In this document: positions 1 through 43,631 of the stretch, piece after piece
Numbering within the stretch: the first letter of the stretch is position 1
How the letters are laid out: each line of letters starts with the position of its first letter
NCBI GenBank assembly: GCA_002724585.1
Contig: PBPE01000040.1
Span: forward strand, 20,857 to 64,487
Length of the DNA stretch: 43,631 nt
Source of the DNA: Dehalococcoidia bacterium
Lineage (GTDB): Bacteria; Chloroflexota; Dehalococcoidia; Lucifugimonadales; UBA3495
Direction of reading: 5' to 3'
Notes under the pieces: generated by a model
The model's input: the letters and a program-made list of their open reading frames with translations, nothing else
The model's database searches: none
Told to the model about the DNA's origin: nothing
Made by a program: the position numbers and the translations under genes

Positions 1-543
1 CCCATTGCAGTTTTAGCGGGTGTGGAGCCGGTGGCTGCTGCGGGAGTATTAAGTACTTTAGCATTGGTTAGTGGTTTTACTAGATTTTTGACTCCCGTTA
101 TCGCCGAGAAGTGGGGCGCTAAAGAGACAATGGCCGTCATGTATGTACTCCAGGGTATTCCAATTTTAATGTTATTCTGGAGTCAAGACGTTTGGGCATT
201 TTATGCTTTTGCCGTTTTGTTTGGCATAGGTTATGGCGGAGAAGGGTCTGCATTTCCAATAATTAACAGGAGATATTTCGGAGAAGGTTCATTGGGTCGA
301 TCTTTCGGGTGGCAATTGTGTGGCGCGCAGATCGGTATGGCCACCGGTGGATGGATAGGTGGAATACTATTTACTATCTTTGGAAATTACATTATCACTA
401 TAGGTATCTCGGTTGGAGCAAGCCTACTGGGAGCTGTTGTGATCATGACTATGGATAATACGGACCGAGTGCTCATAGAAGAATGGGAACTTAACTTGCC
501 TCAGCACGCACGGTCAGAAGCGTACCTTTCGGGTGTCTCCTAG
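1..543 (+). CDS. MFS transporter, C-terminal part (5'-truncated by window edge)
   Basis: Frame is open from base 1; several hydrophobic helices; MFS-like LFGIGYGG and RRYFG...GRSFG motifs. Confidence 0.8.
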   Translation, partial: PIAVLAGVEPVAAAGVLSTLALVSGFTRFLTPVIAEKWGAKETMAVMYVLQGIPILMLFWSQDVWAFYAFAVLFGIGYGGEGSAFPIINRRYFGEGSLGRSFGWQLCGAQIGMATGGWIGGILFTIFGNYIITIGISVGASLLGAVVIMTMDNTDRVLIEEWELNLPQHARSEAYLSGVS

Positions 544-552
544 GCGTTATAT

Positions 553-1464
553 CTAAACTCCCCAATGTAATGCAACAGGTGAATGTTGCTCTGCTAGACT
601 CAATAGTCCTTTACGTATCTCGGCCGACAATGGAGGAACAGGATGTCTACAGACATCAGTTTTGATCACTCGTCCTTCTTTCATAATTGCTTTAGCAGCT
701 CTGAACCCGCATTGTTTATTTTCGTAATTTATTAAAGGTAGTATTTTATTGTATCTGTTTGCGGCTTCATCGCGATCTCCTGACAAATACGATGACACTA
801 TCGGCTTGATCAGATCGGGAATCATAGATGATGGCATGTTGCCGCTTGCCCCAGCATCAAGGTCTGCGATTAACGTTATTGCTTCTTCTCCGTCAAAAGG
901 TCCTTTTATGAACTTTCCTCCGCGCTCAATCAGTTGCCGTAATTTAGATGCGGCTTGTGGAGATTCTATCTTGAAACAGCTGACTTGATCGAGTTCCGTA
1001 GCCATCTTTAGTAATAAATCCACCGGTAGATCAATCCCAGATATTGGCGCATCTTGTACCATTATTGGTATTCCTACCTTTGACACTTCGGCAAATTGTT
1101 GAAATATTTGGTCAGGAGAGCCCCTTAGAGAGGATCCGTGATAAGGCGGCATCATCATCACCATTTCAGCTCCCAGAGATTGGGCTTCTTTTGCACGCCT
1201 TACTGTTATATCGGTCGAAAAGTGGCTTATGGTAACGATAGTAGGTATGCGCCCGTCAATGTGACGTAGGCATAGTTCAGTAAGAATTTTACGCTCTTCA
1301 TCTGATAACAGAAATTGTTCGGAGTAATTAGCTAGTATGCAAACTCCGTCCACTTTCTGGTCAACGATGCAATCCATAACTCTCTTCATATCGTCGAGAT
1401 CAATCAATCCCGATTCAGTAAATGGGGTTGGAGCTACCGGCCAAACGCCTTCATATTGTGACAT
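553..1464 (-). CDS. Dihydrodipicolinate synthase family protein, L-2-keto-3-deoxyarabinonate dehydratase (AraD)-like
   Basis: GVWPVAPTPF N-terminus, ANYSEQF, MVQDAP (Gln in place of the DapA Tyr), Schiff-base Lys in FKIE, DGEEAITL. Start moved to ATG at 1464 (MSQYEG). Confidence 0.8.
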   Translation of the reverse strand: MSQYEGVWPVAPTPFTESGLIDLDDMKRVMDCIVDQKVDGVCILANYSEQFLLSDEERKILTELCLRHIDGRIPTIVTISHFSTDITVRRAKEAQSLGAEMVMMMPPYHGSSLRGSPDQIFQQFAEVSKVGIPIMVQDAPISGIDLPVDLLLKMATELDQVSCFKIESPQAASKLRQLIERGGKFIKGPFDGEEAITLIADLDAGASGNMPSSMIPDLIKPIVSSYLSGDRDEAANRYNKILPLINYENKQCGFRAAKAIMKEGRVIKTDVCRHPVPPLSAEIRKGLLSLAEQHSPVALHWGV

Positions 1465-1614
1465 ATATAACCTATAGTAGTTCTGATATTCTTCATAAAA
1501 CCCTGCAAGGGGAACTATATCATTAAGCATGCGAGTGTGCTATTGCGGTATCATTAAAAATACAAAAAGGCATCCATCCTGATTTTCGGGTACATACTGG
1601 TCTACAAGGAATAT

Positions 1615-1905
1615 ATGAACAATAGTAAAAAAATATCAATATTTATTGCAGTTTTGGTGGTGTGGATAGCGAGCCTTTATATCGCTGCCCAGTTAGGTAT
1701 ATCTCAAGCCCTCGAAAAAGTTGAGAAGGATCAAATAATTGCAGAAACTCGCAAGTCTCTAGCGGTATGTGAAGATGCGTTGAAACGCAGGACGGGTTAC
1801 GAGGCCGGATTTATGAAAGGTGAATTCTTAAGGACCTCAGAAATGGTAGCTTGGGTGGCACAAAGTCTTGAAGAGGCAAAAAAGGATATAGAAAAATATT
1901 GTTGA
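1615..1905 (+). CDS. Hypothetical protein with N-terminal membrane anchor
   Basis: AAGGA RBS upstream; hydrophobic N-terminal helix then a helical soluble part; no recognisable family. Confidence 0.5.
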   Translation: MNNSKKISIFIAVLVVWIASLYIAAQLGISQALEKVEKDQIIAETRKSLAVCEDALKRRTGYEAGFMKGEFLRTSEMVAWVAQSLEEAKKDIEKYC

Positions 1906-1970
1906 ATGTTCCATCATAAGTACTCGGGTACATATTCCGGCGATTGGTATGGGAAGAGAGGTATACAAGC

Positions 1971-3002
1971 ATGAGAGCAATGGTTCTAAAAAATTTCAAT
2001 GAACCACTAGTAGAAGAATCAGTACCGGACCCAATATTCGATGAAGACGAAATAATAATCAAAGTACAAGCTAACGGTCTCTGCGCTACAGACTTGAAAA
2101 TCCAGACAGGAACGGTTCCAACAGTGTCCTTACCGCACGTTCAAGGACACGAAGTCTCGGGCGAAGTAGTATCTGTTGGGTCCAAAGTGCCGCATTTATC
2201 CTTTGGCGATCGAGTGACCGTATACCCAACCAGAAACTGTGGCTTTTGTAACTATTGTCGACTAGGTTTGGAAAATTATTGTTCTGATGCTCCACGGACT
2301 GGTTTTGAGGTGGATGGTGGATTTAGCGAATACATGAAAGTTCTAGGGCGTAACGCAGTCAAGATATCGACTGATGTCCCGGCGGAGTTGGCAGCGATAA
2401 TACCTGATGCTATGGCAACGGCATACCACTCCTTAGTGCAGAAAGCGAAAACACAGGTTGGCGAAACTGTAGCTGTTATAGGATTAGGTGGATTAGGTAT
2501 TCATACTGTACAACTCGCGTCTGTCATGGGAGCTCGGGTTATAGCTATTGATGTAATTCCTGAAAAAATTGCTGCCGCTCAAAATTATGGAGCTGACGAA
2601 GTGATTGATGCTTCTAATGAGGACACTATAACCCGTGTAATGGAATTGACGGGAGGCTTGGGAGCTGATGTAGTTGTAGAAGGTGTGGGCGGCGAAGTAG
2701 TTCCTAGAGTGTTACATGATTGCTTCAAGATACTGAGACTAGGGGGGAGATTGGTGGTAATGGGTTACGCGTATGGTAAAGACCTGACTATCGATACAGC
2801 AGATCTGATATATGGGCAATGGAACGTCATAGGTACTCGAGCATCGACCCTTCAAGATGTAGTTGAGACAGTAAAACTAGTAGAACAAGGTCTCTTGAAT
2901 CCGGTAGTATCCAAAACCTTCAATCTAGCGAATGTAAATGAGGCTTTGCAAATGTTGAAAGATTCTCCCCCTGTGGGGAGAATAGTCCTAACGCCTTTCT
3001 AG
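1971..3002 (+). CDS. Zinc-dependent alcohol dehydrogenase (MDR family)
   Basis: CATD, GHE, structural Zn motif CGFCNYC...C, GLGGLG Rossmann fold; GAGG RBS before MRAMVL at 1971. Confidence 0.9.
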   Translation: MRAMVLKNFNEPLVEESVPDPIFDEDEIIIKVQANGLCATDLKIQTGTVPTVSLPHVQGHEVSGEVVSVGSKVPHLSFGDRVTVYPTRNCGFCNYCRLGLENYCSDAPRTGFEVDGGFSEYMKVLGRNAVKISTDVPAELAAIIPDAMATAYHSLVQKAKTQVGETVAVIGLGGLGIHTVQLASVMGARVIAIDVIPEKIAAAQNYGADEVIDASNEDTITRVMELTGGLGADVVVEGVGGEVVPRVLHDCFKILRLGGRLVVMGYAYGKDLTIDTADLIYGQWNVIGTRASTLQDVVETVKLVEQGLLNPVVSKTFNLANVNEALQMLKDSPPVGRIVLTPF

Positions 3003-3048
3003 CTTGCCGCTTATAAATTTTATTATCCAGACAGGAGAATGTCTCTAA

Positions 3049-3966
3049 ATGCAAACTTTAACTCTCAGTACTGCGGTTGGTAATTATGGTCATACGCGGC
3101 CTCTTAAAGATGGATCAATAGTTTCATCCAGTTTTAAGTTAGACCATAAAGAAATTACCCCCGTGATTAGTATATTTCGCCGGATGGTTAGGGGACTAGA
3201 ATTTGATGTTTCGGAAATGGCCCTTTCCACGTATTTGTGCGCAAAGGCACATGGCAAACCGTTTACGGGCATACCCGTGTTTCTTACTCGTAGTTTTTAC
3301 CATTCAGGTCTGTTATATAACCGGAAGTCTGGTATTAAATCAGTTTCAGATCTATGTGGCAGACGTATCGGCGTTCGAGGATATACAGTCACTCCTGGAG
3401 TATGGACTAGAGCGATTTTGGAGACTGTATATGGAGTTGATTTGGATTCTGTGATATGGGTTTTGTCAGGAGATGAGCATGTAGCAGAGTATATTCCACC
3501 TCACAATGTGATAAGTTCTTCGAATAGTAATCTTATGGATATGCTAATTTCAGGAGAAATTGATGTGGCTATAGGTGCCGGAAAGTCGGATTCTCCTGAT
3601 ATACAACCTCTGTTTCATGATCCTGAGCAATACGATAGGGGATGGTTTGAGGACACAGGATTGTATCCAATAAGCCATATGTTAGTAATAAGGGATGAAA
3701 TCTTGCAATCCAATCCCGAGATCGCAGGGCAGTTGTTTGATTTATTCTCGAAAGCGAAGGACGACTATCTTTATTTTTTGAATAAGGGAGACGGATTGAG
3801 TTCTCAAGACCATGAAATGCTAAATTTTAAAGATATTGTTGGAGGGGATCCTATTTGTTATGGGATTGAAAGCTCTCGAGATACGTTAGAAGCCTTTATA
3901 GAATTTAACGTTAGACAAGGAGTGATATCTGAACCAGTTTCGGTAGATAGTCTGTTTGCGAAGTAG
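3049..3966 (+). CDS. 4,5-dihydroxyphthalate decarboxylase-like / periplasmic-binding-fold protein
   Basis: LSTAVGNYGHT, FDVSEMALSTYL, IPVFLTRSFYH, GRRIGVRGY and YPISHMLVIR match this family. Confidence 0.7.
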   Translation: MQTLTLSTAVGNYGHTRPLKDGSIVSSSFKLDHKEITPVISIFRRMVRGLEFDVSEMALSTYLCAKAHGKPFTGIPVFLTRSFYHSGLLYNRKSGIKSVSDLCGRRIGVRGYTVTPGVWTRAILETVYGVDLDSVIWVLSGDEHVAEYIPPHNVISSSNSNLMDMLISGEIDVAIGAGKSDSPDIQPLFHDPEQYDRGWFEDTGLYPISHMLVIRDEILQSNPEIAGQLFDLFSKAKDDYLYFLNKGDGLSSQDHEMLNFKDIVGGDPICYGIESSRDTLEAFIEFNVRQGVISEPVSVDSLFAK

Positions 3967-4022
3967 ACTAAGTGTCGAATGAAATTCAATCAGACTGGCT
4001 CAAATGTAGGGCAGTATAGCTA

Positions 4023-4427
4023 ATGTCTTGTAAGTATTCGATAATGATTGGGACTATTTTGGGAATGACGAGCGTGATAATGGGAGCTTTTGGCGCGCAT
4101 TATCTCGAATCCGTCTTGGATTCTTATGCTATCAATATCTTTGAAACAGGAGCGAGGTTTCAAATGTACCACTCTCTGCTGTTGATACTAATTGGATTGG
4201 TACAGCATAGTTGGCATTCGCGCTTGTTGATTCTTGCTACCATTTTTATCTCGGTAGGCATCCTAATATTTTCTGGCAGCTTGTATATTATTGCATTGTC
4301 TGGAATTAGTATTATCGGGGCAATCACGCCCGTTGGTGGAGTTAGTTTGATAATTGGCTGGGCGCTATTGGTTTTGTCATCCGCTCTCGTCATAAAGCGT
4401 AAGTCAATTGAAATACGAGATTCATAA
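4023..4427 (+). CDS. DUF423 (YgdD/TMEM256) membrane protein
   Basis: GAFGAH, FETGARFQMYH, IFSGSLY and GAITPVGG signature motifs. Confidence 0.9.
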   Translation: MSCKYSIMIGTILGMTSVIMGAFGAHYLESVLDSYAINIFETGARFQMYHSLLLILIGLVQHSWHSRLLILATIFISVGILIFSGSLYIIALSGISIIGAITPVGGVSLIIGWALLVLSSALVIKRKSIEIRDS

Positions 4428-4442
4428 TAAGAGGGGATATTC

Positions 4443-5261
4443 ATGTTAATAGTAGATTCACAGGTGCACATTTGGTCTCAGGGTCTGCCGGGTAATAAGG
4501 CGCATAGGCAAATCACGTCTTATTCTGTAGATGATTTGTTGTCTGAAATGGATGAAGGAGGAGTTAATGCGGCTGTGATACATCCCCCAGCTTGGGATCC
4601 GAACTCTAACAGTATTGCTATAGATGCTGCGGCACGATTTCCTTCGAGACTTTCTATACTTGGTAATTTTCCTCTTGATCAGGAGAGCAGTAAAGATCTA
4701 GTTGATAGCTGGAATAATCAGACAGGAATGCTTGGGTTGAGATTTTCCTTAAATCAACCTCACCAGAGCACTTGGCCCACAGATGGCACTATGGATTGGC
4801 TTTGGCCGGCAGCTGAGAGAGCTGGACTGCCAGTGGGTTTAGCCGCTGCAAGCTTTATGCCCGTAGTCGCTAGGGTGGCAGAGCAATATCCGAACCTTAA
4901 ATTGATCGTTGATCATATGGGGCGCGGTTCAGGTCTCGTAGACGACGCTGCATGGGAAAGTTTGCCCCAATTGTTAGATTTAGCTAAATTCCCTAATGTA
5001 GCTGTGAAAGCAAGCGGTGCTCCTAGTTATTCCAGTCAGCCATATCCATATGGAAACATACACGACCACCTTCATAGAATATATGATGCGTTTGGGCCTG
5101 ATAGGATGTTTTGGGGTACTGATATAACTCGTATGCCTTGTTCTTGGAAAGAGTGTATAAGCTTGTTTACTGAAGAATTATCGTGGTTAACGGAAAATGA
5201 CAAAGAGTTGATTATGGGTCGGGCTTTGTGTAAATGGATAGGATGGGACTTGGACATGTAG
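4443..5261 (+). CDS. Amidohydrolase_2 family protein (lactonase-like)
   Basis: IVDSQVHIW, LGLRF, VDHMG, VKASG, FGPDRMFWGTD. Confidence 0.85.
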   Translation: MLIVDSQVHIWSQGLPGNKAHRQITSYSVDDLLSEMDEGGVNAAVIHPPAWDPNSNSIAIDAAARFPSRLSILGNFPLDQESSKDLVDSWNNQTGMLGLRFSLNQPHQSTWPTDGTMDWLWPAAERAGLPVGLAAASFMPVVARVAEQYPNLKLIVDHMGRGSGLVDDAAWESLPQLLDLAKFPNVAVKASGAPSYSSQPYPYGNIHDHLHRIYDAFGPDRMFWGTDITRMPCSWKECISLFTEELSWLTENDKELIMGRALCKWIGWDLDM

Positions 5262-5318
5262 TGCCGCATGAGCTATATCAGACCCTGAAAGCAACTAGAT
5301 TATTATTTTATCAGTGAT

Positions 5319-6644
5319 CTAGTCGAGCTTATTTTCATATCTGTTTGAAGGAGTCGGAAGACCGAGATTACCTCTGAGAGTGTCGGATTGGTACGCTTCC
5401 CTAAATAATCCTCTTTTTTTCAGTTCTGGCAGAACTAAGTCGACAAAGTCATCAAATCCATCTGGTAATACCGCAGCATTTAGCATGTATCCGTCGCAAG
5501 CTGCCGTTTCAAACCATTCTTGCATAGTGTCTGCTACTTGGGTGGGTGTTCCAAAGAATGCTGGTTTGGGTGTTGTGGTTCTTAATGCTAGTTCTCTCAG
5601 GGTAAGCTTTTCTTCGCTGGCTAGTTTTTTTAAACGGTCTGTTGCACTTTCCCAACCATTTCTAGCGAAGTCACCTAATTCTGGGAATGGATCATCGAGG
5701 TCGTATGAGCTGAAATCCATATCGTTAAAGTATCTCCCAAGATAATTTACAGCGTCTTCTATATTGACCAAGTTAGTTATCTCTTGATACTTTGACTCGG
5801 CGATTATAGCTGTATTGCCAACCACTGGAGCACAACCAGGCAATATCAGAATGTCGTCCGTTCTTCGGCCATGGGAGAGCGCACGACCTTTGACGTCTTT
5901 GTAAAATTCTCTAGCATCTTCTATTGATGCTTGGCCAGTAAAGATCACATCAGCATGTTTCGAAGCAAATTCCTTGCCGGCTTCAGATGAACCAGCCTGT
6001 ATTAGCAATGGACGTCCCTGTCGTGATCTCGATATATTTAAAGGTCCCTGAACCGAATAATGCGTTCCAACATGGTTTAATCGGTGCATTTTTGATTGGT
6101 CAAAAAATACGCCCTCGTCTTTATTTCTTATAAACGCATCATCTTCCCATGAATCCCATAAACCTTTGGTGACTTCAAGGTATTCATCAGCTATCTCGTA
6201 ACGCAAATCGTGCTTTGGATGTTCAGGCTTGCTGTAATTAAGAGCAGAACCTTCTAATGGGGAAGTCACTATATTCCAGCCAGCTCTGCCATTACTGATA
6301 TGGTCTATGGATGCGAATTGCCTTGCTACTGTGAATGGCTCACTATAAGTGGTTGATAGTGTGGCAGCTAAGCCTATGTGACTGGTTTCTATGGACAGTG
6401 CTGCCAATAAGGTTAGAGGCTCGAATCGATTCAGAAAATTTGGGTGAGATTTTTCACTGATATAAAGTCCATCCCCAAAGAACACGAAATCCAGTAAAGC
6501 TTCTTCGGATTTGCGAGTTAGATTCTTGTAATATTCGAGACTGATAGCCCCGTCCGCAACTGCGTTAGGGTGTCTCCAAGACGCCATGTTGCTACCTGTT
6601 CCAGCTAGAAATGCTCCGATACGCATCATCTTGTTGCGAGTCAT
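5319..6644 (-). CDS. NtaA/DmoA/SnaA-type flavin-dependent monooxygenase, CmoJ (YtnJ/MoxC)-like
   Basis: WRHP, DGLYISEKSHPNFLNRFEP, GRAGWNIVTSPLEG, QAGSS, TLRGNLGL; closely resembles B. subtilis CmoJ as I recall it. Start placed at MTRNK. Confidence 0.85.
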   Translation of the reverse strand: MTRNKMMRIGAFLAGTGSNMASWRHPNAVADGAISLEYYKNLTRKSEEALLDFVFFGDGLYISEKSHPNFLNRFEPLTLLAALSIETSHIGLAATLSTTYSEPFTVARQFASIDHISNGRAGWNIVTSPLEGSALNYSKPEHPKHDLRYEIADEYLEVTKGLWDSWEDDAFIRNKDEGVFFDQSKMHRLNHVGTHYSVQGPLNISRSRQGRPLLIQAGSSEAGKEFASKHADVIFTGQASIEDAREFYKDVKGRALSHGRRTDDILILPGCAPVVGNTAIIAESKYQEITNLVNIEDAVNYLGRYFNDMDFSSYDLDDPFPELGDFARNGWESATDRLKKLASEEKLTLRELALRTTTPKPAFFGTPTQVADTMQEWFETAACDGYMLNAAVLPDGFDDFVDLVLPELKKRGLFREAYQSDTLRGNLGLPTPSNRYENKLD

Positions 6645-6670
6645 TACTTCACCAATATCAGATAGATTTG

Positions 6671-7684
6671 CTATGCCCAGCAAATTTCGCTGAGCAGCTC
6701 ATAAGACCTAAGACGGTTCTCGAAGTCGTTAATAGCTGTCACAGCGAATATCTCGTTTACGTTGTATAAATATCTAATCTCGTCTATCTTCTGCTTTACT
6801 GTCTTCTTTGAGCCGTGGATAACGCTTCCTGGTTGCAGTTCGTAGGTAAACTTTTCACCAGATTGTTTGCCTAAGTCCTCGGCAGATTCTATTGAGAACA
6901 CAGTGAACGTTCTTCCGCTTTCTAAGGTTACACGGACTATGACTATGTCTGAGGCGTAATCTTTAGCGGTCTTTTCCGAGTCGGCGACAATAATCGGCAG
7001 GGCCAACATCAGGTTCGGTTCCCTGACGGTGTCACGCTTGTAACAATCTGAGTAATTTTCTATCGCAGCTGCCATAATATCCCGATCATTATTTAAGAAC
7101 GCGGCGAACACATAAGGAAGTTCCATTTGTGCGGCCAGAACCGCGCTCGATACCGTGGTTCCTAGAAGAAACAGATCAGCTGGTACGTCAGGGATAGGTT
7201 TAGCTTGTATACCATACAGCGGATTGTCTGGGGGTATATTGTCGATTATAAATTGTTGCAAGGCAGTTAATTTCGCTTCAAAAGAATTTATCCCAGGCTC
7301 TTCTGACGTTTGAAGGGCTTTGGTTGTAATCGGTAGGCCTCCGGGCCCCCTGCCCACACCAAGGTCTACTCGACCTGGTGATATGGAAGATAGTAAGTTA
7401 AAATTTTCGGCTACTTTATAGGGGCTGTAATGTTGCAGCATCACACCACCAGAGCCTATCTTTATATGCTCGGTTTTGGCGAGTAAGTGGGACACCAATA
7501 CTTCTGGAGACGACCCCATATGTCTCGGAGAATTATGGTGCTCTGATACCCAAAATCTATGATAGCCCCAAGACTCGGCTTTTTGGGCTAACTCTATTGT
7601 ATGTGAGATAGCCTGTCTTCCAGATTCAAATTGATTGGCAGGACTTTGATCCAGAATATTTATTCTGAAATTCCCTTCTAACAT
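6671..7684 (-). CDS. Luciferase-like monooxygenase, CmoO (YtmO)/YhbW-like
   Basis: ILDQSP, GYHRFWVSEHHN, GSGGVMLQHYSPYKVAENF, GRVDLGVGRGPGG. Confidence 0.85.
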   Translation of the reverse strand: MLEGNFRINILDQSPANQFESGRQAISHTIELAQKAESWGYHRFWVSEHHNSPRHMGSSPEVLVSHLLAKTEHIKIGSGGVMLQHYSPYKVAENFNLLSSISPGRVDLGVGRGPGGLPITTKALQTSEEPGINSFEAKLTALQQFIIDNIPPDNPLYGIQAKPIPDVPADLFLLGTTVSSAVLAAQMELPYVFAAFLNNDRDIMAAAIENYSDCYKRDTVREPNLMLALPIIVADSEKTAKDYASDIVIVRVTLESGRTFTVFSIESAEDLGKQSGEKFTYELQPGSVIHGSKKTVKQKIDEIRYLYNVNEIFAVTAINDFENRLRSYELLSEICWA

Positions 7685-7812
7685 GGTGAAATATTAACAT
7701 CCGTACAAATTAAGTGCACTAAGTTACGCAACTATGAAATTAAATATGGAATTCTGCTATGGAAAGATGCTAATATTCGGGAATCCCTCAAAAGATTTGT
7801 GGAGTTAGTACT

Positions 7813-8883
7813 GTGTCGAATAATCTTATTACCGACGATATCAAGGCCCTTATTGGTAAGGACAGCGCACCTGAAACAAACCGCTTTGCTATTAGTGATG
7901 AAATGGCTTTCGATGTTGCTGATGCTATTGAAGACTTTAATCCGTTATATGTTGACCCCGAATATGCACGCAGCAGTAGATTTGGAACGTTGCTATGTCC
8001 TCCTTTGGCGACATGGAAAGATATAGGTCCTCCTATAGGTTACTTCGGTGCGGGCCAGGAATGGCATTTTGAAGTTCCATTGCCGTTTAATAGTTATGGA
8101 CTCAACGGTGGTAGTGATTGGCAATTTTTGCGCCCTTGTCCAGTGGGTACATGGATCACAAGAAGATTTAGAATGCTTGATATTTTTGAAAAACAGGGAC
8201 GTTCCGGTCCGTTAGTTTTCATAGTTCGAGAGGAAACGCAAACTGATCAATCTGGAAATATTATTAATAAAGCGAAGCGGGTAAGTATACATAGAGCTTT
8301 ACCTGAGGGTGATACACCAGACACTGTCGCATTGGCAAATGATACTCTGCAGGATGTCATTGTTGCCCCACCGAATCCTGAGGTTATTCTGCCTAAACCT
8401 GAACATAAATCGGAAAACCAGAAATATTTCGAAGATATATCTGTTGGTGATCAATTGGAAGAAGTTATTAAAGGTCCTATGACTACAACTCATTTGATTC
8501 GTTGGGCAGCGGCTAATGGTAATTATGCTCGCATTCATTGGGACCTCCCGTTCGCTCAATTACATCAGGGGCTCAAGAATGTCGTAGTTAATGGATCCTT
8601 GAAGAATCAATATCTCGGACAATTGTTGATTAAGTTTGCCGGAGAACAAGGATGGTTTAAACGGTTCTATGTTGAGCATAGAGGCATGGATTTTCCGGGA
8701 GACACCATAACCGCAGGCGGGATTGTTACAAAGACGTACGAATCTGGCGGTTACGGGTATGTTGAGTGTCAGGTTTCTCTTACGAATAATAGAGGAGAAA
8801 CCACTGCTTCTGGAAATGGTAAGGTAGTTCTGCCAAAAAGAGGCCAGTCTTTGCCTATTGAATGGGCTGTAGAAAATTGGTAG
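7813..8883 (+). CDS. Double-hotdog MaoC-like dehydratase (FAS1-like N-domain + MaoC domain)
   Basis: DFNPLY, LNGGSDWQFLRP and EKQGRSGPLVF in domain 1; YFEDISVGDQL, ARIHWD and FPGDTIT in domain 2. GTG start after GGAG. Confidence 0.8.
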   Translation: MSNNLITDDIKALIGKDSAPETNRFAISDEMAFDVADAIEDFNPLYVDPEYARSSRFGTLLCPPLATWKDIGPPIGYFGAGQEWHFEVPLPFNSYGLNGGSDWQFLRPCPVGTWITRRFRMLDIFEKQGRSGPLVFIVREETQTDQSGNIINKAKRVSIHRALPEGDTPDTVALANDTLQDVIVAPPNPEVILPKPEHKSENQKYFEDISVGDQLEEVIKGPMTTTHLIRWAAANGNYARIHWDLPFAQLHQGLKNVVVNGSLKNQYLGQLLIKFAGEQGWFKRFYVEHRGMDFPGDTITAGGIVTKTYESGGYGYVECQVSLTNNRGETTASGNGKVVLPKRGQSLPIEWAVENW

Positions 8884-8891
8884 CTTCTCAG

Positions 8892-10076
8892 ATGCTCGAA
8901 GGTGTACGTGTTTTAGAGGTGGGTGGTGGTATATCAGCTCCGTTTTGCGGTAAGTTACTTGCGGATTATGGGGCTGAAGTTATTAAAATTGAAACTCCCT
9001 CTACAGGAGACGTTACCCGGTCAACTGGTCCTTTTGTGAAGGACGATCCCAATTTAGAAACAAGCATACCATTCCTCTATTTAAACACTAACAAAAGTAG
9101 TCTGACTCTAGATATATTTAGTAGTATGGGGAAATCGATACTGTCTAATTTATTGAGATCGAGCGATATTGTGGTGCACAATTTGGCGCCTGCAGATCTG
9201 GATTCGGCAGGACTAGCACCTGAATCCCTGCAAGTGGTTAATCCTGGGCTAATAAGCACGTCAATTACTCCTTTTGGACTGTCAGGATCGTATAAAGATT
9301 ATGAGGCGAGTGACATTATCGTATATGCTCTGAGTGGTCTTATGTATCACTCGGGCGATTCTGATCGTGAACCATTGCGAAATGTGCTTAATCAATCTTT
9401 TTATGTTGGAGGGATAAATGCGTCAGTGGCTACTATGGCCGCCTTATTCCAAAAGTTAACTGATGGGCAAGGCCAGACTGTAGAAGTTTGTTTGACTGAA
9501 TGTCTTGCGTCTCATCTTGTACAGGCAGTTCCATATTACGAGTACATGGGAGCAATAAAAGGGAGGAGACCTATCAGAGGTTCTGGTTTTGACGAATTAA
9601 TGCCGGCTAGAGATGGATATGTGGTTCCGTCTATACAGGGCTCTCAACCTTGGTCAGTTATCGCAGGATTAATTGGCTCACATGAACTCCAAGATGAAAA
9701 ATTTGCAACTGGAGCTGGGCGTATCGAGTATGGGGAACAAATAAAACAGCTGGTGATCCAAGGATTGTCTAAATGGGATCGAAAGCCGCTGTTTGAAGCC
9801 TCAGGAGAAAAGAGATTAGTATTTGGGATGGCTCAAGATGCGGGTGATTTGTATCAATGCCCACAACTGCAGAGCCGCGGTTTTTTTGAAGAAGTGAATC
9901 ATCCGGTAGCCGGCACCGCAAGATATCCTGGTATGGGTCCACGGTTGTCAGATTATAGATTCCTAGGGTACACACCCGCTCCTCTACTTGGTCAACATAA
10001 CAATATGTTTCTGAAAGATGAATTAGGCTATACCGCTGAGGAAATCCTTGATTTGTATGTCTCCAAGATAATCTGA
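8892..10076 (+). CDS. Family III CoA-transferase (CaiB/BaiF), probably non-catalytic subunit
   Basis: LEGVRVLE, LADYGAEVIKIE, LNTNKSSLTLD, PAPLLGQHN; no Asp at the usual active-site position (NQSFYVGG). Confidence 0.85.
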   Translation: MLEGVRVLEVGGGISAPFCGKLLADYGAEVIKIETPSTGDVTRSTGPFVKDDPNLETSIPFLYLNTNKSSLTLDIFSSMGKSILSNLLRSSDIVVHNLAPADLDSAGLAPESLQVVNPGLISTSITPFGLSGSYKDYEASDIIVYALSGLMYHSGDSDREPLRNVLNQSFYVGGINASVATMAALFQKLTDGQGQTVEVCLTECLASHLVQAVPYYEYMGAIKGRRPIRGSGFDELMPARDGYVVPSIQGSQPWSVIAGLIGSHELQDEKFATGAGRIEYGEQIKQLVIQGLSKWDRKPLFEASGEKRLVFGMAQDAGDLYQCPQLQSRGFFEEVNHPVAGTARYPGMGPRLSDYRFLGYTPAPLLGQHNNMFLKDELGYTAEEILDLYVSKII

Positions 10077-10110
10077 GGATTGTGCAGTTATATATGAGAG
10101 ATTGTTTAGC

Positions 10111-11472
10111 ATGAATAGACTACCGTTAGAAGGCGTAAGAGTCGTAGACATAAGCAGGGTATTTGCTATGCCTTACTGTGGAGCGTACCTTGCTGATTTG
10201 GGTGCGGAAGTCATCAAAATAGACACGCATTATTCAGCGTTTGTTGATACGACTAGGACCCTGAATGGACCGTATCCAAACAATGAGCCTACTGAGGATT
10301 ATTGGGAGACAGCCGGTACTTTTCAGACATTGAATAGAGGGAAGCGCAGTCTTACGTTAGATTTGAGGTCTGAAAAGGGACTAGAGACATTAAAAGAACT
10401 TGTCGCAATTAGTGATATATTTCTCGAAAATTTCACTCCTCGAGTGATGCGTAGATTCGGACTAGATTATCCTAATCTAAAGCAAGTTAAACCTGATCTT
10501 ATAATGGTTTCTAATACCGGATATGGGCATAGTGGTCCTTGGAGCAACTTTGGGGCAATGGCGACAGCATTGGAACCAACACATGGTACTGGCGCTTTCA
10601 TGGGTTATTTAGAACCAGATGACACGGGTAACCTTTCTGAAGGTTTTATCCCTAATAAAATTGCGAATTCATACACGGATTTCTTGGCAAGTTGGACGGG
10701 ACAACTTGCAGTTTTAACAAGTTTGTACAACAGGCATAATACCGGTCAAGGCATGTGGATAGATTTAGCAATGTATCAAGTAGGCGCATCATTTATGGGT
10801 GAAGGCATTCTAGATTACGCATTCAATGGGCGTAGGACTCGCAGATTAGGTAATAGGCATGAATATTACTCACCTCATGGTTGTTATCAATGTATTGGCC
10901 AGGATAATTGGGTAGTTTTGGCGGTAAGAGACGATTATGAATGGACCACTTTGTGTAAATTGATAGGTGAAAAAGAACTGATAGACAATGAACAGTATCA
11001 TGATCCGATGGTCAGATATAAATTTCAAGATCGGATCGACGAAATTATAAATGCGTGGACATATTCGAGAAGTTCCAACCAAATTATGATACTTCTTCAG
11101 GAAAATGGAATTCCCTGTGGTCAAGTTTTGAATGCTAAGGAGATGCTTGCCGATAATAATTTTATTGACAGAGGTTATTTCGAATCTATAGAGCATCCAA
11201 TTAGTTCGGGAATAGGAAAACGGAGGTATACTAGTCGCGGGTGGAGTTTGTCAAGAAACCAGATAAGTATCAAAACACCCGCTCCTTCATTGGGTGAAGC
11301 TAACGAATATGTTCTGGGAGAACTTTTAGCTCTCCCTCATGAACATGTTGTGGCATTAGAAGAGCAAGGAGCGATAGGAGAAACCTTGGAGGGAGCAAAG
11401 ATCCCGGAAGTTATATCTCTAGAACGCCAATCAGAACTTGGCTGGATTGTAGATTACGATGAGAGCAGATAA
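10111..11472 (+). CDS. Family III CoA-transferase (CaiB/BaiF), catalytic subunit
   Basis: PLEGVRVVD, LADLGAEVIK, LNRGKRSLTLDL, ENFTPRVM, SYTDF (catalytic Asp), PAPSLGE. Confidence 0.9.
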   Translation: MNRLPLEGVRVVDISRVFAMPYCGAYLADLGAEVIKIDTHYSAFVDTTRTLNGPYPNNEPTEDYWETAGTFQTLNRGKRSLTLDLRSEKGLETLKELVAISDIFLENFTPRVMRRFGLDYPNLKQVKPDLIMVSNTGYGHSGPWSNFGAMATALEPTHGTGAFMGYLEPDDTGNLSEGFIPNKIANSYTDFLASWTGQLAVLTSLYNRHNTGQGMWIDLAMYQVGASFMGEGILDYAFNGRRTRRLGNRHEYYSPHGCYQCIGQDNWVVLAVRDDYEWTTLCKLIGEKELIDNEQYHDPMVRYKFQDRIDEIINAWTYSRSSNQIMILLQENGIPCGQVLNAKEMLADNNFIDRGYFESIEHPISSGIGKRRYTSRGWSLSRNQISIKTPAPSLGEANEYVLGELLALPHEHVVALEEQGAIGETLEGAKIPEVISLERQSELGWIVDYDESR

Positions 11473-11534
11473 AAATTAGCGAGGGAAATCAGATTGTTAT
11501 TGATTCATCAGGTAAATAGTTATACGCCTATTGG

Positions 11535-13082
11535 TTGGAGAGTTTAATTCATTCTATGAGTGTATTCAGCTTAATACTAGATCGTTTAAATATTGTGGGT
11601 GCGTTTAAGCAATTAGGTTCGACACAACAGCGCAAAGACACGCTTTTCGCATTAGCTTTCGGACAACTATTAGTCCAATCAACGTTCATTCCCATTACCC
11701 TTACTATTCCGTCTATTGCTCATTACTTTTCAGTGGATATAGATGATGCATCGTGGTCGGTAATAGCCAGATTGTTAGTACTTGGGAGCACTGTATTTAT
11801 ATCTGCTAGGTTAGGGGATAGATACGGTTATGCTCTGGTGTTCTTCGTTGGAATAATCGTAATGTGTATAGCTAACCTATTAGCTGCGACATCTGGTAGT
11901 TTAATTCAGTTAATAATATGGAGTGGACTAGGTGGTGCCGGAGGAGCACTAGTATCTGCTAATTCCAACGCTATTTTGAGTGTCGTATTCTCGGCCAACG
12001 AAAGAGGTAGGGCTTTTGCGGTACCTGTAACTGCCTCACGAATTGGAACTTTATTAGGTGTGGCCTTATACGGCTTATTTTTGTCATTTGTAAGTTGGCG
12101 GTTGGTATTTGTCAGTACGCTGCTTATGGGTTTATTGGCAATATACTATAGTTACCCAATATTGAAGTACCATTTTCAAGGACTATTGGGAGAACGTAAA
12201 TACATCAAGATCAATTATTTGTCAGCAGCCTTATTGGTTGCGACTTTGAGTGTCTTTATCTTATCAGGATCACACTTGCATGATGGATCAGAATCCTTTA
12301 CCTCCCCAGAAGCGTTGGGTTATCACATACCTATGCACGCTTTGGCTTTGGCCTTAGGGTTGTTATTTTTCGTAATGCAAATTAGAAGCCCCAATCCGTT
12401 TTTAGATTTTCAGTACTTTAGGCGAAAATATTTTTCTATGGCCTTGTTCAGTAATACGACTTTCCATTTATCTATGCTGACTATTTTTACTCTAGTTCCA
12501 ATTGTGGTTGAGGATGGGCTCGGGTATACACCGATAGTGGTGTCGTGTATTCTGCTTGTTCACCAGAGCTTTGGATTATGGCTTCCGGCGATAGCAGGGA
12601 TGATTTACGATAGGTATAACCCAAGATGGCTAGGTCCAGTTTCTCTGATGTTAGTAGCCACTGGTGTAGGATTGCTGGGTATTTTTGCGTCTGTTGTGCC
12701 GGTGTGGGGGATCCCTATACTGCTTGTCCCTGCCTCTGTAGGGACAGGATTGTTCATATCCCCTTATAACGCATTGGTTATGAATACGTTGCCTGAGAAT
12801 AGAGGATTTGCTTCAGGAATGCTGGAGACTACCAGGCAAATGGGACATACGATTGGTACTACAATGGCGGCAATGATATTAGGTATAAGTTTGCCTGCGA
12901 CAATAGCACTTATACCGGATACTGATGCACAGATCTATTATCAACAGGGCTTTAGATTAGCATCTCTGACTGTTGTATGGATAGTTTCTGCAGGTTGTAT
13001 TGTAGCTCTATTCCAGAAAGTACCGGTGGTGACGGCGACTTCTGGTAGTCAGGAAGGTTCCGCGCCTGCAAGAGCGAACTAA
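11535..13082 (+). CDS. MFS transporter (DHA2-like)
   Basis: Many TM helices; ARLGDRYG, NERGRAF, GFASGM...RQMG. Exact start uncertain. Confidence 0.85.
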   Translation: MESLIHSMSVFSLILDRLNIVGAFKQLGSTQQRKDTLFALAFGQLLVQSTFIPITLTIPSIAHYFSVDIDDASWSVIARLLVLGSTVFISARLGDRYGYALVFFVGIIVMCIANLLAATSGSLIQLIIWSGLGGAGGALVSANSNAILSVVFSANERGRAFAVPVTASRIGTLLGVALYGLFLSFVSWRLVFVSTLLMGLLAIYYSYPILKYHFQGLLGERKYIKINYLSAALLVATLSVFILSGSHLHDGSESFTSPEALGYHIPMHALALALGLLFFVMQIRSPNPFLDFQYFRRKYFSMALFSNTTFHLSMLTIFTLVPIVVEDGLGYTPIVVSCILLVHQSFGLWLPAIAGMIYDRYNPRWLGPVSLMLVATGVGLLGIFASVVPVWGIPILLVPASVGTGLFISPYNALVMNTLPENRGFASGMLETTRQMGHTIGTTMAAMILGISLPATIALIPDTDAQIYYQQGFRLASLTVVWIVSAGCIVALFQKVPVVTATSGSQEGSAPARAN

Positions 13083-13154
13083 TGAATATCTGTTTCAACG
13101 TTTGAACAGCCAATCGTATCGACATGAAGTTAATTGGATGCTACGAGGGGGCAC

Positions 13155-14180
13155 ATGTCAAAAAATATTGCGGTGATTGGTACTGGTGCTACCGGAAGTG
13201 TAATTGGCGGTTTGCTCACGGCCGGAGGTCAGAATGTAACTATGATTGACCAGTGGGGGCAACATGTAAATGCCATGAAAGAGTCCGGGCTGCATATATC
13301 CATTCAAGAAGAAGAATTTACAGTGCCTGTCCACGCGATACACCTTTATGAGGTATGTCAGCTCGACACGTTATTCGATATTGTTTTTATAGCTTGTAAA
13401 TCTTACGACACTTTATGGCTAACTCATTTGATTGCTCCGTACCTGCAAACCGACGGATTCATGGTCTCTGCTCAAAATAGCTTAAATGATGAGTGGATTG
13501 CTCCGATCGTAGGCCACAATAGAGACATTGGATGTGTTTTGACGATGTCATCAGAGGTGTTCGAGCCAGGACATTTGAAGCGTAACACGCCTATGGACAG
13601 AGTCACGTTTACTGTTGGAGAATTGAGCGGTCGTATAACCCCCAGATTGCAAGAACTCCAACAAATTCTGAGTTCTGCAGGCAAAACAGAACTGACGACC
13701 AACTTGTGGGGGCTCAGGTGGTCAAAACTAGTTTTTAATTCTACTGTTGCGCCTGTGTGTGCTCTATCAGGGTTGGGCCCAGCTCATTTAGCGGATGCTC
13801 CTGAAAGAGTGCGTATATGTCTGGAATTAGGTCGAGAAGCACTTTTGGTGGGTCAGGCTTTGGGGTACTCTATGGAACCAGTTTTTGGTTTGAGTATGGA
13901 AGAAGCAATCGCTTCGCCAGAATCATTAATAGAAAATATAGTAAAGGCTTCACGGTTCGAGGGAAGAGGGGCGAGATCATTTTTCCATCAAGATGTTCTG
14001 AAAGGGAGGCCCACAGAAGTAGATTTTATAAACGGTTTAGTATGCAGGAAGGGTAGAGAATCTGGCGTTGCTACCCCTGCTAATGATGCGGCAGTGGAAT
14101 TTGTTAAACGACTAGAAAGAGGAGAGTTATCTCCTGACCCTGTAAATATCGTTCGTCTAGAGAGTTACATGGCTATCTAA
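13155..14180 (+). CDS. Ketopantoate reductase (PanE/ApbA) family oxidoreductase
   Basis: IAVIGTGATG, ACKSYDT, AQNSL, WSKLVFN, SFFHQDVLKGRPTEVDFING; GAGGGGG RBS before MSKN. Confidence 0.85.
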   Translation: MSKNIAVIGTGATGSVIGGLLTAGGQNVTMIDQWGQHVNAMKESGLHISIQEEEFTVPVHAIHLYEVCQLDTLFDIVFIACKSYDTLWLTHLIAPYLQTDGFMVSAQNSLNDEWIAPIVGHNRDIGCVLTMSSEVFEPGHLKRNTPMDRVTFTVGELSGRITPRLQELQQILSSAGKTELTTNLWGLRWSKLVFNSTVAPVCALSGLGPAHLADAPERVRICLELGREALLVGQALGYSMEPVFGLSMEEAIASPESLIENIVKASRFEGRGARSFFHQDVLKGRPTEVDFINGLVCRKGRESGVATPANDAAVEFVKRLERGELSPDPVNIVRLESYMAI

Positions 14181-14213
14181 ATACACATATATTGATTTTA
14201 TTTGGGGGCTAGA

Positions 14214-14888
14214 ATGGTAGAAAAAAAAGGTCGAGCTGTCATGATGGTTATGGTGGACATTGATGCAGAGCTGGATGGTGATTTTAATGCGTGGTACGAC
14301 CAAGAGCATGTTCCTGAATTGTTAACGATGCCTGGGTTTTTGAATGCTGGGAGATACCAGGCTATAAAAGGCGGGCCGCGTTATCTTGCATGCTATGAAT
14401 TAGAGTCAATAGATGCGCTACAAACTTCCGAATATCTCAATATGCGGAAGAATCCATCTGATTGGACTAAGAGGATATCGCTGTCTACTAATGGGCGAAG
14501 TTACGTTCGTAATGTATATACGCAAATTTATCCGGATACAAGGGATGAAAATACTTTAGGTAGAGGTATGGCACCCGCTCTGCAAGTAGGTCGGATGGAA
14601 GTCCCCGAGGATATTGAGGCAAAATATAATGAATATTATGATACAGTCAGGACTCCATCTAATTTAACAGTTCCGGGATGCATAGCAGTGAGAAGATACT
14701 CAGCAGTTGAAGGTGGGCCAAAGTATCTCACGATCTATGAATTTGAACATGAAAAAGTCCCAGAAACGTTAGCATGGGAAGAAAGACGTTCTATGGATCG
14801 CATGCATGAATTTATTGGTGGAAACTATGGGCATGCGCATGGTTCACCGGGTGTATATCGACGCATATTACCAGCTAGGTCGTTTTAA
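14214..14888 (+). CDS. Tandem EthD/DUF4286-like dimeric alpha-beta-barrel protein
   Basis: Two internal repeats: FNAWYDQEHVPELLTMPGF...GPRYLACYE and YNEYYDTVRTPSNLTVPGC...GPKYLTIYE. Confidence 0.7.
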   Translation: MVEKKGRAVMMVMVDIDAELDGDFNAWYDQEHVPELLTMPGFLNAGRYQAIKGGPRYLACYELESIDALQTSEYLNMRKNPSDWTKRISLSTNGRSYVRNVYTQIYPDTRDENTLGRGMAPALQVGRMEVPEDIEAKYNEYYDTVRTPSNLTVPGCIAVRRYSAVEGGPKYLTIYEFEHEKVPETLAWEERRSMDRMHEFIGGNYGHAHGSPGVYRRILPARSF

Positions 14889-14938
14889 CGATAAAGGGAG
14901 TACTGATTTGATTGTTCAGTACTCCCTTTATCGTTAAA
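14884..14938. terminator. Bidirectional hairpin terminator (23-bp perfect inverted repeat)
   Basis: TTTAACGATAAAGGGAGTACTGA (14884-14906) and its exact reverse complement (14916-14938), 9-nt loop, between convergent genes. Confidence 0.85.
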
Positions 14939-14950
14939 CAGCCAGTAAAT

Positions 14951-15565
14951 TTAGTCCTCTGTTGTTTGTTCAAGTTGCTCTGGAGGGGATTGCATATTCA
15001 TTTGGTTAGGTGTCAATACATGTGAAAGAATGAAATGTCCTACATCCCTTCGCATAGGGTCTGATACTTCACATCCGCGCAAAAAATCAAATCCGGGATC
15101 CAGTTCCTCTATTAGTTGAGCGACTTTAGAAGTTCCATGTCTAGCAGCGACAAGATATTCAATGCTTTTTGGATCTCGTCCCAACTCCTCTTCTTCTCGC
15201 CCTGTTTTTTCCAAATCTTCTTCGTAGTCTACTTGGTCGGATATTGCTAAAGACTTTAAAGCTTCTTGACGGTGTTCATTTATTTCTTTGAATAGGCTGT
15301 ATAGTGATTGGACCAACGTAGACACGGCCTCGAGTCTATGTGCTACTTGGCGTTGTTTATCGGTAGCCAATTTGACTTCACTTTTCGCTCTTTCTGTTGC
15401 GTTCTCTCTAGCCAGATTCCGTTCATTACGTTGCTTAGTTTTAGCTAATTCGTCTCGAAGTCTGGGGGCGTCTGACGCGAGGGATTCCAGTTTTTGTACT
15501 TGGTTCTCGGCTTCCTCAGCAAGCCTCAATTGTGCTTCAAGAGAGGTAGTGTCTACATTTACCAT
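14951..15565 (-). CDS. Hypothetical coiled-coil protein
   Basis: AAGGAG RBS; E/K/R/A-rich helical composition. Confidence 0.7.
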   Translation of the reverse strand: MVNVDTTSLEAQLRLAEEAENQVQKLESLASDAPRLRDELAKTKQRNERNLARENATERAKSEVKLATDKQRQVAHRLEAVSTLVQSLYSLFKEINEHRQEALKSLAISDQVDYEEDLEKTGREEEELGRDPKSIEYLVAARHGTSKVAQLIEELDPGFDFLRGCEVSDPMRRDVGHFILSHVLTPNQMNMQSPPEQLEQTTED

Positions 15566-15855
15566 TTTTTAAGCTCCTTCAGTGAAAAATATATTCCCTG
15601 AAACCATGCTAGGCTTTTCTGAAGGGTACAACTGAACGTTGACGATTCTGATGTCTAGCTTCTTTTGTGCTGTGCTGAAAACTATTAAAACGTATTGCCT
15701 ATGAGTGCTTCAATAAAAATCAATGCGGGAAAAGAGCAAAACAGACTTATGTTGGTCAAATATCGGGTTTACGGTGCCTATAATTACAAATCAGACAGGT
15801 GAATATAGGGATGATATGATACGCCTCAAAGAGATTGTATTTATAAGGAGATGTT

Positions 15856-16761
15856 ATGGCGATAGAAAAAATTTCTTCGGAATTAGACCATATAGTGGCG
15901 TCTAATGCGGAAATAATGGAACTTGGTAGTGGGTACGGTGGAGAACATGGGCCAGCGGAAGGCCCGTTATGGTGGTATGAAGATAACTATCTTCTCTTTA
16001 GCGATATACAGAATAACTGCCGTATGAAATGGTCAGAGTCGAAAGGCATGACAGTTGCTATGGCTCCTAGCAATCGGTCAAACGGCTTAACTAGAGATCT
16101 TCAAGGTAGATTATTAGCGTGCGAGCACGACACTAGGAGAGTAACTCGAACCGAATTGGATGGTAGTTTGACAGTTATAGCTAATAGTTTTCAGGGAAGA
16201 CAGTTAAACCGTCCCAATGATGTAGTGGTTAAATCTGACGGTAGTATTTATTTCACCGACCCATGGACTCATAGGCGTCCAAGAGAAGAATGGGATCTAA
16301 CATTTTCTGGCGTTTACAGGTTGTCTGCTGATCTGGGTACACTAACGCTCTTAGTAGGAGATTTTTTGGTGCCCAATGGAATAGCTTTTTCTCCCGATGA
16401 GAGTGTTCTATACATAAACGATACTAGAAGAGGGCATATAAGATCATTTGATTTGCAAGACGATGGGACTCTTGCACTTGCATCAGATAGAATTTTCTGC
16501 GATCTAACGGGACATCTCCCAGGTGTACCTGATGGAATGAAAGTAGATGTGGAAGGGAATGTTTACTGTGGAGGATCTGGGGGATTGTGGATTCTGGATC
16601 CAACAGGCTCGCATCTTGGAACAATAGCGCATGGCCAATCAGCCACTACTAATCTATGTTTTGGAGGTAGAGATTGGAAAACGTTGTTTTTCACGACGAG
16701 GGGAACGTTAGGTAGCGTAAAATGTAACATATCAGGTATTCCTACTCCAGCTAATCGGTAA
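15856..16761 (+). CDS. SMP-30/gluconolactonase/LRE family protein
   Basis: AEGPLW, SNGL, NRPNDVVV, YFTDP, PNGIAFSPDE, PDGMKVD; AAGGAG RBS. Confidence 0.92.
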   Translation: MAIEKISSELDHIVASNAEIMELGSGYGGEHGPAEGPLWWYEDNYLLFSDIQNNCRMKWSESKGMTVAMAPSNRSNGLTRDLQGRLLACEHDTRRVTRTELDGSLTVIANSFQGRQLNRPNDVVVKSDGSIYFTDPWTHRRPREEWDLTFSGVYRLSADLGTLTLLVGDFLVPNGIAFSPDESVLYINDTRRGHIRSFDLQDDGTLALASDRIFCDLTGHLPGVPDGMKVDVEGNVYCGGSGGLWILDPTGSHLGTIAHGQSATTNLCFGGRDWKTLFFTTRGTLGSVKCNISGIPTPANR

Positions 16762-16879
16762 TTGATACATAACTAGTTATTAGTTGCAAAGAGTTTGTGG
16801 CTGTAATATTCTGACCGTGAAACTGGGCTTGGGTAACCGCATTAGATTGGGTGTAATCTGATAGTTGTAGGAGGAGTAA

Positions 16880-17239
16880 ATGAAAAGGTTGAGGTTTTCA
16901 GAAATAGATCACATTCCTTTGGGTCCTGCAAATGCAATAGATGGTTGGACTGGGGGAGAAGTGCATCGTACTAGACAACCACTACTAGCCGATGGAGCAA
17001 GCAAGTTTTTTAACGCAAGTATTGTTCATTTTGAAAAAGGCGCTATCACTGGTTGGCATAAGCATGATACGGATCAGATACTGGTGATTACGTCTGGCAA
17101 TGGAGTGGTAGCCAATGAGACTGACCGGGTAGAAGTAGCGGTGGGAGATGTGGTCCAGGTATTAGCTGGCGAAAATCATTGGCATGGTGCAACATCTGAA
17201 ACTTATATGAGTCATATAACTATTACAGGGACCTCGTAG
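16880..17239 (+). CDS. Cupin domain protein
   Basis: WHKHDTDQ and GENHWHGA cupin motifs; AGGAGGAG RBS. Confidence 0.88.
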   Translation: MKRLRFSEIDHIPLGPANAIDGWTGGEVHRTRQPLLADGASKFFNASIVHFEKGAITGWHKHDTDQILVITSGNGVVANETDRVEVAVGDVVQVLAGENHWHGATSETYMSHITITGTS

Positions 17240-17284
17240 CTTAGCACACAGCGACTGGAATAATGTTTTGAGAGAGGAGTAAGG

Positions 17285-17686
17285 ATGGACCTAATAGAGG
17301 AACAGCTAACTCAAAGTAAAACGATTGCGGTTGTGGGATTGTCTGATAATCCTGAAAGAGCAAGTTATGGAGTTTCCAGATATATGCAACAACAGGGTTA
17401 CCGAATAATTCCTGTTAACCCTATGATAAAGGAAGCTCTAGGCGAGAGAAGTTATCCAGATTTACGATCAATACCTGAACCAGTTGATATGGTTGATATT
17501 TTTCGCAGGTCTGAGCTCGTTGCTCCAGTCGTAGATGAAGCTATTGAGATTGGTGCCAAGTATATTTGGATGCAAGATGGTGTTGTTGATAATGAGTCCG
17601 CAGCTAAGGCTGAAGCAGCCGGTATACGTGTGATAATGGATGATTGAACATTGCGCCAACATCGTCGTAGGTTCGGCGAAAAATAG
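17285..17686 (+). CDS. YccU-like CoA-binding protein; probable Sec readthrough of TGA at 17645-17647
   Basis: TIAVVGLS, GYRIIPVNP, DMVDIFRRS, IWMQDG. TGA falls at the conserved Cys of VMDxC; readthrough gives TLRQHRRRFGEK then TAG at 17684-17686, matching the family's C-terminal His-containing helix. Confidence 0.8.
17662..17679 (+). promoter_or_regulatory. Candidate bacterial SECIS hairpin
   Basis: Stem TCGTCG/CGGCGA (one G-U pair) with G-containing loop TAGGTT, starting 20 nt after the in-frame TGA. Confidence 0.55.
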
Positions 17687-17754
17687 ATTCACGAGTGACC
17701 AGCGTGGACTCAAATAAGCTTAATTTGTAAGAGGCCCAAGGTGACTTGTTTTCC

Positions 17755-17783
17755 TTGACAGCGTTTGGCAGTGTAAGTACTAT
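17755..17783 (+). promoter_or_regulatory. Sigma70-type promoter for the DUF1800 operon
   Basis: TTGACA (17755-17760), 17-nt spacer, TACTAT (17778-17783). Confidence 0.65.
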
Positions 17784-17785
17784 AT

Positions 17786-17800
17786 CTATAATCATTCTAA
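17786..17800. promoter_or_regulatory. PerR-box-like operator
   Basis: CTATAATCATTCTAA matches 12 of 14 defined positions of the B. subtilis Per box TTATAATNATTATAA; overlaps the predicted +1. Confidence 0.55.
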
Positions 17801-17983
17801 GGTAAGAGTGAGTTACGAATAACGCGCTAATTGTTACGTGTAATCGTAAGGATTAGCGGATCATTCAGTGTTATTCGTAGAGTTGGGACAATTGGAACAC
17901 CTCGCGATCTCGCGTCGCCGGGATTTTGGCAAAACGTCAATGTGGAAAGCCACGAAAAATACTTGTATACAGAGGGGGAACGT

Positions 17984-19387
17984 ATGGCAGAACAAGATAT
18001 AGCTTTAATGGCTCATCTAATGCGTAGGGCCGGATTTGGGTCTACTTATGAAGAACTTGAACGTAGAGTTTCGGCAGGGTATGAAGCGACCGTAGACGAA
18101 TTATTAAACCCTGAAGGCCAGCCAGATTTGGATATGGATATTCTGGAGCGTCATTTTATCGATTGGCGTGACATGAATGCTTTGGAAGTTAATCAAGCGT
18201 ATTGGACATATAGGATGATTAACACCCAAAGGCCCTTGCAGGAAAAAGTAGCTTTGTTTTGGCATGGGATACTCTGCACAGGCAACTCGAAATGTGAACA
18301 TGGACGACAGGTCCAGTTACAGCTTGATATGTTCCGCGAATTAGGAATGAAAACATTCCCTGAGATTCTCCGAGGGTTGGCTAGAGATCCAGCTATGGTT
18401 TTTTATCTGGATAACTGCATGAGCCATAAGGGTGCCATAAACGAGAACTGGGGAAGAGAGTTGTTAGAACTGTTTTCGTTGGGTGTGGGTATGGATGATG
18501 AAGCAAACTACTCGGAAGATGACGTTAAGGAAGCAGCCAGAGCATTTACAGGGTGGACCATCACTAATCCAATACCCCGTTACCCGTATGGTAGGTATGA
18601 ATCAAACTTTATATACAATCCGTACGATCATGACGAAGAGGAGAAAACATTCCTCGGAGAAACAGGTAATTTTAACGGCGATGAGATCATAGATATAATC
18701 TGCAAGCAACCTTCCGCAGCACGGTTCGTTGCTAGGCACCTGTATAACTTTTTCGTAGCAGATGAAGCAGAGGTTCCCGCATGGCAGAGAACCGCTCCTA
18801 GAGACCCAGAAGCGATCAAATTGCTGGAAGAGGAGTATTACCGGTCCGGCTATAATATTGGAGCAATGCTGAAAGTCTTATTTAACTCGGACTTCTTTAA
18901 AAACGCTCGGTTTGAAAAAGTTAAAAGTCCTACCGAGGTTGTTATAGGGACTATGAGACTGGTGCGTGATTTCACAGAGCCAAAACTCGGATTACATCCC
19001 CTTGCAAATACGATTCGGTACATGGGCCAAGACTTAATGAATCCTCCTACCGTAGAGGGATGGCATACTGGCAAAGAGTGGATCGATAGCGGCACACTGG
19101 TAGAAAGAATCAACTTTGCAGCAGATCAGCTAGGTAATATAGGGTTACCAGGTGTTAAAGACATAGTCTCTAGGATTGAATCTGAACAGATTACCAATCC
19201 AGAGGGATTAGTTGATAGATGCTTAGAGATGGTTGGAAGTTATCAGTTAGCCGACGAAACTAGAGGTCAATTAGTAGAGCATGCTGGTAAAGGCGGCAGT
19301 GTTACCCCGGGAACTCAAGAATATTCACAGTGCATTTCTGAGGTTTTGCAGTTGATTGTTGCTACACAGGAATATCAGTTCGCGTAA
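17984..19387 (+). CDS. DUF1800 family protein
   Basis: HLMRRAGFG, LQEKVALFWH, YLDN, NENWGRELLELFSLG, ARAFTGW, KVKSP, PPTVEGW; GAGGGGG RBS before MAEQD. Confidence 0.9.
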   Translation: MAEQDIALMAHLMRRAGFGSTYEELERRVSAGYEATVDELLNPEGQPDLDMDILERHFIDWRDMNALEVNQAYWTYRMINTQRPLQEKVALFWHGILCTGNSKCEHGRQVQLQLDMFRELGMKTFPEILRGLARDPAMVFYLDNCMSHKGAINENWGRELLELFSLGVGMDDEANYSEDDVKEAARAFTGWTITNPIPRYPYGRYESNFIYNPYDHDEEEKTFLGETGNFNGDEIIDIICKQPSAARFVARHLYNFFVADEAEVPAWQRTAPRDPEAIKLLEEEYYRSGYNIGAMLKVLFNSDFFKNARFEKVKSPTEVVIGTMRLVRDFTEPKLGLHPLANTIRYMGQDLMNPPTVEGWHTGKEWIDSGTLVERINFAADQLGNIGLPGVKDIVSRIESEQITNPEGLVDRCLEMVGSYQLADETRGQLVEHAGKGGSVTPGTQEYSQCISEVLQLIVATQEYQFA

Positions 19388-19441
19388 TTAGTATTGAATT
19401 GGCCTGGAATGACTAGAAAAGAAAATAAAGGAGAAGAATAA

Positions 19442-20575
19442 ATGACTTCTACCAAGAAAGATCCAGTATTAGTAGTCCTGCAGCTGTCGGGTGGTAACGA
19501 TGCGCTCAACACTGTCGTGCCTCATGGCGACCCTCGCTATTATGATAATCGACCAAATGTTAGGGTCCCTGAAGATCAAGTGTTAAAAATAGATGATAAT
19601 GTTGGTCTAAACCCTAATATGGGGCCAATGAAGAAGATATACGATGAAGGTAAGATGGCTATCATCCAAGGTGTGGGCTATCCTAACCCAAATCGTTCAC
19701 ATTTCCGATCTATGGATATCTGGCATACTTGTGAACCGGACACACAGGGAACCGAAGGATGGCTGGGGCGGACAATCAAAGAAATAGATCCCAACAAAGA
19801 AAATGTGTTGACCGCCGTAAACTTTGGACGTGGACTTCCTAGAGCTCTCGCGGCGCCGGGCGTTCCTGTTGCGTCAGTTGGCAACCTAGCGACGTACGGC
19901 GTGTTGACCGGTATAGAGGGAGAAGATCAGAGGGCTGATGCACTAGATGTATTTTCCAGGATATATTCTCCGACATTAGGCCGGAGTATGGTTGTAGATT
20001 ACTTATCTCAAACTGGAATGGATGCGTTGAAAGGCGCAGATATACTTAGTACAGCTCCTGAAAGTTACTCCTCTACTGTTGAATATGGAAGCGATGTTGT
20101 TGGTCAGTATATGAAAAATATTGCTCAGGTCCATTTGGCTGGATTTGGGACGAGAATATTATATACAACAGCTCCATACAACAGTTTCGATACACATGCT
20201 GGAGAACTCGCTGCCCATGCGAAGTTATGGACAGATACATCGAACGCAATATCAGACTTTTACGATGACCTGCGTGAACATAATGCTAGTGATAACGTAT
20301 TACTCTTAGTGTTTACCGAGTTTGGTCGTCGGGTTCATGACAACGGTTCGGGCACTGATCACGGCTCCGGTGGTATGGCTTTTCTGATTGGAGATCACGT
20401 GAATGGTGGTTTGTATGGTGAGTATCCGTCATTGGAAGAAAGTAAACTTCTAGAGGGCGACTTGCACTTTAACAACGATTTCCGAGGGATATATACAAGC
20501 ATAATAGAAGATTGGATGAATATGGATGCTAAGCCAATAGTCAACGGCGGATTTGAGAAATTCGCACTAGTCTAA
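19442..20575 (+). CDS. DUF1501 family protein
   Basis: LVVLQLSGGNDALN, NRSHFRSMDIW, FDTH, TEFGRR, GTDHG, DFRGIY. Confidence 0.92.
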   Translation: MTSTKKDPVLVVLQLSGGNDALNTVVPHGDPRYYDNRPNVRVPEDQVLKIDDNVGLNPNMGPMKKIYDEGKMAIIQGVGYPNPNRSHFRSMDIWHTCEPDTQGTEGWLGRTIKEIDPNKENVLTAVNFGRGLPRALAAPGVPVASVGNLATYGVLTGIEGEDQRADALDVFSRIYSPTLGRSMVVDYLSQTGMDALKGADILSTAPESYSSTVEYGSDVVGQYMKNIAQVHLAGFGTRILYTTAPYNSFDTHAGELAAHAKLWTDTSNAISDFYDDLREHNASDNVLLLVFTEFGRRVHDNGSGTDHGSGGMAFLIGDHVNGGLYGEYPSLEESKLLEGDLHFNNDFRGIYTSIIEDWMNMDAKPIVNGGFEKFALV

Positions 20576-20645
20576 ATTGTGGTTGCATTCAAGAATCAAT
20601 GACTACGCGCTAGGTCTTTTGGAAATACAAAATAGTGAGGTAATA

Positions 20646-21716
20646 ATGGCTACACAAACAATAAGTGTAACGTTGCAATACGAGAAATCCATAGGAAGGG
20701 CAGAGTTTTCTGGGCCTGGATTCCGTAATCCTGTCGCAATGGCACGCGGCGAAGACGATACTATGTACGTGGTTAGCAGGTCGTATGAATACCGACCGGA
20801 CGGTAAACGAATAACCATATGCACGACTGATGAGGATTATGTAGGGGAATTCGCCAGAGGTGTAACTGATCAAGGAGAAGGGGAGGCCACATCTGCTGAC
20901 GGCGCTCTCATTTGGCCCACTGCTATAGCGATCAATAGCGAAGGAAACGTTTACGTCGCTGATGAAGCCCTAGATAGGGTATCTATTTACAACCAAGATG
21001 GCGAATTTCTTGGCAAATGGGAAAAATCTGGTTCCGGTGATGGTGAGTGGAGCAAGCCTTCCGGATTAGCTTTCGGACAAGGTGACGTCCTATATATGGT
21101 AGATAGTGGTAATAATAGAGTGCAAAAATTCGCCAAAGACGGTCAATTTCTTGGTCAATGGGGTTCGAAAGGGACCGGAGACGGGGAATTTAACATGCCT
21201 TATGGCATAACTGTCGATGCTAACGGAGATGTTTATGTAGCTGATTGGCGAAATGATCGTATTCAGAAATTCAGCTCTGATGGCCAATTCTTAATGAAGT
21301 TCGGATCGCATGGTTCTGATCCAGGCGAATTGGATAGGCCAACTGATGTTGCAGTTGATGGCGATGGTGATATCTATGTAGCCGATTGGAATAACGAAAG
21401 GTTGCAGGTGTTCGACCGGGACGGTAACTATCTGACTCATACTGAAGGTGAGGGTACATTGTCTAAATGGGGTGCAGCCAAACTAGATGGCGGAAACCCA
21501 GAAATGTGGCATGAGAGAGCAGTTGCGCAAGGTCTAGAACGCGAAAAGCTGTTCTGGGGTCCAATTGCAGTAGAAGTTGACGATGACGGCAAAATATTTG
21601 TTGTAGAATCAGCTAGGTCACGTATTCAGGTATTTAGGAAGCAGTACCCACGGTATTATGGACCTGGTGAATCTATGCCGGGGACCGTTGGTGGTGTAGG
21701 CAGTGGAAGGCTCTAA
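20646..21716 (+). CDS. NHL-repeat six-bladed beta-propeller protein
   Basis: Repeated GEFxxPxGIxVDxxGxVYVADxxNxRIQKF units; GAGG RBS before MATQ. Confidence 0.9.
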   Translation: MATQTISVTLQYEKSIGRAEFSGPGFRNPVAMARGEDDTMYVVSRSYEYRPDGKRITICTTDEDYVGEFARGVTDQGEGEATSADGALIWPTAIAINSEGNVYVADEALDRVSIYNQDGEFLGKWEKSGSGDGEWSKPSGLAFGQGDVLYMVDSGNNRVQKFAKDGQFLGQWGSKGTGDGEFNMPYGITVDANGDVYVADWRNDRIQKFSSDGQFLMKFGSHGSDPGELDRPTDVAVDGDGDIYVADWNNERLQVFDRDGNYLTHTEGEGTLSKWGAAKLDGGNPEMWHERAVAQGLEREKLFWGPIAVEVDDDGKIFVVESARSRIQVFRKQYPRYYGPGESMPGTVGGVGSGRL

Positions 21717-21823
21717 ATAGGAACCACATAACCCATATTACGTAACTATATTCCCAAACAAAGTCGAATCAAATGAACTTGTGAGGCTCTGTTTGGGATA
21801 ATTTCTGTCTTTGTGGAGGATAA

Positions 21824-22246
21824 TTGACTACCCAGCAAGAAGTTGTGGCTCTCCTAAAGCCGCTAGGGCTTAGGTTGACCCCACAAAGGCTCGCGATCGC
21901 TGAAGTTATCATCAATTCAGCTGACCATCCGACAGTTAAAGAGGTTTTTGATCGTGTTAGGGAATTTTTCCCATATATAACAATTGCTACCGTGTATTCG
22001 ACATTAACAACTCTTTGTGAGGCTGGAGTTGTACATGAGTTGGCTTTTCAGAGGCAATCACGGTACGATGCAAATATATCACCTCATGCTAACTTAGTTT
22101 GTATAAACTGTGGATCAGTTATAGATTCAGAGGTAGGCCAAGATACAGTCAGTGAACTCCGTGGAATAATATCTGATGAGTCATCTTTCACAGTCGCGTC
22201 GCAAAGAGTAGATTTTTACGGCTTATGCGAAGGTTGTTCTCCATAA
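21824..22246 (+). CDS. perR: Fur-family transcriptional regulator, PerR-like
   Basis: RLTPQR, DHPT, ATVY, RYD, HxxLVCINCGSVID (Asp at the PerR D104 position), CEGC; TTG start after GGAGGA. Confidence 0.75.
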   Translation: MTTQQEVVALLKPLGLRLTPQRLAIAEVIINSADHPTVKEVFDRVREFFPYITIATVYSTLTTLCEAGVVHELAFQRQSRYDANISPHANLVCINCGSVIDSEVGQDTVSELRGIISDESSFTVASQRVDFYGLCEGCSP

Positions 22247-22377
22247 CTGACTAGAACTCTCTCGACTTATAGGAGATAGCTGGTCGAAATGCTTTCCGGT
22301 AGTACATGATACTGTGAACTCCCTTAATAGCTTGGTGTACTCTTGCGATTACTATTCATATTGAAGGTGCTCGTGCG

Positions 22378-23556
22378 TTGGCAGTTATATCCCAATTATT
22401 CTTGACTAATTTTAGAAGTTTTCAAGAGCTAAACTTACAGCTTTCACCAGGGATTATTGTTTTTCATGGTGATAATGCGCAAGGGAAAACCACTCTGCTT
22501 GAAGCAATATACCTTCTAGCGATAGCAAGGTCATATAGAGCTGAGAATGAAAGAGAGGTCGTAAACTTTGACGCAGCGAAAAGAGGCGAGCAAGGATTGG
22601 TCGGCGGACTAGTACTTCAGCAAACTGAGCCTCTTAGTGTTTATGTAGGATATCAAACACTAGTTCTACCTGACTCAGAAAAAAATGATGTTGAAGATAA
22701 CAACGTTGTCAGATATTCAGTACGAAAACAGATTCGTGTCAACAAAATTGCACGGACCTCATCCCAGCTCATTGGGCAAGTTAGTGCCGTTCTTTTTAGC
22801 GCCGAAGATATAGATTTAGTGTACGGATCTCCGTCGAGACGTCGGAAATTTCTGAATATATTGATTTCTCAAGCTGACTCAGCTTATGTTTCGTCGTTGC
22901 AGAGATATCAAAGAGTAATACATCAAAGAAATCAACTCCTCAAATCCATTCGAGAGAATAGATCTGAAATCGGGGAACTAGAATACTGGGATGAACAATT
23001 AGTCATTGAAGGGACACATATTATTTCAAAACGGCAAGTATGTATGCTGACTCTCTCGGAATTGTGTTTGGAGCACCATAAATCTTTAGGTGAATCTGAC
23101 ACAGTTTTTCAGATTAAGTACATCCCAAGTATCACGCCTGGTAGAAGTGCTGATGAAACTTCAACCCATTTTGCCGAATCCCTTAGAGAGTTGAGGAAGC
23201 GTGAAATCTTCTCTGCTACTACTTTAATAGGGCCACATCGGGATGATTTTTCAATGATGGATGGTGTACGAAATCTCGGAACATTCTCCTCGCGAGGAGA
23301 AGCCAGAACCTCAGCCTTAATATTACGATTAGCTGAAGCATCTTATTTATCAGCCCGACGCGGAGATCCGCCGATTATATTGTTAGATGATGTGTTATCA
23401 GAAATGGACGTGAATAGAAGATCTAGGGTAATGTCTAAATTAAGGGATTATCCGCAGTCGATCATAACTACTACAGATAGAGGTATTGTTAGCGAGTATT
23501 TTGGAGAAACAGCCTCTTACTTTTTGGTTGCAAAAGGCGCAGTACAACAAACTTAA
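22378..23556 (+). CDS. recF: DNA replication and repair protein RecF
   Basis: LTNFRS, GDNAQGKTTLLEAIY, GSPSRRRKFL, GPHRDD, SRGE, LLDDVLSEMD. Confidence 0.95.
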   Translation: MAVISQLFLTNFRSFQELNLQLSPGIIVFHGDNAQGKTTLLEAIYLLAIARSYRAENEREVVNFDAAKRGEQGLVGGLVLQQTEPLSVYVGYQTLVLPDSEKNDVEDNNVVRYSVRKQIRVNKIARTSSQLIGQVSAVLFSAEDIDLVYGSPSRRRKFLNILISQADSAYVSSLQRYQRVIHQRNQLLKSIRENRSEIGELEYWDEQLVIEGTHIISKRQVCMLTLSELCLEHHKSLGESDTVFQIKYIPSITPGRSADETSTHFAESLRELRKREIFSATTLIGPHRDDFSMMDGVRNLGTFSSRGEARTSALILRLAEASYLSARRGDPPIILLDDVLSEMDVNRRSRVMSKLRDYPQSIITTTDRGIVSEYFGETASYFLVAKGAVQQT

Positions 23557-23698
23557 ATCACTAAACGTGATAACTTTATTCGCGGTTCTTAATTTATACC
23601 GATGATATAATCCTATCGTTTCCGGGATTTGCTGATGTTGTTTATAGGAGTGAATTGTCATTAATATTGACGCTGTAATAAGTGCACTTGGACTAAGT

Positions 23699-24790
23699 GT
23701 GCCATCTCTCGTTTCAGTCTTGGTGTCGTTATCTGTCATAGCGGCTACCGTAATACTAGTACTCCTACTGTACAGCGTTATTTTTCCATTGATACGCCGC
23801 GTAGGTAGGTACGATCCAACTAGTCTTGTAGGTACATTCCTAATATCTCTACGTCTCCCAGTAGCATTGTATATAGGGTTATTCGGCCTTTATGTGGCTG
23901 TTACTGTACCGTTTGATATAAACAGCCTAGAGTCAGCGGTGATCAATAAATTCGCTTTCTTATGTGCCATTGCAATAACTGTACTGGCAATAGCTGTAGT
24001 TATTTCTAAGGGATGCTTATGGTATATCCTGAACATCGCGCCCAAAACACCTACCATATTGGATGACCGAATAATGCCTTTGGTTAGGCGTGTGGCGGTG
24101 CTGATAGTTATCGGTATTGGTGGACTACAGATATTAGATCAATTGGGTATAAATATTAGTCCTCTACTAGCTGGTCTGGGACTCGGGGGATTGGCTGTAG
24201 CACTCGCTTTGCAGCCAACTCTTAGTAATATATTTTCTGGCACCTATGTAATGACCGAAGGTGTTGTTGCGCCTGGTGATTATATAGAAATGGAAGGTGG
24301 ATTGTCCGGATATGTTATAGATGTTAGTTGGCGTAGTACTCGCTTGAGGACTTGGGAAAATAACCTAATCGTTGTACCTAATTCTAGATTTGCCGAATCA
24401 ATAATCACGAATTATCGGAGCCCTTCATTACCAATGAATATATTGGTGACTTGTGGAGTTAGTTATGATAGTGATCTCGACAGAGTTGAATTTATAGCAA
24501 AAGAAGTGATGGAAACTGTGCTGTCGTCCGACCCAAATGCAGTAGAATCGTATGGAAGTTGGTTTGGTTTTGATAATTTTGGTGATTCGAACGTGGATTT
24601 CTGGCTATTCCTTCAAGCAAGAGATAGATTGTCGAGTTTTGAATTGAAGAGTAATCTTATCAAGCATTTGCATAAGAGGTTCTCTGAAGAAGCCATAGTG
24701 ATAAATTATCCAGTAAGAACACTGCAATTCCCCGAGAAGTTACTTGTAGAGACAAATAATAACAATGAAAATATCATTCACACGGGGTAA
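23699..24790 (+). CDS. mscS: Small-conductance mechanosensitive channel (MscS family)
   Basis: LLAGLGLGGLAVALALQPTLSNIFSG, GDYI, WRSTRLRT, VPNS, GVSYDSD, FGDS. Confidence 0.9.
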   Translation: MPSLVSVLVSLSVIAATVILVLLLYSVIFPLIRRVGRYDPTSLVGTFLISLRLPVALYIGLFGLYVAVTVPFDINSLESAVINKFAFLCAIAITVLAIAVVISKGCLWYILNIAPKTPTILDDRIMPLVRRVAVLIVIGIGGLQILDQLGINISPLLAGLGLGGLAVALALQPTLSNIFSGTYVMTEGVVAPGDYIEMEGGLSGYVIDVSWRSTRLRTWENNLIVVPNSRFAESIITNYRSPSLPMNILVTCGVSYDSDLDRVEFIAKEVMETVLSSDPNAVESYGSWFGFDNFGDSNVDFWLFLQARDRLSSFELKSNLIKHLHKRFSEEAIVINYPVRTLQFPEKLLVETNNNNENIIHTG

Positions 24791-24830
24791 TCTGAATTCT
24801 GAGGCTATTTGAATAAAATAGTCGGTATCC

Positions 24831-24859
24831 TTGCTACCATTCTAGGCGATTGCTATAAT
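24831..24859 (+). promoter_or_regulatory. Promoter of tRNA-Ile
   Basis: TTGCTA, 17-nt spacer, TATAAT with extended -10 TGn. Confidence 0.7.
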
Positions 24860-24879
24860 TCATGTTCGATACCCGAAAG

Positions 24880-24956
24880 GGGCCTGTAGCTCAGGTGGTT
24901 AGAGCGCAGTCCTGATAAGACTGAGGTCGTTGGTTCGAGTCCATCCAGGCCCACCA
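24880..24956 (+). tRNA. tRNA-Ile(GAT)
   Basis: Acceptor stem GGGCCTG/CAGGCCC, D-arm GCTC/GAGC, anticodon stem CAGTC/GACTG with loop CTGATAA, TTCGAGT T-loop, encoded CCA. Confidence 0.97.
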
Positions 24957-24986
24957 TCAAATTCTAGTTAGATAAGCATATATCGA

Positions 24987-25901
24987 CTAAAGAATAGCGA
25001 TGGGGTTAACAGGAGACCCTGTACCCCCAACTACTCGTAATGGATTAACTGTTAACATAAATTCGTAACGATTCTCTTGTCTGCACGCATCAGCTAACGG
25101 TTCCAATAGTGCATTATCCAATAATCCGATCCCGTATGCGAAGATAGCCGCGTGAACTGACCATGGGATATCATAACCGCTTGGCATGTAATCCATCATG
25201 TCCCAGACTAATAGGCAGCAATCGGATTGTCTGAGAAATTTTAGACACGAAGCGTGTAAACCAGGCCTGCCAGATGGATCGCTTCCCCACATAGGATTCG
25301 TTTCGTTCCATTTTTCTCTTCCGCCGTATACGCAAATTGCGTCTCCCTGTTCAAGAGAAACGCCTTGTGATTTGGCTATGTCTTCTAGTTCCCAGCCATG
25401 TATTGGACTCTGCATTGAAGCGAATGGTTCTCCTCTGTAAGAAGGTACATCTAGGAGAACACCTCTGGTTATTATTCCTTCCTTCCATTGCTCTACTGAG
25501 CCCCAGGTGGAACCTTGGAATGTTATGACATCATCAGGGTTTCTACCATTCCACATTCCATTTTCATCCCAGACATGACATAAGGCATCCAGATGAGTGT
25601 TAGCTTGCCCGTGATAGGAGACGCCGTAGTAGTCTGTAGCGGATCCGCCTCGAGGCGGGCGTTCATTGCGATTCATGAAATGTTGGGCGGGCGTCGGATT
25701 ATTTGCGGCTGGTGTTTTAGGGAATTCTCTACTTAAGGACACCGCACGGCCAGACTTAACTAAACTGGCAGCGTGTAGACGTTTTTTATTGTCTATCATA
25801 TTTACTGCGCCAATCTGGTCATCTTGGCCCCAGCGTCCCCAGTTACGGTCATTCTGGATGTACGATAGAATTTCTTCTTGAGTAGGAATCTTATTATTCA
25901 T
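24987..25901 (-). CDS. Cyclase family (kynurenine formamidase-like) metal-dependent hydrolase
   Basis: NWGRWGQDDQIG, HGQANTHLDALCH, GIITRGVLLD, GGTGSPVNPIA. Confidence 0.88.
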   Translation of the reverse strand: MNNKIPTQEEILSYIQNDRNWGRWGQDDQIGAVNMIDNKKRLHAASLVKSGRAVSLSREFPKTPAANNPTPAQHFMNRNERPPRGGSATDYYGVSYHGQANTHLDALCHVWDENGMWNGRNPDDVITFQGSTWGSVEQWKEGIITRGVLLDVPSYRGEPFASMQSPIHGWELEDIAKSQGVSLEQGDAICVYGGREKWNETNPMWGSDPSGRPGLHASCLKFLRQSDCCLLVWDMMDYMPSGYDIPWSVHAAIFAYGIGLLDNALLEPLADACRQENRYEFMLTVNPLRVVGGTGSPVNPIAIL

Positions 25902-26000
25902 GTTACCGCTCCTTAGTAATAGGATTTACCAGATGTTATTGGCTGAGTCCATTTGCTTTCCGTATTAATCTAAATGGTATAAATAATCGCAATACCACTC

Positions 26001-26297
26001 TTACTTTCTCTGGTTAGATCGTCTGACCCGGAAAATACCAGTGTGTCGTTGGTTCCTGATCCATTTCAAGTATTTTCTTATTTCAGGATTGTTATTCAAT
26101 AAGCTGATATTGAATAATTCGTTGGCTAAGGTAGATTCCGAAAACAGGGCGTGTACTTGTCTGTGACATGTACTGCATAGGTCAGCAGTTGCGCCGAATT
26201 TTCCGCCCTTCGACTTTGGAATCAAATGGTGGACCGTATATCTATCTACTTCTCTCCGGCATAGTTCGCATTTTATTCTTGTGCTCTCTGCATACAT
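26001..26297 (-). CDS. Small HNH endonuclease (YisB-like)
   Basis: CELC...TVHHLIPKSKGG...LCSTCHRQVH. Confidence 0.8.
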   Translation of the reverse strand: MYAESTRIKCELCRREVDRYTVHHLIPKSKGGKFGATADLCSTCHRQVHALFSESTLANELFNISLLNNNPEIRKYLKWIRNQRHTGIFRVRRSNQRK

Positions 26298-26311
26298 AAA
26301 AAGAGATCATT

Positions 26312-26806
26312 TTAATTATGGTGCATATCGTGGTCATTGTTGTAAAGATATCGCCATGTAGGCATATCTACTTGCCATGAATGATCTTCCAATATCATCG
26401 GTATTACCAATCCCGACATCATACGTCTTTCATGGACGCGGCTGTTGTCTTGCGTAACCCCGAAAGGTAGAAAAACAAAGGCATGCACATCGTCAATATA
26501 ATTAGTTGGAGATACTCCCAGATCAGTTAAATCTTCCAATGGCCACATACCTAATACGGTCGTTCGGAAATCTTCCATCATTGAGATTCTCATCGGATGA
26601 CCAGAGTCGTAACCTGCCTGATAAGCATCTTGCATATTGATATTATTTTTGGTTGCCCAAACTCCCATACGCATACCTTTCGTCTCTTTAGATAATAGGG
26701 ACCAAGCCAGGTCCATATTTCCATCTCGCACTGATTCTGCGAATAGGCCTGCTCTATTTCCTACGTCATCGGGTTCAAGGCTTCTTTTTTTTCCTGGTAT
26801 GCGCAT
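26312..26806 (-). CDS. Hypothetical protein
   Basis: 164-aa ORF in operon orientation; AWSLLSKE...WQVD pattern weakly suggests an NTF2-like fold. Confidence 0.6.
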   Translation of the reverse strand: MRIPGKKRSLEPDDVGNRAGLFAESVRDGNMDLAWSLLSKETKGMRMGVWATKNNINMQDAYQAGYDSGHPMRISMMEDFRTTVLGMWPLEDLTDLGVSPTNYIDDVHAFVFLPFGVTQDNSRVHERRMMSGLVIPMILEDHSWQVDMPTWRYLYNNDHDMHHN

Positions 26807-26899
26807 TGTGCCTACTTCCGTATCTCAAGGTAGAGAATGATTTTGATATTCAGTGATTGGTTGGATGATGGGGCGAATTAAGTAATCAATTAATCAGAG

Positions 26900-28612
26900 T
26901 CAATACCCTATGCTGTAACCATCGTAGCGAGGGTCTGCTGCTCCTTGTAGAACGCCGGTGGAAGAGTCTACTTGAATGATCATTTCTCTCCCAGTAACTC
27001 CATCCCATTGATCCAAAACCCTTACATTGTGCCCCTTGTCTTTAAGAATTTGGATTGTTTCCTCGGCAAATCTGCCTTCCATAAGCAGTTCGTTTTCACA
27101 GATGTGCGGTATGTTAGATTCAGTAGGGCTATGGTTATTTTTCCATCTGGGAGCTTCGACTGCTTCTGATATCGTCATTCCAAAGTCCACCAGATCACTA
27201 ATTATTTGCATATTGGCTTGGACTTGAGTATCCGCTCCAGGCGTTCCTAGAACATATTTCAATCCACCTCTGGGATCTCGATTTACTGAATCCCCGTTGA
27301 AGACCATAACAGGGTTCATTGTGTGCCTAACTCTTTTGCCAGGTACTAGACAATCGATATGATCTTCATCTAGATGCCAATAGGTCATTCGGTTGTTCAA
27401 TAGTATCCCAGTACCTGGGGCTACTATGCTGGAACCCCACGAACTTTGCAGGCTTTGTAATTGGCATACTGCATTACCATTTTTGTCCGCGATCACGAAA
27501 CATGTAGTATCTTCTTCTTCAACTACTGCTCCGGTCCTGATACCCTCACTTGGTTCTCCGGATTGATATGCCCAGGGGTTTCCCTCCATTACAACATCGT
27601 TTGTGCTTGCCATGTTAATGACCTTTGCACGTTCAGATGCATAATCCTTCGACAAAAGGCCTTCTATAGGCACATCGATATAATCTGGATCTGCAACATA
27701 TGCCTCACGGTCACTGAACGCAAGTTTTTTCGCTTCGACCATAACATGTATTGCATCAGCAGTATCGTATCCGAGATGCGAAATATCAAAATTTTCGATA
27801 ATATTTAATTCTTGTAATAGTATATGACCGCTAGAATTAGGAGGGGCTTCGTAAACAGTGTGACCCCTGTAGGTGGTCGAAATAGGATCTTGCCAGCGAG
27901 CAGAGCAGTCGGCCATATCTTTCATGGTCAGCAGTCCGCCTTCGGATTGGACAAAATCTACTATTGATCTAGCAATATCTCCCGTGTAAAACCCTTCCCG
28001 TCCCTCTTTTGCAAGAAGCTTCAAAGTTTCAGCTAGATCTTTCTGATAAATAATATCTCCCGGTTGGAGAGGTTTTCCATTTTTGGTAAATATGGCCGCT
28101 GATGAAGGGAATTCACAAAGAAGATTATCTTGTCCAATGGTATTTGACAGGTAGTGAGTTACAGGGAAACCATTCTCGGCCAGATCTATAGCGCATTGGA
28201 ATAAATCTATAAGTGGAAGGGACCCGAATTTTTCGTGTGTATCTATCCAACTATGCACCAGGCCTGGCACCGACATAGATAGTACGCCTTTGGTAGGAAT
28301 GCCAATGGGGAGGAATCTATCTCTGGTAGCAGCATATGGTGCTGCTCCGGTCCCATTGGATATGCTTATCTTGTTATCTGCTTTCCAATAGACCATGATG
28401 AATCCGTCTCCACCTATGCCGGACATCATGGGCTCCACTACATTGAGGGCAGCTGCGGTGGCTATGGCAGCGTCAACTGCATTGCCTCCTTTTTGCAGTA
28501 TTGATATACCTGCTTGGGAAGCAAGAGGGTGTCCCGAACAAACCATACCATTCTTACCCATTACAACAGGTCTGTGCGATGTGAATTGGATTCCGTGTGG
28601 GGAAGCGGGCAT
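26900..28612 (-). CDS. ggt: Gamma-glutamyltransferase family protein
   Basis: GGNAVDAAIA, SGIGGDGF, PPNSSG, nucleophile Thr in EDTTCF, LNNRM, GTPGAD, GAADPR. Real start MPASPH at 28612 with AAGGAGA RBS. Confidence 0.92.
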   Translation of the reverse strand: MPASPHGIQFTSHRPVVMGKNGMVCSGHPLASQAGISILQKGGNAVDAAIATAAALNVVEPMMSGIGGDGFIMVYWKADNKISISNGTGAAPYAATRDRFLPIGIPTKGVLSMSVPGLVHSWIDTHEKFGSLPLIDLFQCAIDLAENGFPVTHYLSNTIGQDNLLCEFPSSAAIFTKNGKPLQPGDIIYQKDLAETLKLLAKEGREGFYTGDIARSIVDFVQSEGGLLTMKDMADCSARWQDPISTTYRGHTVYEAPPNSSGHILLQELNIIENFDISHLGYDTADAIHVMVEAKKLAFSDREAYVADPDYIDVPIEGLLSKDYASERAKVINMASTNDVVMEGNPWAYQSGEPSEGIRTGAVVEEEDTTCFVIADKNGNAVCQLQSLQSSWGSSIVAPGTGILLNNRMTYWHLDEDHIDCLVPGKRVRHTMNPVMVFNGDSVNRDPRGGLKYVLGTPGADTQVQANMQIISDLVDFGMTISEAVEAPRWKNNHSPTESNIPHICENELLMEGRFAEETIQILKDKGHNVRVLDQWDGVTGREMIIQVDSSTGVLQGAADPRYDGYSIGY

Positions 28613-28681
28613 AAATGGTCTCCTTAAAATTATTAAGTCGATTATGATATTGAGTGGTTGTATCGTCAATAATGGGGATAA

Positions 28682-28712
28682 AATTAAAGGGCCCCTGGTG
28701 GGCCCTTTAATT
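28682..28712 (-). terminator. Intrinsic terminator after the HesB/IscA-like gene
   Basis: AATTAAAGGGCCC-CTGGT-GGGCCCTTTAATT, a perfect 13-bp stem with T-rich tails. Confidence 0.85.
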
Positions 28713-28728
28713 GTCTGTAATTGTTGTT

Positions 28729-29106
28729 TTAGTGACCGCCGCAGCCGCCACCACCACAGCCGCAACCTCCACCGCCACAGCCGCAACCTCCGCCGCCGCA
28801 ACCGCAACCTCCGCCGCTAGCGTACATGGGGTTGTTGATTACGAAACCAACTTGACCGCCAAAATTTTCCACGTAATCTATAGTAGCTTCTTCTAGGAAA
28901 GGAGCACTATCAGAATCCATTAAGAAACTGACGCCATCCATACTCAGTACTGTATCATCTGCCTGGCTTTCGGTTTCCATGGTTAACATGTACTGTAATC
29001 CACCATCTTGAGACGGCATAGCGACTACTCTTAAGGAGCTTCCAGCTTCTCCTTCTCCCTCGATTACTTCCTTGAGTTTCTCGATTGCTAGTGTTGTTAC
29101 TTCCAT
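28729..29106 (-). CDS. HesB/IscA/ErpA-like A-type Fe-S carrier with Gly/Cys-repeat tail
   Basis: MEVT..AIEKLK, LRV, D..SAPFLEEATIDY, GFVINNP; tail GGGCGCGGGGCGCGGGGCGCGGGGCGGH. Confidence 0.85.
   Translation of the reverse strand: MEVTTLAIEKLKEVIEGEGEAGSSLRVVAMPSQDGGLQYMLTMETESQADDTVLSMDGVSFLMDSDSAPFLEEATIDYVENFGGQVGFVINNPMYASGGGCGCGGGGCGCGGGGCGCGGGGCGGH
28736..28817 (-). repeat. 21-nt imperfect coding tandem repeat (GGGGCGC peptide unit)
   Basis: About 3.5 copies of a CCACAGCCGCAACCTCCACCG-like unit with synonymous third-position variation. Confidence 0.85.
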
Positions 29107-29228
29107 CTTAATTCTCCCCCTATCTAGGATGCTTAGGAAGGTCTTAGTAAATATATATGCCTAAATTGAAGGCTACCATAGCACCGGGTTACAGTCAATT
29201 AGTATTCGTGCTGCGTAAAGTGTATTTG

Positions 29229-30476
29229 TTATATTGAAGCTAGCTTGGCGAGAGCTAAATTGGCTGCAACTTTTCCAGACACTATAGCTCCATTAATAGA
29301 GCCATTTTCTCGATAATCTCCACATACTAAGACTCCGTTTTCAAGATATACAGTCTGATCTTTTATTCTTGAAAATTTTGGTGATTGGTCTGGCAGTACG
29401 TGAGGTATTACGTAAGAGTTCAGATGCTCCCAATCGTCAACTTCATTGCCGAACCAATCTCGTGCTTGTGTTACCACATCTGACATCATGTCCAAATCAT
29501 TGTCATATTTGTTACCTAGGACTGTTATTGATATTAACGATTTGCCGTTTGGCGCGTATGACATTGATACATTACTAGGGACGCATAAACTATTTATGGG
29601 TCCGTAGCCTGTTCCGTTTAGCGCTAGATAATCTTTGATGCCTGGCGACTTGTCGGCACAAAAGTAAATGCACGTTGAGCCTTTATATGAGGGATACGGT
29701 ACTTCTATAAGGGTTTCTGCGGAAGGACCGTCAGTAGCGACGATCACAGTATCGGCGTTAATATGGTCACCGGAAGATGTCTCGATCGCAGTTCCTGTTA
29801 CGCGTTTTACATGGGTGTTCAATAGAGTTGACTTATGAGGTAGTGATTGTCCCATTTGCGAGGGAATAGCCTGAATTCCTTGCTCTGGAAGAGTCGTCTC
29901 ACCCGCTGACATCATTGAGAATATGAACTCAAACATGATACTTGATGTGACCAATTCGCTATCCCCGAATACCCCGCCTAATAGTGGCCTAAAGAAGGTT
30001 TGGATGATCTGTTCGGAAAAGCCTAGGTTTTTCAGATATTGGCGACTCTGGATATCCTCGCCATTGAAAATGTCATTTAGAGATTTGCTTTTGAGTGCTC
30101 TCCGGAGTAATCCAACTTTCAACTTGTCCTGTAATGATCCTATCGGAGCGCGAAGAGTATTCAGTAAATTTATAGGCTTACGCCAAGGGTCAGCCACTTT
30201 ATGGAACTTATTGTTTATGCGCACGAGACTTCCGGGATAGAACTCATGCAAGTTGAGGGATTCGTAATCTAGTTCCTGCTTAGTGTCAGGATAGGCTGTA
30301 AATAAGACTTGAAACCCTCTATCAAGTAAATATCCATTGATGTAGTCTGTTCGTAGCCTACCCCCTACGGAATCAGATTGGTCTACTAACAAAAATGGTG
30401 TATTTGAGCGATGTAATGCTCGTGCACAGGAAAGCCCTGCCAATCCTGCCCCGACTATTATCACATCATATTTCAT
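29229..30476 (-). CDS. FAD-dependent oxidoreductase (amine oxidase / protoporphyrinogen oxidase / phytoene desaturase-like)
   Basis: IIVGAGLAGL, VGGRLRTD, LDRGFQVLFTAYP, CGDY...SINGAIVSG. Confidence 0.85.
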   Translation of the reverse strand: MKYDVIIVGAGLAGLSCARALHRSNTPFLLVDQSDSVGGRLRTDYINGYLLDRGFQVLFTAYPDTKQELDYESLNLHEFYPGSLVRINNKFHKVADPWRKPINLLNTLRAPIGSLQDKLKVGLLRRALKSKSLNDIFNGEDIQSRQYLKNLGFSEQIIQTFFRPLLGGVFGDSELVTSSIMFEFIFSMMSAGETTLPEQGIQAIPSQMGQSLPHKSTLLNTHVKRVTGTAIETSSGDHINADTVIVATDGPSAETLIEVPYPSYKGSTCIYFCADKSPGIKDYLALNGTGYGPINSLCVPSNVSMSYAPNGKSLISITVLGNKYDNDLDMMSDVVTQARDWFGNEVDDWEHLNSYVIPHVLPDQSPKFSRIKDQTVYLENGVLVCGDYRENGSINGAIVSGKVAANLALAKLASI

Positions 30477-31863
30477 AGTCTTTGGACTTTCCTAGATAGT
30501 GATTTAGTGCTTCCTCAATATGTGAAAATATGTGCGTGTATCCGCTTTGCGATAACTTGGTGGAATCTACCCTGGTGCTCGCCAAGATAGTCTCCTTGCC
30601 CATTTGCCCAAACATAATTTTTATTATGAAAGCTGGTATTGTGGCTACGGTAGGCCTGTTTAGGGTTGCTCCTAGCTGTCTGGTAAATTCTTCGTTGGTT
30701 ACCGTGTTAGGAGAAGCAATGTTTATAGGGCCTTCTACCGTCGAATTCAACATCACGTGATGGATTGCGCAGATAGCGTCATCCAGGCTAATCCAACTCA
30801 TATATTGTTTGCCATGTCCAATTTTGCCACCAAAGCCTAGTTTGAAAGGCATCAGCAGTTTTTTTAGTGCGCCTCCCATCGGGTTTATTACTACCCCAAA
30901 GCGTAAATTTACAACACGCATTCCTTGGTCAGTAGCGGATCGTGTAGATTGTTCCCAATTTTCAACTACTTGAGCAAGGAATCCGGCTCCATTTGGAGAT
31001 TGTTCATTTACTAAATCGTTTCCAGCATCTCCGTAATATCCAGTAGCCGACGCGCACAATAGAGCTTTTGGAGGGCATTTCAAATGTGATAGTGATTCAG
31101 TAAGAAACTTAGTGCCATTGATTCTACTATCGGAGATTCTTCCTTTTTTCTTTTTAGTCCACCTACTTTCCCCTACATTCTCTCCCGCCAAGTGGATAAC
31201 GTAGTCAAAGCCCTCAAGGGATTCAATATCGATGATATGGTTTAAAGGGTCCCAAAAAATGGTCCCTTCATCCTCTAAGTCGGAGGTGCGGACCAACCTA
31301 ACTACCTGATGGCCGCCAGTAGATAGATACGAGCTTAAAGCTTGGCCGATTAAACCTGTAGATCCGGATATTAGTATCTTAGTTATTCCATCTGATTGAT
31401 ATCTGCTATGGGATAGTAAGTCTGAACGGAGAACGTTGTGTCTGTAGGTGAACATCTTTTGTAGCAAGTTCTTCACGATGGGCCCACCTAATATATTTCC
31501 TACTATCCCACCACGCATAGAAAACTCTATTTCATCTTCTAATATGCATGTTTCTTCATCTTGTGGTTCCATTTTATGGATATGTTTCCAATAGGCGAAG
31601 GGGCCTTTGATGAGAATGTCTGCGAATTGGCGATCCTGAATGAAATCGATATGTTTCAAAAACCACTTAGAGGATAATGGCCCAAGTTTAGTCTTGATTG
31701 TGATAGTTCCATTATCTTCAATGCTTCCTAACTTCTCTATAGTTTCGGCCGGTTGCCAAGGCGGGGTTAGTCTCTCAAAGGCTCCTTCTCTACAATGCCA
31801 ATTAAAAACCGTGGTTGCTGAGTGGTTTAATTGTGATCGCTTAACGTAGGTTATAGTCTTCAT
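30466..31863 (-). CDS. TIGR01777 (YfcH/SDR39U1) NAD-dependent epimerase with N-terminal SRPBCC domain
   Basis: VFNWH.REGAFERLTPPW and GPFAYWKHIH (SRPBCC), then ISGSTGLIG, HLAGE, SATGYYG, LRFGVV, QYMSWISLDD. ATGA overlap with the upstream gene at 31860-31863. Confidence 0.9.
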   Translation of the reverse strand: MKTITYVKRSQLNHSATTVFNWHCREGAFERLTPPWQPAETIEKLGSIEDNGTITIKTKLGPLSSKWFLKHIDFIQDRQFADILIKGPFAYWKHIHKMEPQDEETCILEDEIEFSMRGGIVGNILGGPIVKNLLQKMFTYRHNVLRSDLLSHSRYQSDGITKILISGSTGLIGQALSSYLSTGGHQVVRLVRTSDLEDEGTIFWDPLNHIIDIESLEGFDYVIHLAGENVGESRWTKKKKGRISDSRINGTKFLTESLSHLKCPPKALLCASATGYYGDAGNDLVNEQSPNGAGFLAQVVENWEQSTRSATDQGMRVVNLRFGVVINPMGGALKKLLMPFKLGFGGKIGHGKQYMSWISLDDAICAIHHVMLNSTVEGPINIASPNTVTNEEFTRQLGATLNRPTVATIPAFIIKIMFGQMGKETILASTRVDSTKLSQSGYTHIFSHIEEALNHYLGKSKDYEI

Positions 31864-32606
31864 GTAGTGGTCCTTTTCAGTACGGACCCAAGCCCTCCAT
31901 CTACTCCGATTACTTGCCCTGTGACCCATGTATTCTGCCTGTCTAATAGCCAGGTGATTGCTGATACTACCTCAGATGGTTGTCCTATTCTGGAAATAGG
32001 GTGTATAGACTCAGATGAGCGCAATGCGCTTTCATTTCCCGTGATTTGAGAAGTCATGGGCGTATCTATAAGTCCAGGAGCTACACAGTTGACACGTATT
32101 CCTCTGGTTGAGTATGTTGCAGCAGCAGATAATGTCAGCCCTATGACGCCTGCTTTAGTCGCGCTGATCGCGTCGTGGTAGGCCATTCCTATTTTACCGC
32201 AAGCGGCTGCTATTAATACAATTGAACCACCTCTTTTCATCATAACTCTGGATGCGCCTTTCACAGTACCCATAGCACTGGTAAGGTTAGTATCCACGAT
32301 GTCCTGCCACTGCTCAGATGATATTGTGTGGGATGGTTTTAGGAGAGATGATCCTATACAGTTTACAGTCCCATACAGAGAACCTAATACCTCTTCGGCC
32401 TCTGTATACGCTTTACTAATAGATTCAATATCCATGGATCCGATTATGATAATTTTAGAGTCAAGTTCGGCTCCAAGTTCTCTTAGGGTTGTAGAATCTC
32501 GTCCAGCTAACACAAGGTGTTCCTCTTGATCTCTTAAAGTCCTAGCCAGAGTAGATCCGATACCTCCGCTAGCACCCAAAATTAATGTGCCGCTCGTGTT
32601 TTTCAT
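31860..32606 (-). CDS. Atypical SDR oxidoreductase (HxxIxxxK in place of YxxxK)
   Basis: LGASGGIG, NLTS, HDAISATK, IRVNCVAPG, TGQVIGVDGG. Confidence 0.85.
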   Translation of the reverse strand: MKNTSGTLILGASGGIGSTLARTLRDQEEHLVLAGRDSTTLRELGAELDSKIIIIGSMDIESISKAYTEAEEVLGSLYGTVNCIGSSLLKPSHTISSEQWQDIVDTNLTSAMGTVKGASRVMMKRGGSIVLIAAACGKIGMAYHDAISATKAGVIGLTLSAAATYSTRGIRVNCVAPGLIDTPMTSQITGNESALRSSESIHPISRIGQPSEVVSAITWLLDRQNTWVTGQVIGVDGGLGSVLKRTTT

Positions 32607-34072
32607 AAGTCCTCTTTATGCAGTTGGATGTACCGGCCGATATTGTTTATCATGCCAGAGAAAACTAAGTTATGAATCGGGTACAGTGCGTACCAATACA
32701 ACAATCCTCCTACTCCTACGGGATCAAAGATTGCGGTTTGGGTTAGTATGGTCTCATTTTCCTTCTGACTTACTTGGAATTCTAACCATGCGCGTCCCGG
32801 GACTTTCATCTCGGCAATCAGCAGAAGTCGTTGGAATGGTTCGTACGCCTCTACCCGCCACCAATCTATAGTGTCCCCCACAGTAATGGTTTCAGGGTGT
32901 TTACGACCTCTACGAATACCAACGCCTCCAAATAATAGGTCTAGGAATCCACGTATCTGCCACAACCAATTTCCGTAGTACCATCCTTGTCGACCGCCAA
33001 TACGTTGTATTGGTATAAATGCCTCTTGCTGTCCTACAGAGACACTTATCCTTCGCATATCGAGTAGTCTTGGCCCAAACCTTACTCCTCCCCAATGTTT
33101 GATCGGACCTGAAGAAGATTGAGCGTCAGACCATCGCGTTTCGGCAAAGTCTCGATCTTCATCTTCTAGTGCTTTACTAATGGCATCAGTAACACCACTT
33201 GGTATAAGGTTGAAATAATGTTGTGCTGTGGTGCTATTTACTACACTGGGATATCTCATGCTATCGATTAGTTTGCGCCCTATGCGAGCATAAACGGGAG
33301 TGACGAGTCCCAGCCACAGACTGGACAGTCTAGGAGTCAGGACAGGTACTGCTAACATGAGGCGTTTTAGTCCTCTCTGTCGGGCGTACTCTTTCATGAT
33401 TTGCCCGTAGGACATTATTTCAGCACCTCCAATTTCTACGATTATATCTTCGTATTTCGGCAATTCGATGCTTTCTATTAGATATTTGAGTACGTCGTCT
33501 ATTGATATTGGTTGCGATGGGGTTGAGACCCATCTGGGAGTTATCATTACTGGCAAACGTTCTACTAGGCTGCGGACTAACTCGAAAGATAAGCTGCCTG
33601 ATCCAACAATGACGGATGCTCTGAATTCAATAACGGGGACCTCTGATTCTCTTAATATCGACCCTACTTCCTGCCTGCTCAGTAGGTGCGGCGATAACTT
33701 CTTAGTTGATTCGCCAAGGCCACCAAGATAGATTATTCGTCTGATCCCGGCAGATTTAGCAGCATAGGCGAAATTCCTAGCACATTCTGTTTCTAGATCC
33801 ATAAAGGATTTAGCTGACCCCATCGAGTGGACTAGATAAAATGCTGTATCAATTCCATTCATAGCATGTTCAATCGATTGGGAACTTAGCATATCTCCCG
33901 ATATAATTTCGGTGTTTTGCGATACTTTTGATGCAAGGGAATCTGAATTTCTTGCAAAACACCGAACGCTATACCCCATTTTTTCCAACATTGGGACTAA
34001 TCTGCCGCCAATGTAGCCCGTTGCTCCTGTTACTAATATCCGGTGATTTCTGGTTAGGCTGGTATTAGACAT
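32603..34072 (-). CDS. NAD(P)-binding SDR + DUF2867 protein (YbjT-like)
   Basis: ILVTGATGYIGGRL, YLVHSM, SPHLLSR, GSGSLSFE; C-terminal IGG..GWYY, DWWRVE, AEMKVPGRAWLEF. Confidence 0.9.
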   Translation of the reverse strand: MSNTSLTRNHRILVTGATGYIGGRLVPMLEKMGYSVRCFARNSDSLASKVSQNTEIISGDMLSSQSIEHAMNGIDTAFYLVHSMGSAKSFMDLETECARNFAYAAKSAGIRRIIYLGGLGESTKKLSPHLLSRQEVGSILRESEVPVIEFRASVIVGSGSLSFELVRSLVERLPVMITPRWVSTPSQPISIDDVLKYLIESIELPKYEDIIVEIGGAEIMSYGQIMKEYARQRGLKRLMLAVPVLTPRLSSLWLGLVTPVYARIGRKLIDSMRYPSVVNSTTAQHYFNLIPSGVTDAISKALEDEDRDFAETRWSDAQSSSGPIKHWGGVRFGPRLLDMRRISVSVGQQEAFIPIQRIGGRQGWYYGNWLWQIRGFLDLLFGGVGIRRGRKHPETITVGDTIDWWRVEAYEPFQRLLLIAEMKVPGRAWLEFQVSQKENETILTQTAIFDPVGVGGLLYWYALYPIHNLVFSGMINNIGRYIQLHKEDL

Positions 34073-34268
34073 TATGAGATTTAAGACAACTCCTTACTTG
34101 AGTAAAAATGCAGTACTTGTTCCTCTTTCATTATTGGAAGAAATGACAATAAATGAATTCGTTAAGCCAGTTAATCTGGACTATAGTGTATACGTTTATT
34201 TTCTCTGATTAGGATGTTCAGTGCATCGATTATGGCAAGAGCTAAGAATTTGAATAAGTGGTGAGATA

Positions 34269-35744
34269 TCAATTGTGTTTTCTCCCCAGATCGTAAAGTA
34301 GTTTAGCTTGCTTATATGCAGCTAAACTACGAATGCGGGATGTTTTGTAATCAACAATAGGCCTTGGATAATCTACACCTAAACTGATCTGCGCTCTTTG
34401 TAATATATCTGGTGGTGCTAACCATGGATGGTGAATCCAGGGCTCAGATAATTGAGATAATTCAGGTATCCATTGATGGATAAATGATCCATCAGGGTCG
34501 GTTTTTTGAGATTGTGTCAGCGGATTAAAGATCCTAAAGTAGGGTGATGAGTCGGTCCCGCACCCGGCTATCCATTTCCATCCTAAATTATTACTTGCCT
34601 CGTTGGCATCTACCAATAAGTAAGAGAACCACTCTGCCCCTTTCTGCCATGGTATAAGTAAATTCTTAATTAAGAAAGATGCCACGACCATGCGAAGCCT
34701 ATTATTCATCCAGCCAGTGCTTTTAAGCTGTCTCATTGCTGCGTCGATTATGGGGTAACCCGTCTCCCCTGATTGCCAAGCAGTTAAGTGGTTTTTATTA
34801 TCGTCCCAAATGAAATGATCGAGAACTGTATTGCTTGGTTCGCTATTAGATGCGGGAAAATGCGTAATGATGTAGTTAGCGAACTCTCTCCAGCCTAGTT
34901 CTGTAATGAATTTGTCTTCATGTAAAGTTGCTGAAGCTGTTGCCTTCAGCCTTTGTTGGTCTAGTTCTTGGAGTATCTGAGCCGGTCCTATTTCTCCGAA
35001 GCTTAAATGGGGCGATAGCATCGACGTTCCAGTAATATCTGAACGCTCTCTATTTTCGGAGTAATATTCGTATGAAGTTAGGAGAAATTCTTTAAGTTTT
35101 CTATTGGAGGATGCCTCTCCGGGGGTCCACATTGGTTTTATACATGATACTTCCCTAAAACTTGAACCTTCGTTCATTTCTGTGGGTTGGACTGTATTAG
35201 GCCACAGCATAGGACTCGAAAATTGTTCGGACCTCAGTGGCAGAGGCAGTGGGTTTGGTTCTTGTAGCGTTAAACAATGTTTCCAAAATGCGCCGAACTT
35301 TTTATAAGGATGATTGTTAGCTTTATATATAGTCCTTGGATCAAATAAATAATTAGAGTTGAATGCTTTCAATACGATATTCTGTGGTCTTAGAGCTTCT
35401 TCGACCAAACTCTGTGTTTGTATTTCAGAGGGTTCGTATCTTTCGTTAAAATAGACATGATCAGCGTGTGTTTCCGAGGCCAGGCCGCGAAGCTCTTTAT
35501 GGGCATATCCTTTCCTGATAATTAGACGAGAACCCATGTGGCTTAATGAATCTGACAAATGTCGCAAGGAAACTCTAAGCCACCGTTCAGAATGAGGGCC
35601 GTTGAAAGTACAATCACTTGACTTGTCGTTCCATATAAATACTGGGATAACAGGTTTTTGAGAGGATAGAGCTGCGCTTAGAGCTAGATTCCCTTCCAAG
35701 CGCAGATCGTTCCTAAACCATACTATTACTGGTTGCGGTTGCAT
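34269..35744 (-). CDS. phrB: Deoxyribodipyrimidine photolyase (class I/III CPD-type)
   Basis: WFRNDLRL, TSMLSPHLSFGEI, GWREF, TGYPIIDAAMRQL, NRLRMVVASFL, NNLGWKW, PYFRIFNP; Trp-triad and Asn378 equivalents retained. Confidence 0.93.
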   Translation of the reverse strand: MQPQPVIVWFRNDLRLEGNLALSAALSSQKPVIPVFIWNDKSSDCTFNGPHSERWLRVSLRHLSDSLSHMGSRLIIRKGYAHKELRGLASETHADHVYFNERYEPSEIQTQSLVEEALRPQNIVLKAFNSNYLFDPRTIYKANNHPYKKFGAFWKHCLTLQEPNPLPLPLRSEQFSSPMLWPNTVQPTEMNEGSSFREVSCIKPMWTPGEASSNRKLKEFLLTSYEYYSENRERSDITGTSMLSPHLSFGEIGPAQILQELDQQRLKATASATLHEDKFITELGWREFANYIITHFPASNSEPSNTVLDHFIWDDNKNHLTAWQSGETGYPIIDAAMRQLKSTGWMNNRLRMVVASFLIKNLLIPWQKGAEWFSYLLVDANEASNNLGWKWIAGCGTDSSPYFRIFNPLTQSQKTDPDGSFIHQWIPELSQLSEPWIHHPWLAPPDILQRAQISLGVDYPRPIVDYKTSRIRSLAAYKQAKLLYDLGRKHN

Positions 35745-35776
35745 TTAATCTATCTCCCACACTGAATTACAATATT

Positions 35777-36961
35777 TCATGCTAGTGGGCTAACCGCTTT
35801 TGGTGTTGGGTAATCAGATACATTTAGTTGATGATCCATATCAGCATTAGATTTAAACGCTTTGCGTGTTCGCATCCATGACGATGTCGAATCCTTATAC
35901 ACAATGATGGGAATAGTTGTGGCTTCAAGCAACTTTCGAAGAGTATAGCCCTTTATCCGGTCAATTAGTCCGGGGTTGACCAAGCTCTGCGGAATCATAA
36001 TCAAGTCCGCGTTTTCGCTTTCAGCCCATTTCGCTAGATGTTTGAACCCGTGCTCAGTCGCTAATATTACTCCGGCACATAGTTCATTATTATTAAGATG
36101 GTCCAGCTGCTCAACAAGATACTCTCTCCCCATTAAACCTAGATCTTGAGTATGTAACACTTTAGTGGAAGTTTTTTCTACTTCTCCTGACGGATATGGA
36201 TTCACTAAATATGATGCTGCTGAAATGTCATATAACATAACGTAAGCTTCATTTTCTGCTGCGAACGAACTTATCTCTTCACGCATTGAGTCAATTTGTT
36301 CATTTTGATTATCGTCAGTCACCATCATGATGCGACTAATCGGAAAAGGTATTTCTTCGGATAGCTTCATTAGGGGCAGGGAAGCTGTAGGACCATTCTG
36401 TTTCCTAACTCGCTCGAGATAATTTATCGCGGCATCAATTATTCTCTCGTCATTTGAGACAAATCCACGGAATTCTTTTCCTTCTGTAGAGATCCCGCCT
36501 AGCCCGAAAAGCTCAGCACTAGATGTTTCCCAACCTATAAATATTATGGGGTTTGGTGATGCCGATATTAGGTACCACTGGTTTTCAAAAGCTAATAAAT
36601 CAGTTGGTAATGATACCCATTGTTCTGCGGGAACGTTGTTCTGGTCAGGCACGTTACCTTGACCAAAACCAACTACCGGAATTCCCAACGTGCTCATGTA
36701 CGTATATCTCTCAGTCTCGTTTAGGAATTTATCCACTGTTTGAAAACCGACATACAGAGTTGATTGGGAATCAGGCACTTTCGTTATTTCATTTTCTATT
36801 TCACGTGTGATTTGAAGCATCTCTTGACTGGAATAGAGAGACTTGAAGCCCTCAAGCGGTGGACCTCCTGCTCGTAGTTCTTTATCCATCCGATCAATAA
36901 AGGCATCGACCCCAGAAGGATCCAATACTGTTTTGTCGGCGTCTAGAATAGTCCATTTCAT
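35777..36961 (-). CDS. DICT sensory domain fused to a universal-stress-protein-like domain
   Basis: MLQITREIE, LYVGFQ...ERY, ENQWYLI and GFVSNDER are DICT-like; the C-half has IMMVTD...WAESENADLIMIP...LLEATTIPIIV (USP-like). Confidence 0.65.
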   Translation of the reverse strand: MKWTILDADKTVLDPSGVDAFIDRMDKELRAGGPPLEGFKSLYSSQEMLQITREIENEITKVPDSQSTLYVGFQTVDKFLNETERYTYMSTLGIPVVGFGQGNVPDQNNVPAEQWVSLPTDLLAFENQWYLISASPNPIIFIGWETSSAELFGLGGISTEGKEFRGFVSNDERIIDAAINYLERVRKQNGPTASLPLMKLSEEIPFPISRIMMVTDDNQNEQIDSMREEISSFAAENEAYVMLYDISAASYLVNPYPSGEVEKTSTKVLHTQDLGLMGREYLVEQLDHLNNNELCAGVILATEHGFKHLAKWAESENADLIMIPQSLVNPGLIDRIKGYTLRKLLEATTIPIIVYKDSTSSWMRTRKAFKSNADMDHQLNVSDYPTPKAVSPLA

Positions 36962-36984
36962 TTTTATACTCCCGATAATTGTGA

Positions 36985-37374
36985 TTAAAACTGCTTTTGC
37001 TTCTTATGTTTTAGGGCAAATTTGATCAAAGCCAAATCTGGTTTCCATTGAATGTTTCTTGATTTAAATATTTTATTTAACAATCCAGGTTTAGCTTGTT
37101 CTCCTACTATCACTATTGGCTTGTTATTGTTGAGAACCCTGATAGTCAATCCAGTGCGTTTAAGCACTTCACTGGCATCAGAAAGATTTTTTGACTTTTG
37201 GGGTAGTTTCCTACCCCAATGGGTCAAAATTTTGTCTACTAGTGACAGTTCTATGTCTATGACGTTTCCTGTTCCGGTAATGTTGCTGGTCATTTCATCT
37301 ATTTCTACTCGCACGGTTCCAGTCACATTAAAACGTTCATTTTTAACATCTATCACTATGTTTATGACTCCCAA
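36985..37374 (-). CDS. Hypothetical protein (partner of upstream small ORF)
   Basis: ORF overlapping the 3' end of 37362-37562; probable TTG start at 37374. Confidence 0.55.
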   Translation of the reverse strand: MGVINIVIDVKNERFNVTGTVRVEIDEMTSNITGTGNVIDIELSLVDKILTHWGRKLPQKSKNLSDASEVLKRTGLTIRVLNNNKPIVIVGEQAKPGLLNKIFKSRNIQWKPDLALIKFALKHKKQKQF

Positions 37375-37562
37375 GTGCGGAGTCTTACACTCCCATTCAA
37401 ATTCCAACGTGCCTGAGGAGCATCTGCGCCGGTAGATTTAGGTACCATAACTTCCATATCAGCAAAGGTGTATTCGATAGTGGTTCCTCTGCGATTAAGG
37501 AATTCGTAAAGCGACTCAGCTAATTGTGTCCATGTGCCAATTTCCATGTTGTTGTCTGTCAT
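37362..37562 (-). CDS. Small conserved hypothetical protein
   Basis: AAGGAGA RBS; TWxxLA..LY..L..RG..IEY.F...EV.VP..TG..A..A.W.LNG pattern resembles a small family I recall from actinobacteria and haloarchaea. Confidence 0.7.
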   Translation of the reverse strand: MTDNNMEIGTWTQLAESLYEFLNRRGTTIEYTFADMEVMVPKSTGADAPQARWNLNGSVRLRTWES

Positions 37563-37615
37563 TTTTTTCTCCTTATTGTTGTTTAATTCATGACTTTGTT
37601 CTTGGTCTAGTAGAT

Positions 37616-37855
37616 TCATGATAGGTTTATCCTTCCCAGAATTTCAGCTTCTGCCAACGTTAAGCTAGGGTCGTTTATTCTTCTGGTGGAGCGTGCAATT
37701 ACACCAGGCAAACTTGGACTCAATACGTTTAACGGGTCTAGAACTCTGTGAGAATCTGCTTTTCGAGAGACCATAAACCTTTCCCATTTATTTATAAGGT
37801 CACTCATTGCAGTACGAGTTTTTATGATTAATGTATTTATCTCTGTTATGTCCAT
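37616..37855 (-). CDS. Small hypothetical protein
   Basis: AAGGAG RBS upstream, operon orientation. Confidence 0.55.
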   Translation of the reverse strand: MDITEINTLIIKTRTAMSDLINKWERFMVSRKADSHRVLDPLNVLSPSLPGVIARSTRRINDPSLTLAEAEILGRINLS

Positions 37856-37911
37856 GTAATTACCGCTCCTTTGATTTAGTTGCTATAAAGTCATACTGGG
37901 TATGATTTGGA

Positions 37912-38109
37912 TCAAGCTAAGGTTGTTACTGCTACAACGCCCGATACTGCTACTAGCAGATAGATGATCCTAGATAGAATATTTACTTCTCCAAACGATT
38001 TGCCTCCAGCAATGAGGGCCACCAAGTCAAATTTAAATAAGCCCACCAGACCCCAATTGAGCGCCCCTACGGCTGCGAGAATAATTGCTATGTTTTGCAC
38101 CATTGTCAT
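37912..38109 (-). CDS. DUF378 (YuzA-like) small membrane protein
   Basis: VGALNWGLVGLFKFDLVA...SRIIYLLV signature; AAGGA RBS. Confidence 0.9.
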   Translation of the reverse strand: MTMVQNIAIILAAVGALNWGLVGLFKFDLVALIAGGKSFGEVNILSRIIYLLVAVSGVVAVTTLA

Positions 38110-38223
38110 AATTATGTCCTTTCATTTATGTAGATTAAGTTATACAACCTTGTGTCGTTAATTGTGGAACACCTGGTGTTTATAAATATCTCCTTTCACT
38201 GATTACAGTTCTTTATTAGTTTT

Positions 38224-38242
38224 TATAGAACTTGTTCTACAT
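38224..38242. promoter_or_regulatory. Candidate operator, copy 1 (TATAGAACTTGTTCTACAT)
   Basis: Contains the palindrome TAGAAC-TT-GTTCTA; 16/19 identical to 39761-39779. Confidence 0.6.
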
Positions 38243-38257
38243 TAATTAACTTAAATG

Positions 38258-38286
38258 TTGACAGTGTTCTACGTTATGTGTATTAT
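38258..38286 (+). promoter_or_regulatory. Rightward sigma70 promoter
   Basis: TTGACA (38258-38263), 17 nt, TATTAT (38281-38286). Confidence 0.6.
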
Positions 38287-38314
38287 TCTAGACATCTAAG
38301 GGCTTGTTTGTCAA
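38285..38314 (-). promoter_or_regulatory. Leftward sigma70 promoter for the photolyase block
   Basis: Minus-strand TTGACA (38314-38309), 18 nt, TAGAAT (38290-38285). Confidence 0.6.
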
Positions 38315-38462
38315 CTATATCTTACAAATTGCTTGAAACGTAGTATTTGTTAGACATGAAATTAAAAACAGATGATCTGTGTAGGTGTAGAGATAAGGCA
38401 AGTCCGAAATAGATTTAGCGGGTGAATCCAAAATATACAGACCTGCTGAAGAGAGGTGAGAA

Positions 38463-38657
38463 GTGTTCTGGTTTAATTCGTGTCAGAAATGTAAGGGAGA
38501 TCTATATGAGAGCAGGGATAGTTTTGGTCCGTTTGTAACGTGTATTCAATGCGGCCGTTATTTCGCTGGGACAGTATCTGAGCCTCAGGAAATAGATGAG
38601 AACGTATTTATACCTGAGCAGGTTCGTCGCCGTAAGCCTCGTAGGAAAGCTGCGTAA
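38463..38657 (+). CDS. Small zinc-ribbon protein with basic C-terminus
   Basis: CQKC-GDL...CIQCG; RRRKPRRK tail; GAGGTGA RBS, GTG start. Confidence 0.75.
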   Translation: MFWFNSCQKCKGDLYESRDSFGPFVTCIQCGRYFAGTVSEPQEIDENVFIPEQVRRRKPRRKAA

Positions 38658-38722
38658 GGTGATTCGCAGAGAGGACATTCCATAAGAATTATCCTCTCTG
38701 CGAAGTTGCAAAAGGAATGGAG

Positions 38723-39601
38723 TTAGTCTGAAAGGAGCTGTCCGATGGGTACTTCTAAGGCCTCGGCAAGTTTTAAAACTACCCCGATCGTCAGGTTCTG
38801 TTTCCCGTTCTCGACGGCACTTATGTAGGTTCTGTCCAATGAAGAGGCTTGGGCTAATTGTTCTTGATTCCAACTTCTTCTTTTTCTCAAATCCTGTACT
38901 CTGGAGCCCATCACTATTAAGTATTCATTTAGACTTAAAGGATCCTTTGAGAGTCCTCCAAGGCGGCGAGCCTCCTGGATTGCACTGTATGCGTCGATGG
39001 CAAATCCGTCCGGTCCAAGTCCCTCAACTTGATCGCTATCTGTAACGCCGTATCCTCCTAGTAATATTCTGGGTGCATCGGGCAGTCTTCTCAATTGCGT
39101 GATTATTTGCTCTACTGTACTAAGGTCTTCTTTCATAGAAACGGATAAGGCGACAAGTTCGGGGTGGCCCTGGCGTACGAACTCAACTAAATCGTGAGTT
39201 GGTGTGTCTGCTCCTAGGAATTCAACGTCCCATCCGTCTACTAGTAAAAGGTCTGCGATCATTCGGGATCCCACGTAATGGAAATTACCTTCTACGCATG
39301 TTACAACTGCCTTGATTCCCCATTTCGTGGTAGCGTGGTAGCGCTGTCTCATTTGGTCCATAACGTCTAGTGTCATCTGGGTTGCAAGATGCTCCTGCGC
39401 TATGTTTATGTCACCGGTGTGCCACATTTCACCGACTCGAATCTGGGATTTGCCAATAATTGAAACGAGTATGCTGACTGGGCTCAGCCCTTGGCGTATA
39501 GCATCTTCTATAACAGATATCGTGGTGTCGGGATCTCTCCGGATTAGAGCGTCTAGGTAACGATCCCTCAGTTTAGTTGTTACTAAATCGTCTGTACTCA
39601 T
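38723..39601 (-). CDS. Cobalamin-binding (CarH/LitR-type) regulator with C-terminal XRE HTH
   Basis: W-x9-EH (WHTGDINIAQEH), H-x2-G-x41-S (HYVG...ALSVS), ILLGG; C-terminal LRKRRSWNQEQLA...DRTYISAVENGKQNLT..VLKLAEALEV is an HTH_3. GGAGG RBS. Confidence 0.88.
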   Translation of the reverse strand: MSTDDLVTTKLRDRYLDALIRRDPDTTISVIEDAIRQGLSPVSILVSIIGKSQIRVGEMWHTGDINIAQEHLATQMTLDVMDQMRQRYHATTKWGIKAVVTCVEGNFHYVGSRMIADLLLVDGWDVEFLGADTPTHDLVEFVRQGHPELVALSVSMKEDLSTVEQIITQLRRLPDAPRILLGGYGVTDSDQVEGLGPDGFAIDAYSAIQEARRLGGLSKDPLSLNEYLIVMGSRVQDLRKRRSWNQEQLAQASSLDRTYISAVENGKQNLTIGVVLKLAEALEVPIGQLLSD

Positions 39602-39760
39602 ATACGAGTCCCTCCAGTGCTATAGATAGCCGTATTTGATGTGTTTGTTCATCGTCAATGTTATCTATATTGTACACGAACGTTTTATAAACGCAAGAAG
39701 TGTACGGTTTGTTGTGTGCTTGAAATAGTCATGAATGGCGTGATTGATGACTGAACAATA

Positions 39761-39779
39761 TATAGAATATATTCTACAT
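39761..39779. promoter_or_regulatory. Candidate operator, copy 2 (TATAGAATATATTCTACAT)
   Basis: Perfect 14-bp palindrome TAGAATATATTCTA (39763-39776) upstream of the B12-XRE regulator. Confidence 0.55.
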
Positions 39780-39940
39780 ACAACAGGTGTGCAAATACTA
39801 AACAACTTAATAGTAGTTGGGGAGTTTGATTTTTTGAATGATCTAGAATAATGGGAGTAGTGATGAAGGATCTGTTGAGAGCGATGATCCGATAAGATAT
39901 ACTACGTCCGCTCTCGTTTAATTCGGAAAATGGAGGATGG

Positions 39941-41074
39941 ATGGATCTAGGTTTAACTGAAATACAGCAAATGCTGAAGAATAGTGCCAGAGAATTCCTG
40001 AGCCAGGAGTGCCCGCTTACCCTAGTCAGGGAATTAGAAGAGAGTAATAAAGGTTATTCTGAGACTTTATGGAAGCAAGTTGTAAGTCTTGGATGGACTG
40101 GTCTGGTATTTCCTGAGGAATTTGGCGGCACAGGAGCTAACTTTGCAGATCTTGCGGTGCTTTTGGAAGAGATGGGTAGAAGCTTGCTGCCTACTCCGTT
40201 CTTTTCTAGTGTTGTGTTGGGAGGCCTTACAGTTCTTGATGCTGGTTCCGATCTGCAGAAGCAAGAAGTTATTCCCGGTGTATGTGATGGGAGTCATATT
40301 CTAACGGTAGCTATGCTGGAGGAAGAAGGTTCTTACCAGCCTTGGGGTGTTCATATGACGGCCTCGAGTCAAGGTGACAGCTATGTCTTAAACGGAACCA
40401 AGTTGTTCGTTCCAGATGCAGATGCGGCTCAGTCTGTTCTAGTAGTTACACGAACAACAGAATCTTGTGATGCGAACTCTGGAATTACCATATTTGTTGT
40501 GCCTATGGATAATGAAGGCATAACTGTCAGTTTATTGAATAGTATCGGTGGGGAGCGACATTGTGAAATGCATTTCAATAATGTCACAGTTCCCAATAGT
40601 AATGTTATTGGAGAGGTGGACTTAGGTTGGCCGATAGTGGAAAAAATGTTGCAGCGTGCCGTCTCCGCTAATTGCATAGAAATGCTTGGTGGTGCCGAAG
40701 CAGTATTAGATATGACTGTCGAATACGCAAAGCAGAGAACCCAATTCGGGAGGCCAATAGGAAGTTTTCAAGCTATACAACATCACTGCGCTAATATGGC
40801 ATCAGATGTGGAAGGTAGCCGTCATATGGCATACCATGCTGCTTGGCGTATATCAGAGAACTTGGAATGTGCTAGGGAAGTATCGATGGCAAAGGTTTGG
40901 ATAACCGGTGCATATGCCAGGGTTTGTTCTACGGCTCATCAGTGTCACGGCGCGATAGGTTTCACAAAGGAGCATAATCTACAGCTTTATACAAGACGAG
41001 CCAAAGTACAGCAGCTGATGTATGGTGATGTTCATGATCACAAAACAACTGTGTTAGAGCATATTGACGACTAG
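39941..41074 (+). CDS. Acyl-CoA dehydrogenase family protein (beta-subunit-like)
   Basis: LEEMGR, LNGTKLFV, EYAKQRTQFGRPIGSFQAIQH, HGAIGFT.EH.LQLY.RRAK. Confidence 0.9.
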   Translation: MDLGLTEIQQMLKNSAREFLSQECPLTLVRELEESNKGYSETLWKQVVSLGWTGLVFPEEFGGTGANFADLAVLLEEMGRSLLPTPFFSSVVLGGLTVLDAGSDLQKQEVIPGVCDGSHILTVAMLEEEGSYQPWGVHMTASSQGDSYVLNGTKLFVPDADAAQSVLVVTRTTESCDANSGITIFVVPMDNEGITVSLLNSIGGERHCEMHFNNVTVPNSNVIGEVDLGWPIVEKMLQRAVSANCIEMLGGAEAVLDMTVEYAKQRTQFGRPIGSFQAIQHHCANMASDVEGSRHMAYHAAWRISENLECAREVSMAKVWITGAYARVCSTAHQCHGAIGFTKEHNLQLYTRRAKVQQLMYGDVHDHKTTVLEHIDD

Positions 41075-41109
41075 TACGACAAATCTTATATGTTTATGCG
41101 GAGGTAGCT

Positions 41110-41457
41110 ATGGCTACAAATCAATCAGTATTTTCGGATATCGCACGGGATCCTTTGCACCCTGCTCCTATTTATAGAGATGAACAAGTTATAGTTATTC
41201 GCGATATAAACCCGAAGGCACCTGTTCACTTGTTGATTGTTCCAATCATGCCTCTGACCTCGCTTGCGCAAATTGGCCCAAACCAAGAATCTCTTATCGG
41301 TCACATGTTTGTGGTCGCTGAAGAGATGGCTCGACGTGAAGGTGTTACTGGGACAGGATTTAGGTTGGTCCTTAACCAGGGAAGTGATTCTGGCCAAGAA
41401 ATTGATCATATGCATATGCATTTGTTAGGTGGTAGAACCCTGGGCGACATGGGCTAA
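41110..41457 (+). CDS. HIT family nucleotide-binding protein (HinT-like)
   Basis: DINPKAPVHLLIVP, SGQEIDHMHMHLLGGR histidine triad. Confidence 0.92.
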   Translation: MATNQSVFSDIARDPLHPAPIYRDEQVIVIRDINPKAPVHLLIVPIMPLTSLAQIGPNQESLIGHMFVVAEEMARREGVTGTGFRLVLNQGSDSGQEIDHMHMHLLGGRTLGDMG

Positions 41458-41459
41458 TA

Positions 41460-42032
41460 GTGCTGGGAATTATCGGCGTCATTAGGAATCGGGTATCTAG
41501 ATTGCCCCTTGGGCTTCAGTCACACATAAACAGAGTTGAAGAAATAGCAGCCAGACTGAGTGATAGTAATGGAGTAGACCCTGACCTAGGACGGTTAGGT
41601 GCTCTATGCCATGATGTGGCTCGAGCCATGCCAGACAGTGAATTGCTGAGTAGGGCATCTGATATGAACATGGACATCTGCACAATCGAAAGAGATATAC
41701 CAATGTTGCTCCATGGTCCTGTTGGGTCTGAAATCGTTAGGATAGAAGATGGCGTAGAGGATGAATCTATACTGAACGCGGTATATTGGCATACCACAGG
41801 AAGCGATACTCTAGATGAGATCGGCAAGATAGTTTTCCTAGCTGATAAACTTGATCCTCAAAAGAATAAAAAATACCCATATCAGAAGTATTTATATGAA
41901 TTAGCAGGTTCAAATTTGGACTTGGCTATGTTTGAGTTTCTTAGAAGGGAAGTTGATAGTCTCATACAACGCGGAAATCAGGTTCATCCGCGCATGATGG
42001 AATCTAGAGACTACTTTTCGCAACTAGTTTAA
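41460..42032 (+). CDS. yqeK: HD-domain hydrolase, YqeK (symmetrical Ap4A hydrolase)-like
   Basis: HINRV, LCHDVAR, LLHGPVG, AVYWHTTG, FLADKLDP. Confidence 0.8.
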   Translation: MLGIIGVIRNRVSRLPLGLQSHINRVEEIAARLSDSNGVDPDLGRLGALCHDVARAMPDSELLSRASDMNMDICTIERDIPMLLHGPVGSEIVRIEDGVEDESILNAVYWHTTGSDTLDEIGKIVFLADKLDPQKNKKYPYQKYLYELAGSNLDLAMFEFLRREVDSLIQRGNQVHPRMMESRDYFSQLV

Positions 42033-42097
42033 GAATAGATAATGTTTGGGGTGAATAATCTAGCCCTGCGATGTTATCTGCCGTGGAGAGCTGTGGT

Positions 42098-43090
42098 ATG
42101 AAATTTGGATTAAATCTTGGCGGTGGAAACTTACCTCATGAATCTAGAGAAGAATCACTTAATGGTCGATTGGAGAAATCTCGATTGGCTAAAAGGTATG
42201 GGTATAGTTCGATCTGGTCTGGAGCAGGGTATCTGAACAATGATTTTCACCCAATGTTGTTACTGTCAAGAGTAGCGGCTGAAGCTCCGGGGTTGAAACT
42301 AGGCATGGTAGGACTTCTTCCTCTATATCATCCTGTCGAGGTAGCTGAGCAGATAGCAACGTTAGACGTAATATGTGGCGGAAGATTTATTTTGGCACCT
42401 GCTCTTGGTTGGCGTGACTATCAATTTGACGGTTTTGGCATACCCAAGAATCAACGTTTGTCACGATTTAGGGAAGTTCTTAAGGTCATGAAACTTTTGT
42501 GGACCGAGGAACGAGTTACGTTCCAGGGAGATCACTTCAATATTAATGATGTACCGGGTGCTGGAAAGCCTTTACAGGAACCATATCCACTCATATACAT
42601 AGCGGCTAACCAGGATCGAGGAGTAGTTAGGGCTGCCAGGCAGGGAGATGGGTGGTTAGTTAGTTCAAGATCTACTATTACTACCATTTCCTCTCAAGTT
42701 CAATTATATAATGGAACAGCGGAAGAGTATTTTAAAAAGCCGTATATTTCTGCATGGAGAGAAATGTTTATCGCTGAGACTAGGGAAAAAGCGATAGATA
42801 TAGCTAGACCTCATGTGGAATGGCTGTACAAAGATAGAGCGGCCTCTGGGCATAGCAATGAATTGCCTTCAGCAGATCGCATAGATGTTGAATTTGACCA
42901 AGTTTTGAAAGATAGGTTTATCATTGGAAGTCCTGATGACTGCATTAGAGAAATATATAGATATCAGGACCTTGGCATCCAAGAGTTAATATTACGTTGC
43001 CAATGGCCTGGAATGTCTAACGAAGAATCACTAAATGCTGTAAACATGTTTGGTAAAGAAGTCCTTCCAGAATTTGCTACCAAATATTAA
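42098..43090 (+). CDS. LLM-class flavin-dependent oxidoreductase
   Basis: LPLYHPVEVAEQIATLD..GGRF, KPLQEPYP, RAARQGDG, FIIGSPDDC, FGKEVLPEF; GGAG RBS before MKFGL. Confidence 0.88.
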   Translation: MKFGLNLGGGNLPHESREESLNGRLEKSRLAKRYGYSSIWSGAGYLNNDFHPMLLLSRVAAEAPGLKLGMVGLLPLYHPVEVAEQIATLDVICGGRFILAPALGWRDYQFDGFGIPKNQRLSRFREVLKVMKLLWTEERVTFQGDHFNINDVPGAGKPLQEPYPLIYIAANQDRGVVRAARQGDGWLVSSRSTITTISSQVQLYNGTAEEYFKKPYISAWREMFIAETREKAIDIARPHVEWLYKDRAASGHSNELPSADRIDVEFDQVLKDRFIIGSPDDCIREIYRYQDLGIQELILRCQWPGMSNEESLNAVNMFGKEVLPEFATKY

Positions 43091-43109
43091 TATGCGTTTG
43101 TAATGGCGT

Positions 43110-43169
43110 GTCACATGGACCTTGATTCAAGTTTTTCTAATCTGTGTATTAAATCAGTGCCCATGTGAC
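43110..43169. terminator. Possible long imperfect hairpin between convergent genes
   Basis: GTCACATGG (43110-43118) pairs with CCATGTGAC (43161-43169), with further TGATT/AATCA pairing inside. Confidence 0.4.
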
Positions 43170-43174
43170 TAGTT

Positions 43175-43630
43175 TTATCGGGCGTGGTATTCAGGTGGCC
43201 TTTTTTCTACAAATGATTTGCTAGCTTCCTGAAAATCTTCTGATAGATGCAGTTTTAGTGGTTGATTGTACATTTGCGCATCTGCGACAGAATGTAGCCA
43301 TGATCTTCTAGTTATTCGCACGCCGGCTCTAGAAGCTAATGGAGGAGTTTTTAGGAGTTTTTCGGCTAATTCTTCAGCTGCTTCTAAGTGTTTTCCTGTT
43401 GGGACTAGGCGGTTAATGAGTCCTAATCTATAGAGTTCACCAGCACTGATAGGTTCACCAGTTATAAGCATCTCTGTGGCGATTTTTGATGGCATGAATG
43501 CTGAAACTTTTGCCCAGACTCCACCTCCAGGCACTCCTCTTTTAGTCTCTGTGATTCCAAATAGAGTCTCTTCAGAAGCTACTATTAAGTCACATTCTGC
43601 TGCCATAGACATGCCAGCTCCCAATGCATA
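43175..43630 (-). CDS. Enoyl-CoA hydratase/isomerase family protein, C-terminal part (5'-truncated)
   Basis: ECDLIVASE..FGITETKRG, EMLITGEPISA..LGLINRLVP, SEDFQE..SFVEKRPP. Confidence 0.88.
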   Translation of the reverse strand, partial: YALGAGMSMAAECDLIVASEETLFGITETKRGVPGGGVWAKVSAFMPSKIATEMLITGEPISAGELYRLGLINRLVPTGKHLEAAEELAEKLLKTPPLASRAGVRITRRSWLHSVADAQMYNQPLKLHLSEDFQEASKSFVEKRPPEYHAR

Positions 43631-43631
43631 C

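Follow-up and report, generated by a model that had tools for sequence, protein, structure and literature searches.

Among the systems closest to the regulator considered here, the CarH/LitR proteins carry a W-x9-EH motif defined for their four-helix bundle, and in light-state TtCarH the His after the Trp serves as the upper ligand (PMC9304148). A broader signature of light-responsive cobalamin-binding domains (CBDs), arranged around the cobalamin pocket and composed of the elements GxxW, EH, GxxH, and GxxxP, is given by Yu et al. 2024 (SignatureFinder; PMC11796333), where CtMerR of Chloracidobacterium thermophilum is also reported as a green-light-responsive protein that binds AdoCbl and assembles into a tetramer. 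According to the same paper, light-responsive CBDs also occur fused to HTH domains at the N- or C-terminal region, and none of these fusions is presented there as characterised.

In the 43,631-nucleotide stretch of Dehalococcoidia DNA analysed here (the window), a gene for a 292-residue protein encodes a putative CBD of this kind followed by an XRE-type HTH domain (Table 1). Its ORF starts with ATG, preceded at 8–9 nt by GGAGG. All three Pfam domains score over their curated cut-offs, with the HTH_3 match reaching 50.8 bits against a gathering cut-off of 23 and spanning profile positions 2–54 of 55 (PF01381). No MerR family was found in the Pfam scan at E<=0.01, and the sole DNA-binding domain is the C-terminal HTH_3 with its clan relatives. 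The order B12-binding_2, B12-binding, HTH_3 therefore bears out an inverted architecture with a C-terminal HTH and no MerR domain, as the earlier note had read it. At the level of named families, the protein reaches 70 bits (E 2e-19) against the equivalog NF052513 TransRegCarH, missing its cut-off of 400 bits, and the match is confined to residues 11–196, or profile positions 83–260 of 274, that is, to the CBD. Against TIGR02370, which describes the MtaC/MtbC/MttC corrinoid proteins of methyltransferase systems, it scores 67.2 bits, below the cut-off of 215.3. Some relatives are named “methanogenic corrinoid protein MtbC1/XRE” in JGI records, which looks like domain-based name transfer. The genome (72% complete, 2.1 Mb) holds a single copy of the regulator, the two other matches in it being one MetH-like frame and an HTH frame of 150 aa that is unrelated, and it encodes both PduO-type and CobA-type corrinoid adenosyltransferases.

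A script check places W60-x9-E70H71 at residues 60–71 (WHTGDINIAQEH, nt 39389–39424), GEMW at 57–60, EH at 70–71, GNFHYVG at 105–111 with Asn106 two residues ahead of His108, and GADTP at 130–134, confirming the W-x9-EH spacing and the H-x2-G-x41-S motif with its Asn that had been described earlier. All four SignatureFinder elements are thereby accounted for (57–60, 70–71, 105–108, and 130–134). The four-helix bundle holds G57xxW60, H61, and E70H71; the Rossmann module holds G105-N-F-H108-xx-G111, G130xxxP134, S153, and GG182/183. The lower-ligand stretch reads N106-x-H108-xx-G111-x41-S153-x-S-x26-GG182/183, so that, compared with the classic D/E-x-H-xx-G-x41-S-x-T/V-x22-27-GG, the spacing, His, Gly, Ser, and GG match, whereas the D/E position is occupied by Asn and the T/V position by Ser. 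Among the homologous matches listed, W-x9-EH is kept in 118 of 120, with a His directly after the Trp in 106 of these 118, and 115 of 120 have the strict pattern xxHxxG-x41-Sxx-x22-28-GG. Within these 115, the position two before the ligand His is taken by D in 86, by E in 15, and by N in 14. A 30-sequence alignment shows no variation at G57, W60, E70, H71, G111, P134, S153, G182, and G183 or in the HTH recognition region L255-D-R-T-Y-I-S261..E264-x-G-K-Q-N269, and conservation of at least 90% at H108.

Comparison with solved structures leads in the same direction. By sequence, the best PDB match is the CtMerR CBD (8jbs, 2.5e-21, over residues 11–188), followed by the photocobilins 8j2x and 8j2w and then by TtCarH (5c8a, 1.6e-11). 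An AF2 model of the regulator (mean pLDDT 90.3, pTM 0.73) has as its top Foldseek matches 8j2w, 8jbs (rmsd 2.2 A, TM-target 0.84), and the TtCarH CBD (TM-target up to 0.86). These sequence and fold matches to light-responsive B12 domains, taken with the motifs, uphold the CarH-type sensor module that the earlier note had proposed. For the HTH, the nearest solved structure is C.AhdI (1y7y), which matches residues 228–287 at 7e-9, with C.BclI (2b5a) also near. A two-copy model scored 0.57, against 0.00 for the best control. Of proteins with solved structures, 20 of 30 known as pairs come up to that mark, as does 1 of 23 known as single chains; since like complexes have already been solved, this pass may simply reflect likeness. 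The runs share at least 84% of contacts with partner pLDDT of at least 79, and the interface sets residues 66–86 against residues 127–145 of the other copy, that is, head-to-tail, with the HTH domains lying outside the confident interface. The modelling thus supports a head-to-tail dimer of the CBD.

The architecture with the CBD first and HTH_3 last is common to at least 217 protein clusters, and relatives are encoded on 157 genome stretches, mostly from marine Dehalococcoidia. One carrier, Candidatus Uabimicrobium amorphum (L048), is in culture and has a complete genome. The gene neighbours of the family are heterogeneous. In the 80 related loci from which neighbour counts were drawn, a DUF378 gene adjoins the regulator in 44, divergent and directly upstream in 41. 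The proposal that the regulator controls the adjacent photolyase block is upheld insofar as operator-like sites precede that block; across the family, however, a photolyase lies within 8 kb of the regulator in only 6 of 80 loci and genes of the photolyase block occur in 17, and it is DUF378 rather than photolyase that forms the conserved partner. Its gene is likely the core target of the regulator.

A shared operator is suggested by an 18-bp palindrome, TGT-N12-ACA: 52 of 78 loci carry it ahead of the regulator gene, compared with 12 of 399 far intergenic control regions; in the other 26 loci, no exact copy was found upstream of the regulator. It is also present in 20 of the 36 loci without DUF378. 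Its density over the 300 bp that precede the regulator gene is 2.65/kb, versus 0.15–0.30/kb elsewhere in the loci, and control spacings in the same 300-bp regions give 0.22–0.57/kb. Sites are often paired, usually with 31–32 bp between them; two exact sites occur in 13 loci, 31–33 bp apart in 11 of them, and the short divergent regions between DUF378 and the regulator (85–115 bp) are mostly filled by two sites. A blind count of dyads recovered ATGTT-N10-AACAT in 9 loci, which is the same 18-bp site one base wider. The blind count's CAAGT-N3-ACTTG (7 loci) is confined to one sub-clade, about 180–205 nt upstream. Sites also precede photolyase-linked genes in several phyla, including a YbgA-like gene ahead of photolyase in one locus (L004) and NmrA-DUF2867 in another (L023).

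The dyad TAGAA-N4-TTCTA, through which the regulator had been supposed to act, is real in the window, where two exact copies occur (38226–38239 and 39763–39776) against 0.03 expected from shuffles, none of 100 of which reached two; as an operator, it is only the inner part of two TGT-N12-ACA-type sites. As a family operator it was rejected: among the 80 loci it is found only in L001 (two sites, in a locus near-identical to the window), L003 (one, about 1.1 kb upstream), and L056 (one, far off). Genome-wide there are 9 exact copies versus 11 of a reversed control pattern, which is no enrichment.

A position weight matrix (PWM) for the palindrome was built without the window and its two closest relatives, and because it was seeded with TGT/ACA-anchored sites, scores at the outer triplets are circular and only the statistics of spacing and location are independent. 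Five sites of at least 10 bits fall in the window, all in the two intergenic regions flanking the regulator, compared with a genome density of 0.049/kb. The exact site at 39659 retains TGT..ACA in the relative L002 with diverged flanks and is the probable autoregulatory site. At 39761, both halves have changed symmetrically in L002, from TAGAA..TTCTA to TCGAA..TTCGA. On the other side of the regulator, as many as six sites lie in the DUF378 promoter region, the distances between their centres being 30, 32, 21, 32, and 95 bp. Those at 38277 (32 bp centre-to-centre from the 38309 site) and 38129 are fully conserved in L002, the degenerate site at 38256 sits in a block conserved there, and that at 38224 is mostly conserved, with TAGAA again replaced by TCGAA. 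The -10 hexamers of the two predicted promoters overlap, and the pair 38277/38309 covers the predicted promoter directed towards DUF378, DICT, and photolyase.

Several further features of the locus deserve mention. The regulator and DUF378 genes are covered by contigs from RNA libraries of four studies, and such contigs are no proof of transcription; they carry no strand, so no transcript ends are drawn from them. None of the contigs listed (four runs) spans 38206–38304, and those over the regulator end at 39642 (X15) and 39647 (X16), a gap and ends that would fit promoters at those places, although gaps in cover prove nothing. The 64-aa ORF matches no Pfam family above cut-off; in tblastn its identity is 95% in L001 (64 aa) and 91% in L002 (54 aa), and short stretches next to DICT genes match it in L033, L060, and L080. 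The Usp-like match in the DICT protein (residues 209–356, E 0.031) is below cut-off. The same-strand block down to 29229 may form one operon, to judge from the short gaps or overlaps between its genes. Genome-wide, the PWM gives 43 sites of at least 12 bits in 2.1 Mb, 30 of them inside ORFs. A wider regulon beyond the window was considered and rejected, as intergenic sites elsewhere adjoin unrelated genes (TonB-dependent receptor, class-V aminotransferase, GFO/IDH, luciferase-like monooxygenase, metallo-beta-lactamase fold, MFS, and SDR). The top genome-wide match lies on a contig with a TonB receptor and a VasI fragment (C65) that may be a contaminant. A rhodopsin search (PF01036) gave no match, but it gave none in the control genomes either and so carries no weight.

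Table 1. Features of the regulator locus (coordinates in the window)
Feature	Coordinates	Strand	Location	Basis
Regulator gene (292 aa; CBD then XRE-type HTH)	38723..39601	-		ORF list, Pfam, AF2 model
B12-binding_2 four-helix bundle	39356..39571	-	residues 11-82	Pfam PF02607, E 5.8e-13
B12-binding Rossmann module	39035..39313	-	residues 97-189	Pfam PF02310, E 3.8e-16
HTH_3 (XRE/Cro-C1 type) DNA-binding domain	38738..38896	-	residues 236-288, C-terminal	Pfam PF01381, E 1.7e-13
Operator-like site TGTTATCTATATTGTACA (exact TGT-N12-ACA)	39659..39676		58-75 nt upstream of regulator ATG	PWM, 15.1 bits
Operator-like site TATAGAATATATTCTACA	39761..39778		holds dyad 39763-39776	PWM, 13.6 bits
Weak site CGTAGTATTTGTTAGACA	38339..38356			PWM, 8.3 bits; conserved island in L002
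Operator-like site TGTCAACTATATCTTACA	38309..38326		over -35 of predicted minus-strand promoter	PWM, 15.7 bits; conserved island vs L002
Operator-like site TGTGTATTATTCTAGACA	38277..38294		over -10 hexamers of both predicted promoters	PWM, 14.2 bits
Degenerate site TGTTGACAGTGTTCTACG (ACG instead of ACA)	38256..38273		21 bp from 38277 site	read from sequence; <6 bits
Weak site TATAGAACTTGTTCTACA	38224..38241		holds dyad 38226-38239	PWM, 6.7 bits
Operator-like site TGTAGATTAAGTTATACA	38129..38146		20 nt upstream of DUF378 start codon	PWM, 14.7 bits
Predicted sigma-70-type promoter TTGACA-18-TAGAAT (11 of 12)	38285..38314	-	towards DUF378	consensus scan only
Predicted sigma-70-type promoter TTGACA-17-TATTAT (11 of 12)	38258..38286	+	towards 64-aa zinc-ribbon ORF	consensus scan only
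64-aa ORF, CxxC-x17-CxxC (zinc-ribbon-like)	38463..38657	+	convergent with regulator	ORF list
DUF378 gene (65 aa, small membrane protein)	37912..38109	-		Pfam PF04070, E 3e-19
DICT-domain protein (394 aa), weak Usp-like C-terminal half	35777..36961	-		DICT 23.9 bits vs cut-off 23.8
Photolyase/cryptochrome-family gene (491 aa)	34269..35744	-	downstream in same-strand block	Pfam DNA_photolyase + FAD_binding_7; NCBIfam
NmrA+DUF2867, SDR, epimerase+DUF1731, flavin amine oxidase genes	29229..34072	-	further along same-strand block	gene spacing (short gaps or overlaps)

The reading to which we give slightly better than even chances is that the regulator is a one-component transcriptional repressor released by light in an AdoCbl-dependent manner, a variant of the CarH kind. 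In the mechanism that we infer, which extends to AdoCbl binding, photoresponse, oligomeric state on DNA, direction of regulation, and operon extent, the CarH-type CBD would bind adenosylcobalamin base-off/His-on via His108, with the adenosyl group capped by Trp60 and Glu70-His71. Without light, the head-to-tail dimers of the CBD would come together in larger assemblies, probably tetramers, setting the C-terminal XRE HTHs on paired 18-bp TGT-N12-ACA palindromes about three helical turns apart. The occupied sites would lie across two predicted promoters, that of the regulator's own gene and that of DUF378, the latter of which would in this genome lead into a block that holds the DICT and photolyase genes together with several oxidoreductase genes. 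Light from the near-UV to the green would break the Co–C bond, whereupon His61 could become the second axial ligand, and the oligomer would disassemble, derepressing the genes. Asn106, in place of the usual Asp/Glu, may count against the light-released repressor, as may the heterogeneous neighbours and rarity of photolyase across the family, the 26 of 78 loci lacking an exact upstream site, and the position of the HTH domains outside the confident dimer interface.

Cobalamin itself, rather than light, might be what such a protein senses, with B12, whatever its upper ligand, placing the XRE domain on DNA or releasing it and thereby tuning corrinoid transport and corrinoid salvage or remodelling, any effect of light being incidental. 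The genes cobT (DBI_PRT), cobS, and cobU adjoin the regulator in 11 of 80 loci, mostly on the same strand and downstream, and RND transporter genes lie downstream of it in 25 of 80, both of which fit this role, as does the E-value for the NCBIfam methyltransferase corrinoid proteins (1.2e-18), which is close to that for CarH. Yet the W-x9-EH cap and the four-element signature, which set light-responsive CBDs apart from others, are both found here and conserved, photoreceptor CBDs lead the solved relatives by sequence as well as by fold, and sites stand ahead of photolyase-linked genes in several phyla (L004 and L023, above). Moreover, an AdoCbl-dependent regulator would answer to B12 and light alike, as CarH does. 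A sensor of cobalamin availability alone is thus considered unlikely.

The crowding of the DUF378 promoter region raises a different question, as up to six sites and two promoters with overlapping -10 hexamers are more than a simple repressor needs. An activator or dual regulator, light- and/or B12-dependent, could exploit them if an oligomer at paired sites recruited RNA polymerase or looped the DNA, with light switching off expression or reordering it between the facing promoters. The strongest pair, however, lies directly on -10 and -35 hexamers, and two sites fill most of the 85–115-bp divergent regions between DUF378 and the regulator, an arrangement that fits occlusion; CarH, too, is a dark-state repressor (PMC10979010). 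Activation or dual control is accordingly rated as decidedly improbable. An AerR-like protein that binds hydroxocobalamin after photolysis and acts mainly via a protein partner such as DICT-Usp, not by light-released DNA binding, would find a role for His61 as upper ligand, for the DICT homologues that neighbour the regulator in 8 of 80 loci, and for the DICT domain annotated in the SignatureFinder network of putative light-responsive photoreceptors (PMC11796333), but is very improbable given the regulator's own, very strongly conserved HTH with a matching conserved operator and given that 72 of 80 loci have no DICT neighbour.

How far the light-released repressor represents something new is a further issue. 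The earlier note's “undescribed system” is too strong, as the family is sizeable and the SignatureFinder paper notes HTH fusions of light-responsive CBDs at either terminus, although the XRE form is uncharacterised in the literature found; no characterisation of a CBD-XRE regulator turned up there, and the SignatureFinder network or reviews of B12 photoreceptors may already include it. Nor was a link of DUF378 to light found in that literature. With somewhat less than even confidence, we suggest that these proteins constitute a multi-phylum, uncharacterised class of B12 photoreceptor repressors, CBD first and XRE last, in which a dark oligomer clamps a pair of 18-bp palindromes set three helical turns from each other, with DUF378 as the core regulon member. 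If so, B12 light sensing is not bound to MerR-type regulators, the same sensor being joined to another DNA-binding domain in the opposite order and to paired-palindrome operators, which would provide a second, independently wired transcription switch for comparison with CarH and possibly a green-light tool with a simple palindromic operator. DUF378 would gain its first functional clue as a light-induced membrane function, zinc-ribbon and DICT-Usp proteins would be tied to B12 photobiology, and the latter would acquire, beside a photoreceptor, their first testable functional context. Likewise, marine Dehalococcoidia, abundant heterotrophs and not phototrophs, would sense light via B12, coupling expression to it through a vitamin that many must acquire. 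The predicted operator, target promoters, and residues for mutation are now specific enough for direct experiments.

Set beside known systems, the regulator is most instructively compared with CarH/LitR (TtCarH, MxCarH, and BmCarH). Shared with these are the two-part CBD, a W-x9-EH bundle followed by a Rossmann fold with a candidate His-on motif, the His after the Trp, the head-to-tail dimer predicted for the regulator, and, probably, dark-state repression of its own promoter region and of photoprotection-type genes. Unlike them, it lacks the MerR winged helix and uses a C-terminal XRE HTH as output, has Asn two before the ligand His, and has paired 18-bp palindromes as candidate operators, whereas CarH operators are reportedly tandem 11-bp direct repeats. 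The CtMerR CBD (8jbs/8jbt; SignatureFinder “Group 2”) has a very similar fold and the shared GxxW/EH/GxxH/GxxxP signature, but belongs to a protein with an N-terminal MerR domain and has Arg at the position of His61. PhrR of Halomonas is reportedly a regulator of LitR type that depends on B12 and light and controls photolyase and genes related to it; the concept of a B12 photoreceptor in charge of photolyase and of oxidoreductase genes nearby applies to both, while PhrR is of the MerR type, with an unrelated DNA-binding domain and operator. On the output side, XRE-family C proteins bind palindromic operators as cooperating dimers, and C.AhdI and C.BclI supply the closest solved HTH domains to that of the regulator, although C proteins are stand-alone HTHs of about 75 aa without a sensor domain. 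Finally, the photocobilins (SasPcob 8j2w/8j2x and AbDPcob 8j2y), first in the fold search and second by sequence, have the same type of CBD but combine it with a globin-like domain that binds biliverdin, in some cases also with a diguanylate cyclase, and have enzymes or partner proteins as their targets, whereas the regulator has neither domain and a DNA-binding output. Their example shows this type of CBD in use as a portable light module.

The regulator joins an N-terminal cobalamin-binding domain (CBD) to a C-terminal XRE-type helix-turn-helix (HTH), and its ATG is preceded at 8–9 nt by GGAGG, as read from the sequence. Three Pfam families score well over their curated cut-offs, and a Pfam search gave no MerR family at E≤0.01. 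A motif script located G57xxW60, W60-x9-E70H71, G105-N-F-H108-xx-G111 and G130xxxP134, with the lower-ligand spacing continuing from G111 through x41 to S153 and through x26 to GG182/183. Domains and motif positions agree, so that the earlier note's description of the protein, including an Asn two residues before the ligand His, is confirmed in every detail; its interpretation is partly supported.

Features of the regulator locus in the window
Feature	Position	Strand	Remarks
Photolyase	34269–35744	-	
DICT-domain protein	35777–36961	-	weak Usp-like C-terminal half, E 0.031, below cut-off
Three small ORFs (79, 85, 140 aa)	36985–37855	-	between DUF378 and DICT genes
DUF378 gene	37912–38109	-	small membrane protein
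Predicted strong sites near DUF378	38129, 38277, 38309		PWM ≥10 bits
Weaker or degenerate sites	38224, 38256, 38339		
64-aa ORF	38463–38657	+	CxxC-x17-CxxC (zinc-ribbon-like); convergent with regulator, downstream of strong predicted promoter
Regulator ORF	38723–39601	-	292 aa, ATG start
B12-binding_2 (PF02607)	regulator residues 11–82		Pfam
B12-binding (PF02310)	regulator residues 97–189		Pfam
HTH_3 (PF01381)	regulator residues 236–288		Pfam
Predicted strong sites upstream of regulator	39659, 39761		PWM ≥10 bits

Three lines of evidence, namely signature, solved sequence relatives and fold, agree in placing the CBD among those of photoreceptor kind. In the SignatureFinder study (PMC11796333), light-responsive CBDs are defined by GxxW, EH, GxxH and GxxxP, a signature validated experimentally with TaCarH, CtMerR and two photocobilins; the motif script found all four elements in the regulator. 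The best solved sequence matches are the CtMerR CBD (8jbs, 2.5e-21) and photocobilins (8j2x and 8j2w, ~1.5e-20; 8j2y), followed by a methyltransferase corrinoid protein (7xcn, 6.7e-14) and TtCarH (5c8a, 1.6e-11). An AlphaFold2 model was made from an alignment of 30 sequences (mean pLDDT 90.3, pTM 0.73); in a Foldseek search of the PDB with it, the top ranks go to photocobilins, CtMerR (TM-target 0.84; rmsd 2.2 Å over 208 columns) and the TtCarH CBD (TM-target up to 0.86). Among the homologues listed, W-x9-EH is retained in 118 of 120 and the strict lower-ligand motif in 115 of 120, and a His directly follows the Trp in 106 of the 118; a passage of PMC9304148 assigns the His in this position as the upper ligand in the bis-His light state of TtCarH. 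Corrinoid adenosyltransferases of both the PduO and the CobA type are present in the window's genome, which gives it a route from cobalamin to AdoCbl.

A two-copy model of the regulator scored 0.57 against 0.00 for the best control. Of proteins with a solved paired structure, 20 of 30 reach this mark, as against 1 of 23 for those solved as a single chain. At least 84% of its contacts agree between runs, with partner pLDDT of at least 79, and these predicted contacts are head-to-tail, from helix-bundle residues 66–86 to Rossmann residues 127–145 of the other copy; the HTH domains lie outside the confident interface. As CarH-type dimers have already been solved, the modeled head-to-tail dimer may only reflect likeness to them.

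The same architecture defines a family. Searching 5.8 billion proteins at E≤1e-3 gave at least 217 clusters, and PF02607, PF02310 and PF01381 occur together in 119 of the 120 clusters listed (~290–330 aa), the lone exception being a 173-aa fragment; source names are “cobalamin-dependent protein” or “MtbC1/XRE family regulator.” In a survey of 185,579 species, one genome per species, 184 stretches matched the search patterns and 157 encode a relative. Metagenome-assembled genomes (MAGs) labelled Dehalococcoidia, Chloroflexota or SAR202 account for 65 of the best 80 of these, the other 15 coming from Planctomycetota (including the cultured Candidatus Uabimicrobium amorphum), Fraserbacteria, Bipolaricaulia, Fimbriimonadales, Latescibacterota, Bdellovibrionales, Myxococcota, Thermodesulfobacteriota and others. 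The window's genome, a 2.1-Mb MAG that is 72% complete, has a single copy; L001, a close relative labelled Dehalococcoidia, is 98% identical. At least half of the sampled words of a 2.1-kb stretch around the regulator occur in 14 DNA runs from marine or seawater metagenomes of 8 studies, with the source possibly among them, and the stretch also occurs in six RNA-library runs (shares 0.38–0.48).

The HTH recognition region is invariant in the 30-sequence alignment (L255-D-R-T-Y-I-S261, E264, G266-K-Q-N269), so that a conserved operator is expected. The dyad proposed as operator by the earlier note, TAGAA-N4-TTCTA, is not conserved across related loci. Instead, when k-mers of the regulator's immediate upstream intergenic region in 54 loci were set against those of 363 intergenic regions farther away, ATAACAT, GAATATA, ATTCTAC and similar words stood out; aligned by eye, their occurrences form one 18-bp palindrome, TGT-N12-ACA, with an AT-rich center. 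This pattern occurs 60 times in 22.6 kb of 300-bp upstream regions (2.65/kb), compared with 0.15–0.30/kb elsewhere in the same loci and 0.22–0.57/kb for control patterns (N10, N11, N13, N14 and ACA-N12-TGT) in the same upstream regions. With the window's two closest relatives (L001 and L002) set aside from the best 80, tblastn coordinates place one or more exact sites in the 300 bp ahead of the regulator in 52 of 78 loci, against just 12 of 399 far intergenic regions (0.20/kb). It is the regulator, not its DUF378 neighbor, that the site goes with, as it occurs in 32 of 42 loci with that neighbor and in 20 of 36 without.

Pairing is a further feature of the motif. Thirteen loci have two exact sites, 31–33 bp apart in 11 of them. 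In 32 short divergent DUF378-regulator spacers (85–124 bp), two exact sites are found in 8, one in 17 and none in 7; all 8 pairs are 31 or 32 bp apart, and many single-site spacers have, by eye, a one-mismatch partner at equal distance. A second conserved element, CCAAGTCCCACTTGAAC (CAAGT-N3-ACTTG), occurs in one sub-clade (L017, L037, L041, L043, L045, L050 and L052), ~178–205 nt upstream of the regulator, past the DUF378 gene start region.

A position weight matrix (PWM) derived from 50 unique sites, all outside the window, gives 102 matches of at least 10 bits in the whole 2.1-Mb genome (0.049/kb), and all five in the window lie inside the two intergenic regions flanking the regulator. Site centers are 30, 32, 21, 32 and 95 bp apart, near whole numbers of helical turns. 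The sites at 38277–38294 and 38309–38326, a canonical pair with 32-bp spacing, coincide with the -10 and -35 of a predicted minus-strand promoter (TTGACA-18-TAGAAT, 11/12) into DUF378, and the 38277 site also spans the -10 of a facing predicted plus-strand promoter (TTGACA-17-TATTAT) into the 64-aa ORF. In comparison with L002 (91% protein identity), conserved islands in both intergenic regions coincide with sites, the sequence between having diverged; in site 39761–39778 both halves have changed symmetrically, from TAGAA..TTCTA to TCGAA..TTCGA. The two dyads of the earlier note thus survive as inner parts of sites 38224–38241 (6.7 bits) and 39761–39778 (13.6 bits), but not as the family operator. 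Site 39659–39676, 58–75 nt upstream of the regulator ATG, overlaps a possible promoter (TTGCGT-16-TACAAT, by eye), which would mean that the regulator is autoregulated.

Two observations concern other sequences. A block at 39838–39852 containing ATTCTAGATCATTCA (minus-strand reading), common to the window, L001 and L002, lies upstream of a divergent acyl-CoA dehydrogenase gene; the 18-bp motif does not account for it. The genome's highest-scoring PWM hit, treated as chance, is on a 5.6-kb contig (C65 of the window's genome G000; L084) whose content, a TonB-dependent receptor and a T6SS VasI fragment, is odd for Dehalococcoidia; the contig is possibly a contaminant in the MAG.

The most conserved neighbor encodes DUF378, a 60–70-aa protein that adjoins the regulator in 44 of the best 80 loci (tblastn). 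In 41 loci the two genes are divergent, with DUF378 immediately upstream and usually 85–115 bp between start codons; in L001 and L002, as in the window, it is downstream on the same strand. Within 8 kb of the regulator in these 80 loci are also found an RND (AcrB-type) transporter (25 loci), Zn-dependent alcohol dehydrogenase (17), epimerase-DUF1731 (14–16), ERG4/DUF1295 (13), RDD (12), cupin (11), CobT/CobS/CobU (11), DICT proteins (8–9), YbgA-like DUF1722 (7), photolyase (6) and NmrA-DUF2867 (6).

The earlier note's inference that the regulator controls the adjacent photolyase block is supported in part. Of the 80 loci, 17 have genes of such a block (photolyase, YbgA-like, epimerase-DUF1731, NmrA-DUF2867); leaving out the window's twins gives 15 of 78. 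These loci come from several phyla. Sites of at least 12 bits outside the regulator's own upstream region precede DICT genes (L033, L060), and sites of at least 12 bits precede epimerase-DUF1731 (L036, L047), a YbgA-like gene ahead of photolyase (L004) and NmrA-DUF2867 (L023). With DUF378 in 44 of 80 loci versus 17 of 80 for these genes, the predicted sites and gene neighborhoods point to a photoprotection link that is real but partial and to DUF378 as the regulon core. In L004, a Candidatus Fraserbacteria MAG, a second pair of very strong sites lies at 1863–1912, ~6 kb from the regulator, with a 32-bp spacing and scores of 21.0 and 18.8 bits; it precedes an SDR gene and two unassigned genes, a sign that the regulon may span several operons in some carriers.

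Same-strand genes after DUF378 in the window are the three small ORFs, DICT, photolyase, NmrA-DUF2867, SDR, epimerase-DUF1731 and amine oxidase, all separated by short gaps or overlapping. One RNA-library contig spans 34583–37679, from photolyase into the small ORFs, and DUF378 and the regulator are covered by further contigs; neither a single transcript nor its strand can be read from contigs of this kind. Of the small ORFs, none of which matches Pfam or NCBIfam, the 85-aa one recurs in L001, L002 and, beside the regulator, in L039; the other two are conserved in L001 and L002 alone. The 64-aa ORF, without a Pfam family assignment, is kept in L001 and L002, and short pieces resembling it lie between regulator and DICT genes in L033, L060 and L080. 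Besides the window, 6 loci have a DICT homologue (42–53% identity) next to the regulator, in some cases preceded by operator-like sites.

How might sensor and operator work together? An excerpt of PMC10979010 describes dark AdoCbl-bound CarH as a tetramer that blocks transcription; in light the Co–C bond is cleaved, a bis-His state arises and the tetramer dissociates. By analogy, an AdoCbl-bound oligomer of the regulator would bind the paired palindromes in the dark and occlude promoters, and light would release it. The 31–32-bp pairing fits a dimer of dimers in which the two XRE pairs would occupy one palindrome apiece along the same face of the DNA. The main rival, a sensor of B12 availability, draws on the cobT/S/U and transporter genes that neighbor the regulator; the two readings are not exclusive, since an AdoCbl-dependent repressor reports both B12 and light. 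The model of a light-released repressor is judged slightly better than an even prospect.

In this proposed mode the regulator would work like CarH, yet it is not a CarH: it scores 70 bits against a cut-off of 400 for the CarH equivalog, it is without the MerR domain that CarH has, and by sequence matches its CBD is nearer the CtMerR and photocobilin branch than TtCarH. The existence of CBD-HTH fusions is already in print as a database observation, and the Fig. 9 legend of SignatureFinder (PMC11796333) names DICT among the annotated domains of its putative B12 photoreceptor network. The literature searched contained no study of the CBD-XRE family, its operator or a DUF378-light link. What is new here is the candidate operator, its pairing, the proposed DUF378-centered regulon and the taxonomic home of the family.
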